This document shows positions 1 to 35,188 of a DNA stretch of 35,188 nucleotides, one piece after another. Origin of the DNA: Patescibacteria group bacterium (GTDB lineage Bacteria > Patescibacteriota > Minisyncoccia > Phycocordibacterales > JACOZG01); contig JBBTTW010000035.1 of assembly GCA_038064055.1 (NCBI GenBank), forward strand, positions 1 to 35,188, written 5' to 3'. The first letter of the stretch is position 1. Each line of letters begins with the position of its first letter. The notes beneath the pieces were generated by a model. That model did no database searches. It saw only the letters and a program-made list of their open reading frames with translations, and was not told the DNA's origin. Both the position numbers and the translations under genes were made by a program.

Positions 1-12
1 TGTATGAGCATC

Positions 13-38
13 AAGCGCCCGCCAACCGGTGGGCGCTT
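13..38 (+). terminator. Rho-independent terminator, probably for a plus-strand gene left of the window; may also stop eno
   Basis: AAGCGCCCGCC-AACC-GGTGGGCGCTT 11-bp stem (one G-U) followed by TTCTTTTCTTT. Confidence 0.7.
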
Positions 39-47
39 TTCTTTTCT

Positions 48-1256
48 TTACACCATCTCCTGCTCCGCGATTTCAATTAGGCGTTCGTATTTGGCACGGC
101 GTTCGGGTGGGTTCGGGGAGCCCGCCTTGATGCCATCTGCCCCCACACCGACCGCGAGGTCGGCAATGAAGGCGTCGGGGGTGTCGCCCGAGCGGTGGGA
201 GATGATCACCCCCCACCCCGCCGCTTGCGCGAGTTTGACCGCCTCATAAGTCTCCGTCATCGTGCCGATTTGATTTGGTTTGATAATCACAGCATTGGCG
301 CCGCGGTGCTCAATCATCTTTTTAATCTCCGCCGGATTCGTGGTGGTGAGATCGTCGCCCACGATATCAATCCCCTGCCCCAACTTCACCACGATCTCCT
401 CGAAGCTCGCGAGATCATCTTCGGCGAAGGGGTCCTCAATGGAGGTGAGAGGAAATTTTTTGACCAGTTTTTCATAATGAGCGAGAAGTTCGCGAGGTTT
501 CAGATCTTGCCCCAAGACGCGGTAATGCCCGCGTTCTAAGAATTCCGACGCCGCGGCGTCGATGGCAAATTTGATTTCCGGACTTTCTCTTTTTGTTACC
601 TCGACGAGGAGTTCAAACGGCGCTTCGAGACTACCTAACTTCGGCGAGTAGCCACCTTCGTCGCCGAGGGACACTTCGCCATATCTCGCTTTAATTATTT
701 CGCCCAGCTGATCGAATATTTTATGAGCTTGATCGTAATTCGCCCGCGGCGACTGCCCGTCCAAGATGATCATGTACTCTTGGAAAGGCAGGAGGAAGTC
801 GGCATGCACGCCACCATTGATGATATTTAAATACCACTTAGGCAACTTCGGTCGCCACCCGCCACTCTCGGCAATCGATTGCCAGAGGGGCTTACCCGCG
901 AGCTTGGCCGTGAGACTGGCCACGGCCATCGAGATGCCGATCAGATTATTGCCGCCGAGGCGGCGCTTCTCCGGTGTGCCATCGAGCTCGAGTAAGGTTT
1001 GATCAATTTTAGTCTGGTCAACTTCAAGCCCGATTAAGGCTGGCTTAATTACTTCGTGGGCCAGCTTGATCGCCTGCTTCACCCCCACGCCGTCGGCGTC
1101 GCGGAGTTCCACCGCTTCGCGCCGGCCGGTGCTCTTGCCCGATGGCACGGCCACCCTTGTGGCCACTTCGCCACTCGAGAGCGCCACCGCAAGCGTTGGC
1201 CGGCCGCGCGAGTCGAGCGTCTCTTCAACCTTAAGATCAGTAATCGTTTTAGGCAT
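48..1256 (-). CDS. eno: Enolase
   Basis: 402 aa; DSRGRPT, PSGKSTG, GDEGG, DAAASEF, EDPF, VGDD, KPNQIG, SHRSG motifs. Confidence 0.98.
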   Translation of the reverse strand: MPKTITDLKVEETLDSRGRPTLAVALSSGEVATRVAVPSGKSTGRREAVELRDADGVGVKQAIKLAHEVIKPALIGLEVDQTKIDQTLLELDGTPEKRRLGGNNLIGISMAVASLTAKLAGKPLWQSIAESGGWRPKLPKWYLNIINGGVHADFLLPFQEYMIILDGQSPRANYDQAHKIFDQLGEIIKARYGEVSLGDEGGYSPKLGSLEAPFELLVEVTKRESPEIKFAIDAAASEFLERGHYRVLGQDLKPRELLAHYEKLVKKFPLTSIEDPFAEDDLASFEEIVVKLGQGIDIVGDDLTTTNPAEIKKMIEHRGANAVIIKPNQIGTMTETYEAVKLAQAAGWGVIISHRSGDTPDAFIADLAVGVGADGIKAGSPNPPERRAKYERLIEIAEQEMV

Positions 1257-3678
1257 TAGGTGTAGTGGCGGGAAGTGTCGCCTCTTCAGACGAGATCTCG
1301 CCGATCATCTTGATCACCGAGTCGGCGTTGAGCGAGATCGACTCGATCCCCTCGCGGACGAGGAAGCGGAGGAAGTCGGGGTAGTCGGAGGGCGCCTGGC
1401 CGCAGATGCCGATGTACTTACCGCGTCGGCGGCAAATCTTAATCACCTCGGAAATTAATTTCTTCACTGCCGGATCATTCTCATTGCCGATACCGCTCAA
1501 GACGCCAGCATCGCGATCGAGGCCAAGCGTGAGTTGCGTTAAGTCGTTCGAACCGATGGAGAAGCCGTCGAAGAGGTCGAGGAATTCTTCCGCGAGGAGC
1601 ACATTCGATGGGATCTCGCACATCATGTAGACCGGCGTCTTCGCCGCGTCGCTTCGCAAACCTTCGCGAGTGAGAATCTCAAGCACTTGTCGCGCTTCGC
1701 CCAGCGTCCGGCAGAAGGGCACCATCGGGATCACATTGTCGAGACCCATCTCGGCGCGCACCTGCTTCACCGCTCGGCATTCGAGGGCGAACGCCTCGCG
1801 GAACTTCGGGTCGTAGTAGCGCGAAGCGCCACGCCAACCGATCATCGGATTCTCCTCCGCCGGCTCGTAAGCCTCGCCGCCCAAGAGGGTGCGGTACTCA
1901 TTCGTCTTAAAGTCGGAGAAGCGGACGATAATCGGCCGCGGGTGGAATGCGGCGGCAATCTTGCCGATGCCATAGGCGAGCTTGTCCACATAGAAAGCAA
2001 GTGGATCTTCCCAACCGAGCATCCTTTTATCAATCTTTTCGCGTAGATCTTTTTCGAGAGTAGCGTAATTCAAGAGCGCAAGCGGGTGGAGTCCGATCTC
2101 GGACGCGATGATGAATTCTTCGCGCGCGAGGCCGACGCCGGCGACGGGTAGGAAGGACTTCTCGAAGGCGATGTCGGGGGTGGCAATGTTGACCATCACC
2201 TTCGTCTTCACCTGCGGCACGGCCTTCATGTCGTGCTCCACCACGCTAAACTTGAGCGCGCCGGAGTAGATGTAACCCGAGCTCCCCGTCGTATCGATCG
2301 TTACCAGGTCGCCGGTCTTAATTCGCTTCGTCGCCTTCTCCGTCCCCACCACGGCGGGGATGCCAAGCTCGCGCGAGACGATGGCGGCGTGACTCGTCCG
2401 CCCGCCCTTATCCGTCACGATGCCGGCGGCAATCTTCATAATCGGTTCCCAATCGGGATCCGTCATATCGGTGACCAAGATCTCACCAGCTTGGAAACGG
2501 CCGATGTGCTTGGCATCAAGGATCACTCGCGCCTTACCCGTCGCTACCGCCGTCCCAACCGACACGCCGGAGACGAGCGCCTTACCCGTTTCCTCGAGCC
2601 TATACTCTTTCAACTTAGAGAAGTCCTTGGCCGCCTGGATCGTCTCCGGCCGCGCTTGGACGATGAAGAGTTCCCCCGTCTTCCCATCCTTCGCCCATTC
2701 GAGATCCATTGGCGTCCACTTGCCGTGCTTGGCCGTGTAATGATTCTCAATGATCACCCCCCAGCGCGCGAGTGTTAGCACCTCCTCATTATTTAAAACA
2801 AAGGTGGTCTTCTCCTTACCCTTGGTGGCGATAATCTTAACCGGCCGGATCCCCTTCCGACCGAAAGAGTAGACCATCTTCCGCGCCTTGACCCCCAGAC
2901 GCTTGTCGATAATCGGCACGAAGTTCTGATTGAGCTTCGGTTTGTAAACAAAGAATTCATCCGGACTCACTTCGCCCTGCACGATCATCTCGCCCAACCC
3001 CCACGAGCCGTTGATGATAAGCAAATCTTTAAAACCCGATTCGGTATCGACGGTAAACATGACTCCCGACGCCCCGAGGTCGGAGCGCACCATATGCTGG
3101 ATGGTGACGGAGAGCGCCACCTTCATATGATCGAAGCCCTTATCGACGCGGTAAGAGATGGCGCGATCGGTGAAGAGTGAGGCCATGGCCGAGCGCACGG
3201 CGCGAGTGACGTCAGGAGCGCCGCGAATACCGAGGTAAGTATCGTGCTCACCGGCGAAGCTCGCGCCGGGCAAGTCTTCCGCCGTCGCACTCGAGCGCAC
3301 CGCCACATCCACGTCCTTGCCGTAACGCTCCTCCATCTTGGCATAGCGCTCATTAATCGCGGCCAGAAGATCGGGTGGAAACTCGGCCGCCAAGATCTCG
3401 CGCCGCACCGCTTTGCCGATCTTCGCCAGTTGGCGGAGATCCTTGGTATCAAGCGGGGTGAGGAGCTCGAGAATCTTCTTGTCGAGCCCAGTCGCGGCGA
3501 GGAAGTGAGTGTAGGCCGTGGCGGTGACAACGAAGCCACTCGGCACCTTGACCCCCTGACCCCCGAGCTCGCGGATCATCTCGCCGAGCGAAGCATTCTT
3601 GCCGCCGACCAGAGCCACGTCATCGATCCCTACCTCTTCGAGCCAAAGTACGAGCGCCTGCTTTTTATCTTCTGTCAT
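1249..3678 (-). CDS. ppsA: Phosphoenolpyruvate synthase (pyruvate,water dikinase)
   Basis: 809 aa; VGGKNASLGEM, VAVRSSATAEDLPGASFAG, QARPET, GGRTSHAAIVSRELG (phospho-His), EENPMIGWRG, IGSNDLTQ, GICGQAPSD. Confidence 0.97.
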   Translation of the reverse strand: MTEDKKQALVLWLEEVGIDDVALVGGKNASLGEMIRELGGQGVKVPSGFVVTATAYTHFLAATGLDKKILELLTPLDTKDLRQLAKIGKAVRREILAAEFPPDLLAAINERYAKMEERYGKDVDVAVRSSATAEDLPGASFAGEHDTYLGIRGAPDVTRAVRSAMASLFTDRAISYRVDKGFDHMKVALSVTIQHMVRSDLGASGVMFTVDTESGFKDLLIINGSWGLGEMIVQGEVSPDEFFVYKPKLNQNFVPIIDKRLGVKARKMVYSFGRKGIRPVKIIATKGKEKTTFVLNNEEVLTLARWGVIIENHYTAKHGKWTPMDLEWAKDGKTGELFIVQARPETIQAAKDFSKLKEYRLEETGKALVSGVSVGTAVATGKARVILDAKHIGRFQAGEILVTDMTDPDWEPIMKIAAGIVTDKGGRTSHAAIVSRELGIPAVVGTEKATKRIKTGDLVTIDTTGSSGYIYSGALKFSVVEHDMKAVPQVKTKVMVNIATPDIAFEKSFLPVAGVGLAREEFIIASEIGLHPLALLNYATLEKDLREKIDKRMLGWEDPLAFYVDKLAYGIGKIAAAFHPRPIIVRFSDFKTNEYRTLLGGEAYEPAEENPMIGWRGASRYYDPKFREAFALECRAVKQVRAEMGLDNVIPMVPFCRTLGEARQVLEILTREGLRSDAAKTPVYMMCEIPSNVLLAEEFLDLFDGFSIGSNDLTQLTLGLDRDAGVLSGIGNENDPAVKKLISEVIKICRRRGKYIGICGQAPSDYPDFLRFLVREGIESISLNADSVIKMIGEISSEEATLPATTPNA

Positions 3679-3680
3679 AA

Positions 3681-5021
3681 TTATTTAAACTTAACCGCGA
3701 TTAATAAATCCGATACATTACTTCCGGTTTGACCCGTCACCAATTGCCCCTCTCCCATCGCCTCGAAGAAGCCGATCGAATCATGGCGCGCGAGATAGGT
3801 CTCGGGCGCGAGATCCTTCGCCTCGGCCAGTTGCCGAAGCGGCACGTCGACGATCGCGCCGGCGTAGTCGCTGTTGTCGCGCCCGTCGGAGGCGAGTGCG
3901 AGCACCACTTCTCCCTCGCCAAGCGCGGTGAGGGCCGAGAGTCCAAGTTCGTGATTGCGCCCACCCCCACGCCTTGGACGGGAGACACCCCGAGAGAGCA
4001 CGCCGGTCTCATTGGTGGCGAACTTAACGGTCGTCTCGCCGCCGTAGAGGTGGACGCTTTTTGGCGGCGCCGAGCGGAGCGAGGCGACTACCTCCGCCCC
4101 CACCAAACTCGCTTCGCCAGTAAGTTGCTTATTTTTTATCTCCGGAGTCAATCCAGCCTCTTGTGACGCCTTGGCCATCGCCTCAAGAGCCAAGCCGTTT
4201 GAGACGATCAGCACATTCCTGACTCGGTCGAAGTATTGAGCTTCTTTCGGCGTCTCGATGAGCCCGCAATGCTCGAGACCACAAGTGCGGAGGATGCCAT
4301 ACTTCTCAAGCACGAGATCGGCGTCGGCCACGGTGGTGTCATCACGGTAAGTGGGCCCCGAAGCCACGAAGGTGAGGTCATCACCGGGTACGTCGGAGAA
4401 GATGAGCCCCACCACCTGCGCCGGGTAAGCCGCTTTAGCCAAGTGCCCGCCGCGCGCGAGCGACATGTGCTTGCGCACTACATTCAAATCTTGGATCGTC
4501 GCTCCCGCTTCGAAGAGCGCCGTCACGATCAGCTTCTCCTCAAGGCAGGTGCCATCATTCTCCGGCAAGCAGAGCAGAGTCGAGCCGCCACCCGAGACGA
4601 TGGCGATCACTAGGTCGTCAATCGTTAAATTTTGGAGAAGCTTCATTAACTTACCGGTGATGGCGATGTTCTCATCCGAGGGGAAGGGGTGAGTGCCGGC
4701 GAAGCATTCGATCTTCTTAAGGGTGCAGGTGTTTGATTTCGTTACATCGATCACGAGCCCGCCGGTGAGATGCTCGCCCAAGATCACCTCGAGTTCTTCG
4801 GCGGCGGCAATGGCGCACTTACCCACGCCGACGACGAAGACGTGCGGCGGGAGCTTGATGCCTGCCACTTCACCGGCCAATTCCAACACTCCGTCTTTAA
4901 TCTTAACTCGCTCGCGCACCGCCAGACGAGTGTCGATGGCCGCGAGTCCGACTTCAGCCAAATCGAGGACGAAACGACGTTCGGCGCTGGTGGCCAGCGC
5001 CTCAAGATTCTTAATCTTCAT
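3681..5021 (-). CDS. Glycerate 2-kinase, MOFRL/DUF4147 family
   Basis: 446 aa; GVGKCA, HPFPS, SGGGSTLL, LNVVRKHMS, SDVPGDD, ASGPT, GGETTV, GGRN, SDGRD, TGQTGSNVSD. Confidence 0.92.
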   Translation of the reverse strand: MKIKNLEALATSAERRFVLDLAEVGLAAIDTRLAVRERVKIKDGVLELAGEVAGIKLPPHVFVVGVGKCAIAAAEELEVILGEHLTGGLVIDVTKSNTCTLKKIECFAGTHPFPSDENIAITGKLMKLLQNLTIDDLVIAIVSGGGSTLLCLPENDGTCLEEKLIVTALFEAGATIQDLNVVRKHMSLARGGHLAKAAYPAQVVGLIFSDVPGDDLTFVASGPTYRDDTTVADADLVLEKYGILRTCGLEHCGLIETPKEAQYFDRVRNVLIVSNGLALEAMAKASQEAGLTPEIKNKQLTGEASLVGAEVVASLRSAPPKSVHLYGGETTVKFATNETGVLSRGVSRPRRGGGRNHELGLSALTALGEGEVVLALASDGRDNSDYAGAIVDVPLRQLAEAKDLAPETYLARHDSIGFFEAMGEGQLVTGQTGSNVSDLLIAVKFK

Positions 5022-5028
5022 ACCCTTA

Positions 5029-5037
5029 ATTATAGCA
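5029..5037 (-). promoter_or_regulatory. Extended -10 promoter (TGcTATAAT) for glycerate kinase-ppsA-eno, 7 nt before ATG
   Basis: Minus strand reads TGCTATAAT-TAAGGGT-ATG. Confidence 0.7.
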
Positions 5038-5039
5038 AA

Positions 5040-6173
5040 TTAGGCGTCTCGACCAATGGCCTCGGCCAGATGATTCAAACCGTCCCGTCTTAACAATTTG
5101 ATCAAACCGAGGCTGATTTCCCCTGGTAGTTGCGGCCCTTCATAGATTAGGCCGGTTATAAGCTGGACGAGAGTGGCGCCGAGCCTGATCTTCGTATAAG
5201 CGTCGGCGGCGGAGAAGATGCCACCGCAACCGATGATGACGAGCCGCTCGCCGAACTCGCGGTAAGTCAGCCGGATGAGTTCGTTCGAGCGCGCCGCCGT
5301 CGGCCGGCCGCTGAAGTGCCCCTTACCCGCGCGGGCGACTTCCGCCGGTTGCAAGCTTGGGTCTTGACGATTACTCTGCAGATTACCGAAGATTACGCCG
5401 GCCACGGAGAAGGTACTCACCACTCGAAGCATCGCCCGCGTTTCCTCGTCCGACCGCGTGATCGGCATTTTGATAAAGAGCGGCCGATGCAACCTTAAGC
5501 CGGTGACGGCCGCGAGCAACTCCCGCAAGTGCTCCGGCTCGTAGAACTCAATATTCCCCTTCAGGTTGGGGCAACTGATGTTCAATTCATAATAAGCAAA
5601 GTTGGGTTGAGTAGCCGCTTCGGCTTGGCGGAAAGCGGCGACGACGTCGGCCACCGCCTCGGCCTGATTCTTGATCTCGAGAGTGTTCGTCTTGCCCAAG
5701 CTCAAGCCAACCGGTGAGGCAAAGTGGCGCGCCGCGAATCGGTTCAAAATTATTTTAATTCCCTCGTTCTTGAAACCCTTATTCACGAGCAGTGAGCGTG
5801 ATTGGACGAGGCGCCCGAGTCGCGGTGGCGCATTACCCTCGTAAGCCTTATTGGTAATCGTGCCCACAGTGCCGAAGCCGAAGCCAAGCGAAGGTAAGAT
5901 TTGGGTCAGCCGGCCTTCGTAATCGAAGCCGGCGGCCAAGCCGACCGGCGTGCGAAAGTCGATCCCCGCCACCGTCTGGCGTAAAAGCGGTGACTCCACC
6001 CGCCAAAGGCGGTCGAGGAAGGAGCGCGCGGCGGAGTAACGCCCGAACCACTCCCCCGCGCGGGTAAGCGCGTGGTGAATGACTTCCGAGTCAAACAAGA
6101 AGAAGATGGGCCGCGCCAGATAGCGGTAACCGAAAGAACTAACTCCTAGTGCCAGCAGTTTGAATCGCGGCAT
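5040..6173 (-). CDS. pyrD: Class 2 (quinone-type) dihydroorotate dehydrogenase-like flavoprotein with atypical active-site motifs
   Basis: 377 aa; N-terminal amphipathic extension (ARPIFFLFDSEVIHH), PVGLAAGFD, GTIT, GNAPPRL, NISCPN, IIGCGGI, GATLVQLITGLIYEGP. Confidence 0.85.
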   Translation of the reverse strand: MPRFKLLALGVSSFGYRYLARPIFFLFDSEVIHHALTRAGEWFGRYSAARSFLDRLWRVESPLLRQTVAGIDFRTPVGLAAGFDYEGRLTQILPSLGFGFGTVGTITNKAYEGNAPPRLGRLVQSRSLLVNKGFKNEGIKIILNRFAARHFASPVGLSLGKTNTLEIKNQAEAVADVVAAFRQAEAATQPNFAYYELNISCPNLKGNIEFYEPEHLRELLAAVTGLRLHRPLFIKMPITRSDEETRAMLRVVSTFSVAGVIFGNLQSNRQDPSLQPAEVARAGKGHFSGRPTAARSNELIRLTYREFGERLVIIGCGGIFSAADAYTKIRLGATLVQLITGLIYEGPQLPGEISLGLIKLLRRDGLNHLAEAIGRDA

Positions 6174-6606
6174 AAGATTTGACCCGAGCTAAAACGATTG
6201 AACCAAGAATGAAGAGTGAGATCGAGATGATGGCTGAAAACATGCAGTAGATGCAAATACTTTTGAGCACGAAGAGCTGGAGCGAGACGAGGTAGAGCGA
6301 CATGAGGAAGCCGATGAGAGTGAGCTTGGCGGCGCGGATAAAGAGCGAGAGTCGCGCCGCGAGCAAGTGGTCGAAGGTGATGATGAGAATGAGGAGGTAG
6401 TAAACGGCGCCGAAGAGCGAGAGCGGGATGCTGAAGAGATTATTGTACTCACTCGTCAGCACGGCTTCGCAACCGGAAGTAAGCGAGCAAGGTGGGACGA
6501 CGTTGCGGTAATGCTCGATGGTAAGGTAAGTCGCGTCTAAGAAGCCAAGAAAGCCAAGGATGAGGATGGCGATCGCCAACGGCTTAATTGCTTTAGTTAG
6601 TGGCAT
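6139..6606 (-). CDS. Vitamin K epoxide reductase (VKOR) family membrane protein
   Basis: Loop cysteines CSLTSGC, VLTSEY, CIYC redox motif, several TM helices; ATG at 6606 preferred to the TTG at 6615. Confidence 0.93.
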   Translation of the reverse strand: MPLTKAIKPLAIAILILGFLGFLDATYLTIEHYRNVVPPCSLTSGCEAVLTSEYNNLFSIPLSLFGAVYYLLILIITFDHLLAARLSLFIRAAKLTLIGFLMSLYLVSLQLFVLKSICIYCMFSAIISISLFILGSIVLARVKSYAAIQTAGTRS

Positions 6607-7396
6607 GGCTTGCAATACTATCGGCGATCAACTTTTTAAACTCGTCGTAATCGCCCGGCATCTTGGTAATCTTCTGCCCGTTTAAGAAGAAGGTGGGGGT
6701 GCTGTTGACGAGGAGTTTGAAGCCCTCATCCCGATTAGATTCGACACGGTCGGCGATGGCGCTTGAGTCGAAGTCGGTGGCAAACTTACTCTCATCAAGA
6801 CCGAGGGTTTTGGCATAACCGGCGAAGATCTTGTTGGCACCACTCTTCCCTTCCCAACTCTCTTGATTATCAAAAAGGAAATCGGCCATCTCCCAGAACT
6901 TACCTTGGCGACCGGCCGCTTCCGCCGCCGCGGCGGCGGCCGTAGCATTGCGATGTTGAGAGAGCGGGAAGTGGCGATAGACGAAGGCGAAGTCGGCGCC
7001 GAGGTCGTCGACGAGTCGCTTCACCACTGGCGCGTAAGCGGCGCAGGCGGGGCACTCGAAGTCACTGTACTCAACGAGCACCGTGACGGCCTCGCGATTG
7101 CCGCGCACCCAATCATCGGCTCGCGGCTTGGTTAGGTCAAAACCGGAGGTGGTGCTGGTGGCCGTGCCGGAGTCGCCCGAGTCGGAGTTGGAAACGAGAA
7201 CGGACAAGCCCCAGACACTAAGACCAATGACGATGATGACGATAAGCCAAGGGAGGAACTTGCGCTTCAAGCGGCCAGTTTGACCGGCCGACTGCCGTGC
7301 CAGTTTGGCTAGTCGTCGGCGTTCGCGCTTGCTTTGGGGATCATTATTACCCCCCACCCCTTGAGCCACAGCGTTTTGATCGTTATTGTTTTCCAT
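6593..7396 (-). CDS. Membrane-anchored DsbA-family thiol:disulfide oxidoreductase
   Basis: 267 aa; basic N-terminus then one TM helix; EYSDFECPAC, YRHFPL, QGKFWEM, STPTFFLNG. Confidence 0.94.
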   Translation of the reverse strand: MENNNDQNAVAQGVGGNNDPQSKRERRRLAKLARQSAGQTGRLKRKFLPWLIVIIVIGLSVWGLSVLVSNSDSGDSGTATSTTSGFDLTKPRADDWVRGNREAVTVLVEYSDFECPACAAYAPVVKRLVDDLGADFAFVYRHFPLSQHRNATAAAAAAEAAGRQGKFWEMADFLFDNQESWEGKSGANKIFAGYAKTLGLDESKFATDFDSSAIADRVESNRDEGFKLLVNSTPTFFLNGQKITKMPGDYDEFKKLIADSIASHATN

Positions 7397-7401
7397 CTCC
7401 T

Positions 7402-7430
7402 ATTCTAAAATATCCCTCTCCGCTTGTCGA
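7402..7430 (-). promoter_or_regulatory. Sigma70-type promoter for dsbA-VKOR-pyrD
   Basis: TCGACA-17 nt-TAGAAT, 5 nt (AGGAG) before ATG. Confidence 0.6.
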
Positions 7431-7449
7431 TTGACTAATCCCCCCAACC

Positions 7450-7503
7450 CCGACCCTTTGTGCAAAGGACTACCCTTGGTCGGATACTACCCTTGGTCGG
7501 ATA
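7450..7503. repeat. Palindrome CCTTTG-TG-CAAAGG plus perfect 17-bp tandem duplication ACTACCCTTGGTCGGAT
   Basis: Copies at 7469-7485 and 7486-7502; CCGACC (7450-7455) is also inverted relative to GGTCGG. Confidence 0.9.
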
Positions 7504-7714
7504 ACTCTTGAGGCTTCTTCTTCCAGAATTTAAATTTATTAAAAAACAAAATCCGGACACCCAATAATTCAAGACCGAGAACGGCCAGCCAGGAGCCGGG
7601 CGTAAGTGGGGTGAAGAGGGCGGCCAGTCCTGCGAGAATTAAGATAATTCCAATTATTTTTTTAATTTTCGGCTTATCCCGAGTGTAGTCCTTAATGATC
7701 GCAAGTAGTTTCAT
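7487..7714 (-). CDS. Small membrane protein, PGPGW-like
   Basis: 75 aa; hydrophobic hairpin GIILILAGLAALFTPLTPGSWLAVLGLELLG; upstream GAAAGAAG and TGcTAAACT (7742-7750); stop codon lies inside the repeat. Confidence 0.75.
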   Translation of the reverse strand: MKLLAIIKDYTRDKPKIKKIIGIILILAGLAALFTPLTPGSWLAVLGLELLGVRILFFNKFKFWKKKPQELSDQG

Positions 7715-7766
7715 AAACTTCTTTCAAAAGTTTGTGATATCAGTTTAGCAAAAAATGAGGCATTTG

Positions 7767-7796
7767 TTTGTACAACGAACTACACTTGGTCGGATA
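7767..7796. repeat. Diverged third copy of the 7457-7486 repeat
   Basis: TTTGTACAACGAACTACACTTGGTCGGATA vs TTTGTGCAAAGGACTACCCTTGGTCGGATA (26/30). Confidence 0.85.
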
Positions 7797-7894
7797 AGTT
7801 TAGACTAGACAATATTTATGCTAAACTGCTTACATTATTCAAACAACGACATGACGTCGAATAAGTCTACGTCTTACGTCTTGAAGTAAAAAAC

Positions 7895-8173
7895 ATGGAA
7901 ACAGTTAAATTTAAGATGACTTTTAAAAATTCGTGGTGGCAATGTTTAGTGGCAATTTTTTTATTCAAACCCATTGGAATGATTACTACCATCGTAATCA
8001 TATCAGCTTTTAGTGGCGTTGGACTTACGGGAGAAATAGGCCAGGATATAGAGGATATCTCCAACATAATAGCTATCATTTTAGTTCTGTGGCTTGCTCG
8101 TTATTTATCTAAAAAGACATGGGAAAGAAAACAGAAAAAGCTAGCTGCCTTAAGTAATACTCAGAATAATTAA
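7895..8173 (+). CDS. Hypothetical membrane protein
   Basis: 92 aa, AT-rich, hydrophobic segments and basic C-tail; TGcTAAACT at 7819-7827 upstream. Confidence 0.65.
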   Translation: METVKFKMTFKNSWWQCLVAIFLFKPIGMITTIVIISAFSGVGLTGEIGQDIEDISNIIAIILVLWLARYLSKKTWERKQKKLAALSNTQNN

Positions 8174-8186
8174 ATACCACCAAAAT

Positions 8187-8212
8187 TAACCCTTTGTACG
8201 TAGGAAGGGTTA
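8187..8212. terminator. Probable bidirectional terminator between convergent genes
   Basis: TAACCCTT...AAGGGTTA 8-bp inverted repeat with A/T tracts on both sides. Confidence 0.55.
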
Positions 8213-8225
8213 CTTTTAGTTAGAC

Positions 8226-8948
8226 TTAATCTTCTTGAAAAATCTTGTCCCATACTTGAAATATCGATGCTAATATAATTACCCAGCCGAATAAAAATAA
8301 AAACGCGTTTTTAACATAAATTAACGATTGCCATTTATACCCCTCCTCTCTTTCCATCTTGAATTGAATCTCGGATTTTGAATAAGGTTTTACACTTATT
8401 TTCGTTGTGCCATTTTCCGTTTCTATTTTAGCTTTACCGAAAGGAAGAACGCCTCGTAATTCTATATCATTTCCTAATTCTGCTATAGAACTCTCAGTGC
8501 CAAAGTATTCACATTTTTTGGAATTAAAAGGAACATATATCTCTGAGGATGTTCCTTTATAAAACAAGTTCACTGAAATCGCGCCACCCTCTTCGCCATC
8601 TAAAAAACCTTCAAGATCATATATTCTTTGATCGTCAAAATATGCTTCGCTATTATTGTGTATACACACATATCCAGGCATCGGTTCAGTTTTTATGTTT
8701 AAAAACCTATAAAGCAACGTCGCCCCTAATGCATCAACATTAGTGGTGATGCTAATTTTTTTGGTCCCCAGTGATTTACTCTGCTCTAGCTTAGCTGGAA
8801 TTTTTTTTGAATTCCATGGTGGTGGAGCACCCGGAGAAGCTAGGATAAGCGGTGGTAAAAAAAGAAACAAAACTAGTAGTGCTTTTTTGTGTCTATTTAG
8901 ATAAAATTTTATATTTGAAATTTTAGTTCTTATACTCTGTGAGCTCAT
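8226..8948 (-). CDS. Hypothetical protein with N-terminal TM/signal and C-terminal TM, likely extracytoplasmic domain
   Basis: 240-aa ORF in AT-rich DNA; ALLVLFLFLPPLILA and AFLFLFGWVIILASIF; two Cys. Confidence 0.75.
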   Translation of the reverse strand: MSSQSIRTKISNIKFYLNRHKKALLVLFLFLPPLILASPGAPPPWNSKKIPAKLEQSKSLGTKKISITTNVDALGATLLYRFLNIKTEPMPGYVCIHNNSEAYFDDQRIYDLEGFLDGEEGGAISVNLFYKGTSSEIYVPFNSKKCEYFGTESSIAELGNDIELRGVLPFGKAKIETENGTTKISVKPYSKSEIQFKMEREEGYKWQSLIYVKNAFLFLFGWVIILASIFQVWDKIFQED

Positions 8949-8952
8949 ATTC

Positions 8953-9024
8953 TGACCCCACGGGGAATCGAACCCCGATTTGAAGCTTGAGAAGCTTCCG
9001 TCCTAACCGTTAGACGATAGGGCC
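8953..9024 (-). tRNA. tRNA-Glu (anticodon CTC), CCA not encoded
   Basis: GGCCCTATCGTCTAACGGTTAGGACGGAAGCTTCTCAAGCTTCAAATCGGGGTTCGATTCCCCGTGGGGTCA; anticodon arm GAAGC-TTCTCAA-GCTTC; T-loop TTCGATT. Confidence 0.96.
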
Positions 9025-9083
9025 TAAAACATTTGCATAGCAAATGTTCGGCCGATCATTCGAGTCTCCGAATGATTTAGGCC
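9021..9083 (-). repeat. Three-way-junction palindromic element, copy 1 (tRNA-Glu leader)
   Basis: GGCCTAA-ATCATTCG/CGAATGAT-CGGCCG-AACATTTGC/GCAAATGTT-TTAGGCC on the minus strand. Confidence 0.8.
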
Positions 9084-9089
9084 AGAAAA

Positions 9090-9119
9090 ATCATAGCATT
9101 TTTGGGTGAGTTATGGCAA
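9090..9119 (-). promoter_or_regulatory. Promoter for tRNA-Glu
   Basis: TTGCCA-18 nt-TATGAT with extended TG; predicted +1 near 9083. Confidence 0.65.
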
Positions 9120-9127
9120 CTCATAAA

Positions 9128-9156
9128 TTGACGGATTGGATATAATCTGTTAGTAT
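9128..9156 (+). promoter_or_regulatory. Promoter for two small plus-strand genes
   Basis: TTGACG-17 nt-TAGTAT with extended TG. Confidence 0.6.
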
Positions 9157-9221
9157 CGAATTGGATTGGAATCGCGTGGTTCCAGCATTTGGACTTTGGC
9201 TTAATTAGGGAGAATCGGCCA

Positions 9222-9488
9222 ATGGGTAAGACAAGGAGCATGACTGAGCTGGGCGCCCCGAAGGGAACAATGAGATTTTTGAAACCGAAGGGCGAACTTC
9301 GCCGACTACAAGAGCGGATCGAGGCCCTTGAGGAAGTGGGTGACCGAATCAAATGGTTGCGCAACATCAACACCGAATGCGGCGACCATAAGAGCGAGGC
9401 AGAGCTCGTGTTCGAACAGGCTCTTATCCGAGCCTTCGAGGAGTGGTTGCGCATGGGTCGCTTGTGCGGCATGGTGGTTGAGAAGTAG
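9222..9488 (+). CDS. Hypothetical helical protein (start uncertain: 9222, 9240 or 9270)
   Basis: AGGGAG upstream of ATG 9222; coiled-coil-like LRRLQERIEALEE; lies between a promoter and a terminator. Confidence 0.55.
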   Translation: MGKTRSMTELGAPKGTMRFLKPKGELRRLQERIEALEEVGDRIKWLRNINTECGDHKSEAELVFEQALIRAFEEWLRMGRLCGMVVEK

Positions 9489-9509
9489 AGTTTTTTTGAA
9501 AGGAAGATT

Positions 9510-9689
9510 ATGCCTCCCACTCTTATCGTAGCGTGGCTCTCTGGCGCAGTTGGCACCGGAATCATGGTCGCCGCCGCCCTCACTCCGAATTGGAGTCGGA
9601 AGGGGCAGAAGCAGGAAATGATGCTCTCCCTAGCTGGAATCATCGCCTTTGGCATCACCATTGTCTCAACCCTCCTTATCCCCAAGTAG
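9510..9689 (+). CDS. 59-aa two-TM membrane protein, absent from the ORF track
   Basis: MPPTLIVAWLSGAVGTGIMVAAALTPNWSRKGQKQEMMLSLAGIIAFGITIVSTLLIPK; AAGGAAG upstream; terminator downstream. Confidence 0.7.
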   Translation: MPPTLIVAWLSGAVGTGIMVAAALTPNWSRKGQKQEMMLSLAGIIAFGITIVSTLLIPK

Positions 9690-9715
9690 CGAATTTCGGC
9701 CCGAGTCGGAATTCT

Positions 9716-9752
9716 AACCCCATTCGTCCGCCTGCGGCGGACGAATGGGGTT
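9716..9752. terminator. Strong terminator hairpin between convergent genes
   Basis: 17-bp perfect stem AACCCCATTCGTCCGCC-TGC-GGCGGACGAATGGGGTT followed by TTATTTTTT. Confidence 0.85.
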
Positions 9753-9769
9753 TTATTTTTTAAAAAATT

Positions 9770-11089
9770 TTACCGCTCTTGCCATTCGGCATCTTGGCGA
9801 ACAAGGAGATCGGCCTTGCGCTCCGGCTCGGCCATAATCTCTTCAACTACTTGCTCGAGCCGCATCGATTGCGACCCTTTGATTAAAATTAAGTCCCCCG
9901 CTCCGAGCAGTCGCTCCACCGCGACGCCGGCCGCCGGCGCTTCGTCGAAGTGGTAGAGTCGTTCGGGCGCGAAGCCCTTAGCTCGCGCCGCCTCGCTTAT
10001 AAATTTGGCGCGGATGCCAATCGTGACGATCACGTTCGCCACGGCCGCCGTTTGCTCACCCACGGCCCGATGAGCTTCGATCGTCTTCGCCCCCAGCTCC
10101 ATCATATCGCCCAAGACGGCGATGCGCCGCCCGGCTACATCAATCGCGCGGAGAGTCTCGAGGGCTTCGGCCATCGCCGCCGGCGAAGCATTATAAGTAT
10201 CGTCAAGAATCATCGAACCCTTAACCCCCTTGAGTAAGCGGAGTCGCCCCGCTGGTGGTAGATAGTTGAGTAGCGCTTCGGCCATCTCAATTAAATTGAA
10301 GTCGAGCCCCAGTCCAACCGCCAAGGCTGCCGCGGCGGCGTAGAGTTGAGGCCGGCCCACTTGCTCCGGCAAGCGGAAGGGTACGGTGTGCCCTCCTTCG
10401 TCGAGCTTGAAGGTGAGTCCCATCGGCTTGCCCCCCTCGTAGTAGAGGTGCTCATTATTCAACCGGAGATCATTACTCGGGCCGAAACCGTAAGTGATAA
10501 CTTTAAGAGCTTTGTTCTTAAATTCATTGGCGAAGTTGTCTCGGGCTTCTCTAATCCGCGCGTCATCACCATTCAAAACGACGAGGCCACCGGGTTTAAC
10601 CAAGTGGAGCAAGAGCAACTTCTCGGCGGCGAGCGCCTCCGGTGAAGCGAAGAATTCGAGATGCACGGGTAAGTCCGGCAAACTGGTTAAGACGGCGGCA
10701 TCGAGCTTGAGCCAGCCCGAGAGGCGCTTAATGTCGCCCGGACGATCGACGCCAATCTCAAGCACGAGCCACTCGGGGTAATCGTGGCGGAAGAGAGCGA
10801 GGGCGAGTCCGGCCCCCAGATTGCGGAGCCAGCTCATTGGCCGGCCCCAAGCATTGGGCCGGCCTAAGATCGAGAGTGGTAAGCCGATCTCACTGTTAAA
10901 GCTCTTCTCGCTTCGGCGCACCTTGAGTCGCTCGTTTAAGACCGTGTAGATTGCTTCCTTGGCACTCGTCTTGCCCACATTGCCGGTTATACCGATGATC
11001 CGTGGGCGGTAGCGACGGAGCACTAGCTTCGCCTCGAAGTCGAGGAGGGAAACGAGCAGGCGGCGGGAAGCTTGTTTTAGTAACTTCAT
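9770..11089 (-). CDS. murF: UDP-N-acetylmuramoyl-tripeptide--D-alanyl-D-alanine ligase
   Basis: GITGNVGKTSAK, SFNSEIGLPL, LEIGVDRPGDI, DDTYNASP, VLGDMMELG, IKGSQSMRLE. Confidence 0.95.
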   Translation of the reverse strand: MKLLKQASRRLLVSLLDFEAKLVLRRYRPRIIGITGNVGKTSAKEAIYTVLNERLKVRRSEKSFNSEIGLPLSILGRPNAWGRPMSWLRNLGAGLALALFRHDYPEWLVLEIGVDRPGDIKRLSGWLKLDAAVLTSLPDLPVHLEFFASPEALAAEKLLLLHLVKPGGLVVLNGDDARIREARDNFANEFKNKALKVITYGFGPSNDLRLNNEHLYYEGGKPMGLTFKLDEGGHTVPFRLPEQVGRPQLYAAAAALAVGLGLDFNLIEMAEALLNYLPPAGRLRLLKGVKGSMILDDTYNASPAAMAEALETLRAIDVAGRRIAVLGDMMELGAKTIEAHRAVGEQTAAVANVIVTIGIRAKFISEAARAKGFAPERLYHFDEAPAAGVAVERLLGAGDLILIKGSQSMRLEQVVEEIMAEPERKADLLVRQDAEWQER

Positions 11090-11103
11090 TTTAATTTAAA
11101 TAT

Positions 11104-12810
11104 TTAACGGTCGGGCGGGACTTGGTAATAGTTAAGCAGAAATTTCGCCAAATGACTAAAGGGTTCGGTGAGCGTCTTCGAAGCATACTCCGCTCCGACT
11201 GGCTCGAGATTATAGAGGAAGACGGTGAAGCGCGGCGCCGAAGCGGGGAAATAGCCGAAGAAGGAGTGGAGGAAGCGATCCGGATCGTAGCCCCGACCTG
11301 TCTCAAGCGGCACTTGAGCCGTACCCGTCTTCGCCGCGATGCGGTAATGGGGCAACTTGGCGCGGCCACCATCGAGCGCTTCGTCGACCACGCGCACCAG
11401 CATATCGGTGATGCGTTTCGACGACTCGGGCTTGATTACTTGCCGGCCCTTCTCAACCGGTAGCACTTTCGTCTCACCCGATTCGTATTTAATCGATTGC
11501 ACCAATTGCGGCCGCACCAAGTAACCGCCGTTCGCGAGTACCGAAAGAGCGACGGTAATGTTGAGCGGGGTCATCGCGATCCCTTGGCCGAAAGACATGT
11601 TCGCAAACTCGAGATCATGACCACTCGTTAAGTTGCCAACGAGTCCGGCTTCTTCGTTCGGCAAGTCAACACCGGTGACCGAACCAATGCCGAAAGCTTC
11701 AAGATAGTCGCGGAAGCGCTCCCGACCGAGAGCCTGCATTACGAAGACGGCTCCCGTATTAAGCGATTGGTTGAGCACCTCCTGCATCGGCACCACCCCG
11801 CGCGCCCGCCCGTCGAAGTTGCTGACCACCTTACCATCAAGCGTGAGACTGCCGGCGTCATTGTAAGTCGTCTTCTCCGTCACCACCCCGGCATCAAGAC
11901 CGGAGGCCATGGTAATCGGCTTCATAATCGAGCCCATCTCATAGACCTTCTCCACCAGCGGATTGGTTAAGTTCGCGAGATCGGCTTGCTTGCCCCCCGG
12001 GTTGAAGTCGGGTCGCGCCGCCATCGCGATAACCTTGCCCGTCGCCGGTTCAAGCACAATGCCACCGACTGACTTGCTCTGCCACTTGGTTTTAATCGCT
12101 TCGAGTTCCGCTTCCAGAAATCTTTGGACGGTTGGTTCGATCGTCGTCACGAGATCCCCCGTCTCACTCTCTTCCGCCAACGCTCCCGTGCCACCGGAAA
12201 AGATTTCCGATAAGAAACTGGTGAAGGCGAGTGGTTGTGCCCGGCGTAAAACGAGTTCGTACTCACTCTCAAGACCATAGCGACCGGCAAATTCATCACC
12301 CTTAAAACCCATAAAGCCAAGAATGTGGGAACCGAGATTGCCGCTCGGGTAAGAACGTTGGTGCTCCTCGAGGATCTGGACGCCGATCAGGTTAAGTTGC
12401 TTCACGGCCTTCGCTTCCGCCTCGGTTAAATCTTTCCGCACCTCTTCGTAACGATCATCGGCTCTGGCACTCTGTGCAAAAAATTTCGTCTCATCGAGAT
12501 CGGGAAAAACGGTTTTCAGCCCAGCTAACACTACGTCGGGATTAGTAATCAACCCCGGATCAATAACGAGATCATAATGACTCTCAAGCGTGGCGGCGGC
12601 GGCGAGGGTACCATCTTTCGCCTGCCAGAAGATGCTGCCCCGATTGAAGGTCTGGTTGAAGAGATTCTCATTCTGCTCTTCGGCGGTGGCCCGATACTCC
12701 CCCCCGAAGACGATTTGGATCAAAAAAAGTCTCGTCGCGAGTAATAAACCAACGAGGACAAAGAAGCTGGAGATTAGGTTGAGCCGGCGGGCGGATTGAC
12801 TATTGACCAT
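11104..12810 (-). CDS. ftsI: Class B penicillin-binding protein, division (FtsI/PBP3)
   Basis: N-terminal TM; RGSI, GRYGLE; SIMK, SLN, KTG motifs; dcw position. Confidence 0.9.
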   Translation of the reverse strand: MVNSQSARRLNLISSFFVLVGLLLATRLFLIQIVFGGEYRATAEEQNENLFNQTFNRGSIFWQAKDGTLAAAATLESHYDLVIDPGLITNPDVVLAGLKTVFPDLDETKFFAQSARADDRYEEVRKDLTEAEAKAVKQLNLIGVQILEEHQRSYPSGNLGSHILGFMGFKGDEFAGRYGLESEYELVLRRAQPLAFTSFLSEIFSGGTGALAEESETGDLVTTIEPTVQRFLEAELEAIKTKWQSKSVGGIVLEPATGKVIAMAARPDFNPGGKQADLANLTNPLVEKVYEMGSIMKPITMASGLDAGVVTEKTTYNDAGSLTLDGKVVSNFDGRARGVVPMQEVLNQSLNTGAVFVMQALGRERFRDYLEAFGIGSVTGVDLPNEEAGLVGNLTSGHDLEFANMSFGQGIAMTPLNITVALSVLANGGYLVRPQLVQSIKYESGETKVLPVEKGRQVIKPESSKRITDMLVRVVDEALDGGRAKLPHYRIAAKTGTAQVPLETGRGYDPDRFLHSFFGYFPASAPRFTVFLYNLEPVGAEYASKTLTEPFSHLAKFLLNYYQVPPDR

Positions 12811-13129
12811 GACTCGCCTCCGTCTTCAAAGCCAAGGTCGGCGTCGGAATGAGAGCAAAGGAGGCGTTAAGACCCGCTTCTTCGAAGCCGAGGTTGTAGG
12901 CGAGCTCGATGGTAACCGTCTTCGCTAGGTCAGAGTGGCGGCTCTCGAGTTGGCCGATGGCGAGGCGGAGATCCTCTCGATCATGGAGTAAGCTCTGACG
13001 CTCGGCGGCGTTGAAGATGACGTCGTTAATGAGGAAAACGTAGCTCCCGAGGAGCAGCGCGAGGCCAAGTAAGGCCAGCCAAAAAACCTTCTGGTCAAGC
13101 GATTCAATTTTCAAAACTTTGGTGGTCAT
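12800..13129 (-). CDS. FtsL-like cell division protein
   Basis: 109 aa, one TM plus coiled coil ending AYNLGF; between rsmH and ftsI. Confidence 0.65.
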   Translation of the reverse strand: MTTKVLKIESLDQKVFWLALLGLALLLGSYVFLINDVIFNAAERQSLLHDREDLRLAIGQLESRHSDLAKTVTIELAYNLGFEEAGLNASFALIPTPTLALKTEASHGQ

Positions 13130-14013
13130 AATTTTTTAATGATTCTTAAAGTAGCGCTTCGGGCGCGGGGATTATTTTTAACTTCGGTAAAAGTTGGTTT
13201 GATCGCGTGGCGTGTTAAGATCTCGCCTTCATCATTTGCCGCCAGGTCGCGGAAGAAATTCTTAACCAATCTCGCCTCGCCACTATGGAAAGCGATGACG
13301 GCGAGACGCCCCTCGGGAGCCAAACGTCCCCAAGCCGCCGCGAGTCCGGCCACAATCGCGCCGTACTCATCATTGGTGGCGATCCGCAGCGCTTGGAAGA
13401 TCTTGGTGGCGAAGTGGCGGCGACGCTTGGGGCTCTTGTACCAAGCCGGTACGGCGCTCCGGATCACTTCGACTAGCGCTCCCGTCGTAACGATCGGGCT
13501 CGCGCGTCGCCTAGCGACGATCGCCTTAGCTACGACCTGACTAAACTCCTCCTCGCCGTAAGTTTGGAACATTTCGACGAGCTCTCGCTCGGGCAGTTGA
13601 GCTAGAAGATCGGCCGCGGTGCGGCCCGTTCCTTCCGCCTCGTAAGTCATAAGAAGCGGCTCGTCGGTTTGGAAGGAGAAGCCTCGCCCCGAACCAACTA
13701 ATTGGTCGGAGGAGAAGCCAAGATCAAAGAGCGCGCGGTCGATGGCGGTGACGCCAAGTCTATCTAGCACCGCCTCAAGATCGCGGAAGTTCGCTACCTC
13801 GAAACTGTGCTTCCCTGACACGGCCGCGAGCCGCTCGCGGACTCGGGCCACCGCTTTAGCATCGCGATCGATGGCGATGAGGTGACCTTCCGGAATCGCC
13901 TGCGCGATCGCCTCACTGTGACCACCACCACCGGTCGTAGCATCAAGCACCGTTAATGACGGGGTGAGATCTAAGCCAGCTATTACCGATTGTAAAAGAA
14001 CAGGTTCGTGCAT
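13126..14013 (-). CDS. rsmH: 16S rRNA m4C1402 methyltransferase
   Basis: HEPVLL, DATTGGGGHS, DLGFSSDQL, RGFSF, FQALRIATNDE, FHSGE, NPRARSA. Confidence 0.97.
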   Translation of the reverse strand: MHEPVLLQSVIAGLDLTPSLTVLDATTGGGGHSEAIAQAIPEGHLIAIDRDAKAVARVRERLAAVSGKHSFEVANFRDLEAVLDRLGVTAIDRALFDLGFSSDQLVGSGRGFSFQTDEPLLMTYEAEGTGRTAADLLAQLPERELVEMFQTYGEEEFSQVVAKAIVARRRASPIVTTGALVEVIRSAVPAWYKSPKRRRHFATKIFQALRIATNDEYGAIVAGLAAAWGRLAPEGRLAVIAFHSGEARLVKNFFRDLAANDEGEILTRHAIKPTFTEVKNNPRARSATLRIIKKL

Positions 14014-14022
14014 GGTGCGAGG

Positions 14023-14457
14023 TTAGAAGACGCCAATCTCCCCCAACTTCTCAGCCAAAAGGTCGGCTTGCCGTTCGAGCTTCTTCGTCTCCCCTTGCCA
14101 GCGCTCTTCGTCCCAAATCTCCAGCCGATCATTCACCCCCGTGATCACGACCTTCGTCTTCAACTGGGCGAAACTCTTGAGAAAGTCTGGTAAGAGGATG
14201 CGCCCCATCGCGTCGACGTCCGTTTGGACCGCCCCCGCGAGGAAGAATCGAATGAAGCTCCGCGTATCGGCCTGACCTTGGGCTAAGTGGGACAACTTCT
14301 CCATAATCCCCTGCCACGACTTAACGGTGTAAACAAAGAGGCAGGTATCGAGACCGCGAGTGAGTACCACCTTCCGCCCGAGTAACCGTCGAAACTGAGC
14401 GGGCAGGGCCACCCGTTTCTTCAGATCAATGGCGTGGCGATACTCACCGATTAGCAT
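14023..14457 (-). CDS. mraZ: Transcriptional repressor MraZ
   Basis: MLIGEYRHAIDLKKRVALP, TRGLDTCL, DAMGRILLP, RLEIW. Confidence 0.97.
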   Translation of the reverse strand: MLIGEYRHAIDLKKRVALPAQFRRLLGRKVVLTRGLDTCLFVYTVKSWQGIMEKLSHLAQGQADTRSFIRFFLAGAVQTDVDAMGRILLPDFLKSFAQLKTKVVITGVNDRLEIWDEERWQGETKKLERQADLLAEKLGEIGVF

Positions 14458-14471
14458 AAAATTTTCATCCC

Positions 14472-14524
14472 CTAAATCCGCTTTCGGCGGATCGGGCGAC
14501 CATTTTTGATAAAAAATGGTTTAG
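14472..14524 (-). repeat. Three-way-junction palindromic element, copy 2 (mraZ leader)
   Basis: CTAA-ACCATTTTT/AAAAATGGT-CGCCCG-ATCCGC/GCGGAT-TTAG on the minus strand. Confidence 0.75.
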
Positions 14525-14576
14525 CCACTTCAACCCACTACCATAGAATTATAAACCACTCTCCCCCACCCGCCAA
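14525..14576 (-). promoter_or_regulatory. mraZ promoter with GTGG MraZ-type operator repeats
   Basis: TTGGCG(14571-14576)-17 nt-TATAAT(14548-14553); CCAC on plus at 14525, 14535, 14556, 14566 (10-bp spacing within pairs). Confidence 0.8.
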
Positions 14577-14581
14577 CAAAC

Positions 14582-14590
14582 TTATCCACA
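14582..14590 (+). promoter_or_regulatory. Consensus DnaA box
   Basis: TTATCCACA, 5 bp from the mraZ -35. Confidence 0.55.
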
Positions 14591-14603
14591 GGGATATTTA
14601 AGG

Positions 14604-14620
14604 CTTGGTTTAGGGTCGGA
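14604..14620. repeat. Direct repeat, left copy (TTGGTTT-AGGGTCGGA)
   Basis: Matches 15164-15180 except for a 1-nt indel. Confidence 0.6.
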
Positions 14621-14629
14621 TTTTTGAGC

Positions 14630-14658
14630 TTGACAAAGAGACTGTTTGGGTGTATAAT
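14630..14658 (+). promoter_or_regulatory. Perfect consensus sigma70 promoter
   Basis: TTGACA-17 nt-TATAAT. Confidence 0.85.
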
Positions 14659-14732
14659 AGGAAGAGAATAGTCAGTAGGTTGAATCACGTGATTCTGACC
14701 TAGCTGTTGTCAAAAAAAGAAAGGGAAATGCA

Positions 14733-15050
14733 ATGACAAAATTGCAAAAATTCGGATTGGTTTTCGCCCTGGCTTGCTTCGTGTCCCTCATGGTGTTCGG
14801 AGCGATGCTTCCGAGCACGACAAGAGTTTGGAAAGGTGAGGAAGCCACTATTGTTGGTGGACCGGGGTACGAACGGGGGGAGCTTCTTGTTTCCGTCATG
14901 CCGATTGAGACGGGGAGGAAACCGCGGCCGGAGTCTTGGTTTGTGAAGGCCTCATGCCCCAACCCCTGGCTCAAGAAAGGCGACAAGGTTCGTCTTTACA
15001 CCAAACAAATCTGGGGCAAGCCAGTCGCATTTGTTGGAGAAGTGTTCTAA
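14733..15050 (+). CDS. Hypothetical protein, N-terminal TM plus small beta-rich domain
   Basis: 105 aa; AAAGGGA upstream; own promoter; hairpin downstream; LKKGDKVRLY suggests an OB-like fold (weak). Confidence 0.75.
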   Translation: MTKLQKFGLVFALACFVSLMVFGAMLPSTTRVWKGEEATIVGGPGYERGELLVSVMPIETGRKPRPESWFVKASCPNPWLKKGDKVRLYTKQIWGKPVAFVGEVF

Positions 15051-15104
15051 CACCTCTCCAACCACGGTTAGGGTCTGACAACCGCGCAAGCAAAAAGTCA
15101 GCAC

Positions 15105-15129
15105 ACACCACACTCAATGAGCGTGGTGT
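15105..15129. terminator. Probable terminator between the plus-strand orphan and the TA operon
   Basis: ACACCAC-A-CTC-AAT-GAG-C-GTGGTGT followed by TTTCTT. Confidence 0.55.
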
Positions 15130-15163
15130 TTTCTTATGCAAAAATTTTCTGGCGATTAATTCT

Positions 15164-15180
15164 TTGGTTTCAGGGTCGGA
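15164..15180. repeat. Direct repeat, right copy (TTGGTTTCAGGGTCGGA)
   Basis: Matches 14605-14620 except for a 1-nt indel. Confidence 0.6.
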
Positions 15181-15212
15181 AAGTAGATGACTTCGCGGAG
15201 GTTAAATTTGGA

Positions 15213-15488
15213 TTATTTCCGATAGGCCGAACCACGCCAGTTAATTTCGATGACATGAACAAAATTCACCTCGAAATTAATTTTAAAAACGATTCTTAAT
15301 TTTCCATTACGGATCCGGAAATGGTCTTCATATGGCGGATGAAGTTTTTTCAGATCGAGGTTAATAGTCTCACCGGACATTTTCTTTATCGCGCTAGTAA
15401 CTGCTTCAATCACCGTTGTCTCGGGGAGGTGATTTTTTCGAAGGAACTTCAATGATTCTCTGGAGAGGGCGATCTCCCACTGATTCAT
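15213..15488 (-). CDS. RelE/ParE-family type II toxin
   Basis: 91 aa; WEIALSRESLKFL, KKLH, FRIRNGKLRIVF, INWRGSAY. Confidence 0.85.
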   Translation of the reverse strand: MNQWEIALSRESLKFLRKNHLPETTVIEAVTSAIKKMSGETINLDLKKLHPPYEDHFRIRNGKLRIVFKINFEVNFVHVIEINWRGSAYRK

Positions 15489-15682
15489 AGCGACAGACGA
15501 ACCTTTCTCCCAATTGAACGATCAGCCTTGAGCAATGATTTTTCAATTTCTTTTTGCTCCTTCTTACTAATAGTAGGCAGAGCTAAAGACCGAAGTCGCA
15601 TTAACTCCGAGGCTAGAGTGGCCCGAACACTTTCAGACACAATCTGGCGCAAATTATTTTTGGTGATAGTTAGGCTTTCCAT
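15485..15682 (-). CDS. Putative cognate antitoxin
   Basis: 65 aa, 4-nt ATGA overlap with the toxin, own promoter. Confidence 0.7.
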   Translation of the reverse strand: MESLTITKNNLRQIVSESVRATLASELMRLRSLALPTISKKEQKEIEKSLLKADRSIGRKVRLSL

Positions 15683-15688
15683 TTCCTC

Positions 15689-15717
15689 ATTCTAACATAT
15701 TGGCAAAATTCAATCAA
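15689..15717 (-). promoter_or_regulatory. TA operon promoter, probably leaderless
   Basis: TTGATT-17 nt-TAGAAT with extended TG, 6 nt before ATG. Confidence 0.65.
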
Positions 15718-15739
15718 TAAAAAAATTCCTAATAACGTT

Positions 15740-17209
15740 TTAGCTCTTTGGTTTCAAAGTTGGGAAGAAGATGACTTCGCGGATGTTGACCGTGTCGGTG
15801 AAGAGCATGGCGAGGCGATCAATGCCAATACCCACGCCGCCGGCCGGCGGCAAGCCATGCTCCATCGCTTCCACATACTCGCGATCGAGGGGTTGCGTTT
15901 CCGTTTCGCCCGCTTGCTTACTCTTCTCCTCCGCTTCGAAACGCGCTTCCTGCTCGACTGGATCATTTAATTCGGAGAAGGCTTTAACCAGTTCGAGCCC
16001 GCCAATGACGAGCTGGAAGGCGTCGGCCAGATCCGGATTATCACTCTTCGCCTTCGCGAGCGGCAAGTAGGCCTTGGGGTAATCAACGACGAAGGTGGGT
16101 TGAGTCAACTTAGGCCGGCACACTTTTTTATAAATTAAATCTAGGATTTTCTCTCGCGTCGCCCCGGGCGGCACCGTGAGACCAAACTGTGCGGCCTTGA
16201 TCGAGAGCTCCTTCGCCGTCGCACTCGTCGGATCGGCGATCAAGGCATAACGCTTGAAGAGATCGTAGTAGGTCACCACCCGGAAGTCAGTTTTGAAATC
16301 AATTTTCTCTCCGCTGTAAGTCAGGCTCATTTTGGAACCAAATTTTTTGACCAAAGTTTTAATGAGCTTCTCCACAAATTGTCTTTGCTTGGTAGCGTCA
16401 CTGTAAGCCTCATAGAACTCAAGCATGGTGAACTCGGGATTATGAGTCACATCAATCCCCTCGTTGCGGAAGCAGCGCGAGAGTTCGTAGACCTTGGGGA
16501 AGCCGGCGATGAGCATCTCCTTCAGATAGAGCTCGGGTGAGATGCGGAGATAGAGCGGCGTATCAAGCGCGGCGTGGTGGGTTTTAAAAGGGGTGGCGGT
16601 AGCACCACCGGCGAGCGGTTGGAGCATCGGCGTCTCCACCTCGAGGTAGCCGGCGTCATCGAGGTAAGCGCGGATGGCATTCAAGAGCTTCGACCGGAGG
16701 GCGAAGCGAGTGCGGACCGTCTCATTCAAGAACGCGTCGAGGTAGCGATGACGGAAGCGCTCCTCCACGTCGGTTAAGCCGTGCCACTTGTCGGGCAAGG
16801 GGCGAAGACTCTTCGAGAGCATTTGCCAATCTTTAACGAGTAGCGTCAGCTCATTACTCTTCGTGACGAAGAGCGAGCCCGACACGGCGACGAAGTCGCC
16901 GCGATCCACCGTCGTTTCGAAGCGAGTGAGGAGCTCGTCCGCCACTTCGCCCTGCTTCAAGAGAGCTTGGAGCTTACCGGTGCCATCATGGAGGTCGAAG
17001 AAGTTGAGCTTGCCTTGGCCGCGGAGACCGAGCACGCGACCGACGAGCGAGAGCGGCGCTCGGCGCTTCTTCAGCTTCGTGGCATAGCGCCTCACCTCTT
17101 CAAGCGAGTAATCGAGAGTCACCTTGGCCGGATAGGGGTCAACCTTCGCCGACCTTAACTCCGCCAACTTTCGCAAACGTTCGGCGCGCAATTCGTCAAT
17201 TGAGGCCAT
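15740..17209 (-). CDS. lysS: Lysine--tRNA ligase, class II
   Basis: PLPDKWHGL, EVETPML, YLRISPELYLK, FRNEGIDVTHNPEFTMLE, ELNDP, GIGIDRL. Confidence 0.98.
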   Translation of the reverse strand: MASIDELRAERLRKLAELRSAKVDPYPAKVTLDYSLEEVRRYATKLKKRRAPLSLVGRVLGLRGQGKLNFFDLHDGTGKLQALLKQGEVADELLTRFETTVDRGDFVAVSGSLFVTKSNELTLLVKDWQMLSKSLRPLPDKWHGLTDVEERFRHRYLDAFLNETVRTRFALRSKLLNAIRAYLDDAGYLEVETPMLQPLAGGATATPFKTHHAALDTPLYLRISPELYLKEMLIAGFPKVYELSRCFRNEGIDVTHNPEFTMLEFYEAYSDATKQRQFVEKLIKTLVKKFGSKMSLTYSGEKIDFKTDFRVVTYYDLFKRYALIADPTSATAKELSIKAAQFGLTVPPGATREKILDLIYKKVCRPKLTQPTFVVDYPKAYLPLAKAKSDNPDLADAFQLVIGGLELVKAFSELNDPVEQEARFEAEEKSKQAGETETQPLDREYVEAMEHGLPPAGGVGIGIDRLAMLFTDTVNIREVIFFPTLKPKS

Positions 17210-17212
17210 GAC

Positions 17213-17680
17213 TTAATTAATTTTGGTAACTTGGTAAACCGCCTCACCCTTAGGCGTCTTAACCTTAATCTTATCACCTTTCTTCTTATTCAAGAGGGCG
17301 GCGCCGAGCGGTGAGAGGTAGGAGATCTGGCCCGTCGCTAAGTTGACCTCTTCCGGACCAACGATGCGGAAGGTGAATTCCTCTCGCTCACCTTCCTTCT
17401 TCACCATTAAGGTTGAACCGATCCCCACACTGGTAGAGTGACGTTCACCGATAATTTCCGAGCCTTTCAGGATCGTCTCGATCTCACTGATCCGATCCTC
17501 CACATCCGCCTGCTCCTCGCGGGCCGACTGGTACTCGGCATTTTCCGACAAGTCGCCAAGTGACTTGGCGAACTCGAGTCGGCTGGCAATCTCCTTCCGC
17601 TTGTCCACCTTTAATTCTTCTAATTCCTTCTTTAGATGATCAAACTTTTCCTGACTCAGATAATGTTTATCGGTTTCCAT
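17213..17680 (-). CDS. greA: Transcription elongation factor GreA
   Basis: Start moved to METDKHYLS (ATG 17680); GDLSENAEY, IVGPEE, ISYLSPLG. Confidence 0.96.
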   Translation of the reverse strand: METDKHYLSQEKFDHLKKELEELKVDKRKEIASRLEFAKSLGDLSENAEYQSAREEQADVEDRISEIETILKGSEIIGERHSTSVGIGSTLMVKKEGEREEFTFRIVGPEEVNLATGQISYLSPLGAALLNKKKGDKIKVKTPKGEAVYQVTKIN

Positions 17681-17709
17681 TAGCCTAGAATGATAACCCT
17701 TCCTTAAAC

Positions 17710-19356
17710 CTATTGCAAGTACTCGGGGGCGGTGGTTGAGAGCCAGTCGAAGAATTGACGCATAATGAAGACGCCACCGATCGTGTTCTCCCGTCGGCCG
17801 CGCTCCATGGCCACCGCGAAGGCATAGCGCGGCGCGGTGTAAGGGAAGAAGCCGATCACCCATGAGGTCACCGCTTCCTTCGTCGTGCCGAGCTCGGCCG
17901 TACCGGTTTTGGCGGCAATCTCGACGTAAGGGACATTGAGTCCAGTGCCGGTGCCGTCGGTGACGGCTTGCCGCATCCCCTCGCGCACAATCTTAAGCAC
18001 TTCCGGGCGAAGTGAATTCTTAATCGATTTCGGCTTCAAAACGAAATCAGTGGAGGTGGCCGAGAGAACGGTCGGGGTTACGAGGTCGCCATCATTCGCA
18101 ATCGCCGCCGCCACCCGCGCCATCTGGAGAGGAGTAACTTGGAAGCCATACTGCCCGATCGAGGTGTGGTAAGTATCGCCCACCCGCCATGGATCACCGG
18201 GGAAGAATTTCTCCTTCCACTCCGGCGTGGGGATAACGCCGGCCTCTTCGCTCGGCCAATTAATCCCCGTTGGCTCGCCTAAGCCGAAGAGTTTGGCGTA
18301 TTTATCAATGCGCATAATCCCCAAACCCTTCTGATCTTCGAATCCCCCACCCACTTCGTAGAAGTAGACGTTCGAGGAGACGGCCAAGGCGCGACGTATA
18401 TCAACCGCCCCATGCGCTTTCCAATCTTTGAAAATTGACGGTTCATCGGGGTTGAAGGGATTAGGTAAGGTGAGCGCGCCGGTGCTTATAATCTCCTTCT
18501 CCGGAGTAATCACCTTCTCCTTTAACGCCGCGGTGGCCATAATCGTCTTCACGATTGAGACCGGAGTATAGAGACCGGAGATGGCGCGGTTTAAGAATGG
18601 TTTAGCCGGATCGGTGAGCCAAGTATTGATCATCGTTCGGTCGTCGCCACGCGCCAGCACTTCCGAACTATACTCGGGGTAGCTGGCGAGGGTCAGGAGT
18701 TCGCCCGTCTTCACATCAACCACCACCCCCCCCCCACCGACGAAGCCGCGCTCCAGCGCGAGCGACTTGATCAATTCAAACATCTTGTTTTGCAAGCGCG
18801 AATCGATCGATAAGTAGAGACTCTCGCCGGGCTTGGGCTCTTGTAAAAAGTAATCGGAATGGATCTCGCCATAGGCATCAACCTCTTCAATCTTAATCCC
18901 TTTCTGGCCCATCAAGCGATCGTTGTAGACCTTCTCAACGCCATTGCGGCCAATTAATTCTTTCGGATCGTAACCATAATTCTTGATCTCTTCTTCGGTG
19001 GGATAAGCCACGAAGCCAAGCAAGTGGGAGAAGCCGTCGACACTCGGGTAGACGCGTTCCGGATTATTCCAAATTAATTCCTCACCCAAGCGATCGTAAA
19101 CCACGCCTCGATCAGAGAAGACGGCGGTGTGGCGCAAAGTGTTGTTCTCACTGCGGGCGGCGAAAGCCGGACCTTGATTGATTTGGAGGTAATAGGCTCG
19201 ACCAAGGAAGATGACGCCCACCAAGGCGAAGAGACTAGCGAGAATGAGGAGCGTCGCCTTACTGATTGGCTTCTCGATCTCGCCTTCAAATTGCTGCCGG
19301 TCGAAAGCCGGCAGATTATAGGTATCGAGGAAGATCTCGTCCGGATCGATCGTCAT
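17710..19356 (-). CDS. mrdA: Class B penicillin-binding protein 2 (elongation)
   Basis: TM; DRGVVYDR; SIVK, SSN, KTG motifs; downstream of mreBC. Confidence 0.9.
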   Translation of the reverse strand: MTIDPDEIFLDTYNLPAFDRQQFEGEIEKPISKATLLILASLFALVGVIFLGRAYYLQINQGPAFAARSENNTLRHTAVFSDRGVVYDRLGEELIWNNPERVYPSVDGFSHLLGFVAYPTEEEIKNYGYDPKELIGRNGVEKVYNDRLMGQKGIKIEEVDAYGEIHSDYFLQEPKPGESLYLSIDSRLQNKMFELIKSLALERGFVGGGGVVVDVKTGELLTLASYPEYSSEVLARGDDRTMINTWLTDPAKPFLNRAISGLYTPVSIVKTIMATAALKEKVITPEKEIISTGALTLPNPFNPDEPSIFKDWKAHGAVDIRRALAVSSNVYFYEVGGGFEDQKGLGIMRIDKYAKLFGLGEPTGINWPSEEAGVIPTPEWKEKFFPGDPWRVGDTYHTSIGQYGFQVTPLQMARVAAAIANDGDLVTPTVLSATSTDFVLKPKSIKNSLRPEVLKIVREGMRQAVTDGTGTGLNVPYVEIAAKTGTAELGTTKEAVTSWVIGFFPYTAPRYAFAVAMERGRRENTIGGVFIMRQFFDWLSTTAPEYLQ

Positions 19357-19365
19357 AGGTTCTAA

Positions 19366-19611
19366 CTAGTTTACCCTAATTAGTCGCTTGATCAAATGAG
19401 AGAGAAGAATGAAGATAAAAAGGGAGCTGAGCGCGAGCGGAAAACGATTAGCCGACCCATAAAGCCAGTCGAAAAAGAAACTAGGTATAACGAGTAGGTA
19501 AGGCGGCTCAAGCCAAAAAGTAAGCAGCGCGAGACTCACCAAAAAGAGCCACCAGGGAAAGTATAAAAGGGCGAGGAGGAGAAAAATGATTAGTAAAATC
19601 TTAGAGACCAT
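19366..19611 (-). CDS. Small hydrophobic membrane protein in the MreD position
   Basis: 81 aa, about 3 TM, FFFDWLYG resembles MreD D-x-x-x-G; between mreC and mrdA. Confidence 0.6.
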   Translation of the reverse strand: MVSKILLIIFLLLALLYFPWWLFLVSLALLTFWLEPPYLLVIPSFFFDWLYGSANRFPLALSSLFIFILLSHLIKRLIRVN

Positions 19612-20443
19612 GGAGGCGAACCCAAGTTAGAAGTTCGAGATTAACGGGCGAACGGAAGAAGATCTCTTGGAAGGCCTCGATCGGGTCGTGATTAACCACA
19701 CTCACCCGCCCGAGCGAGTACTCCTCCGTCCCGATGATCATCATCACCGGATCCCCGACTGCCACCTTAACCTCGCGCGGCAGCGAGAGGCGGAAGTTAC
19801 CACTACCTCGGCCCAAGGCCTCGGCCGGCACCCGTGTCTCCCCGATTAAGACCTCTCGCTTTCGCCCCCAAGCCGAGAAGAGCTCGAACTTCGACACCCG
19901 CGACTCCACCGCCACAATCTCGCCGAGAGCCGTGGCACTCGCCGCGTCGAGGACGAGATCGCCGAGCTTGAGCGGAATGCTTGCCACGGCCGAACCCACA
20001 TCGAGCGCCAAGACGCCCGTCGCTGACTGATTGACCCGCGTCAAGACTCGAGCGGCCATGGTTAGGTGTTCGCTCGTTGAAGTGGCGTAGTTCAATAGGC
20101 CGCGAAGGGCGAGGTTGTCGCTTACCAGCCGCTCACGTTCAAGTTCAAGCGCCGTATAAGCCAAGAGATCTTGCTTCAGTTTTTGATTCTCCAGTGTCAG
20201 AGCGCTGTGGCTTGATAAGAATTGCCACTGCCGTTCGAGCCAACCAGAGAAGCCGCTCCCCGCCGACCAGAAGGGTCGGGCGAGCGTCAGCGCCACCCCT
20301 TCACCCACGCGGAAGACAGAAGGACGAGTGATTAACCAGAAAAGCAAAACAATAATTAAACCAAGGAGCCATGGCGAGCGCCACTTGGGGCGCGAGCCGC
20401 CGCTCCGACCGAAGATTTGGAAATTGTTATCGAGGTAATTCAT
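19601..20443 (-). CDS. mreC: Rod shape-determining protein MreC
   Basis: Start moved to MNYLD (20443); TM, coiled coil (ENQKLK...NLALRGLL), ARVL, GRGSG, VGDPV. Confidence 0.85.
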   Translation of the reverse strand: MNYLDNNFQIFGRSGGSRPKWRSPWLLGLIIVLLFWLITRPSVFRVGEGVALTLARPFWSAGSGFSGWLERQWQFLSSHSALTLENQKLKQDLLAYTALELERERLVSDNLALRGLLNYATSTSEHLTMAARVLTRVNQSATGVLALDVGSAVASIPLKLGDLVLDAASATALGEIVAVESRVSKFELFSAWGRKREVLIGETRVPAEALGRGSGNFRLSLPREVKVAVGDPVMMIIGTEEYSLGRVSVVNHDPIEAFQEIFFRSPVNLELLTWVRLHGL

Positions 20444-21488
20444 CCTCGTCAGGCAAGAGGACGTCTCGGTAATCCTCAATATTCTCAAGCACGATCCCGG
20501 CACCGCGAACAACGGCCGTCACCGGATCATCAGCGAGGGTCACCGGGATCTTGAGTTCGTGGGCCAAAAGTTCCTTCACTCCAACGAGGAGTGAGCCACC
20601 GCCGACCAAAATGATCCCTTTATGCATAATATCGGACACGACTTCCGGCGGCGTCGTCTCCAGCACTTCTTTAATCGCTTCAATCAAACTGTTGACCGAG
20701 AGACTAATCGCTTCTTTAATATCGGCATCGGTGATGACGGCTTCTTTCGGCAAGCCGGTGACGAGATCACGACCGCGAATCGTGGCTTCAAGGGGCTCCG
20801 GCTGCTGCCAAACCGAGCCGATCGCCATCTTCACCTCTTCGGCCGTCTTCTCCCCGAGTAAAATTTTAAATTCATCCCGAACGTAATTAACGATGTCGCG
20901 ATTCAGTCGATCGCCGGCGGTGCGTAAGTTCTTTGATCGGACAATGCCCCCGAGCGAGATAACGGCGATATCGGCCGTGCCGCCGCCGATGTCGACAATC
21001 AGGTTACCGACCGGTTCGCGCACGGGCAAACGGATGCCGATCGCCGCCGCCATCGGCTCCTCCAAGATTTCGACGACGCGGGCGCCCGCTTGGCGGGCGG
21101 CGTCGCGGACGGCCCGCACCTCCACGTTAGTAATGCCGGATGGCACCCCGATCACCACGCGCGGGCGGAAGAACTTGTTCGGCTCAAGCTTCGACACTCG
21201 TTTCAAGAAGTAAGCGAGCATTTCTTGTGTCACCTCGAAGTTTGAGATCACGCCATCAACCAAGGGGCGCACGATCTCGAGGTGAGTCGGGGTGCGGCCA
21301 AGCATCTGCTTGGCGTCGTGGCCGATGGCCACGAGTCGCCCTGTCTTCTGATTGACCGCCACAATCGAGGGCTCGGCGATAATGATACCGTGCCCCTTCA
21401 CGTAGACGAGCGTGTTCGCCGTACCAAGGTCGATGCCGACCTCGTGGGAGAAGCGTTTATATAATTTGTCTAACCAAGGAAGGCGCAT
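20427..21488 (-). CDS. mreB: Rod shape-determining actin homolog MreB
   Basis: GIDLGTANT, EPSIVA, EEPMAAAIG, DIGGGT, GGGSLL. Confidence 0.96.
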   Translation of the reverse strand: MRLPWLDKLYKRFSHEVGIDLGTANTLVYVKGHGIIIAEPSIVAVNQKTGRLVAIGHDAKQMLGRTPTHLEIVRPLVDGVISNFEVTQEMLAYFLKRVSKLEPNKFFRPRVVIGVPSGITNVEVRAVRDAARQAGARVVEILEEPMAAAIGIRLPVREPVGNLIVDIGGGTADIAVISLGGIVRSKNLRTAGDRLNRDIVNYVRDEFKILLGEKTAEEVKMAIGSVWQQPEPLEATIRGRDLVTGLPKEAVITDADIKEAISLSVNSLIEAIKEVLETTPPEVVSDIMHKGIILVGGGSLLVGVKELLAHELKIPVTLADDPVTAVVRGAGIVLENIEDYRDVLLPDEDELPR

Positions 21489-22720
21489 AATTCTTTCTCC
21501 GTGACTAAGCGCGACTCGCCGCCGCGTCGCTCAGTTAACTCCACCTTCAACTCCCCGCCGTGCGAGAGAGTCCGATCGGAAACGACGACGCGGTATGGGA
21601 GGCCGAGGAGCTCGGCTTCGTTCAACTTCTCCCCCGCTGAAGCGGCGCGATCATCCCAGAGCACCTCGTAACCAAGTTTGATTAAATTATTATAGAGACC
21701 TTCGGCCGCTTTGGCGGCCGCACCATCCGTCGCCCCGAGCGACACGAGGTGAATAGTGAAGGGAGCGACGGCCCGAGACCAGACGAGACCCTTATCATCA
21801 GCCATAATCTCGACCAAGGCGCCCATCAGTCGACTTATCCCCAGACCATAGCAACCCATAATCACGAGTTCGTCCTTACCCGTCTCCGAACGATAAGTGA
21901 GGTTGAAAGCTTGGCTAAACTTGGTGCTCAAATCGAAGACGTTGGCCACCTCAATTGAGGTCACCGATTTAAGCTCCTTATTCCCACATTTCGGGCAGTT
22001 TGGGTGCTTGGCTTTGATCTCATCATTGACGGCTAAGTGGCAAGTATCGCAAACGTGGATGAGGTCTTCGCCGGCGGGAGTGATGGTTTGGAATTCGTGC
22101 GAGTACTCGGCGAAGGTGCCGCCGGCCGCGAGTGTGAGGTAAGTGGTGGGGCCGAGACCCAACTGTTCGAAAATCTTTTGGTAAGCACCGATCACTTGAT
22201 CATAGAAACTCTTCAACTCTTCCGACGTCCGGTGGAAGGAGTAGAGATCCTTCATTAAAAATTCGCGACCGCGGAGGAGGCCGGACTTGGCGCGCGCCTC
22301 CATCCGAAACTTAGTTTGAAATTGGAAAACAGCCGTCGGTAGATCTTGGTAGGAAGTGATGAAGTCCTTCATGAGCGGCGTGACGATCTCTTCGTGGGTC
22401 GGCCCCAGCGCGAGCTCGCGCTCACTGCCATCAACAAGCTTGTAGAGATCAGTCATCTTGTCCCAACGGCCGGTCGCCTGCCAATTAGCCTTGGGTTGAA
22501 GCACGGGCATGGCGATCTCCGCCGCCCCTAACTCGAGCATGAAGTGCCGAACGAGGTTCGTTAACTTCTCCAGCACTCGTCGGCCGAGCGGCAAGTAAGA
22601 GTAGACGCCGGCTAGCTCCTTGTGGATGTAGCCGGCTCGAATGAGAAGTTTGGCATTCTTCGCCACCTCGTCGGCTGGCGCATCACGCCTCGCCCGAGTA
22701 AACAATTTAGACTGTCGCAT
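21470..22720 (-). CDS. proS: Proline--tRNA ligase, short form lacking the full editing domain
   Basis: LLIRAGYI, LGPTHEE, KFRMEAR, GLLRGREFLMKDLYSF, MGCYGLGISR; 416 aa with CxxC/CxxC in place of INS. Confidence 0.96.
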   Translation of the reverse strand: MRQSKLFTRARRDAPADEVAKNAKLLIRAGYIHKELAGVYSYLPLGRRVLEKLTNLVRHFMLELGAAEIAMPVLQPKANWQATGRWDKMTDLYKLVDGSERELALGPTHEEIVTPLMKDFITSYQDLPTAVFQFQTKFRMEARAKSGLLRGREFLMKDLYSFHRTSEELKSFYDQVIGAYQKIFEQLGLGPTTYLTLAAGGTFAEYSHEFQTITPAGEDLIHVCDTCHLAVNDEIKAKHPNCPKCGNKELKSVTSIEVANVFDLSTKFSQAFNLTYRSETGKDELVIMGCYGLGISRLMGALVEIMADDKGLVWSRAVAPFTIHLVSLGATDGAAAKAAEGLYNNLIKLGYEVLWDDRAASAGEKLNEAELLGLPYRVVVSDRTLSHGGELKVELTERRGGESRLVTEKELCAFLG

Positions 22721-22726
22721 CCTGTA

Positions 22727-22732
22727 ATCTTA
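22727..22732 (-). promoter_or_regulatory. Candidate -10 box for proS
   Basis: TAAGAT 6 nt before ATG. Confidence 0.45.
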
Positions 22733-22752
22733 GGGCAAAAATTAGCCCCTGT

Positions 22753-23877
22753 CTATGGACGAGTTAGTTTGAAAATGTCGCTAAAGGTAACGATGACCAT
22801 GAGAAGAATGAGGAGGGCGAAGCCGATGAGGTTCGCCATTTTCGCGAATTTGGGATTAAGCGGTTTCCGTTTAATCGCTTCGATGAGAAGGAAGAGAAGG
22901 CGGCCGCCATCGAGAGCGGGAATGGGTAGCAGATTAAGCACGGCTAAGTTGATGGAGATGACGGCGGTGAAGAGGAGCAGATGGCCGAGGCCGAGCGCTT
23001 GAGCCGTGCCGACGAGCGAAACGAGGCCGACTGGCCCTGCCACTTGATTGAGTAACTCCCCGTGGCCGCGGACTAGACCGAAGAGGAAGTCACCCAAGCC
23101 ACGCGCCGTGAGCCAAGTAAGATTGGCGAGGAGTTTAAAAGCGAGTGGCACGGCGCGGAAGACGGAGAGCTTGAGCGTGCCTACCGTCTCGAGACCGAGG
23201 CCGATGGCGGCTCGATCCGAGATGAGACCAGTGACGGGTACGACTCCGACCTCTTCGACAATCGTTTTAACCTTCGGTTGCTGTCGCTCATAGCCGAGCA
23301 CGATCTCGCGCCCCGCCCGCGTCGCCGTGAAGGCTTGCACTTGCTCTGGGCTCGTGGGGATAAGATAGTCGAGACCGGAACGCATGGAGATAAGAGTGTC
23401 GCCCGCTTTGAGTCCCGCTTTATCCGCCGGCGACCCGGGCGCCACGGAGATAATCGAGAGATGAGAATTAGTCAGCGGGACACCAGCTGGAGCCACCGAC
23501 TCACCGGCCGGTAAACCCGTAGTGGAGAGGGCGAGCGCGAGGAGTAACCAAGCGAGAATGAGGTTGAAGGTGACGCCGGCCGCGAGCACCGCCGCTTGCT
23601 GCCACTTCGACTGATGGGCCAGCGATCGAGCGGGGTCAGGCTTTTTATCTTCTATTACTTCTTCCAAATCTTCGCCATAGATCTTAACGAAGCCGCCAAA
23701 AGGAATGATGTTTAACGAGTAAGTCGTTTCCCCTTTCTTAAAGCTCAAGAGTCGCGGCGGGAAGCCGAGACCAAATTCATCCACCCGCGCGCCGACGCGC
23801 TTAGCCACGATGAAGTGCCCAAACTCGTGTGAGATGATGAGCACCCCAAGGATAATAAGAAAAGTAATCAGGGTCAT
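22753..23877 (-). CDS. rseP: Site-2 intramembrane metalloprotease RseP (M50, PDZ)
   Basis: HEFGH, GFPP, PFGGFV, SPADKAGLKAGD, NLLPIPALDGG. Confidence 0.95.
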   Translation of the reverse strand: MTLITFLIILGVLIISHEFGHFIVAKRVGARVDEFGLGFPPRLLSFKKGETTYSLNIIPFGGFVKIYGEDLEEVIEDKKPDPARSLAHQSKWQQAAVLAAGVTFNLILAWLLLALALSTTGLPAGESVAPAGVPLTNSHLSIISVAPGSPADKAGLKAGDTLISMRSGLDYLIPTSPEQVQAFTATRAGREIVLGYERQQPKVKTIVEEVGVVPVTGLISDRAAIGLGLETVGTLKLSVFRAVPLAFKLLANLTWLTARGLGDFLFGLVRGHGELLNQVAGPVGLVSLVGTAQALGLGHLLLFTAVISINLAVLNLLPIPALDGGRLLFLLIEAIKRKPLNPKFAKMANLIGFALLILLMVIVTFSDIFKLTRP

Positions 23878-23882
23878 TAAAA

Positions 23883-24434
23883 TTAATTCAAAATCTCGGT
23901 TTCTTTTTTGGCGGCGACGATGTCGAGTTCTTCATTAGTTTGATCAATCAATTTTTGGAGTTCATCTTTGAGCCGGAATTTAGCATCTTCGGAAATTTTG
24001 CCCTCGCGCTCGCCCACTTGGATCTCGCTCCAGACCTTATCGCGCGCCTGACGGAGAGAGACGCGTGCTTCTTCAAGCTTCGCCTTCACCACTTTCGTCA
24101 GTTTCTGCCGCACTTCGGCCGTGAGCTCGGGGAAGATGATGCGAAGCCCGGACTCATCGGCGACGACCGACACGCCAAGATTGGCGGCGGTAAGGGCTGA
24201 TTCAATATCTTTAACCTGACTTTTATCCCATGGATTAAGCCGGATCGAGCGGGCATCCTCAACGGTAATGGCCGCCACTTGCTTGAGTGGCACATGGCTC
24301 CCATAAGCACTCACCATTACTCCATCGAGGAGGTAGGGCGTGGCGCGACCGGTGCGGATGCCCTGACACTCACGCCTCAACCATTCCTCAACTTCTTTCG
24401 CTTGCTTTTTTAATTGATTAAAATCGTAGGCCAT
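23883..24434 (-). CDS. frr: Ribosome recycling factor
   Basis: IRTGRATP, PWDKS, PELTAEVR, EEARVSLR. Confidence 0.97.
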   Translation of the reverse strand: MAYDFNQLKKQAKEVEEWLRRECQGIRTGRATPYLLDGVMVSAYGSHVPLKQVAAITVEDARSIRLNPWDKSQVKDIESALTAANLGVSVVADESGLRIIFPELTAEVRQKLTKVVKAKLEEARVSLRQARDKVWSEIQVGEREGKISEDAKFRLKDELQKLIDQTNEELDIVAAKKETEILN

Positions 24435-24443
24435 CTTGATTTG

Positions 24444-24452
24444 ATTATATCA
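24444..24452 (-). promoter_or_regulatory. Extended -10 promoter for frr-rseP
   Basis: TGaTATAAT 9 nt before ATG. Confidence 0.6.
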
Positions 24453-25130
24453 TTTTTCCCCCTTCGGCCAAGCGGGTAAGACGAGGGCCAAGTGCTCGAA
24501 GATAAGTCGCGGCAAAGCCGCGGGACCTTGAAGATAATTGAGGGCTTGCTTCAGTTCGGTTAAAGCCGCCACTACCTCCGGACTTCGTTTGGCCAACAAT
24601 CGATCATGGAAATAAATTTCTAAAGCTTGCGCGAGAGCGAGCCAATGCTTCAAAGCCACTTCTTCCTCGACGAGCTGACGGACGAGTTCGAGCCGCCGCA
24701 CCGGCGGCTCTTCTAGCCAGCGCTTAACCCATACACTCGCTTCCGTTTGCTCTCCGACACTTTCGCTCGCGGCCATGTGCACCAACTGGCAACGTGAACG
24801 CAAAGTGGGTAAGAGATCATTAAGGCTCGACGAAATGAGGAAGAAGTGCGTACCGGTCGTCGGCTCTTCCAGTACTTTCAAAAGGGCATGCTGGGCCGGT
24901 AGCGTAATCGCGTCAGCGGCAATGACAAAAAATTTCTTCCCCACCTGCCAAGCCGTTCCGGCCTGCCGCTCGATTACAGCCCGACTGTCATCGATGCCGA
25001 AGCTTTCGCGCTCGAGCCAGAGGCTCTCGCTATCAACAAATTGGTCGATTACTCCCCTCACCTCGGCGAGAAGCCGCGTTCGATCACCAACTAAGAGGTA
25101 GGCATGATGGTCGAGCTTCCGGAGCATCAC
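24450..25130 (-). CDS. DNA polymerase III delta'-like clamp-loader subunit, reduced
   Basis: HAYLLVG, FGIDDSR, AQHALLKVLEEP, LLPTLRSRC; no P-loop or Zn cysteines. Confidence 0.8.
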   Translation of the reverse strand: MMLRKLDHHAYLLVGDRTRLLAEVRGVIDQFVDSESLWLERESFGIDDSRAVIERQAGTAWQVGKKFFVIAADAITLPAQHALLKVLEEPTTGTHFFLISSSLNDLLPTLRSRCQLVHMAASESVGEQTEASVWVKRWLEEPPVRRLELVRQLVEEEVALKHWLALAQALEIYFHDRLLAKRSPEVVAALTELKQALNYLQGPAALPRLIFEHLALVLPAWPKGEK

Positions 25131-26140
25131 CGTTTGGCTAAGATGGAACGTTTATAAACCGCCAAGTGGTCGAGGGCAATGCCGGTCCCTTTAGCCACAC
25201 AGAAGAGAGCGTCATCAGCCAAGATCGCCTTAACGCCAGTGCGACGGTAGACGAGCTCCGGCAAATTGCGGAGGAGGGAGGAACCACCCGTCATAATAAT
25301 GCCGTAATCAATAATGTCGGCGGCGAGCTCCGGCGGCGTCTCTTGGAAAACGGTTTTGATCGCGGAGATAATCTCCTTCAACTCCCAATCGATGGCCCGC
25401 ACGATCTCGTTCGTCTTCACTTCAGCGAAGCGAGGTAAGCCGGTCATTAAGTCGCGGCCCTTAATCGTGTGGACCATCTCATCTTCCACCGGCACTGCCG
25501 AGCCGATCGCGATCTTCGCTTCTTCGGCCGTCTTGTCGCCAATCGCCATGTTGAACGTCTTTTTAATATGATCGGCGATGGCTTGATCGATCCGATTACC
25601 GGCACACTTAACGGAAGTGGAAGCGACGATGCCGCCGAGCGAGATCACCGCTACGTCGGTGGTACCGCCGCCAATGTCCACAATCATATGCCCCCGCGCC
25701 TCATAGATCGGCACGCCGGCGCCGATGGCGGCGAGGATCGGCTCCTTCACCACATAAGCATTCTTGGCACCGGCCTTAATCGCCGCCTCGATCACCGCTC
25801 GGCGCTCGGTCGAGCTCACGCCCGCCGGCACACTGATCATCACGTCCGGCTTCCAGAGGTTGAAGCGACCAAGTGCCTTGCCAATGTAGTACCGAAGCAT
25901 AATTTCGGTGACGCGGTAATCGGCAATCACCCCATCCTTCATCGGGCGGTAAGCACTGATGCTGTCGGGCGTCTTGCCCACCATCACTTTGGCTTCGGCG
26001 CCGACGGCTAGCACTCGCTTGTTCGACTTCGAAATGGCGACGACCGAGGGTTCGTTCAGCACAATCCCCTTGCCGGGCACGAAGACGAGCGTATTCGCCG
26101 TGCCGAGGTCGATCCCTAATTTTTTAATAAAAAATTGCAT
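25127..26140 (-). CDS. mreB: Second MreB/Mbl paralog
   Basis: GIDLGTANT, EPSVVA, PMKDGVIAD, DIGGGTTD, TGGSSLL. Confidence 0.95.
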   Translation of the reverse strand: MQFFIKKLGIDLGTANTLVFVPGKGIVLNEPSVVAISKSNKRVLAVGAEAKVMVGKTPDSISAYRPMKDGVIADYRVTEIMLRYYIGKALGRFNLWKPDVMISVPAGVSSTERRAVIEAAIKAGAKNAYVVKEPILAAIGAGVPIYEARGHMIVDIGGGTTDVAVISLGGIVASTSVKCAGNRIDQAIADHIKKTFNMAIGDKTAEEAKIAIGSAVPVEDEMVHTIKGRDLMTGLPRFAEVKTNEIVRAIDWELKEIISAIKTVFQETPPELAADIIDYGIIMTGGSSLLRNLPELVYRRTGVKAILADDALFCVAKGTGIALDHLAVYKRSILAKR

Positions 26141-26146
26141 AAAAGT

Positions 26147-27427
26147 TTAAGCGCGTTTAATCGAAAGACCGAGCGTCGTTAAGCGGTGCGCGATGTCCTC
26201 ATACCCTCGATCGATATAGCGGGCATTATGGACAATCGTTTTGCCGTGGGCGATGAGACCGGCTAAGAGATAGGCTAAACCGGCGCGGAGATCGGGACTC
26301 GACACTTCTTGACCTTGAAGCGGCGTCGGGCCGGAGATCTTCAGCCGATGAGAGTCGAGGATCTCAATCTTCGCTCCCATTCGATTAAGCGTCTCAGCAT
26401 AAGCGACGCGTCCTTCGAAGATCGCTTCGAAGACTTCGCTCCCACCGCGCGCTTGGGTTAGGAGAACGGTGAAGGGGGCCTGCAAATCGGTGGGGAAACC
26501 CGGGTACTCATGCGTCTTCACCTTAAGCGCTTTCAGTTCACCCTTGGGAGCGAGGATAGTTACCGACTGCTTACCTCGCTTCACCCCGATTCCCATCTCG
26601 CCGAGGAGATTAAGTAAGGCTTCGAGATGCTCGGGCTCGCAGTGAGTAAGCTTAAGCTCTTCGGCCAAGAGCGACCCCATAATGGCGAAGCTGCCGGCCT
26701 CGATCCGATCGGGTAAGATGCGGTAAGCTCGCTTCGGGGAGAGTGGCTTGCCCCCCTGGATCGTGAGCGTGGTGGTGCCAAGGCCCGTGATCCGCCCGCC
26801 GGCCGACTTGAGGAAATTAACAAGATTCTCGATCTCGGGCTCAAGAGCACAGTTCTTAAGCACCGTCTCGCCCCGCGCGAGGAGCGCCGCCATGAGGAAG
26901 GTCTCGGTCGCGGTGACGCTCTGGTTTTTGAAAAAGATGGTGGCGCCGCGCAGGCCGCCGCGCGGCGCGCGGATGAGGTAACCCTTACCCTCATCCACCA
27001 CCCTCGCCCCCATGGCGCGAAAACCGTGGAGGAAGAAGTCGATCGGCCGCTCGCCGATAACGCAACCGCCGGGATGCGGGAAAGTGACTTCGCCATACCG
27101 CGCGAGGGTCGGCCCGCTGAAGAGAATGGAGGCGCGGATCTTCTCGGCGATCTCCTCATCAAGTTTGGGGTGAGCGAGATTGGCCGGCGGCAAGATGCTC
27201 GCCGAACGCTTCCCCCGCTTCACTTCCCCACCCAAGCGCTCGACCAGAGCGAGCATCTTCGAGACGTCATCAATTTGCGGCAAATTTTCGAGCTTGAGCG
27301 GCGTCCGACAGATAAGACCGGCGGCAATCGCCTGGACGGCATCATTCTTCGAACCATTAACCTGAACGGTGCCTCGAATTAAGCGCTTACCACCGGCGCC
27401 TTCGATAATTAGAGTATCCTGCTCCAC
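26147..27427 (-). CDS. murA: UDP-N-acetylglucosamine 1-carboxyvinyltransferase
   Basis: GSKN, IRASIL, PGGCVIGERPID, SVTATE, PDRIEAG, YPGFPTDLQ, DLRAG, IDRGYE; GTG start. Confidence 0.97.
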   Translation of the reverse strand: MEQDTLIIEGAGGKRLIRGTVQVNGSKNDAVQAIAAGLICRTPLKLENLPQIDDVSKMLALVERLGGEVKRGKRSASILPPANLAHPKLDEEIAEKIRASILFSGPTLARYGEVTFPHPGGCVIGERPIDFFLHGFRAMGARVVDEGKGYLIRAPRGGLRGATIFFKNQSVTATETFLMAALLARGETVLKNCALEPEIENLVNFLKSAGGRITGLGTTTLTIQGGKPLSPKRAYRILPDRIEAGSFAIMGSLLAEELKLTHCEPEHLEALLNLLGEMGIGVKRGKQSVTILAPKGELKALKVKTHEYPGFPTDLQAPFTVLLTQARGGSEVFEAIFEGRVAYAETLNRMGAKIEILDSHRLKISGPTPLQGQEVSSPDLRAGLAYLLAGLIAHGKTIVHNARYIDRGYEDIAHRLTTLGLSIKRA

Positions 27428-27433
27428 GGCAGC

Positions 27434-27462
27434 ATTTTAGGCTTTAATTCAAGTTTTTACAA
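27434..27462 (-). promoter_or_regulatory. murA promoter, probably leaderless
   Basis: TTGTAA-17 nt-TAAAAT, 6 nt before GTG. Confidence 0.6.
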
Positions 27463-27466
27463 CCCT

Positions 27467-29401
27467 TTACACCACCAGGTCTTTGGTGATGATTCCTTTA
27501 TCCAATTTCTGGGGTTCGGATTTATAAACTTGTCGATAAGTCTCGTCCGGCAATTTCTCTTCCACCGTAATATAGTATTCGCCCGGGGGCGTGAGGAGGA
27601 AGAAGCGTCCCATCATATCGGCCACCACCGACTTCACTTGCTGGTCAACGCCGGGGACGAAAGCGCGGATGACGGCGAAGGGAATCGGCAAACCGGTGAC
27701 GCGACTCTTCACCGCCACCGCCGGCCGCCGCTTGCGCCAGATATAACGGAACAAAAGAATGCCGAGGTAGAAAAACGGCGTGATCAAGTTGAGCCAACTT
27801 GGCCGGAAGATCGCTTGGTATGAAGCCAGAACGAGACCGATATAGAAGAGAAGATTGAAAATGAGATTACGCCGGCGCTCTCGCTTCGAATGGAGAATGA
27901 AGAAACCTTGCTGCTCCTTGGCAAACTCATTCCAGTCGAAGGCGATGGGGTCGAGCGGGATGTTGCGATTGACCACTTCCCCACCCGCACTCACGAACGG
28001 CTCACCGAAGTAGAGATTCTCGTACAACTCGTCACCCGTTTTCCCTTCCAGTTTGAGCGACGGGAAGCGATAGTGAGTCTTGTTCGCAAGTAAGGTGTAA
28101 CTGCCGGACGGCAAGAAGAAGCCATACCGACCGTCGAGGTCGGTGATGGCGGTTGTAACGTCCGTCTCGCCGCGACGGATGATGACGTAAGCCGGATCGA
28201 GCGGTCGCTTCGTGACCGAGTCATAGACGACACCCCACGGCGCCGACCGGCGCCGCACGCCAATCGCCCGCAAGATGAGGGAGCCGAAGTGGACAAGGAG
28301 AAGGTAGAGGTCGTAGAAGGAACTAACTTGTCCCGAGAGAGCCACCGCTTGCGCCAAGCCGGAGCCTAAACCAACAATGGTGACGACCGGCGAAGTAACG
28401 CGACCAATAATCGTTTGACTAAATGGCACCGGCCCGCCGCCGACAACGAGGTGGCCGGCCAAACGCTTGATCGTCTGATTTTTGAAATTGATAATCGAAA
28501 TGTAGATCGGGTAAGTCCCCTGCTTGAGCAAGGCGCCGATGTTGGCCGTGTAGGCTGTCTTGTCGCGGTTGACGCGGAGGATGAAGGAGCTCGAAAGTTT
28601 CGGGTTGTTGGGGTCGACGATGGTGAGACCGATCGTCTTCAGCGCTTCGGGTAAGCGGGTGTAATCGATGAGCACGGAAATGTCTTTCCCTCCGACGAGC
28701 GGCACCGCCTCACCACTGCGGAAGAAGCGCTGTCGTTCGCCCGGTTGGGCGAAGACAAAGTCACCCAAATCAAGTTGCTGAATGATCGGACTGTCGTCGA
28801 CAACTTCGGGAAAGGATTGGAAGGGATCGGGTGGCGGCACATTATCACCACCACTGTCGCCCGGACCAGGCGGTCCAACTGGCGGTGGTTCGTCACTCGG
28901 CACCGCGGCTAAAGCCACGGCGCCCGAAGAGTAAGCGCCACCCGTATCGCGGACGAAGGCGCTATAGTAGTAAGTTTGCCCGGCGGTCACGAGGCTATCA
29001 CTCGCCGACTGGCCGGAGCCGTCGTAGATGAAGAGACCATCCGTCGGACCGGTGGGGAAACCGCTGGTACCGCGGACGATCCGCACGGCGGCGAAAGTGG
29101 CGAAACTTGGATTCTGCCACGTCAGATTAATTTGATTCGGAGAATAGTTGGCCGAGAAATTGCTGACGTTTGGGATCACGGCGGGGTAAAGGCAGGAACC
29201 ATCATTCTGGGTCGCTTGAGAATTATAGTTGGTCGCTAAAGGGTCAGTACAACCGAGCACTGGCAGGGTCTCACCGCTACCACCTGATCCTTGCACCACC
29301 TCGAGATTAACCTGAACGGAGTCCGTCACCGCCAGAGTGAAAGTCGGATTGAGAAAGAAACCGAGCGAAAAGATTAAAAGATAATTTGAGATTGATCTCA
29401 T
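27467..29401 (-). CDS. Large surface/membrane protein: signal peptide, GCTDP-type Cys module, Fn3-like domain, Pro-rich linker, TM segments, two carboxypeptidase-regulatory-like beta-sandwiches
   Basis: GCTDPLATNYN...DGSC; LTWQNP...GQTYYYSAF; WGVVYDSVTKRPLD...TDLDGRYGF; ADMMGRFFLLTPPGEYYITV. Confidence 0.8.
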   Translation of the reverse strand: MRSISNYLLIFSLGFFLNPTFTLAVTDSVQVNLEVVQGSGGSGETLPVLGCTDPLATNYNSQATQNDGSCLYPAVIPNVSNFSANYSPNQINLTWQNPSFATFAAVRIVRGTSGFPTGPTDGLFIYDGSGQSASDSLVTAGQTYYYSAFVRDTGGAYSSGAVALAAVPSDEPPPVGPPGPGDSGGDNVPPPDPFQSFPEVVDDSPIIQQLDLGDFVFAQPGERQRFFRSGEAVPLVGGKDISVLIDYTRLPEALKTIGLTIVDPNNPKLSSSFILRVNRDKTAYTANIGALLKQGTYPIYISIINFKNQTIKRLAGHLVVGGGPVPFSQTIIGRVTSPVVTIVGLGSGLAQAVALSGQVSSFYDLYLLLVHFGSLILRAIGVRRRSAPWGVVYDSVTKRPLDPAYVIIRRGETDVTTAITDLDGRYGFFLPSGSYTLLANKTHYRFPSLKLEGKTGDELYENLYFGEPFVSAGGEVVNRNIPLDPIAFDWNEFAKEQQGFFILHSKRERRRNLIFNLLFYIGLVLASYQAIFRPSWLNLITPFFYLGILLFRYIWRKRRPAVAVKSRVTGLPIPFAVIRAFVPGVDQQVKSVVADMMGRFFLLTPPGEYYITVEEKLPDETYRQVYKSEPQKLDKGIITKDLVV

Positions 29402-29404
29402 TCT

Positions 29405-30148
29405 TTATGAGGCGAGAGCGGTGGCGGTAATCGTGGCCGAGTAATTTTCAGCCGGTTGGGTGTTGTTGGAAGTGCCGATCTCGGCTTGAAGCTTGACGGT
29501 GGTGGCCGTACCGGCCGGACTGTTGGGGCTCGCTCGACTGGCGACCGTCCGATTGGTAGTGGAGAGGCCGTCCCAGCAACGATCGGTATTTTGACTCGCG
29601 CCAACGCCGCAGGCCGAACCATTGTCGAGATAGCGCGAGGCGGTATCGGTACCTTCAATACTGAAGCCGAATTCCGCCGCCGTCGCCGCGAGCGACCAGA
29701 GGTAATCCGGCACCGCTCCACTCGGAGCATAATCATCGAAGCTACCACTCGTGCCGCGCAGCGCGGGATTGGTCGAGGCCGCAATTGCCAGCGTGTAACC
29801 GGCGCCGTTATCAGTCGTCACCGTCCAAACGACCGAGCCGGTCGAGCCGCCACCGTCGATGTTGTTAATTGACGAGAGGGTCACATCCGACGGCGCCGAG
29901 ATGCTGATCGAACTGCCAAACATCGCTTGGTAACCGGCCTTAACTTTATAATTAGTGCTCGAGGAATCACCGGTGGCCACTTCGCCTACCGTGTCTTCAA
30001 GTTTGTAATTATTGGAAGTCGAGAGTTGGCCGCCGATGTTGATACTGTCGGCTTGGATCCGGTAATTGGTACTCGCGGCGACATAAGCCAGAGCGGCGAA
30101 GCTTGGCAAGAGAAGTAAGCTGATAATAATGAAGAATTGGTGTCTCAT
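29405..30148 (-). CDS. Secreted Ser/Thr-rich beta protein, WxL-like or pilin-like
   Basis: Signal peptide; three S-x-N-Y repeats; VTTDNGAGYTL; Cys pair; C-terminal strand YSATITATA. Confidence 0.75.
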   Translation of the reverse strand: MRHQFFIIISLLLLPSFAALAYVAASTNYRIQADSINIGGQLSTSNNYKLEDTVGEVATGDSSSTNYKVKAGYQAMFGSSISISAPSDVTLSSINNIDGGGSTGSVVWTVTTDNGAGYTLAIAASTNPALRGTSGSFDDYAPSGAVPDYLWSLAATAAEFGFSIEGTDTASRYLDNGSACGVGASQNTDRCWDGLSTTNRTVASRASPNSPAGTATTVKLQAEIGTSNNTQPAENYSATITATALAS

Positions 30149-31038
30149 GATTTAGTCGAATTGAAGCGCATGACCTTGAGACCAAACTTCAAGCCAATTA
30201 AGAAAATGATAATGAAGATGAGTAGCGCGTAAGACCAGACGAAGATTGAGGTTTGCTGTTCGGTTACGGTGTCGGCAAACCCCAGATTAAGCTCGAGCTT
30301 AACGCGGTAGAAGCCGAGCGGTAAGCCCTCGCTCAAATTAACTTCGCGACTGCGCGCACTCTCGGGTAAGACGAACCAAGGATCAAGACCTTGCTTAGAC
30401 TCTCTGCCCGTTAAACGATTGGTGATGGTGATCAAGCCGTAGGGATTAAGGTAGACGTTGCCGCGATTCTCGTAATCAATGTGGAAGGCCGGCGGTTCGG
30501 TCGTTTTGAAAAAATGATTACCAATCGGGCCGAAACCGAGCAGACGACCGGACTCATTCTTCTCGACGCCCGAGAGTCGCACGAAGAGGAGCGAGCCGAG
30601 GCGCGACACAGCCGAGGCCGTACCTTCAACCGGCGCGAAAGAGATGATGACGGCGCCATAAAGACCGGAGACACCTAAGTTTGCCGGCAGATTAATGATG
30701 ACGGGGATACTTAGGCTCTCGCCGGCAGCGAGCCTCGAGCGCGTTAGCGGCAAGCTCAAGTAAGGTAAGAGTGAGTAGGTGCTGGTATTAGCCGCGCGGA
30801 GCGCCACCGGCTCGGCCGATGAACTACCGGGAGCAATGTCTTCCAAGCTAACCGCCAGATTAACGGGCGCTCCGGTCTGGTTCGTTACCACGAGCTCGCG
30901 CGCCGCGCGCTCGCCCGGAGCCAAGCTAACCTCAAGCTTAGCCGGCACCAATTGGTAACTAGGCTCACTCGCCGCCGCGATGAAGGGTAGCAAGACGAGT
31001 CCCGAACCGAAGATTATTTTGATCAAGTGATTTCTCAT
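30145..31038 (-). CDS. DUF916/DUF3324-like (WxL-interacting-like) two-Ig-domain protein with C-terminal membrane anchor
   Basis: Signal peptide; PAKLEVSLAPGE, LYGAVII, YENRGNVYLNPYG, GFYRVKLEL; C-terminal TM plus basic tail. Confidence 0.7.
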   Translation of the reverse strand: MRNHLIKIIFGSGLVLLPFIAAASEPSYQLVPAKLEVSLAPGERAARELVVTNQTGAPVNLAVSLEDIAPGSSSAEPVALRAANTSTYSLLPYLSLPLTRSRLAAGESLSIPVIINLPANLGVSGLYGAVIISFAPVEGTASAVSRLGSLLFVRLSGVEKNESGRLLGFGPIGNHFFKTTEPPAFHIDYENRGNVYLNPYGLITITNRLTGRESKQGLDPWFVLPESARSREVNLSEGLPLGFYRVKLELNLGFADTVTEQQTSIFVWSYALLIFIIIFLIGLKFGLKVMRFNSTKS

Positions 31039-31913
31039 GGCGAAGAGGCTTTGATCGGCGTAATGACGAAGAGGTAATCATCACCTCGACCCTCGCGGAA
31101 GACAGGCGTGATGACGCCCGTTTGACCGCTGGCCTCAAATTTAATTTCCACTTGATCGGAAAAGGAATTCTTAAGTTCGAGGGCCAACGCTTGATCTTGA
31201 GTTGGGTCGCCGGTTGAGGGTAAGACGACGAGGCCCGTCGAGGGCAGACCCGCTTGCGCCGGTGCGCGATTTAAGAGTTCGGACGTGATCTCGGCTTTAA
31301 TTTGAGCTTTCAATTCGGCTAAAATGTTCGGATCGATTACGCCAGTCGCCGGATTAACGGGCAGAGGCGAGGTGGCCACCGGCGGCGACCGACCCAGGAA
31401 GCCGCGCCAAGCGGCGGTGCTACTCTCCCAAGCATAAGCGAGGTTAGCCGCGAGTGCTTGCCAGAAGCCGGAGACAGCGAGCCAAAGCTCGGTGAGCGAA
31501 GCTTCCACCCCGCTGAAGACGCTCGCTACATTACCCCGATTCTCCGGTTGAGATAATGATCCGAGCGTACTTTGAGTAGCCGTAAGCGCCACTTGCCCAC
31601 CGCGGACCACCGCTTGCCAAGCATTAAGTTGCCAGAAGGATTGAAGGACGAGAACAAGGCTCGCGAGAAGGATGAGGGTTGCCACCGGCTTTAAAAGCGG
31701 GTGTTCAAAGTGAACCGATTCAGACGTAGTGAAATCTTCGAACGCGCCGATAGCAGCGGCGGGAACGTACCACTCGCCGCCGAAGTGCCGTAGCGGCAAA
31801 TGCTTGCTCCGGCAGATCATCTGTAATTCAGCGAGCGGCCAATGCTTACTCTCGGCCAGCCGGTTAAGCGATAAATATTTCTCGAGTTGATTGTCCACCG
31901 ACTCTGGTCCCAT
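31035..31913 (-). CDS. Hypothetical bitopic membrane protein with N-terminal excisionase-like HTH
   Basis: YLSLNRLAE...LQMICRSKHLPLRHFGGEWYV; TM; C-terminal FSDQVEI...GVITPVFR. Confidence 0.75.
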   Translation of the reverse strand: MGPESVDNQLEKYLSLNRLAESKHWPLAELQMICRSKHLPLRHFGGEWYVPAAAIGAFEDFTTSESVHFEHPLLKPVATLILLASLVLVLQSFWQLNAWQAVVRGGQVALTATQSTLGSLSQPENRGNVASVFSGVEASLTELWLAVSGFWQALAANLAYAWESSTAAWRGFLGRSPPVATSPLPVNPATGVIDPNILAELKAQIKAEITSELLNRAPAQAGLPSTGLVVLPSTGDPTQDQALALELKNSFSDQVEIKFEASGQTGVITPVFREGRGDDYLFVITPIKASSP

Positions 31914-31919
31914 TATCTA

Positions 31920-31925
31920 ATTATA
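31920..31925 (-). promoter_or_regulatory. -10 box of the surface-protein operon, probably leaderless
   Basis: TATAAT 6 nt before ATG 31913. Confidence 0.65.
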
Positions 31926-31950
31926 GTATGCCGGACGTTAGGGAGCGAGG

Positions 31951-31980
31951 GGTGGATAAGTTTAAGAAATATGGTATTTT
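31951..31980 (+). promoter_or_regulatory. priA promoter (extended -10) with a DnaA-box-like site over the -35 region
   Basis: TGgTATTTT (31972-31980) 6 nt before GTG; GGTGGATAA (31951-31959) is TTATCCACC reversed. Confidence 0.5.
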
Positions 31981-31986
31981 GGTTAA

Positions 31987-33885
31987 GTGAATGTCGTCAC
32001 CGTCACGCCGATCAGTCGGGGTCTATTCAAAGAGAGTTTGACCTACTTCTCCACCCTACCCATCGCCCCGGGGGCGATTGTGACGGTGCCGGTAAGAAAC
32101 CGCTCCGTTGAGGCACTCGTCCTCGAAGTTAAACCGGTCGAGGAAGCAAAGTCGAGTTTGAAGACGGCCAACTTCGCTTTAAAGAAGATCGAGCGAGTGA
32201 AGCACGAATCCTTCTTCAGTCCCAACTTCCTCGAAGCGGCGCGGCAAACTTCCAAATACTTCATCAGTCCGCTCGGCCAGACGCTCTCGAACTTGGTGCC
32301 GGCCGACATCCTCACCACGTCAAGCAAGCTCTTAAACTCGCCGGCGCGCCGCGAAACCAAGGTCTACGAACGGCCGCGCGGTTTGGAGAAATATATTCTC
32401 CAAGAGGCCGACGATGACCGACTCATCTACTACAAGGGTCTCGTCCGCGAAGAGTTCGCCCGCGGCTTCTCCGTCTTCCTCTGCTTGCCGACCTTGGCGG
32501 AAATCAAGAAGGTGGTCGGCTTCCTCGGTCGCGGCATTGATAATTACACCATCATTCTCCACGGCCGCTTGGGTAAGAAGAGCTTGCTTGAAGCTTGGCA
32601 CGAAGCCGTAACGATTAAGCATCCCGTGCTCATTATCGGCACGCCGATCTTCCTCTCGCTCCCCCGCCCCGACTTGAAGACGATCATCATCGACCGTGAG
32701 AACTCACCGGGCTACCGCACCCTGAATCGGCCTTTCCTGGATTATCGAATCTTCGCCGAGCGCTTGGCCGAAGTTAATCGTCAGCAATTTATCTTAGGCG
32801 ATCTCGTCTTGCGAACGGAGACGGTCCACCTGCTGGAGAAAGGTGTCTTCCAACCGAAGGTGGCGCTGAAGCACCATCTCATCTCGGTGGCCGATCAGGT
32901 CATTATGAGCGCGAAGAATCCGCCGGGCGAATTCCGCATCTTCGGCGAAGAATTACTCGAGCTCATTAAGCGAGCCGCGGCGGCGAGCGAACGGCTCTTC
33001 CTCTTCGTCCACCGGCGCGGCCTCGCGCCGATCGTGGTCTGCGAAGATTGCGGTGCCGCCGTCACCTGCCGCAACTGCCACGGGCCCGTGAGTTGGCATA
33101 AGCGCGGTGATGGGGACGACAGCTTCTTCCTCTGCCACCATTGCGGCGACGAGCGCGGTCCGGCTGAGAAGTGCGCCAATTGCGGCGGTTGGCGCTTACT
33201 CGGCCTTGGCATTGGGCTCGAACGCGTCGCGCGCGAGCTCGCCGAAGCTTTACCCCAAATCAAGATCTCGAAGCTCGACAGCGATGAGATTAAGAATGAG
33301 CGCCAAGCCGGAACGGTGATCAAGAAGTTCCTCGACACGCCGGGTGGCGTACTCGTTGGCACCGAGATGGCGACCCATTACTTGAAGGATAAGGTGGAGA
33401 ACGTGGCCGTCGTCGCCATTGACTCTCTCTTCGCCATCCCCGATTATCGGATCAACGAGCGCGTCTTCAACCTCCTGATTCGCCTGCGGAGCTTGGCGAG
33501 CAAGCGCTTCATCATTCAAACTCGGGCCGTCCGGAGCGAGCTCTTCGACTACGCCAGCCGCGGCGCCTTGCTTGACTTCTACCGCCACGAGCTGAAGGAG
33601 CGACGAGAGTATGGCTATCCACCATTCAAAATTTTTATTAAAATTAACCTGACGGGGGAGAAGAATGACGTCCTCCTCGCGATGAAGGCGCTGGAGAAAG
33701 ATCTTGCCGGTTACGAGTTCGATACTTTCGCCGCCTCCCGACTAAGTAAGGGGAACGACTTCGGCTTGAATCTCCTCCTCCGCTTGAAGACGGACGCTTG
33801 GCCGGACGAGAAACTATCTGAAATCTTGGAATCCCTGCCGCCGCAATACGTCGTGACCGTCGATCCGGAGAATCTCTTGGATTAA
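31987..33885 (+). CDS. priA: Primosomal protein N' (PriA) with degenerate helicase motifs
   Basis: N-terminal LTY/PGAIVTVP 3'-binding domain; RRG; four CxxC pairs; GLGIGLER; LVGT; ERREYGYPPF; VDP. Confidence 0.9.
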   Translation: MNVVTVTPISRGLFKESLTYFSTLPIAPGAIVTVPVRNRSVEALVLEVKPVEEAKSSLKTANFALKKIERVKHESFFSPNFLEAARQTSKYFISPLGQTLSNLVPADILTTSSKLLNSPARRETKVYERPRGLEKYILQEADDDRLIYYKGLVREEFARGFSVFLCLPTLAEIKKVVGFLGRGIDNYTIILHGRLGKKSLLEAWHEAVTIKHPVLIIGTPIFLSLPRPDLKTIIIDRENSPGYRTLNRPFLDYRIFAERLAEVNRQQFILGDLVLRTETVHLLEKGVFQPKVALKHHLISVADQVIMSAKNPPGEFRIFGEELLELIKRAAAASERLFLFVHRRGLAPIVVCEDCGAAVTCRNCHGPVSWHKRGDGDDSFFLCHHCGDERGPAEKCANCGGWRLLGLGIGLERVARELAEALPQIKISKLDSDEIKNERQAGTVIKKFLDTPGGVLVGTEMATHYLKDKVENVAVVAIDSLFAIPDYRINERVFNLLIRLRSLASKRFIIQTRAVRSELFDYASRGALLDFYRHELKERREYGYPPFKIFIKINLTGEKNDVLLAMKALEKDLAGYEFDTFAASRLSKGNDFGLNLLLRLKTDAWPDEKLSEILESLPPQYVVTVDPENLLD

Positions 33886-33892
33886 ATTAAAG

Positions 33893-34378
33893 ATGAAAGA
33901 AATTATCAGAAAAAAGAATGATCCCATCCTCCGCGCCAAGACCGAACCCGTGACGGAAGCTTTGCCGCCTGCCGAACTCAAACGAATCATCGAGATGATG
34001 CGGGCGACCCTCGAGGCCGAAGAAGATGGCGTGGCGCTCGCCGCGCCGCAGGTCGGCCTCGCGCTAAGGATCTTCGTCGTCAGCCCGAAGGCCAATCCCG
34101 AGGGCAAGACCGGCTTACCAACCGTCTTCATTAATCCAAGAATCATGAAGCAGTCGCGGCGACAGGTAGAATTGGTGGAAGGGTGCTTGAGTGTGCGCCA
34201 CATCTACGGCCACATTAAGCGCCGCGAGAAGGTGACGGTGGAAGCGACGGACGAGACGGGACGCCTCTTCACCCGACACACCTCCGGTCTCATGGCCCAG
34301 ATCGTCCAGCACGAGATCGATCACTTAGATGGCATCCTCTTCACTGATAAAGCTTATGACCTCACCGAAGTTAAGTAA
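33893..34378 (+). CDS. def: Peptide deformylase
   Basis: GVALAAPQVG, FINP, EGCLSV, QHEIDHLDGILF. Confidence 0.98.
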   Translation: MKEIIRKKNDPILRAKTEPVTEALPPAELKRIIEMMRATLEAEEDGVALAAPQVGLALRIFVVSPKANPEGKTGLPTVFINPRIMKQSRRQVELVEGCLSVRHIYGHIKRREKVTVEATDETGRLFTRHTSGLMAQIVQHEIDHLDGILFTDKAYDLTEVK

Positions 34379-35188
34379 GTTTGCCTTCTTCGGCACGGAT
34401 GAGTTTGCCGTGGCTGTGCTCCGTGAGCTCACCCAGCAAGGGGTGCGGCCGGACCTAATCGTCACGACGCCCGACGCCCACCAAGGGCGAGGTCTCGTCT
34501 TAACTCCCGCGCCGGTCAAACTCTGGGCCGAAGAAAATAAAATCCCCTACTCTCAACCCGTTGATTTGAAAGCTGAAGGCTCTAAGCTACAAGCTACAAG
34601 CTACCAGCTATTTTTACTTGCTTCGTATGGAAAAATAATTCCGGCTGAAATTTTGAAGATTCCGGAATTCGGCATTTTAAATATCCACCCCTCGCTCTTG
34701 CCGAAGTATCGCGGCGCCACTCCAATCCAAAGTGCCCTCTTAGCCGGCGAAGCAGAGACGGGCGTGACGCTTATGCTGATGGACGAGCAAGTGGATCATG
34801 GGCCGATCTTGGGAGCTGCTAGCTGCCATCTTCTAGCTTTAAGCTTTTTAGAATTGAGGGATAAATTAGCTCAACTGGGAGCAAAATTATTCCTAGATAA
34901 AGCACCGGATTATTTGGCGGGGAAATTAAGGCCCGAGCCGCAAGACGAGAGCCAAGCCACTTTCACTAAGAAGATTAAAAAAGAAGCTGGGTTAATAAAG
35001 TTGGATGATGATCCGGAATTAAATTATCGCAAATTCCTCGCTTACCACCCCTGGCCGGGTATTTACTACTTCACCCCTTCGGGTAAGCGCGTTAAGGTGA
35101 CCCTCGCCACCCTTGAAGACGGTCAATTTGTGATCAAAAGAATTATCCCCGAGGGGAAGCGAGAGATGCCCTACGAGGTGCGGGCTTA
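34356..35188 (+). CDS. fmt: Methionyl-tRNA formyltransferase; runs to the window edge, not in the ORF track
   Basis: MTSPKLSKFAFFGTDEFA...GRG...SYGKII...NIHPSLLPKYRGATPIQ...DHGPI...HPWPG; last bases GCT TA may be the start of the stop codon. Confidence 0.95.
   Translation, partial: MTSPKLSKFAFFGTDEFAVAVLRELTQQGVRPDLIVTTPDAHQGRGLVLTPAPVKLWAEENKIPYSQPVDLKAEGSKLQATSYQLFLLASYGKIIPAEILKIPEFGILNIHPSLLPKYRGATPIQSALLAGEAETGVTLMLMDEQVDHGPILGAASCHLLALSFLELRDKLAQLGAKLFLDKAPDYLAGKLRPEPQDESQATFTKKIKKEAGLIKLDDDPELNYRKFLAYHPWPGIYYFTPSGKRVKVTLATLEDGQFVIKRIIPEGKREMPYEVRA
34570..34610 (+). repeat. Heptamer tandem repeat (AAGCTAC-like x6) inside fmt
   Basis: AAGCTGA AGGCTCT AAGCTAC AAGCTAC AAGCTAC CAGCTA. Confidence 0.85.
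34813..34847 (-). repeat. Second, inverted heptamer tract inside fmt
   Basis: AGCT at 34814, 34821, 34835, 34842 and ATCT at 34828 (period 7). Confidence 0.65.

Follow-up and report, generated by a model that had tools for sequence, protein, structure and literature searches.

The window, which is the whole stretch of 35,188 nucleotides of DNA that we analysed, contains a run of four closely spaced genes on its minus strand, with a promoter-like site at its head:

7402..7430, minus strand: promoter-like site TCGACA-17-TAGAAT, just 5' of the dsbA-like gene (10 of 12 consensus matches; a consensus match only)
6593..7396, minus strand: DsbA-like thiol:disulfide oxidoreductase, 267 aa (Pfam Thioredoxin_4 1.9e-24, DSBA 7.7e-14)
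6139..6615 (TTG start) or 6139..6606 (ATG start), minus strand: VKOR, 158 aa (Pfam VKOR 2e-25)
5040..6173, minus strand: DHODH-like FMN enzyme, 377 aa (Pfam DHO_dh PF01180 3.2e-51)
3681..5021, minus strand: glycerate-2-kinase-like protein (DUF4147 + MOFRL) by Pfam; its NCBIfam match is under the cut-off

The first three genes overlap. For the dsbA-like and VKOR genes the overlap is 14 nt with the ATG start of VKOR and 23 nt with the TTG start, and for the VKOR and DHODH-like genes it is 35 nt. An earlier note on this DNA had described overlapping genes for a DsbA (CPAC), a VKOR (C-x5-C and CIYC) and a class 2 DHODH-like enzyme, and we recovered the open reading frames, the motifs, and the 14-nt (ATG start) and 35-nt overlaps. 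The note had also placed one promoter ahead of the operon. A matching site does lie there, reading 7430..7402 on the minus strand, but such sites are no commoner in the region than in shuffled sequence (3 found against 2.2 +/- 1.5). A separate promoter had been claimed for the next gene as well, and this did not hold up. The glycerate-2-kinase-like gene begins 18 nt past the DHODH-like stop, and we found no promoter-like or terminator-like site on the minus strand in the gap between the two. The genes farther downstream are as tightly packed, with a 2-nt gap at PEP synthase and an 8-nt overlap at enolase. The glycerate-2-kinase-like gene is possibly co-transcribed with the DHODH-like gene, and we treat it as a candidate neighbour that gives context rather than as an established member of the module.

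We considered whether a frameshift or other one-off assembly error lay behind the split VKOR and DHODH-like genes, and rejected this. The VKOR/DHODH junction is reproduced in a second sample from the same study (X3 record 15, 5385-6533) with 0 differences and 0 gaps, and is also free of indels in contig X1 (5000-6941), which comes from what may be the source run. Because the junction is identical in contigs from two samples, the gene split is not a one-off assembly error, although depth is only about 4-7.

By its sequence the first protein belongs with the DsbA-like oxidoreductases. It has the CxxC of the thioredoxin fold in an FECPAC active site, an STP motif of the cis-Pro type, and an N-terminal hydrophobic segment at about residues 43-71 that would serve as a membrane anchor. 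The motif F[EQ]CPAC is common to the DsbA-like proteins that adjoin DHODH-like genes at two other loci, L050 and L044. The second protein is a VKOR (PF07884) with the conserved Ser/Thr, a loop cysteine pair C43/C49 (C-x5-C), a CIYC pair C121/C124, and a four-helix core whose helices can be seen in the model of a fused relative described below. An alignment of 19 VKORs, 15 of them the VKOR domains of fusions, shows no variation at C43, C49, S55, C121 and C124.

The third protein is built like a class 2 DHODH. It passes both NCBIfam models for the quinone-dependent enzyme (NF003652 with 284.4 bits against a cut-off of 267, and TIGR01036 with 227.6 bits against 200). The DHO_dh TIM barrel (PF01180) covers residues 64-361, and the class-2 models match full-length from residue 16, taking in the N-terminal helical quinone/membrane domain, in which Y16, F25 and H33 are invariant in 36 relatives. 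The best PDB matches are all class 2 DHODHs (top match 8ofw, 1.2e-49), and in our tree the protein sits within a class-2-like clade, far from class-1-like sequences.

The active site is another matter. S175 of E. coli DHODH is the catalytic Ser base, and K66, N111 and T247 line the orotate site. K66, N111, S175 and T247 are replaced here by Y, V, C and L, giving a signature of Y85, V130, C201 and L265; K66, N111 and T247 are all invariant in the 15 of 15 canonical sequences compared. Altogether, the altered canonical class 2 invariants are K66Y, Q92Y, N111V, N116K, N139S, K144N, S175C and T247L, and those kept (E. coli numbering) are N172, N177, K217, N246, S267-G268 and G296-G297. The replacements are not a peculiarity of this genome. 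Across 36 sequences of the narrow clade around the protein, Y85, V130, C201 and N264 are invariant and L265 nearly so (at least 90%), and the Cys, in an NISCPN motif, is also present in 45/45 narrow-clade and 33/33 sister-clade sequences. A Cys base would fit class 1A, but the N-terminal domain and the class-2 position in the tree do not.

From these comparisons, the protein belongs to a Patescibacteria-wide clade that appears to derive from class 2 DHODH, in which the FMN site and the quinone-channel domain were kept and the substrate pocket was rebuilt. The near-invariance of the replacements across the narrow clade suggests that the remodelling is under selection. The earlier note had called the gene a class 2 PyrD; the architecture and the model cut-offs bear this out, but the Ser base is a Cys and three substrate-site residues are replaced. 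The database name "quinone-dependent dihydroorotate dehydrogenase" is probably misleading.

The source organism is a groundwater bacterium with a genome of 652 kb that is 100% complete by marker genes, and the DHODH-like protein has no de novo pyrimidine pathway there to work in. A whole-genome search gave 0 matches for pyrB and 0 for pyrC. For pyrF there was none over the cut-off in the whole genome, the weak OMPdecase match being ribulose-phosphate 3-epimerase. No true pyrE was found in the whole genome either, since the only matches, of 31.9 and 60 bits, are under their cut-offs; the one of 60 bits is an OPRT-like PRTase (TIGR01367, cut-off 150). The earlier observation that no other pyr gene lies nearby can be extended to the genome, where none of pyrB, pyrC, pyrE and pyrF exceeds its cut-off.

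Electron outlets are similarly scarce. We found no UbiA/MenA quinone prenyltransferase in the genome, and no cytochrome bd, heme-copper oxidase or complex I. The succinate dehydrogenase / fumarate reductase flavoprotein was absent from the genome search, in which the one clear FAD_binding_2 match is a protein of the aminoacetone-oxidase family. A search of the genome for AOX/PTOX gave no match, but the control genomes were equally without one, so this negative carries no information. The genome also encodes an NDH-2/SQR-like flavoprotein that falls under its family cut-off. These searches support the description of the DHODH-like gene as an orphan, with no pyr pathway, quinone prenyltransferase or terminal oxidase detectable in the genome.

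We then looked at relatives in a sample of 301 Patescibacteria genomes, classifying a DHODH match only if it scored 130 bits or more and its open frame had 351 aa or more. VKOR and the DHODH-like enzyme share one open frame in 6 of the 301 genomes, which come from 6 different families. A second, pattern-based scan found the fusion at 10 of 30 narrow-clade loci, and it occurs in 4 of the best 120 protein-database matches. There are also cases where the partner is DsbB, the non-homologous analogue of VKOR. In one genome (G181) a narrow-clade DHODH-like gene starts within a DsbB gene (PF02600, 2e-12), the two sharing 20 nt, and in another (G179) the order is DHODH-like, DsbB and DsbA-like, with overlaps of 4 nt and 19 nt. 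At two further loci, G031 and L128, a divergent VKOR gene adjoins the DHODH-like gene, with a DsbA-like gene in between in G031. A fusion of DsbB with DHODH was not found among the 64 matches listed from 468 candidates in a word-based search of longer proteins, capped at 8000 candidates, with the G181 DsbB as query, which makes this a weak negative. The earlier note had proposed conservation of the VKOR linkage as a check on its idea; we find it recurrent (6/301 genomes with a fusion, two with linked DsbB) but not universal, as VKOR or DsbB lies beside the enzyme at 8 of the 16 sampled loci of the narrow clade and at 2 of the 29 of the sister clade. Across the loci examined, no general conserved neighbour hinted at a substrate.

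Linkage aside, the genes tend to occur together. VKOR or DsbB is present in 41 of the 45 genomes that have the wider clade, against 106 of the 256 that lack it, in counts that include related genomes, so that a P value exaggerates the association, and that come from lists transcribed by hand. Among narrow-clade genomes the figure is 15/16. Conversely, 106 of the 147 genomes with VKOR or DsbB do not have such a DHODH-like enzyme. The earlier note had also suggested a comparison with pyr genes and oxidases. Neither was found in the source genome, and pyrB and pyrF are both missing from 13 of the 16 narrow-clade genomes. Eight sister-clade genomes do have pyrB and pyrF, and each of them has more than one DHODH-family match over the cut-off; in 7 of the 8 the further match is short, of class-1-like length. 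Heme-copper oxidase occurs in 0/45 clade genomes and 10/256 others, a direction that fits with numbers too small to count.

Taken together, the fusions, the DsbB variants and the co-occurrence mean that functional coupling of the DHODH-like enzyme to a quinone-dependent DsbA oxidase is well supported. The idea in the earlier note, a PyrD run in reverse as part of a self-contained oxidative-folding module, is supported in part. Our literature search turned up no paper that treats a bacterial VKOR or DsbB together with DHODH; what is new is the arrangement as a split operon that includes DsbA, together with the DsbB-linked variants and the co-occurrence counts.

To see how the parts might sit together, we used an AlphaFold2 model of L104, a natural fusion and the nearest fused relative (mean pLDDT 90.5, pTM 0.87). 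In the model, the four long helices of VKOR lead directly into the pair of helices at the DHODH N-terminus, a fifth membrane helix being absent, and the barrel with its N-terminal domain superposes on full-length M. tuberculosis DHODH (8ofw) with a TM of 0.94. Since no fifth helix follows VKOR helix 4, the model would put the flavoenzyme on the quinone/cytoplasmic side of the membrane and not on the thiol side. A complex prediction for the separate VKOR and DHODH-like proteins of the window, made with separate alignments, scored 0.00, which is no answer and is evidence neither way.

Our main reading is that DsbA, VKOR and the DHODH-like enzyme form one oxidative-folding module that drains folding electrons via an acceptor other than orotate, and we put its probability at about one half. 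DsbA, anchored on the outer side of the membrane, would oxidise exported proteins, and VKOR would re-oxidise DsbA and pass the electrons to a membrane quinone. As the genome search showed no UbiA/MenA prenyltransferase, the cell would have to scavenge this quinone. The DHODH-like enzyme, on this reading not an enzyme of pyrimidine synthesis, would lie on the cytoplasmic face beside VKOR and would exchange electrons with VKOR's quinone; in many relatives it forms the C-terminal half of one polypeptide with VKOR. Its most likely job would be to re-oxidise the quinol coming from VKOR (or DsbB) and to send the electrons through FMN to a cytoplasmic acceptor that is not orotate, thereby giving folding electrons an outlet in a cell without a respiratory chain. 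A fumarate-like enoate and O2 are candidate acceptors only. No Lyase_1-family gene, a possible fumarate maker, was found in the genome, so fumarate is unsupported as the acceptor. A wider version of this reading, in which DsbA, VKOR or DsbB, one scavenged quinone and an FMN enzyme make up a self-contained, respiration-free folding machine, with the enzyme acting as a new quinol:acceptor oxidoreductase and terminal outlet in a large part of the Patescibacteria, we hold more tentatively, as a possibility that we would not quite expect to be borne out.

There are difficulties. All known class 2 DHODHs reduce quinone and none oxidises quinol, which counts against a quinol drain. By reasoning, exchanging the flavin-side Lys for Tyr would, if anything, lower the flavin potential, so that transfer from quinol to FMN would not be favoured.

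Electrons might instead flow in the forward direction. The enzyme would then take electrons from a donor in the cytoplasm, such as dihydroorotate or some other dihydro compound, and reduce the shared quinone. VKOR or DsbB would send the reducing power outward, for reduction or isomerisation, or both quinone reductases would simply sit on one scarce, scavenged quinone whose re-oxidation is abiotic or due to O2. In favour, every characterised class 2 DHODH carries electrons from its substrate to quinone, the best PDB and NCBIfam matches are all to quinone-dependent DHODHs, and H33, the His of the quinone domain, is retained along with the FMN residues. By our reasoning, transfer from a low-potential donor to a thioredoxin-fold protein would be downhill. 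ArcB has been proposed as a precedent for transfer from quinol to a disulfide (PMC5882134). Against this, the partner here is a CPAC protein of the DsbA type, which is a family of oxidants, and without pyrB and pyrC there is no source of dihydroorotate. No VKOR or DsbB is known to run in the reducing direction. Two quinone reducers with no oxidiser would also leave the pool reduced and VKOR idle. We consider forward flow doubtful, but it deserves to be taken seriously.

The enzyme might also be a genuine biosynthetic or salvage DHODH that works on host-derived dihydroorotate and lies beside VKOR merely through a common need for quinone. It passes the NCBIfam equivalog cut-offs for quinone-dependent DHODH, such proteins are named DHODH in the databases, and the OPRT-like PRTase of the genome (TIGR01367, 60 bits against 150) could be counted in favour. 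However, the genome search turned up no OMP decarboxylase, without which orotate could not be carried on to UMP, and the pocket changes are invariant across the clade. The additional short, class-1-like match in 7 of the 8 full-pathway sister-clade genomes and the lack of both pyrB and pyrF in 13 of 16 narrow-clade genomes also argue against it, and we see only a slim chance that it is right.

Could an ordinary PyrD instead be running backwards, as the earlier note's idea would have it if taken most narrowly, turning quinol and orotate into quinone and dihydroorotate? The class 1B DHODH of orotate fermenters works in reverse with NADH, and an orphan gene linked to VKOR is what this idea would lead one to expect. 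But the orotate-site residues K66, N111 and T247 are Y, V and L here, and the Ser base is a Cys. The orotate/dihydroorotate potential is about -250 mV, a figure for which our literature search found no printed value. Those of menaquinone (-74 mV) and ubiquinone (+113 mV), as given in PMC5882134, are far above it, so the step from menaquinol or ubiquinol to orotate would be strongly uphill. With neither a dihydroorotase to pull the reaction nor a known source of orotate, the enzyme is unlikely to reduce orotate in reverse, and as an account of the operon we find the idea very improbable.

Chance neighbourhood in compact genomes, with the fusions as annotation or assembly artefacts, is scarcely credible and already disfavoured: CPR genomes are gene-dense and most clade members do not lie beside VKOR, but fusions appear in 6 of the sampled families and in many database entries that separate studies deposited, non-homologous DsbB replaces VKOR in two genomes, the split junction of this locus is reproduced in a second sample, and the fusion is modelled as one confident unit (pTM 0.87).

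Several known systems help to place the proposed drain. With class 2 DHODHs (E. coli 1F76, M. tuberculosis 8OFW and the human enzyme) the protein shares the PF01180 TIM barrel, the two-helix quinone/membrane domain and the FMN-side residues. It differs from them in its Cys base, in the altered K66/N111/T247 and Q92/N116/N139/K144, in having no pyrimidine pathway around it, and in being fused or linked to VKOR/DsbB. With class 1A DHODHs (Lactococcus lactis DHODA, Trypanosoma cruzi DHOD) it shares the Cys base in an NxSCPN motif; unlike it, these are soluble, retain the active-site Lys and have no quinone domain at the N-terminus. The class 1A active site can reduce an enoate, fumarate, with Cys as proton donor, and by analogy this chemistry could be a model for the DHODH-like enzyme as a reductase.

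Among bacterial VKOR systems, the VKOR-thioredoxin fusion of Synechococcus shows that VKOR has been joined to redox partners before, and actinobacteria have pairs of VKOR with DsbA/MdbA. The present VKOR resembles these in its two Cys pairs and the DsbA-type partner encoded alongside. What differs is the protein to which it is fused or linked, a flavoenzyme, predicted to be cytoplasmic, that comes after helix 4 without a fifth helix in between. The DsbA-DsbB-quinone system of E. coli is drained by terminal oxidases under aerobic conditions or by menaquinone and fumarate reductase under anaerobic ones. There, too, the quinol from DsbA re-oxidation needs a downstream enzyme, and DsbB-linked DHODH-like genes exist. 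In our case no respiratory oxidase or fumarate reductase was found, and the part of the drain would fall to a candidate in the same operon or polypeptide, a monotopic FMN enzyme. If the drain reading holds, Ero1 and Erv/ALR of eukaryotes and viruses would be analogous as disulfide relays wired to a flavin without a respiratory chain. There is no homology, however: they hold FAD in a helical bundle beside a CxxC, and in the present case electrons would go from the CxxC by way of a quinone to an FMN TIM barrel on the other side of the membrane.

The operon may offer an answer to how a cell with no respiratory chain deals with the electrons of protein folding. A large part of bacterial diversity belongs to the Patescibacteria, and about half of our sample (147/301) has VKOR or DsbB, while heme-copper oxidase occurs in 10/301. 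For the route of disulfide electrons in such cells, a concrete candidate is now at hand in a quinone-linked flavoenzyme with repeated fusions to VKOR or coupling to DsbB. If it does drain quinol, it would be a new enzyme activity on the DHODH fold, would explain orphan "PyrD" annotations in hundreds of genomes, and would provide, in compact form, a way of making disulfides without respiration. If the enzyme instead feeds quinone, a hitherto unrecognised donor-driven route across the membrane would be indicated.

The glycerate-2-kinase-like family turns up beside the enzyme elsewhere. In one relative (P0001) the DHODH-like protein is fused to a member of the family, and at another locus (L112) a member adjoins the DHODH-like gene. 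Separately, lower-glycolysis genes recur at about 5 loci of the DHODH-like clade.

The DHODH-like gene of the window stands last in a tightly packed group, all on the minus strand, with a run of lower-glycolysis genes following it.

7430..7402, minus strand: promoter-like site, just upstream of dsbA
7396..6593, minus strand: DsbA-like gene (Pfam Thioredoxin_4/DSBA)
6615 (TTG) or 6606 (ATG)..6139, minus strand: VKOR gene (Pfam VKOR)
6173..5040, minus strand: DHODH-like gene (Pfam DHO_dh), scoring above the cut-off with two NCBIfam models of quinone-dependent DHODH
48-5021, minus strand: glycerate-kinase-like, PEP synthase and enolase genes

The DsbA-like and VKOR genes overlap by 14 nt, or by 23 nt with the TTG start, and the VKOR and DHODH-like genes by 35 nt. 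We found the motifs CPAC, C-x5-C and CIYC in the translated products. Two groundwater samples from a single study yielded contigs in which the VKOR/DHODH junction is free of indels. The earlier note gave the next gene a promoter of its own, which we did not reproduce because this glycerate-2-kinase-like gene begins 18 nt downstream of the DHODH-like gene and the gap holds no promoter-like or terminator-like site. PEP synthase and then enolase follow as tightly packed.

All of the top PDB matches of the DHODH-like protein are class 2 DHODHs (8ofw, 1.2e-49), and in the alignment it has NISCPN where class 2 DHODH has NxSSPN. To place it, we aligned with E. coli PyrD all 60 places whose PF01180 match reached 130 bits and whose open frame was 351 aa or longer, and scored the columns of what we take to be K66, N111, N172, S175, N177, N246 and T247 with their presumed roles; the motif contexts were verified in the alignment. 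A narrow clade with the signature YVNCNNL accounts for 15 of the 60 places, making 16 genomes with the window. Its sister clade accounts for 29 with KVNCNNL (KINCNNL and KVNCNNI in one genome each), and the remaining 16 are canonical class 2 (KNNSNNT, as in E. coli), KNNCNN variants or class-1-like. In a midpoint-rooted FastTree tree of 124 distinct sequences, the narrow clade is a single group nested within the sister clade, and the two adjoin the KNNCNN forms and canonical class 2 and are distant from the class-1-like sequences.

Invariant in 36 narrow-clade sequences are Y85, V130-N131-K132-G133-F134, N198-I199-S200-C201-P202-N203, K235 and N264, with L265 nearly so. Compared with 15 canonical sequences, the changes are Q92Y/C, N111V, N116K, N139S, K144N, S175C, L181G, L184F, T247L and G265N, plus K66Y in the narrow clade only, whereas N172, N177, K217, N246, S267-G268 and G296-G297 are retained. 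Judged by its sequence, the protein appears to be a conserved, selected flavoenzyme with a class-2 quinone domain and a rebuilt substrate pocket, and we do not class it as a DHODH. Other DHODH fusions of the phylum occur with pyrimidine genes: class-1-like domains in 583-616-aa frames, with the signature YNNCNNT, lie beside pyrF in G008:C4, G036:C24 and G085:C26 (L088-L090), and one in G103:C2 (L091) shares a 1229-aa frame with an OMPdecase match.

The neighbourhood and VKOR fusions, whose conservation the earlier note had named as its check, recur without being universal in our sample of 301 genomes from the phylum, where VKOR is over the cut-off in 93 and DsbB in 65. VKOR and a DHODH-like domain share a single open frame in six genomes (G064, G170, G052, G025, G123 and G107), which represent six families, G123 being in the window's class; all six fusions are of the narrow clade. 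G181, which has no VKOR, carries a DsbB gene, complete with both Cys pairs, that shares 20 nt with the start of its narrow-clade gene. The gene order in G179 is DHODH-like, DsbB, DsbA-like, with overlaps of 4 nt and 19 nt, and in G031 the DHODH-like gene has DsbA-like and VKOR genes next to it in divergent orientation. Physical linkage to a quinone-dependent DsbA oxidase is thus found at 8 of the 16 narrow-clade loci and 2 of the 29 sister-clade loci. A second sample, from a pattern scan of species genomes, gave 45 loci: 30 of the narrow clade (10 VKOR fusions), four of the sister clade (one with a divergent adjacent VKOR) and 11 canonical alphaproteobacterial enzymes, none of them linked.

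The window holds the two parts of the fusion as overlapping genes (158 + 377 aa, 12 codons shared), whose summed length agrees with that of the fusions (most 511-547 aa) and whose break falls in the linker. Its closest relatives in the tree are two unfused genes (L111 and L099) and one fused (L104). Fused and unfused forms are interleaved, which points to fusion or fission having occurred more than once. Among the best 120 database matches, four are PF07884+PF01180 proteins, one of them named quinone-dependent DHODH, from Roizmanbacteria. The records of six narrow-clade loci (L106-L108, L114, L116 and L119), among them five VKOR fusions, name uncultured Gammaproteobacteria or Pseudomonadales as the source; these labels look unreliable, because the sequences group with Patescibacteria genes in the tree.

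The clades also co-occur with DsbA oxidases across the sample. The counts come from hand-transcribed lists with the same cut-offs for DHODH matches, and the unpublished genome G154 contributes only to the tallies and one class-1-like tree row.

Co-occurrence of the DHODH-like clades with DsbA oxidases and pyrimidine genes
Narrow clade, 16 genomes: VKOR or DsbB in 15; neither pyrB nor pyrF in 13
Sister clade, 29 genomes: VKOR or DsbB in 26; neither pyrB nor pyrF in 13
Both clades, 45 genomes: VKOR or DsbB in 41; neither pyrB nor pyrF in 26
All other genomes, 256: VKOR or DsbB in 106

Fisher's test of 41/45 against 106/256 gives 1.9e-10, a P that overstates the case because the genomes are related. 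Three narrow-clade genomes, G107, G241 and G270, are exceptions in their pyr genes. In the sister clade, pyrB and pyrF occur together in eight genomes, each of which yielded at least two DHODH-family matches over the cut-off; for seven of these genomes the additional match is short, of class-1-like length. The second DHODH-family match of G031 has an internal stop. Heme-copper oxidase is present in 10 of the 301 genomes, all with VKOR or DsbB and none with either clade, which is compatible with alternative outlets, in numbers too small to weigh.

The predicted fold of the nearest fused relative (L104, 520 aa, 19-sequence alignment) has a mean pLDDT of 90.5 and a pTM of 0.87. Four long helices (13-36, 68-89, 92-119 and 125-144) continue straight from VKOR into the DHODH N-terminal helices (146-168 and 173-188), and the model has no fifth membrane helix. 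Its barrel together with the N-terminal domain matches full-length M. tuberculosis DHODH at a TM of 0.94 and an rmsd of 1.7 Å. Given the topology of bacterial VKOR, the Cys pairs would face outward and the flavoenzyme would sit on the cytoplasmic side at the membrane surface. There, its quinone tunnel could reach the same quinone as VKOR.

The window's own genome (G000; 652 kb, 53 contigs) has an estimated completeness of 100% and contamination of 0.04%, and homologues about 60% identical carry the names Patescibacteria, Yanofskybacteria and Roizmanbacteria. For this genome the premise is sound: PyrD is an orphan, and the cell has no obvious respiratory chain. Whole-genome searches found no pyrB or pyrC, the sole pyrF match is a ribulose-phosphate 3-epimerase, and the sole pyrE match is a PRTase under the cut-offs (31.9 and 60 bits). 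We also found in G000 no UbiA/MenA prenyltransferase, cytochrome bd, heme-copper oxidase or complex I antiporter subunits, and no succinate dehydrogenase/fumarate reductase flavoprotein, the one clear FAD_binding_2 match being an aminoacetone-oxidase-family protein. The genome encodes thioredoxin reductase and three further genes of note.

G000:C20, L002:505-921 and L002:1243-1920, both minus strand: second, stand-alone VKOR and an orotate-phosphoribosyltransferase-like PRTase
G000:C19:37297-38265 (L094:1237-2514), minus strand: pyridine-nucleotide-disulfide oxidoreductase, 425 aa (TIGR03169)

The stand-alone VKOR (138 aa) lies about 320 nt downstream of the PRTase (TIGR01367, 60 bits against a cut-off of 150), and murD adjoins; such a gene near VKOR is odd in a genome with no pyrF. 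The 425-aa flavoprotein is similar to NDH-2 or type III sulfide:quinone reductase (127.7 bits, cut-off 310) and may add another quinone-linked enzyme to a genome in which we found no terminal oxidases.

Three independent kinds of evidence, namely fusion, replacement of VKOR by an analogous enzyme, and co-occurrence, make it very probable that the flavoenzyme is coupled in function to VKOR/DsbB. Our preferred reading, at a probability of about 0.5, is that VKOR would make quinol, which the flavoenzyme would re-oxidise, passing the electrons via FMN to a cytoplasmic acceptor. We favor this direction because both VKOR and DsbB reduce quinone, and we found no other quinol oxidiser in G000. The main rival, which we consider less likely, is the usual class-2 direction from a donor to quinone, with the quinol then used outward or lost to O2. 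It has a precedent in the quinol-to-ArcB disulfide transfer proposed in PMC5882134; however, a second quinone reducer beside VKOR, or fused to it, would leave the quinone reduced.

If the flavoenzyme does oxidise quinol, orotate is an unlikely acceptor. The orotate/dihydroorotate couple is at about -250 mV, for which we found no printed value. The potentials of menaquinone (-74 mV) and ubiquinone (+113 mV), as given in PMC5882134, are far above it, the orotate-side residues are replaced, and we found no dihydroorotase in G000 to pull the reaction. Class 1A DHODHs use a Cys acid at this site to reduce fumarate, which makes an enoate acceptor chemically plausible, but we found no fumarate-forming Lyase_1 enzyme in G000. 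O2 is another candidate.

Lower-glycolysis genes recur near the DHODH-like gene. The glycerate-kinase-like, PEP synthase and enolase families that follow it in the window also flank it at L112; PEP synthase is nearby at L074, and pyruvate kinase, D-2-hydroxyacid dehydrogenase and enolase at L043. In addition, a database protein (P0001, 805 aa) has a narrow-clade DHODH-like domain fused to a glycerate-kinase-like domain. This pattern may be a clue to the cytoplasmic substrate, or a chance result in small genomes.

DsbA-like proteins, VKOR and the DHODH fold are all known families, and in the literature listings that we searched we found no description of their coupling or of the remodelled clade. 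The window contributes the unfused, translationally coupled VKOR/DHODH-like form together with its DsbA, to which we add the DsbB-linked variants, the signatures of the two clades and the phylum-wide counts. The fate of folding electrons in non-respiring bacteria becomes directly testable.

Directly upstream of the operon, G+C drops to 0.36-0.47 at 7500-9000 of the window, compared with about 0.55-0.60 elsewhere. This stretch encodes a 75-aa PGPGW-like membrane protein and a 240-aa ORF with no Pfam match (8226-8948, minus strand), and may be foreign DNA. Among the database proteins P0127-P0188, many DsbBs of about 280-320 aa bear a C-terminal cytochrome c domain (PF02600 + PF00034/PF13442), and those with a named source belong to Caldilineaceae, Ardenticatenaceae and Promineifilaceae; this is another instance in which a DsbA oxidase is joined to a possible electron outlet.

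What the first reader, a model, noticed from the sequence alone, without database searches (positions are those of the whole stretch)
9021..14524. Covarying three-way-junction element shared by the tRNA-Glu and mraZ 5' leaders
Seen: two unrelated leaders hold the same 53-57 nt architecture in the same orientation relative to transcription. The tRNA leader (9080-9024) is CUAA-AUCAUUCG(gagacu)CGAAUGAU-CGGCCG-AACAUUUGC(uau)GCAAAUGUU-UUAG. The mraZ leader (14524-14472) is CUAA-ACCAUUUUU(uauc)AAAAAUGGU-CGCCCG-AUCCGC(cgaaa)GCGGAU-UUAG. The closing helix CUAA/UUAG and the 6-nt linker CG(G/C)CCG are conserved. Hairpin bases covary (AUCAUU/AAUGAU vs ACCAUU/AAUGGU; AAC/GUU vs AUC/GAU), while distal stems and loops differ in length and sequence. 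The invariant parts joined together form the near-palindrome CTAAAT-CGSCCG-ATTTAG. Inference: structure is selected over sequence, suggesting an unrecognised cis-regulatory RNA, processing signal, or folded-ssDNA target or miniature mobile element of a HUH or tyrosine recombinase. I do not recognise it as a named family. Two copies is a small sample.
Basis: partly seen in the sequence, partly recalled or inferred. Interest (0 to 1): 0.8.

Follow-up and report, generated by a model that had tools for sequence, protein, structure and literature searches.

The report
Tiny two-hairpin mobile repeat in CPR
The two look-alike "leaders" are copies of a 45-75-base two-hairpin repeat that has inserted itself many times in this group of tiny-genome bacteria, often at the first bases of tRNA genes, and it seems to carry a two-letter internal copy of its own target.

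Summary
In detail: both sites read CTAA-hairpin-CGxyCG-hairpin-TTAG. They are not a leader-specific RNA motif. A covariance model finds 11 loci in this 652-kb genome, and a 12th degenerate copy was seen by eye. It hits 40 of 151 genomes of the order, 14 of 151 of the class, and 0 of 150 others in a phylum-wide sample.

Same-genus genomes have empty sites at the mraZ leader, a tRNA-Glu leader and inside RNase P RNA, so the copies are insertions. Copies also abut tRNA or tmRNA 5' ends (21 of 112), sit in Shine-Dalgarno regions, overlap stop codons (rpsI, rplK) and lie in frame inside genes.

Stems are 98.6% Watson-Crick with no G·T excess, so pairing looks DNA-like and strand-symmetric. The "closing helix" shows no covariation. 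The central two bases of the linker are complementary to a two-base direct repeat flanking the element (306 of 323 ends, four covarying classes).

Best reading: a non-autonomous, REP/BIME- or IS200-like miniature mobile element with a base-paired target "guide". The enzyme is unknown. A RAYT-like Y1 gene co-occurs but is not linked; serine recombinase is excluded for this genome. No Rfam match, and nothing found in print. New variant of a known kind.

The parts
9024..9080 (-). Element copy 1. CTAA 9080-9077; hairpin 1 9076-9055; linker CGGCCG 9054-9049; hairpin 2 9048-9028; TTAG 9027-9024.
   Evidence: CM R1 scores 64.2 bits, E = 3.3e-13.
9081..9082 (-). Left flanking dinucleotide GC. It is a direct repeat of 9023-9022 and complementary to the linker centre GC.
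9022..9023 (-). Right flanking dinucleotide GC, which is bases 2-3 of tRNA-Glu. With the G of TTAG it rebuilds the tRNA 5' end GGC.
8953..9024 (-). tRNA-Glu(CTC). Its first base is the last base of the element.
   Evidence: ARAGORN; Rfam RF00005, 60.8 bits.
9090..9119 (-). Sigma-70-like promoter TTGCCA-18-TATGAT with a TG extension. It ends 9 nt before the element, so the element would be transcribed as the tRNA leader.
   Evidence: Consensus scan, 10 of 12. This is a prediction only.
14472..14524 (-). Element copy 2. CTAA 14524-14521; hairpin 1 14520-14499; linker CGCCCG 14498-14493; hairpin 2 14492-14476; TTAG 14475-14472.
   Evidence: CM R1 scores 67.1 bits, E = 6.3e-14. Absent at the same place in 5 of 5 same-genus genomes.
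14525..14526 (-). Left flanking GG, complementary to the linker centre CC. It is the end of the last GTGG box.
14470..14471 (-). Right flanking GG. It starts the G-rich stretch GGGGAT, 8 nt before the mraZ ATG, which is a likely Shine-Dalgarno site.
   Evidence: The Shine-Dalgarno role is inferred.
14023..14457 (-). mraZ ORF (144 aa), downstream of copy 2.
Evidence: ORF list. The N-terminus and the 5' DNA are conserved in relatives.
14548..14576 (-). mraZ promoter TTGGCG-17-TATAAT, 23 nt upstream of copy 2.
   Evidence: Consensus scan, 10 of 12. Conserved in relatives.

Best explanation
Both sites are copies of a small non-autonomous insertion element, 43-76 bp from CTAA to TTAG, that is proper to one class of CPR/Parcubacteria-type bacteria.

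**Anatomy.** The element is an inverted doublet of two hairpin units. On either strand each end reads: linker CG-xy-CG, A, a perfect stem-loop of free sequence with a foot close to A-N-C-A, T, TTAG, then a dinucleotide F. F is the reverse complement of xy. The element is therefore flanked by a 2-nt direct repeat (mostly GG, also GC, TG, GA) whose complement sits in the middle of the element.

**Shown here.**
- It is an insertion, because empty orthologous sites exist.
- It is multi-copy, patchy and forms tandems.
- Removing [CTAA...TTAG+F] restores native tRNA, tmRNA, RNase P and ksgA sequences.
- Its pairing is Watson-Crick only, as expected for DNA hairpins usable on both strands.

**Inferred, about 40% likely as a mechanism.**
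- It moves as folded single-stranded DNA.
- The linker centre acts as a guide that base-pairs with the target dinucleotide and with the element's own right end. This places cleavage and joining in the way the guide and cleavage sites of IS200/IS605 ends do.
- An excised circle would fold into a rod: hairpin 1, a 4-bp guide/junction helix flanked by two 1x3 loops, hairpin 2.
- The enzyme is not identified. A HUH Y1 (RAYT-like) protein is the leading candidate by co-occurrence only.

**In the window.** The tRNA-Glu copy entered after GGC of the tRNA and rebuilt that end. The mraZ copy entered at the GG between the last MraZ box and the ribosome-binding site. Both are simply transcribed as part of the leaders. 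RNase P (for the tRNA) or tolerance of a longer 5' UTR (for mraZ) makes them harmless.
For: **Copy number and spread**
- 11 loci in G000, plus a degenerate tandem copy.
- 7 of 31 genomes of the family, 40 of 151 of the order and 14 of 151 of the class.
- Only G000 itself among 151 in the phylum sample.
- At least 119 stretches in named Parcubacteria-type MAGs.
- Up to about 28 loci in one genome, four of them tandem pairs.

**Empty sites**
- mraZ leader: 5 of 5 same-genus genomes lack it.
- RNase P RNA reads GGGTG|AAACGG without interruption in G004 and G001. In G000 and G002 it reads GGGTG[CTAA...TTAG TG]AAACGG.
- The syntenic tRNA-Glu(TTC) leader lacks the hairpins in G001 and G004.

**Flank and linker complementarity**
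- 306 of 323 unit ends are complementary.
- The classes are CC/GG, GC/GC (15 ends), CA/TG (the RNase P site in 3 genomes) and TC/GA (4 loci).
- Per copy: 75 CC with GG and GG, 8 GC with GC and GC.

**DNA-like pairing**
- 1630 of 1653 stem pairs are Watson-Crick. There are 6 G·T, 9 A·C and 8 other mismatches.
- Both strands fold equally well.

**Restored sequences**
- The reconstructed empty sites give correct tRNA and tmRNA 5' ends.
- They also give ksgA starting M-L-A-K-K-S-L-G-Q-N.

**Candidate enzyme**
- A Y1_Tnp gene is present in G000.
- It is found in 34 of 40 element-bearing genomes against 53 of 111 others. The odds ratio is 6.2 and p = 3e-5, not corrected for phylogeny.

**Precedent**
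- IS608 reads its target by base pairing to a guide next to the hairpin foot (PMC3201880 and PMC5934647, abstracts in the listing).
Against: **The enzyme link is weak**
- No copy lies within 1.5 kb of any of 8 Y1 genes examined.
- Seven of those 8 genes (one in G000, four in G167, one of the two in G089, and G064 on its downstream side only) sit next to their own, different palindromes.
- G152 is 97% complete and holds at least 5 perfect copies, yet no Y1 match was found.

**The geometry differs from IS608**
- There is one guide between the two hairpins instead of one guide 5' of each.
- The left boundary is only 4 nt from hairpin 1.

**Hairpin sequences are free**
- 66 different 7-mers start 100 first hairpins. 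A hairpin-specific transposase would not be expected to accept that.

**Persistence is not explained**
- Copies at the same site in G000 and G002 (tmRNA, RNase P RNA) keep perfect but different hairpins, although the two genomes are only about 70% identical in mraZ DNA. This needs turnover, conversion or selection for pairing, none of which is shown.

**Site choice is not explained by a 2-nt target**
- 21 of 112 copies abut tRNA or tmRNA 5' ends. Only 0.27% of candidate dinucleotide sites outside long ORFs lie there.

**Other limits**
- No excision product, circle or recent identical copies were seen.
- The direction of causality (guide chooses target, or target is copied into the linker) is not settled.
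Confidence: 0.7

Rival explanations
1. The element is a selected structured RNA, for example a 5' leader or stabiliser, a processing signal, or a self-contained folding module. It has been recruited repeatedly, and the linker-flank pairing is an RNA helix or pseudoknot.
For: - All placed copies lie in transcribed regions.
- Both window copies lie downstream of promoter-like sites.
- Stems stay perfect even in old orthologous copies.
- The minimum-energy RNA fold pairs the 5' flank plus C with the linker.
- Copies are tolerated inside RNase P RNA in at least 5 genomes. This would be helped by a compact fold that brings its two ends together.
Against: - G·U pairs are almost absent: 6 of 1653, fewer than A·C.
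- The element scores and folds on both strands.
- It occurs in either orientation relative to tRNA genes, including 2 copies at tRNA 3' ends.
- It lies over stop codons and in frame within ORFs.
- It is absent from the orthologous mraZ leader in 5 of 5 close relatives.
- It is absent from 111 of 151 genomes of the order.
- The closing helix shows no covariation.
- No Rfam family matches at E <= 1.
Confidence: 0.12
2. The element is a double-stranded mobile element moved by a site-specific recombinase with a 2-bp overlap (IS607-like serine transposase). The circle junction TTAG-F-CTAA would be an inverted-repeat crossover site that recombines with any matching dinucleotide.
For: - The flanking dinucleotides are identical, mostly GG.
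- The junction would be two inverted half-sites around a central dinucleotide.
- IS607 is described as joining its ends through a GG overlap and inserting at a matching dinucleotide with little other specificity (PMC4058570, passages read).
- One copy has GA on both flanks although the linker centre is CC. That looks like a copied target rather than a guided one.
Against: - No Resolvase-domain match in G000, which is 100% complete and has 12 copies, nor in G167.
- There is no association: 23 of 40 element-bearing genomes against 70 of 111 others, odds ratio 0.79, p = 0.57.
- It does not explain why the linker centre is the complement of the overlap.
- It does not explain why perfect hairpins are kept.
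Confidence: 0.08
3. The element is a classical DDE-type MITE with a TA target duplication (C-TA-[element]-TA-G, IS630/mariner-like), or a plain protein-binding palindrome or terminator.
For: - The ends read CTA...TAG.
- 8 of 100 copies have CTAG at one end.
- The element is short and multi-copy.
Against: - A TA-duplication model predicts CTAG at empty sites. The empty sites read GGGTGAAACGG in RNase P RNA and AAGTGGG(G/T) at mraZ.
- It leaves the GG, GC and TG flanks and the linker complementarity unexplained.
- The terminator scan finds none at either copy.
Confidence: 0.03

Closest known systems
REP / BIME / REPIN elements with RAYT (Y1 HUH) transposases
   Same: - The unit is a conserved tetranucleotide next to a palindrome of variable composition.
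- Units lie as close inverted doublets separated by a short linker.
- They are multi-copy, mostly outside genes and vertically persistent.
- A single-copy Y1 gene is present in the genome.

Sources: the REP definition from passages of PMC3686654; BIME from the abstract of PMC3333891 (listing).
   Different: - The tetranucleotide is CTAA/TTAG, not GT(A/G)G.
- The two hairpins of a doublet are unrelated in sequence, so they do not pair with each other.
- Hairpin sequence is free even within one genome.
- The Y1 genes are flanked by other palindromes, not by this element.
- I did not find the flank and linker-centre complementarity in the REP passages and abstracts I read.
IS200/IS605 ends and their hairpin-only derivatives (single-strand 'peel and paste' transposition)
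   Same: - Subterminal hairpins instead of long terminal inverted repeats.
- The target and cleavage sites are read by base pairing with a short guide next to the hairpin foot.
- The target can be reprogrammed by changing the guide.

Sources: abstracts of PMC3201880, PMC5934647 and PMC5027513 in the listing.
   Different: - The guide is 2-4 nt and single, lying between the two hairpins.
- The element is 2-fold pseudo-symmetric and usable on both strands.
- It is flanked by identical dinucleotides.
- No transposase gene with these ends was found.
Rickettsia palindromic elements (RPE) and other MITE-like repeats of reduced genomes
   Same: - Small palindromic repeats in tiny genomes insert in frame into ORFs and are tolerated (passages of PMC10969869).
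- Earlier notes of this scan report other hairpin repeats inside CPR RNase P RNA genes and in-frame in CPR genes.
   Different: - This is an unrelated sequence family and much shorter (about 55 bp against about 150 bp).
- It has a two-hairpin core with a conserved linker.
- It strongly prefers tRNA and tmRNA 5' ends.
- It shows flank and linker complementarity.
IS607-family serine transposons
   Same: GG overlap dinucleotide at both junctions and minimal other target specificity (PMC4058570).
   Different: - No serine recombinase in G000.
- IS607 has no such hairpins.
- The abstract of PMC6188088 (listing) says the IS607 family has no terminal inverted repeats or target duplications.

Membership tests
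Rfam RNA families (any) | Covariance-model match at or near the gathering score | tested here: not met
   Only tRNA, tmRNA and RNase P RNA match in the window and 25 loci. Nothing lies on the element at E <= 1.
REP/REPIN-RAYT | 5' conserved tetranucleotide GT(A/G)G followed by a palindrome | tested here: not met
   The conserved tetranucleotide is CTAA in 88 of 100 copies, and TTAG on the other arm in 92 of 100. The grammar is the same but the letters differ. Definition from PMC3686654.
REP/REPIN-RAYT | Two units in close inverted orientation | tested here: met
   Both ends read linker, hairpin, TTAG, F on their own strand.
REP/REPIN-RAYT | Cognate RAYT gene flanked by the same REPs | tested here: not met
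   There is no model hit within 1.5 kb of 8 Y1 genes. Their flanks carry other palindromes.
IS200/IS605-derived element | Subterminal hairpins at both ends | tested here: met
   177 of 200 hairpins are perfect, with a mean stem of 8.3 bp.
IS200/IS605-derived element | Target or cleavage site complementary to a guide beside the hairpin foot | tested here: inconclusive
   Complementarity is present in 306 of 323 ends. However it spans only 2-4 nt, there is a single guide, and the geometry differs. No biochemical test was possible.
IS200/IS605-derived element | Y1 HUH transposase available in the genome | tested here: inconclusive
   Present in G000 (Pfam 31.5 bits against a cut-off of 23; NCBIfam REP_Tyr_transpos 39.7 bits, below its cut-off of 80). 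Present in 34 of 40 carriers. Not found in G152, G017, G058, G079, G111 or G119.
IS607-like serine transposon | Serine recombinase (Resolvase domain) gene | tested here: not met
   No match in G000 or G167, and no association.
Classical MITE (DDE parent) | Terminal inverted repeats plus a fixed-length target duplication, and a parental IS with the same ends | tested here: inconclusive
   The terminal repeat is only 4-5 nt. A 2-nt flanking repeat is present. A parental IS was not searched for systematically.
Integron attC site | Conserved core and inverse-core sites, an integrase, and cassette arrays | not tested
   The GC-type ends loosely resemble the attC core sites as I recall them. There are no ORF cassettes between copies. 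No integrase search was run.

The most novel reading that the evidence does not exclude
This is a minimal self-guided transposon. About 55 bp of DNA hold only two structural hairpins and a symmetric core. Their 2-4-nt central guide base-pairs with the target and with the element's own junction, so a change of the guide (CC to GC, CA or TC) retargets insertion (GG to GC, TG or GA). It would be mobilised in trans as a folded single-strand rod by a still unidentified, class-wide enzyme. It is drawn to the single-stranded starts of highly transcribed RNA genes, namely tRNA, tmRNA and RNase P RNA.
Probability: 0.3. Interest if true: 0.8.

Novelty: new variant of a known kind. Interest (0 to 1): 0.6.

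Why it matters
- **Annotation.** Dozens of "conserved structured leaders" in front of tRNA, tmRNA and ribosomal-protein genes of Parcubacteria-type genomes are one insertion element. The same holds for the extra helices that enlarge their RNase P RNAs from about 310-330 nt to 400-585 nt.
- **Mobile DNA.** An element this small, with free hairpin sequence, a core conserved across a bacterial class, and an internal complement of its flanking dinucleotide, would be the shortest case of base-pair-programmed target choice. It gives a testable rule: change the two central bases and the target changes.
- **CPR biology.** Even 0.6-Mb genomes carry active or recently active selfish DNA. This DNA is tolerated because it rebuilds the sequence it interrupts, such as tRNA 5' ends, ribosome-binding sites and stop codons.

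Tried and rejected
- **Rfam.** Searched at gathering and at E <= 1. No family lies on the element.
- **Terminator reading.** No terminator-like site at either copy.
- **TA-duplication (IS630-like) reading.** Contradicted by the empty sites.
- **Serine recombinase.** None in G000 and no association.
- **Element copies beside Y1 genes.** None found with filters off.
- **Hairpin arms copied from the target.** I considered this because of the rpsI copy. The mraZ and tRNA-Glu copies checked by eye do not show it.
- **G002:C2 as the ksgA orthologue of G000:C1.** This early assumption was wrong. Its downstream sequence is not ksgA.
- **'Solo' single-hairpin units.** My strict scan mostly returned doublets with one imperfect hairpin. 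One clear single-hairpin derivative was seen (L083 545-590).
- **PDB sequence search with the Y1 protein.** Nothing below E = 0.5.
- **RNA runs.** 11 runs hold at most 0.15 of the sampled words of window 8900-9300, probably only the conserved tRNA. I did not lay reads, so there is no expression evidence either way.
- **Earlier findings of the scan.** Nothing by sequence. By words, other CPR hairpin-repeat families turned up.
- **Literature.** No paper joins REPIN or RAYT with Patescibacteria among the 12 listed of 62. No relevant paper covers Parcubacteria with MITEs or CPR with REP. Supplements were not available.
- **Not done.** No structure prediction or complex prediction was run.

Full report
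**1. Observation**

On the minus strand, window 9080-9024 reads CTAA, a 22-nt hairpin, CGGCCG, a 21-nt hairpin, TTAG. Window 14524-14472 reads CTAA, a 22-nt hairpin, CGCCCG, a 17-nt hairpin, TTAG. The first ends on base 1 of tRNA-Glu(CTC), 8953-9024. The second ends 14 nt before the mraZ ATG.

A descriptor of the conserved parts hits only these two loci in the window. 0.04 matches are expected, and 0 of 100 shuffles reach the observed number. Both sequences fold better than their shuffles, equally on both strands, with z from -3.4 to -5.0. Promoter-like sites lie 9 nt (tRNA) and 23 nt (mraZ) upstream, so both copies should be transcribed as leaders.

**2. The motif is not special to these leaders**

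Simple descriptors found the same architecture elsewhere in the 652-kb genome G000. I built a covariance model, R1, from 15 copies.

| Sample | Genomes with a match | Threshold |
|---|---|---|
| G000 itself | 11 loci, 7 of them scoring on both strands | E <= 1 |
| Family | 7 of 31 | E <= 0.001 |
| Order | 40 of 151 | E <= 1e-4 |
| Class | 14 of 151 | E <= 1e-6 |
| Phylum-wide sample | only G000 among 151 | E <= 1e-6 |

- A 12th, degenerate copy lies directly upstream of the tmRNA copy.
- In the family search, four of five same-genus genomes had no match.
- In the large searches only 33 candidates per genome were scored, so those counts are lower bounds.
- Copy number runs from 1 to about 28 loci. 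G064 has the most, including four tandem pairs.
Nearly all are in MAGs titled Parcubacteria group, Paceibacterota, Nomura-, Wolfe-, Lloyd-, Jorgensen-, Zambryski-, Vogel-, Kaiser-, Taylor-, Lipton- or Harrisonbacteria, Minisyncoccia, or "uncultured Candidatus Saccharibacteria". Three odd labels may be mis-binned.
- No Rfam family matches the element, even at E <= 1.

**3. The copies are insertions**

- **mraZ leader.** In all 5 same-genus genomes, the conserved promoter and GTGG boxes run straight into the mraZ start region. They read ...AAGTGG|GG..., where G000 has AAGTGG[CTAA...TTTAG]GGGATG.
- **RNase P RNA.** The RNase P RNA gene of G000 (C2:1959-2364, E = 2.6e-22) contains a copy.
  - In the alignment of five same-genus genes, G004 and G001 read GGGTGAAACGG without interruption.
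  - G000 and G002 read GGGTG[CTAA...TTAG TG]AAACGG. This is a 2-nt repeat, exactly as predicted from the flanks.
- **tRNA-Glu(TTC).** The syntenic leader in G001 and G004 lacks the two hairpins. G004's leader ends in TTTTAG, which may be a scar.

**4. Anatomy on a large sample**

From 113 distinct model hits in the fetched loci, 112 parsed and 100 parsed well.

- **Ends.** CTAA in 88 of 100 and TTAG in 92 of 100.
- **Linker.** CGCCCG in 77 and CGGCCG in 10, with a few variants.
- **Hairpin foot.** Both hairpins start A (93 and 95), N, C (86 and 84), A (68 and 51). Beyond that the sequence is free: 66 and 70 different first 7-mers.
- **Length.** 43-76 bp.
- **Stems.**
  - 177 of 200 are perfect and 1630 of 1653 pairs are Watson-Crick. 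There are only 6 G·T, against 9 A·C and 8 other mismatches.
  - With 3' arms dealt to other copies, 52.8% pair (maximum 56.8% in 500 shuffles) against 97.1% observed. For positions 5-8 the figures are 39.9% against 94.5%.
The lack of wobble pairs and the strand symmetry point to DNA-level pairing, or pairing on both strands, not to an RNA-only structure.
- **Closing helix.** It is conserved sequence. Of 20 changed cells, 1 is compensated, 7 are G·T and 12 are broken. The minimum-energy fold does not form it; it pairs the 5' flank plus C with the linker instead.

**5. The key regularity**

The two bases in the middle of the linker (xy in CG-xy-CG) are the reverse complement of the dinucleotide F on both sides of the element.

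- **Per copy.**
  - CC with GG and GG: 75.
  - GC with GC and GC: 8.
  - TG with CA and CA: 2.
  - CA with TG and TG: 1.
  - 14 copies have one mismatching, unknown or mutated member.
- **Per unit end.** In 1.89 Mb of held sequence, 306 of 323 distinct unit ends are complementary.

| Linker centre / flank | Unit ends or loci |
|---|---|
| CC/GG and GG/CC | 281 ends |
| GC/GC | 15 ends |
| CA/TG and TG/CA | 6 ends (the RNase P site in three genomes) |
| TC/GA and GA/TC | 4 ends, at four loci |

- **Detection bias.** The model's flank columns favour GG, so the GC, TG and GA classes cannot be an artefact of detection.
- **Extended pairing.** With the neighbouring bases, the left junction (F1 F2 C) and the right junction (G F1 F2) can each make 3 pairs with the linker. 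A joined junction (G F1 F2 C) could make 4.

**6. Removing [CTAA...TTAG+F] restores native sequence**

- tRNA genes start correctly. In G000:C4, for example, the tRNA-Ala 5' end is rebuilt from the left GG plus the downstream sequence. tRNA-Glu is rebuilt as GGC|CC in G000, and as GG|CC in four other genomes.
- tmRNA starts with its four Gs.
- RNase P RNA regains GGGTGAAACGG.
- ksgA in G000:C1 then starts M-L-A-K-K-S-L-G-Q-N. With the element present it carries 21 extra in-frame residues after codon 2.
- The second tmRNA copy sits exactly after the GG that ends the first. This explains the tandem arrays.

**7. Where the copies sit**

- 16 of 112 have a tRNA or tmRNA 5' end within 1 nt of their 3' end.
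- 5 more abut a tRNA 5' end on the other side. These are tRNAs that start G-CC, or copies with the palindromic GC linker.
- 2 abut tRNA 3' ends.
- In G000 only 41 of 15,090 GG, CC or GC sites outside ORFs of 100 aa or more lie in the first 4 nt of the 39 tRNA and tmRNA genes, which is 0.27%. The preference or tolerance for RNA-gene starts is therefore strong, about 70-fold, and a 2-nt target does not explain it.
- Many other reconstructed sites look like ribosome-binding sites, for example aagg|ag and ggagg|ag.
- RNase P RNA genes carry one or two copies in G000, G002, G071, G075 (two copies, gene match 585 nt) and G125 (in the 5' part of the gene). Relatives without copies have genes of 311-332 nt.
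- In G000 the C5 and C38 copies supply the stop codons of rpsI and rplK. The C1 copy supplies the stop of the upstream helicase-like ORF. The C10 copy (58+2 nt) lies in frame in a 1570-aa ORF.

**8. Mechanism**

- **Shown.** Insertion; a 2-nt flanking repeat; complementarity with the linker centre; DNA-like hairpins; tandem insertion into the element's own right end.
- **Inferred.** The linker centre acts as a guide that pairs with the target dinucleotide and with the element's right end in single-stranded DNA. IS608 reads its cleavage and target sites through guides next to its hairpin feet in this way (abstracts of PMC3201880 and PMC5934647, listing). An excised single-strand circle would fold into a symmetric rod: two hairpins joined by a 4-bp guide/junction helix between two 1x3 loops. 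That would explain why only the core and "any perfect stem" are conserved.
- **Speculation on site choice.** Single-stranded DNA at the starts of heavily transcribed genes could explain the bias to tRNA, tmRNA and RNase P RNA genes and to 5' UTRs.
- **Enzyme.**
  - G000 has one Y1_Tnp gene (C46:25172-25819, 216 aa). It carries an HFH stretch and a YIHLNP stretch that I take, from memory of these families, to be the HUH and catalytic-tyrosine motifs. It scores Pfam 31.5 bits and NCBIfam REP_Tyr_transpos 39.7 bits, below that cut-off.
  - Homologues occur in 34 of 40 element-bearing genomes against 53 of 111 others in the same order sample. The odds ratio is 6.2 and p = 3e-5, uncorrected for relatedness.
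  - The link is only correlative. No copy lies near 8 Y1 genes. Seven of the 8 sit next to their own, different palindromes. G152 has at least 5 perfect copies and no Y1 match.
- **Serine recombinase alternative.** It is suggested by IS607's GG overlap (PMC4058570). It fails because G000 has no Resolvase-domain match and there is no association: 23 of 40 against 70 of 111.

**9. What remains unexplained**

- Copies at the same sites in G000 and G002 (tmRNA, RNase P RNA) have perfect but largely different hairpins, although neutral sites between these genomes must be saturated; mraZ DNA is about 70% identical. Either sites are re-used, or hairpins are kept paired by repair within the hairpin or by selection. 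This is the best argument for some host- or RNA-level constraint, and it keeps the RNA rival alive.
- The direction of causality is not settled: the guide may choose the target, or the target may be copied into the linker. AT-rich dinucleotides are never seen as flanks, which favours a G/C-reading guide. One copy with GA on both flanks and CC in the linker favours copying.

**10. Comparison and novelty**

- **Grammar.** It is that of REP/BIME/REPIN elements: a tetranucleotide plus a palindrome, in inverted doublets with a short linker (PMC3686654, passages; PMC3333891, abstract).
- **Guide logic.** It is that of IS200/IS605.
- **Behaviour.** In-frame and RNA-gene insertions in a reduced genome match Rickettsia palindromic elements (PMC10969869, passages). 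They also match other hairpin repeats that earlier notes of this scan found in CPR RNase P RNA genes. Those are different sequence families; a look-up by sequence found nothing.
- **Membership.** It fails the letter of each family test (see the membership table).
- **Literature.** My searches found no description of this element. Supplements could not be read.
- **Rating.** I rate it a new variant of a known kind.

**11. Verdict**

| Question | Answer |
|---|---|
| Observation | Confirmed |
| First interpretation | Partly supported: the mobile-element or ssDNA option, not the regulatory-RNA option |
| Confidence that it is an insertion element of this anatomy | About 0.85 |
| Confidence that it uses a base-paired guide on single-stranded DNA | About 0.4 |
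| Confidence that a Y1 enzyme moves it | About 0.25 |
| Interest | 0.6 |

Noticed in passing
window 14525-14594 (minus strand): Four or five GTGG(G) boxes at roughly 10-nt spacing overlap the mraZ promoter (TTGGCG-17-TATAAT). They are conserved in all five same-genus genomes. They look like MraZ operator boxes; this is recalled and not tested.
   Followed up: partly
window 14630-14658 (plus strand): A perfect 12-of-12 sigma-70 consensus promoter (TTGACA-17-TATAAT) points away from mraZ, just upstream of the mraZ promoter region.
   Followed up: no
G000 C46:25172-25819 and flanks (L109 1100-2060): A single RAYT-like Y1 gene (216 aa) is flanked on both sides by its own palindromes of the type CAAAGGGTCGACC(C)TTTG. 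Upstream lies a GTAG-type palindrome, read on the other strand.
   Followed up: partly
G000 C8:9335, C19:1482 and 4307, C31:5409, C34:11940, C46:25101, C50:1149: A second, unrelated repeat family of about 44 bp has 7 copies. Each contains the palindrome AAGGGT(C/G)ACCCTT next to CTAC/GTAG. One copy lies directly upstream of the Y1 gene, so this family is more likely that gene's own REP.
   Followed up: partly
G000 C5:6597-6680 (L025 about 1998-2075): The last codons and the stop of rpsI (S-K-R-stop) are encoded by the left end of the element. A near-identical relic of them (13 of 14 nt) lies right after the element's right end. The native site resembled the element's own left end.
   Followed up: partly
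G000 C22:3478-3606; G002 C11:6650-6791 (L020 1435-1564): There are tandem pairs of the element in front of tmRNA in two species. The first copy ends TTTTATGG instead of TTTTAGGG in both.
   Followed up: yes
RNase P RNA genes: L176, L177, L178, L179, L180, L089, L098, L164: Gene-match length varies from 311 to 585 nt within one order. Much of the excess is copies of this element. G000 and G002 also share another expansion not present in G004 or G001.
   Followed up: partly
G000 C27:455-857: The C27 copy lies just upstream of a small ORF whose N-terminus (MAFIYILKNN...GGYYIG) looks GIY-YIG-like to me. No family search was run.
   Followed up: no
L083 545-590 (G089): This is a single-hairpin derivative: CTAA, a hairpin, CGCC, then TTAA and GG. 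It is either a deletion product or a solo unit.
   Followed up: no
L213, L214, L215: Exact-pattern hits lie on contigs titled Micrarchaeota archaeon, Elusimicrobia and Opitutales. They are probably mis-binned CPR contigs; this was not checked.
   Followed up: no
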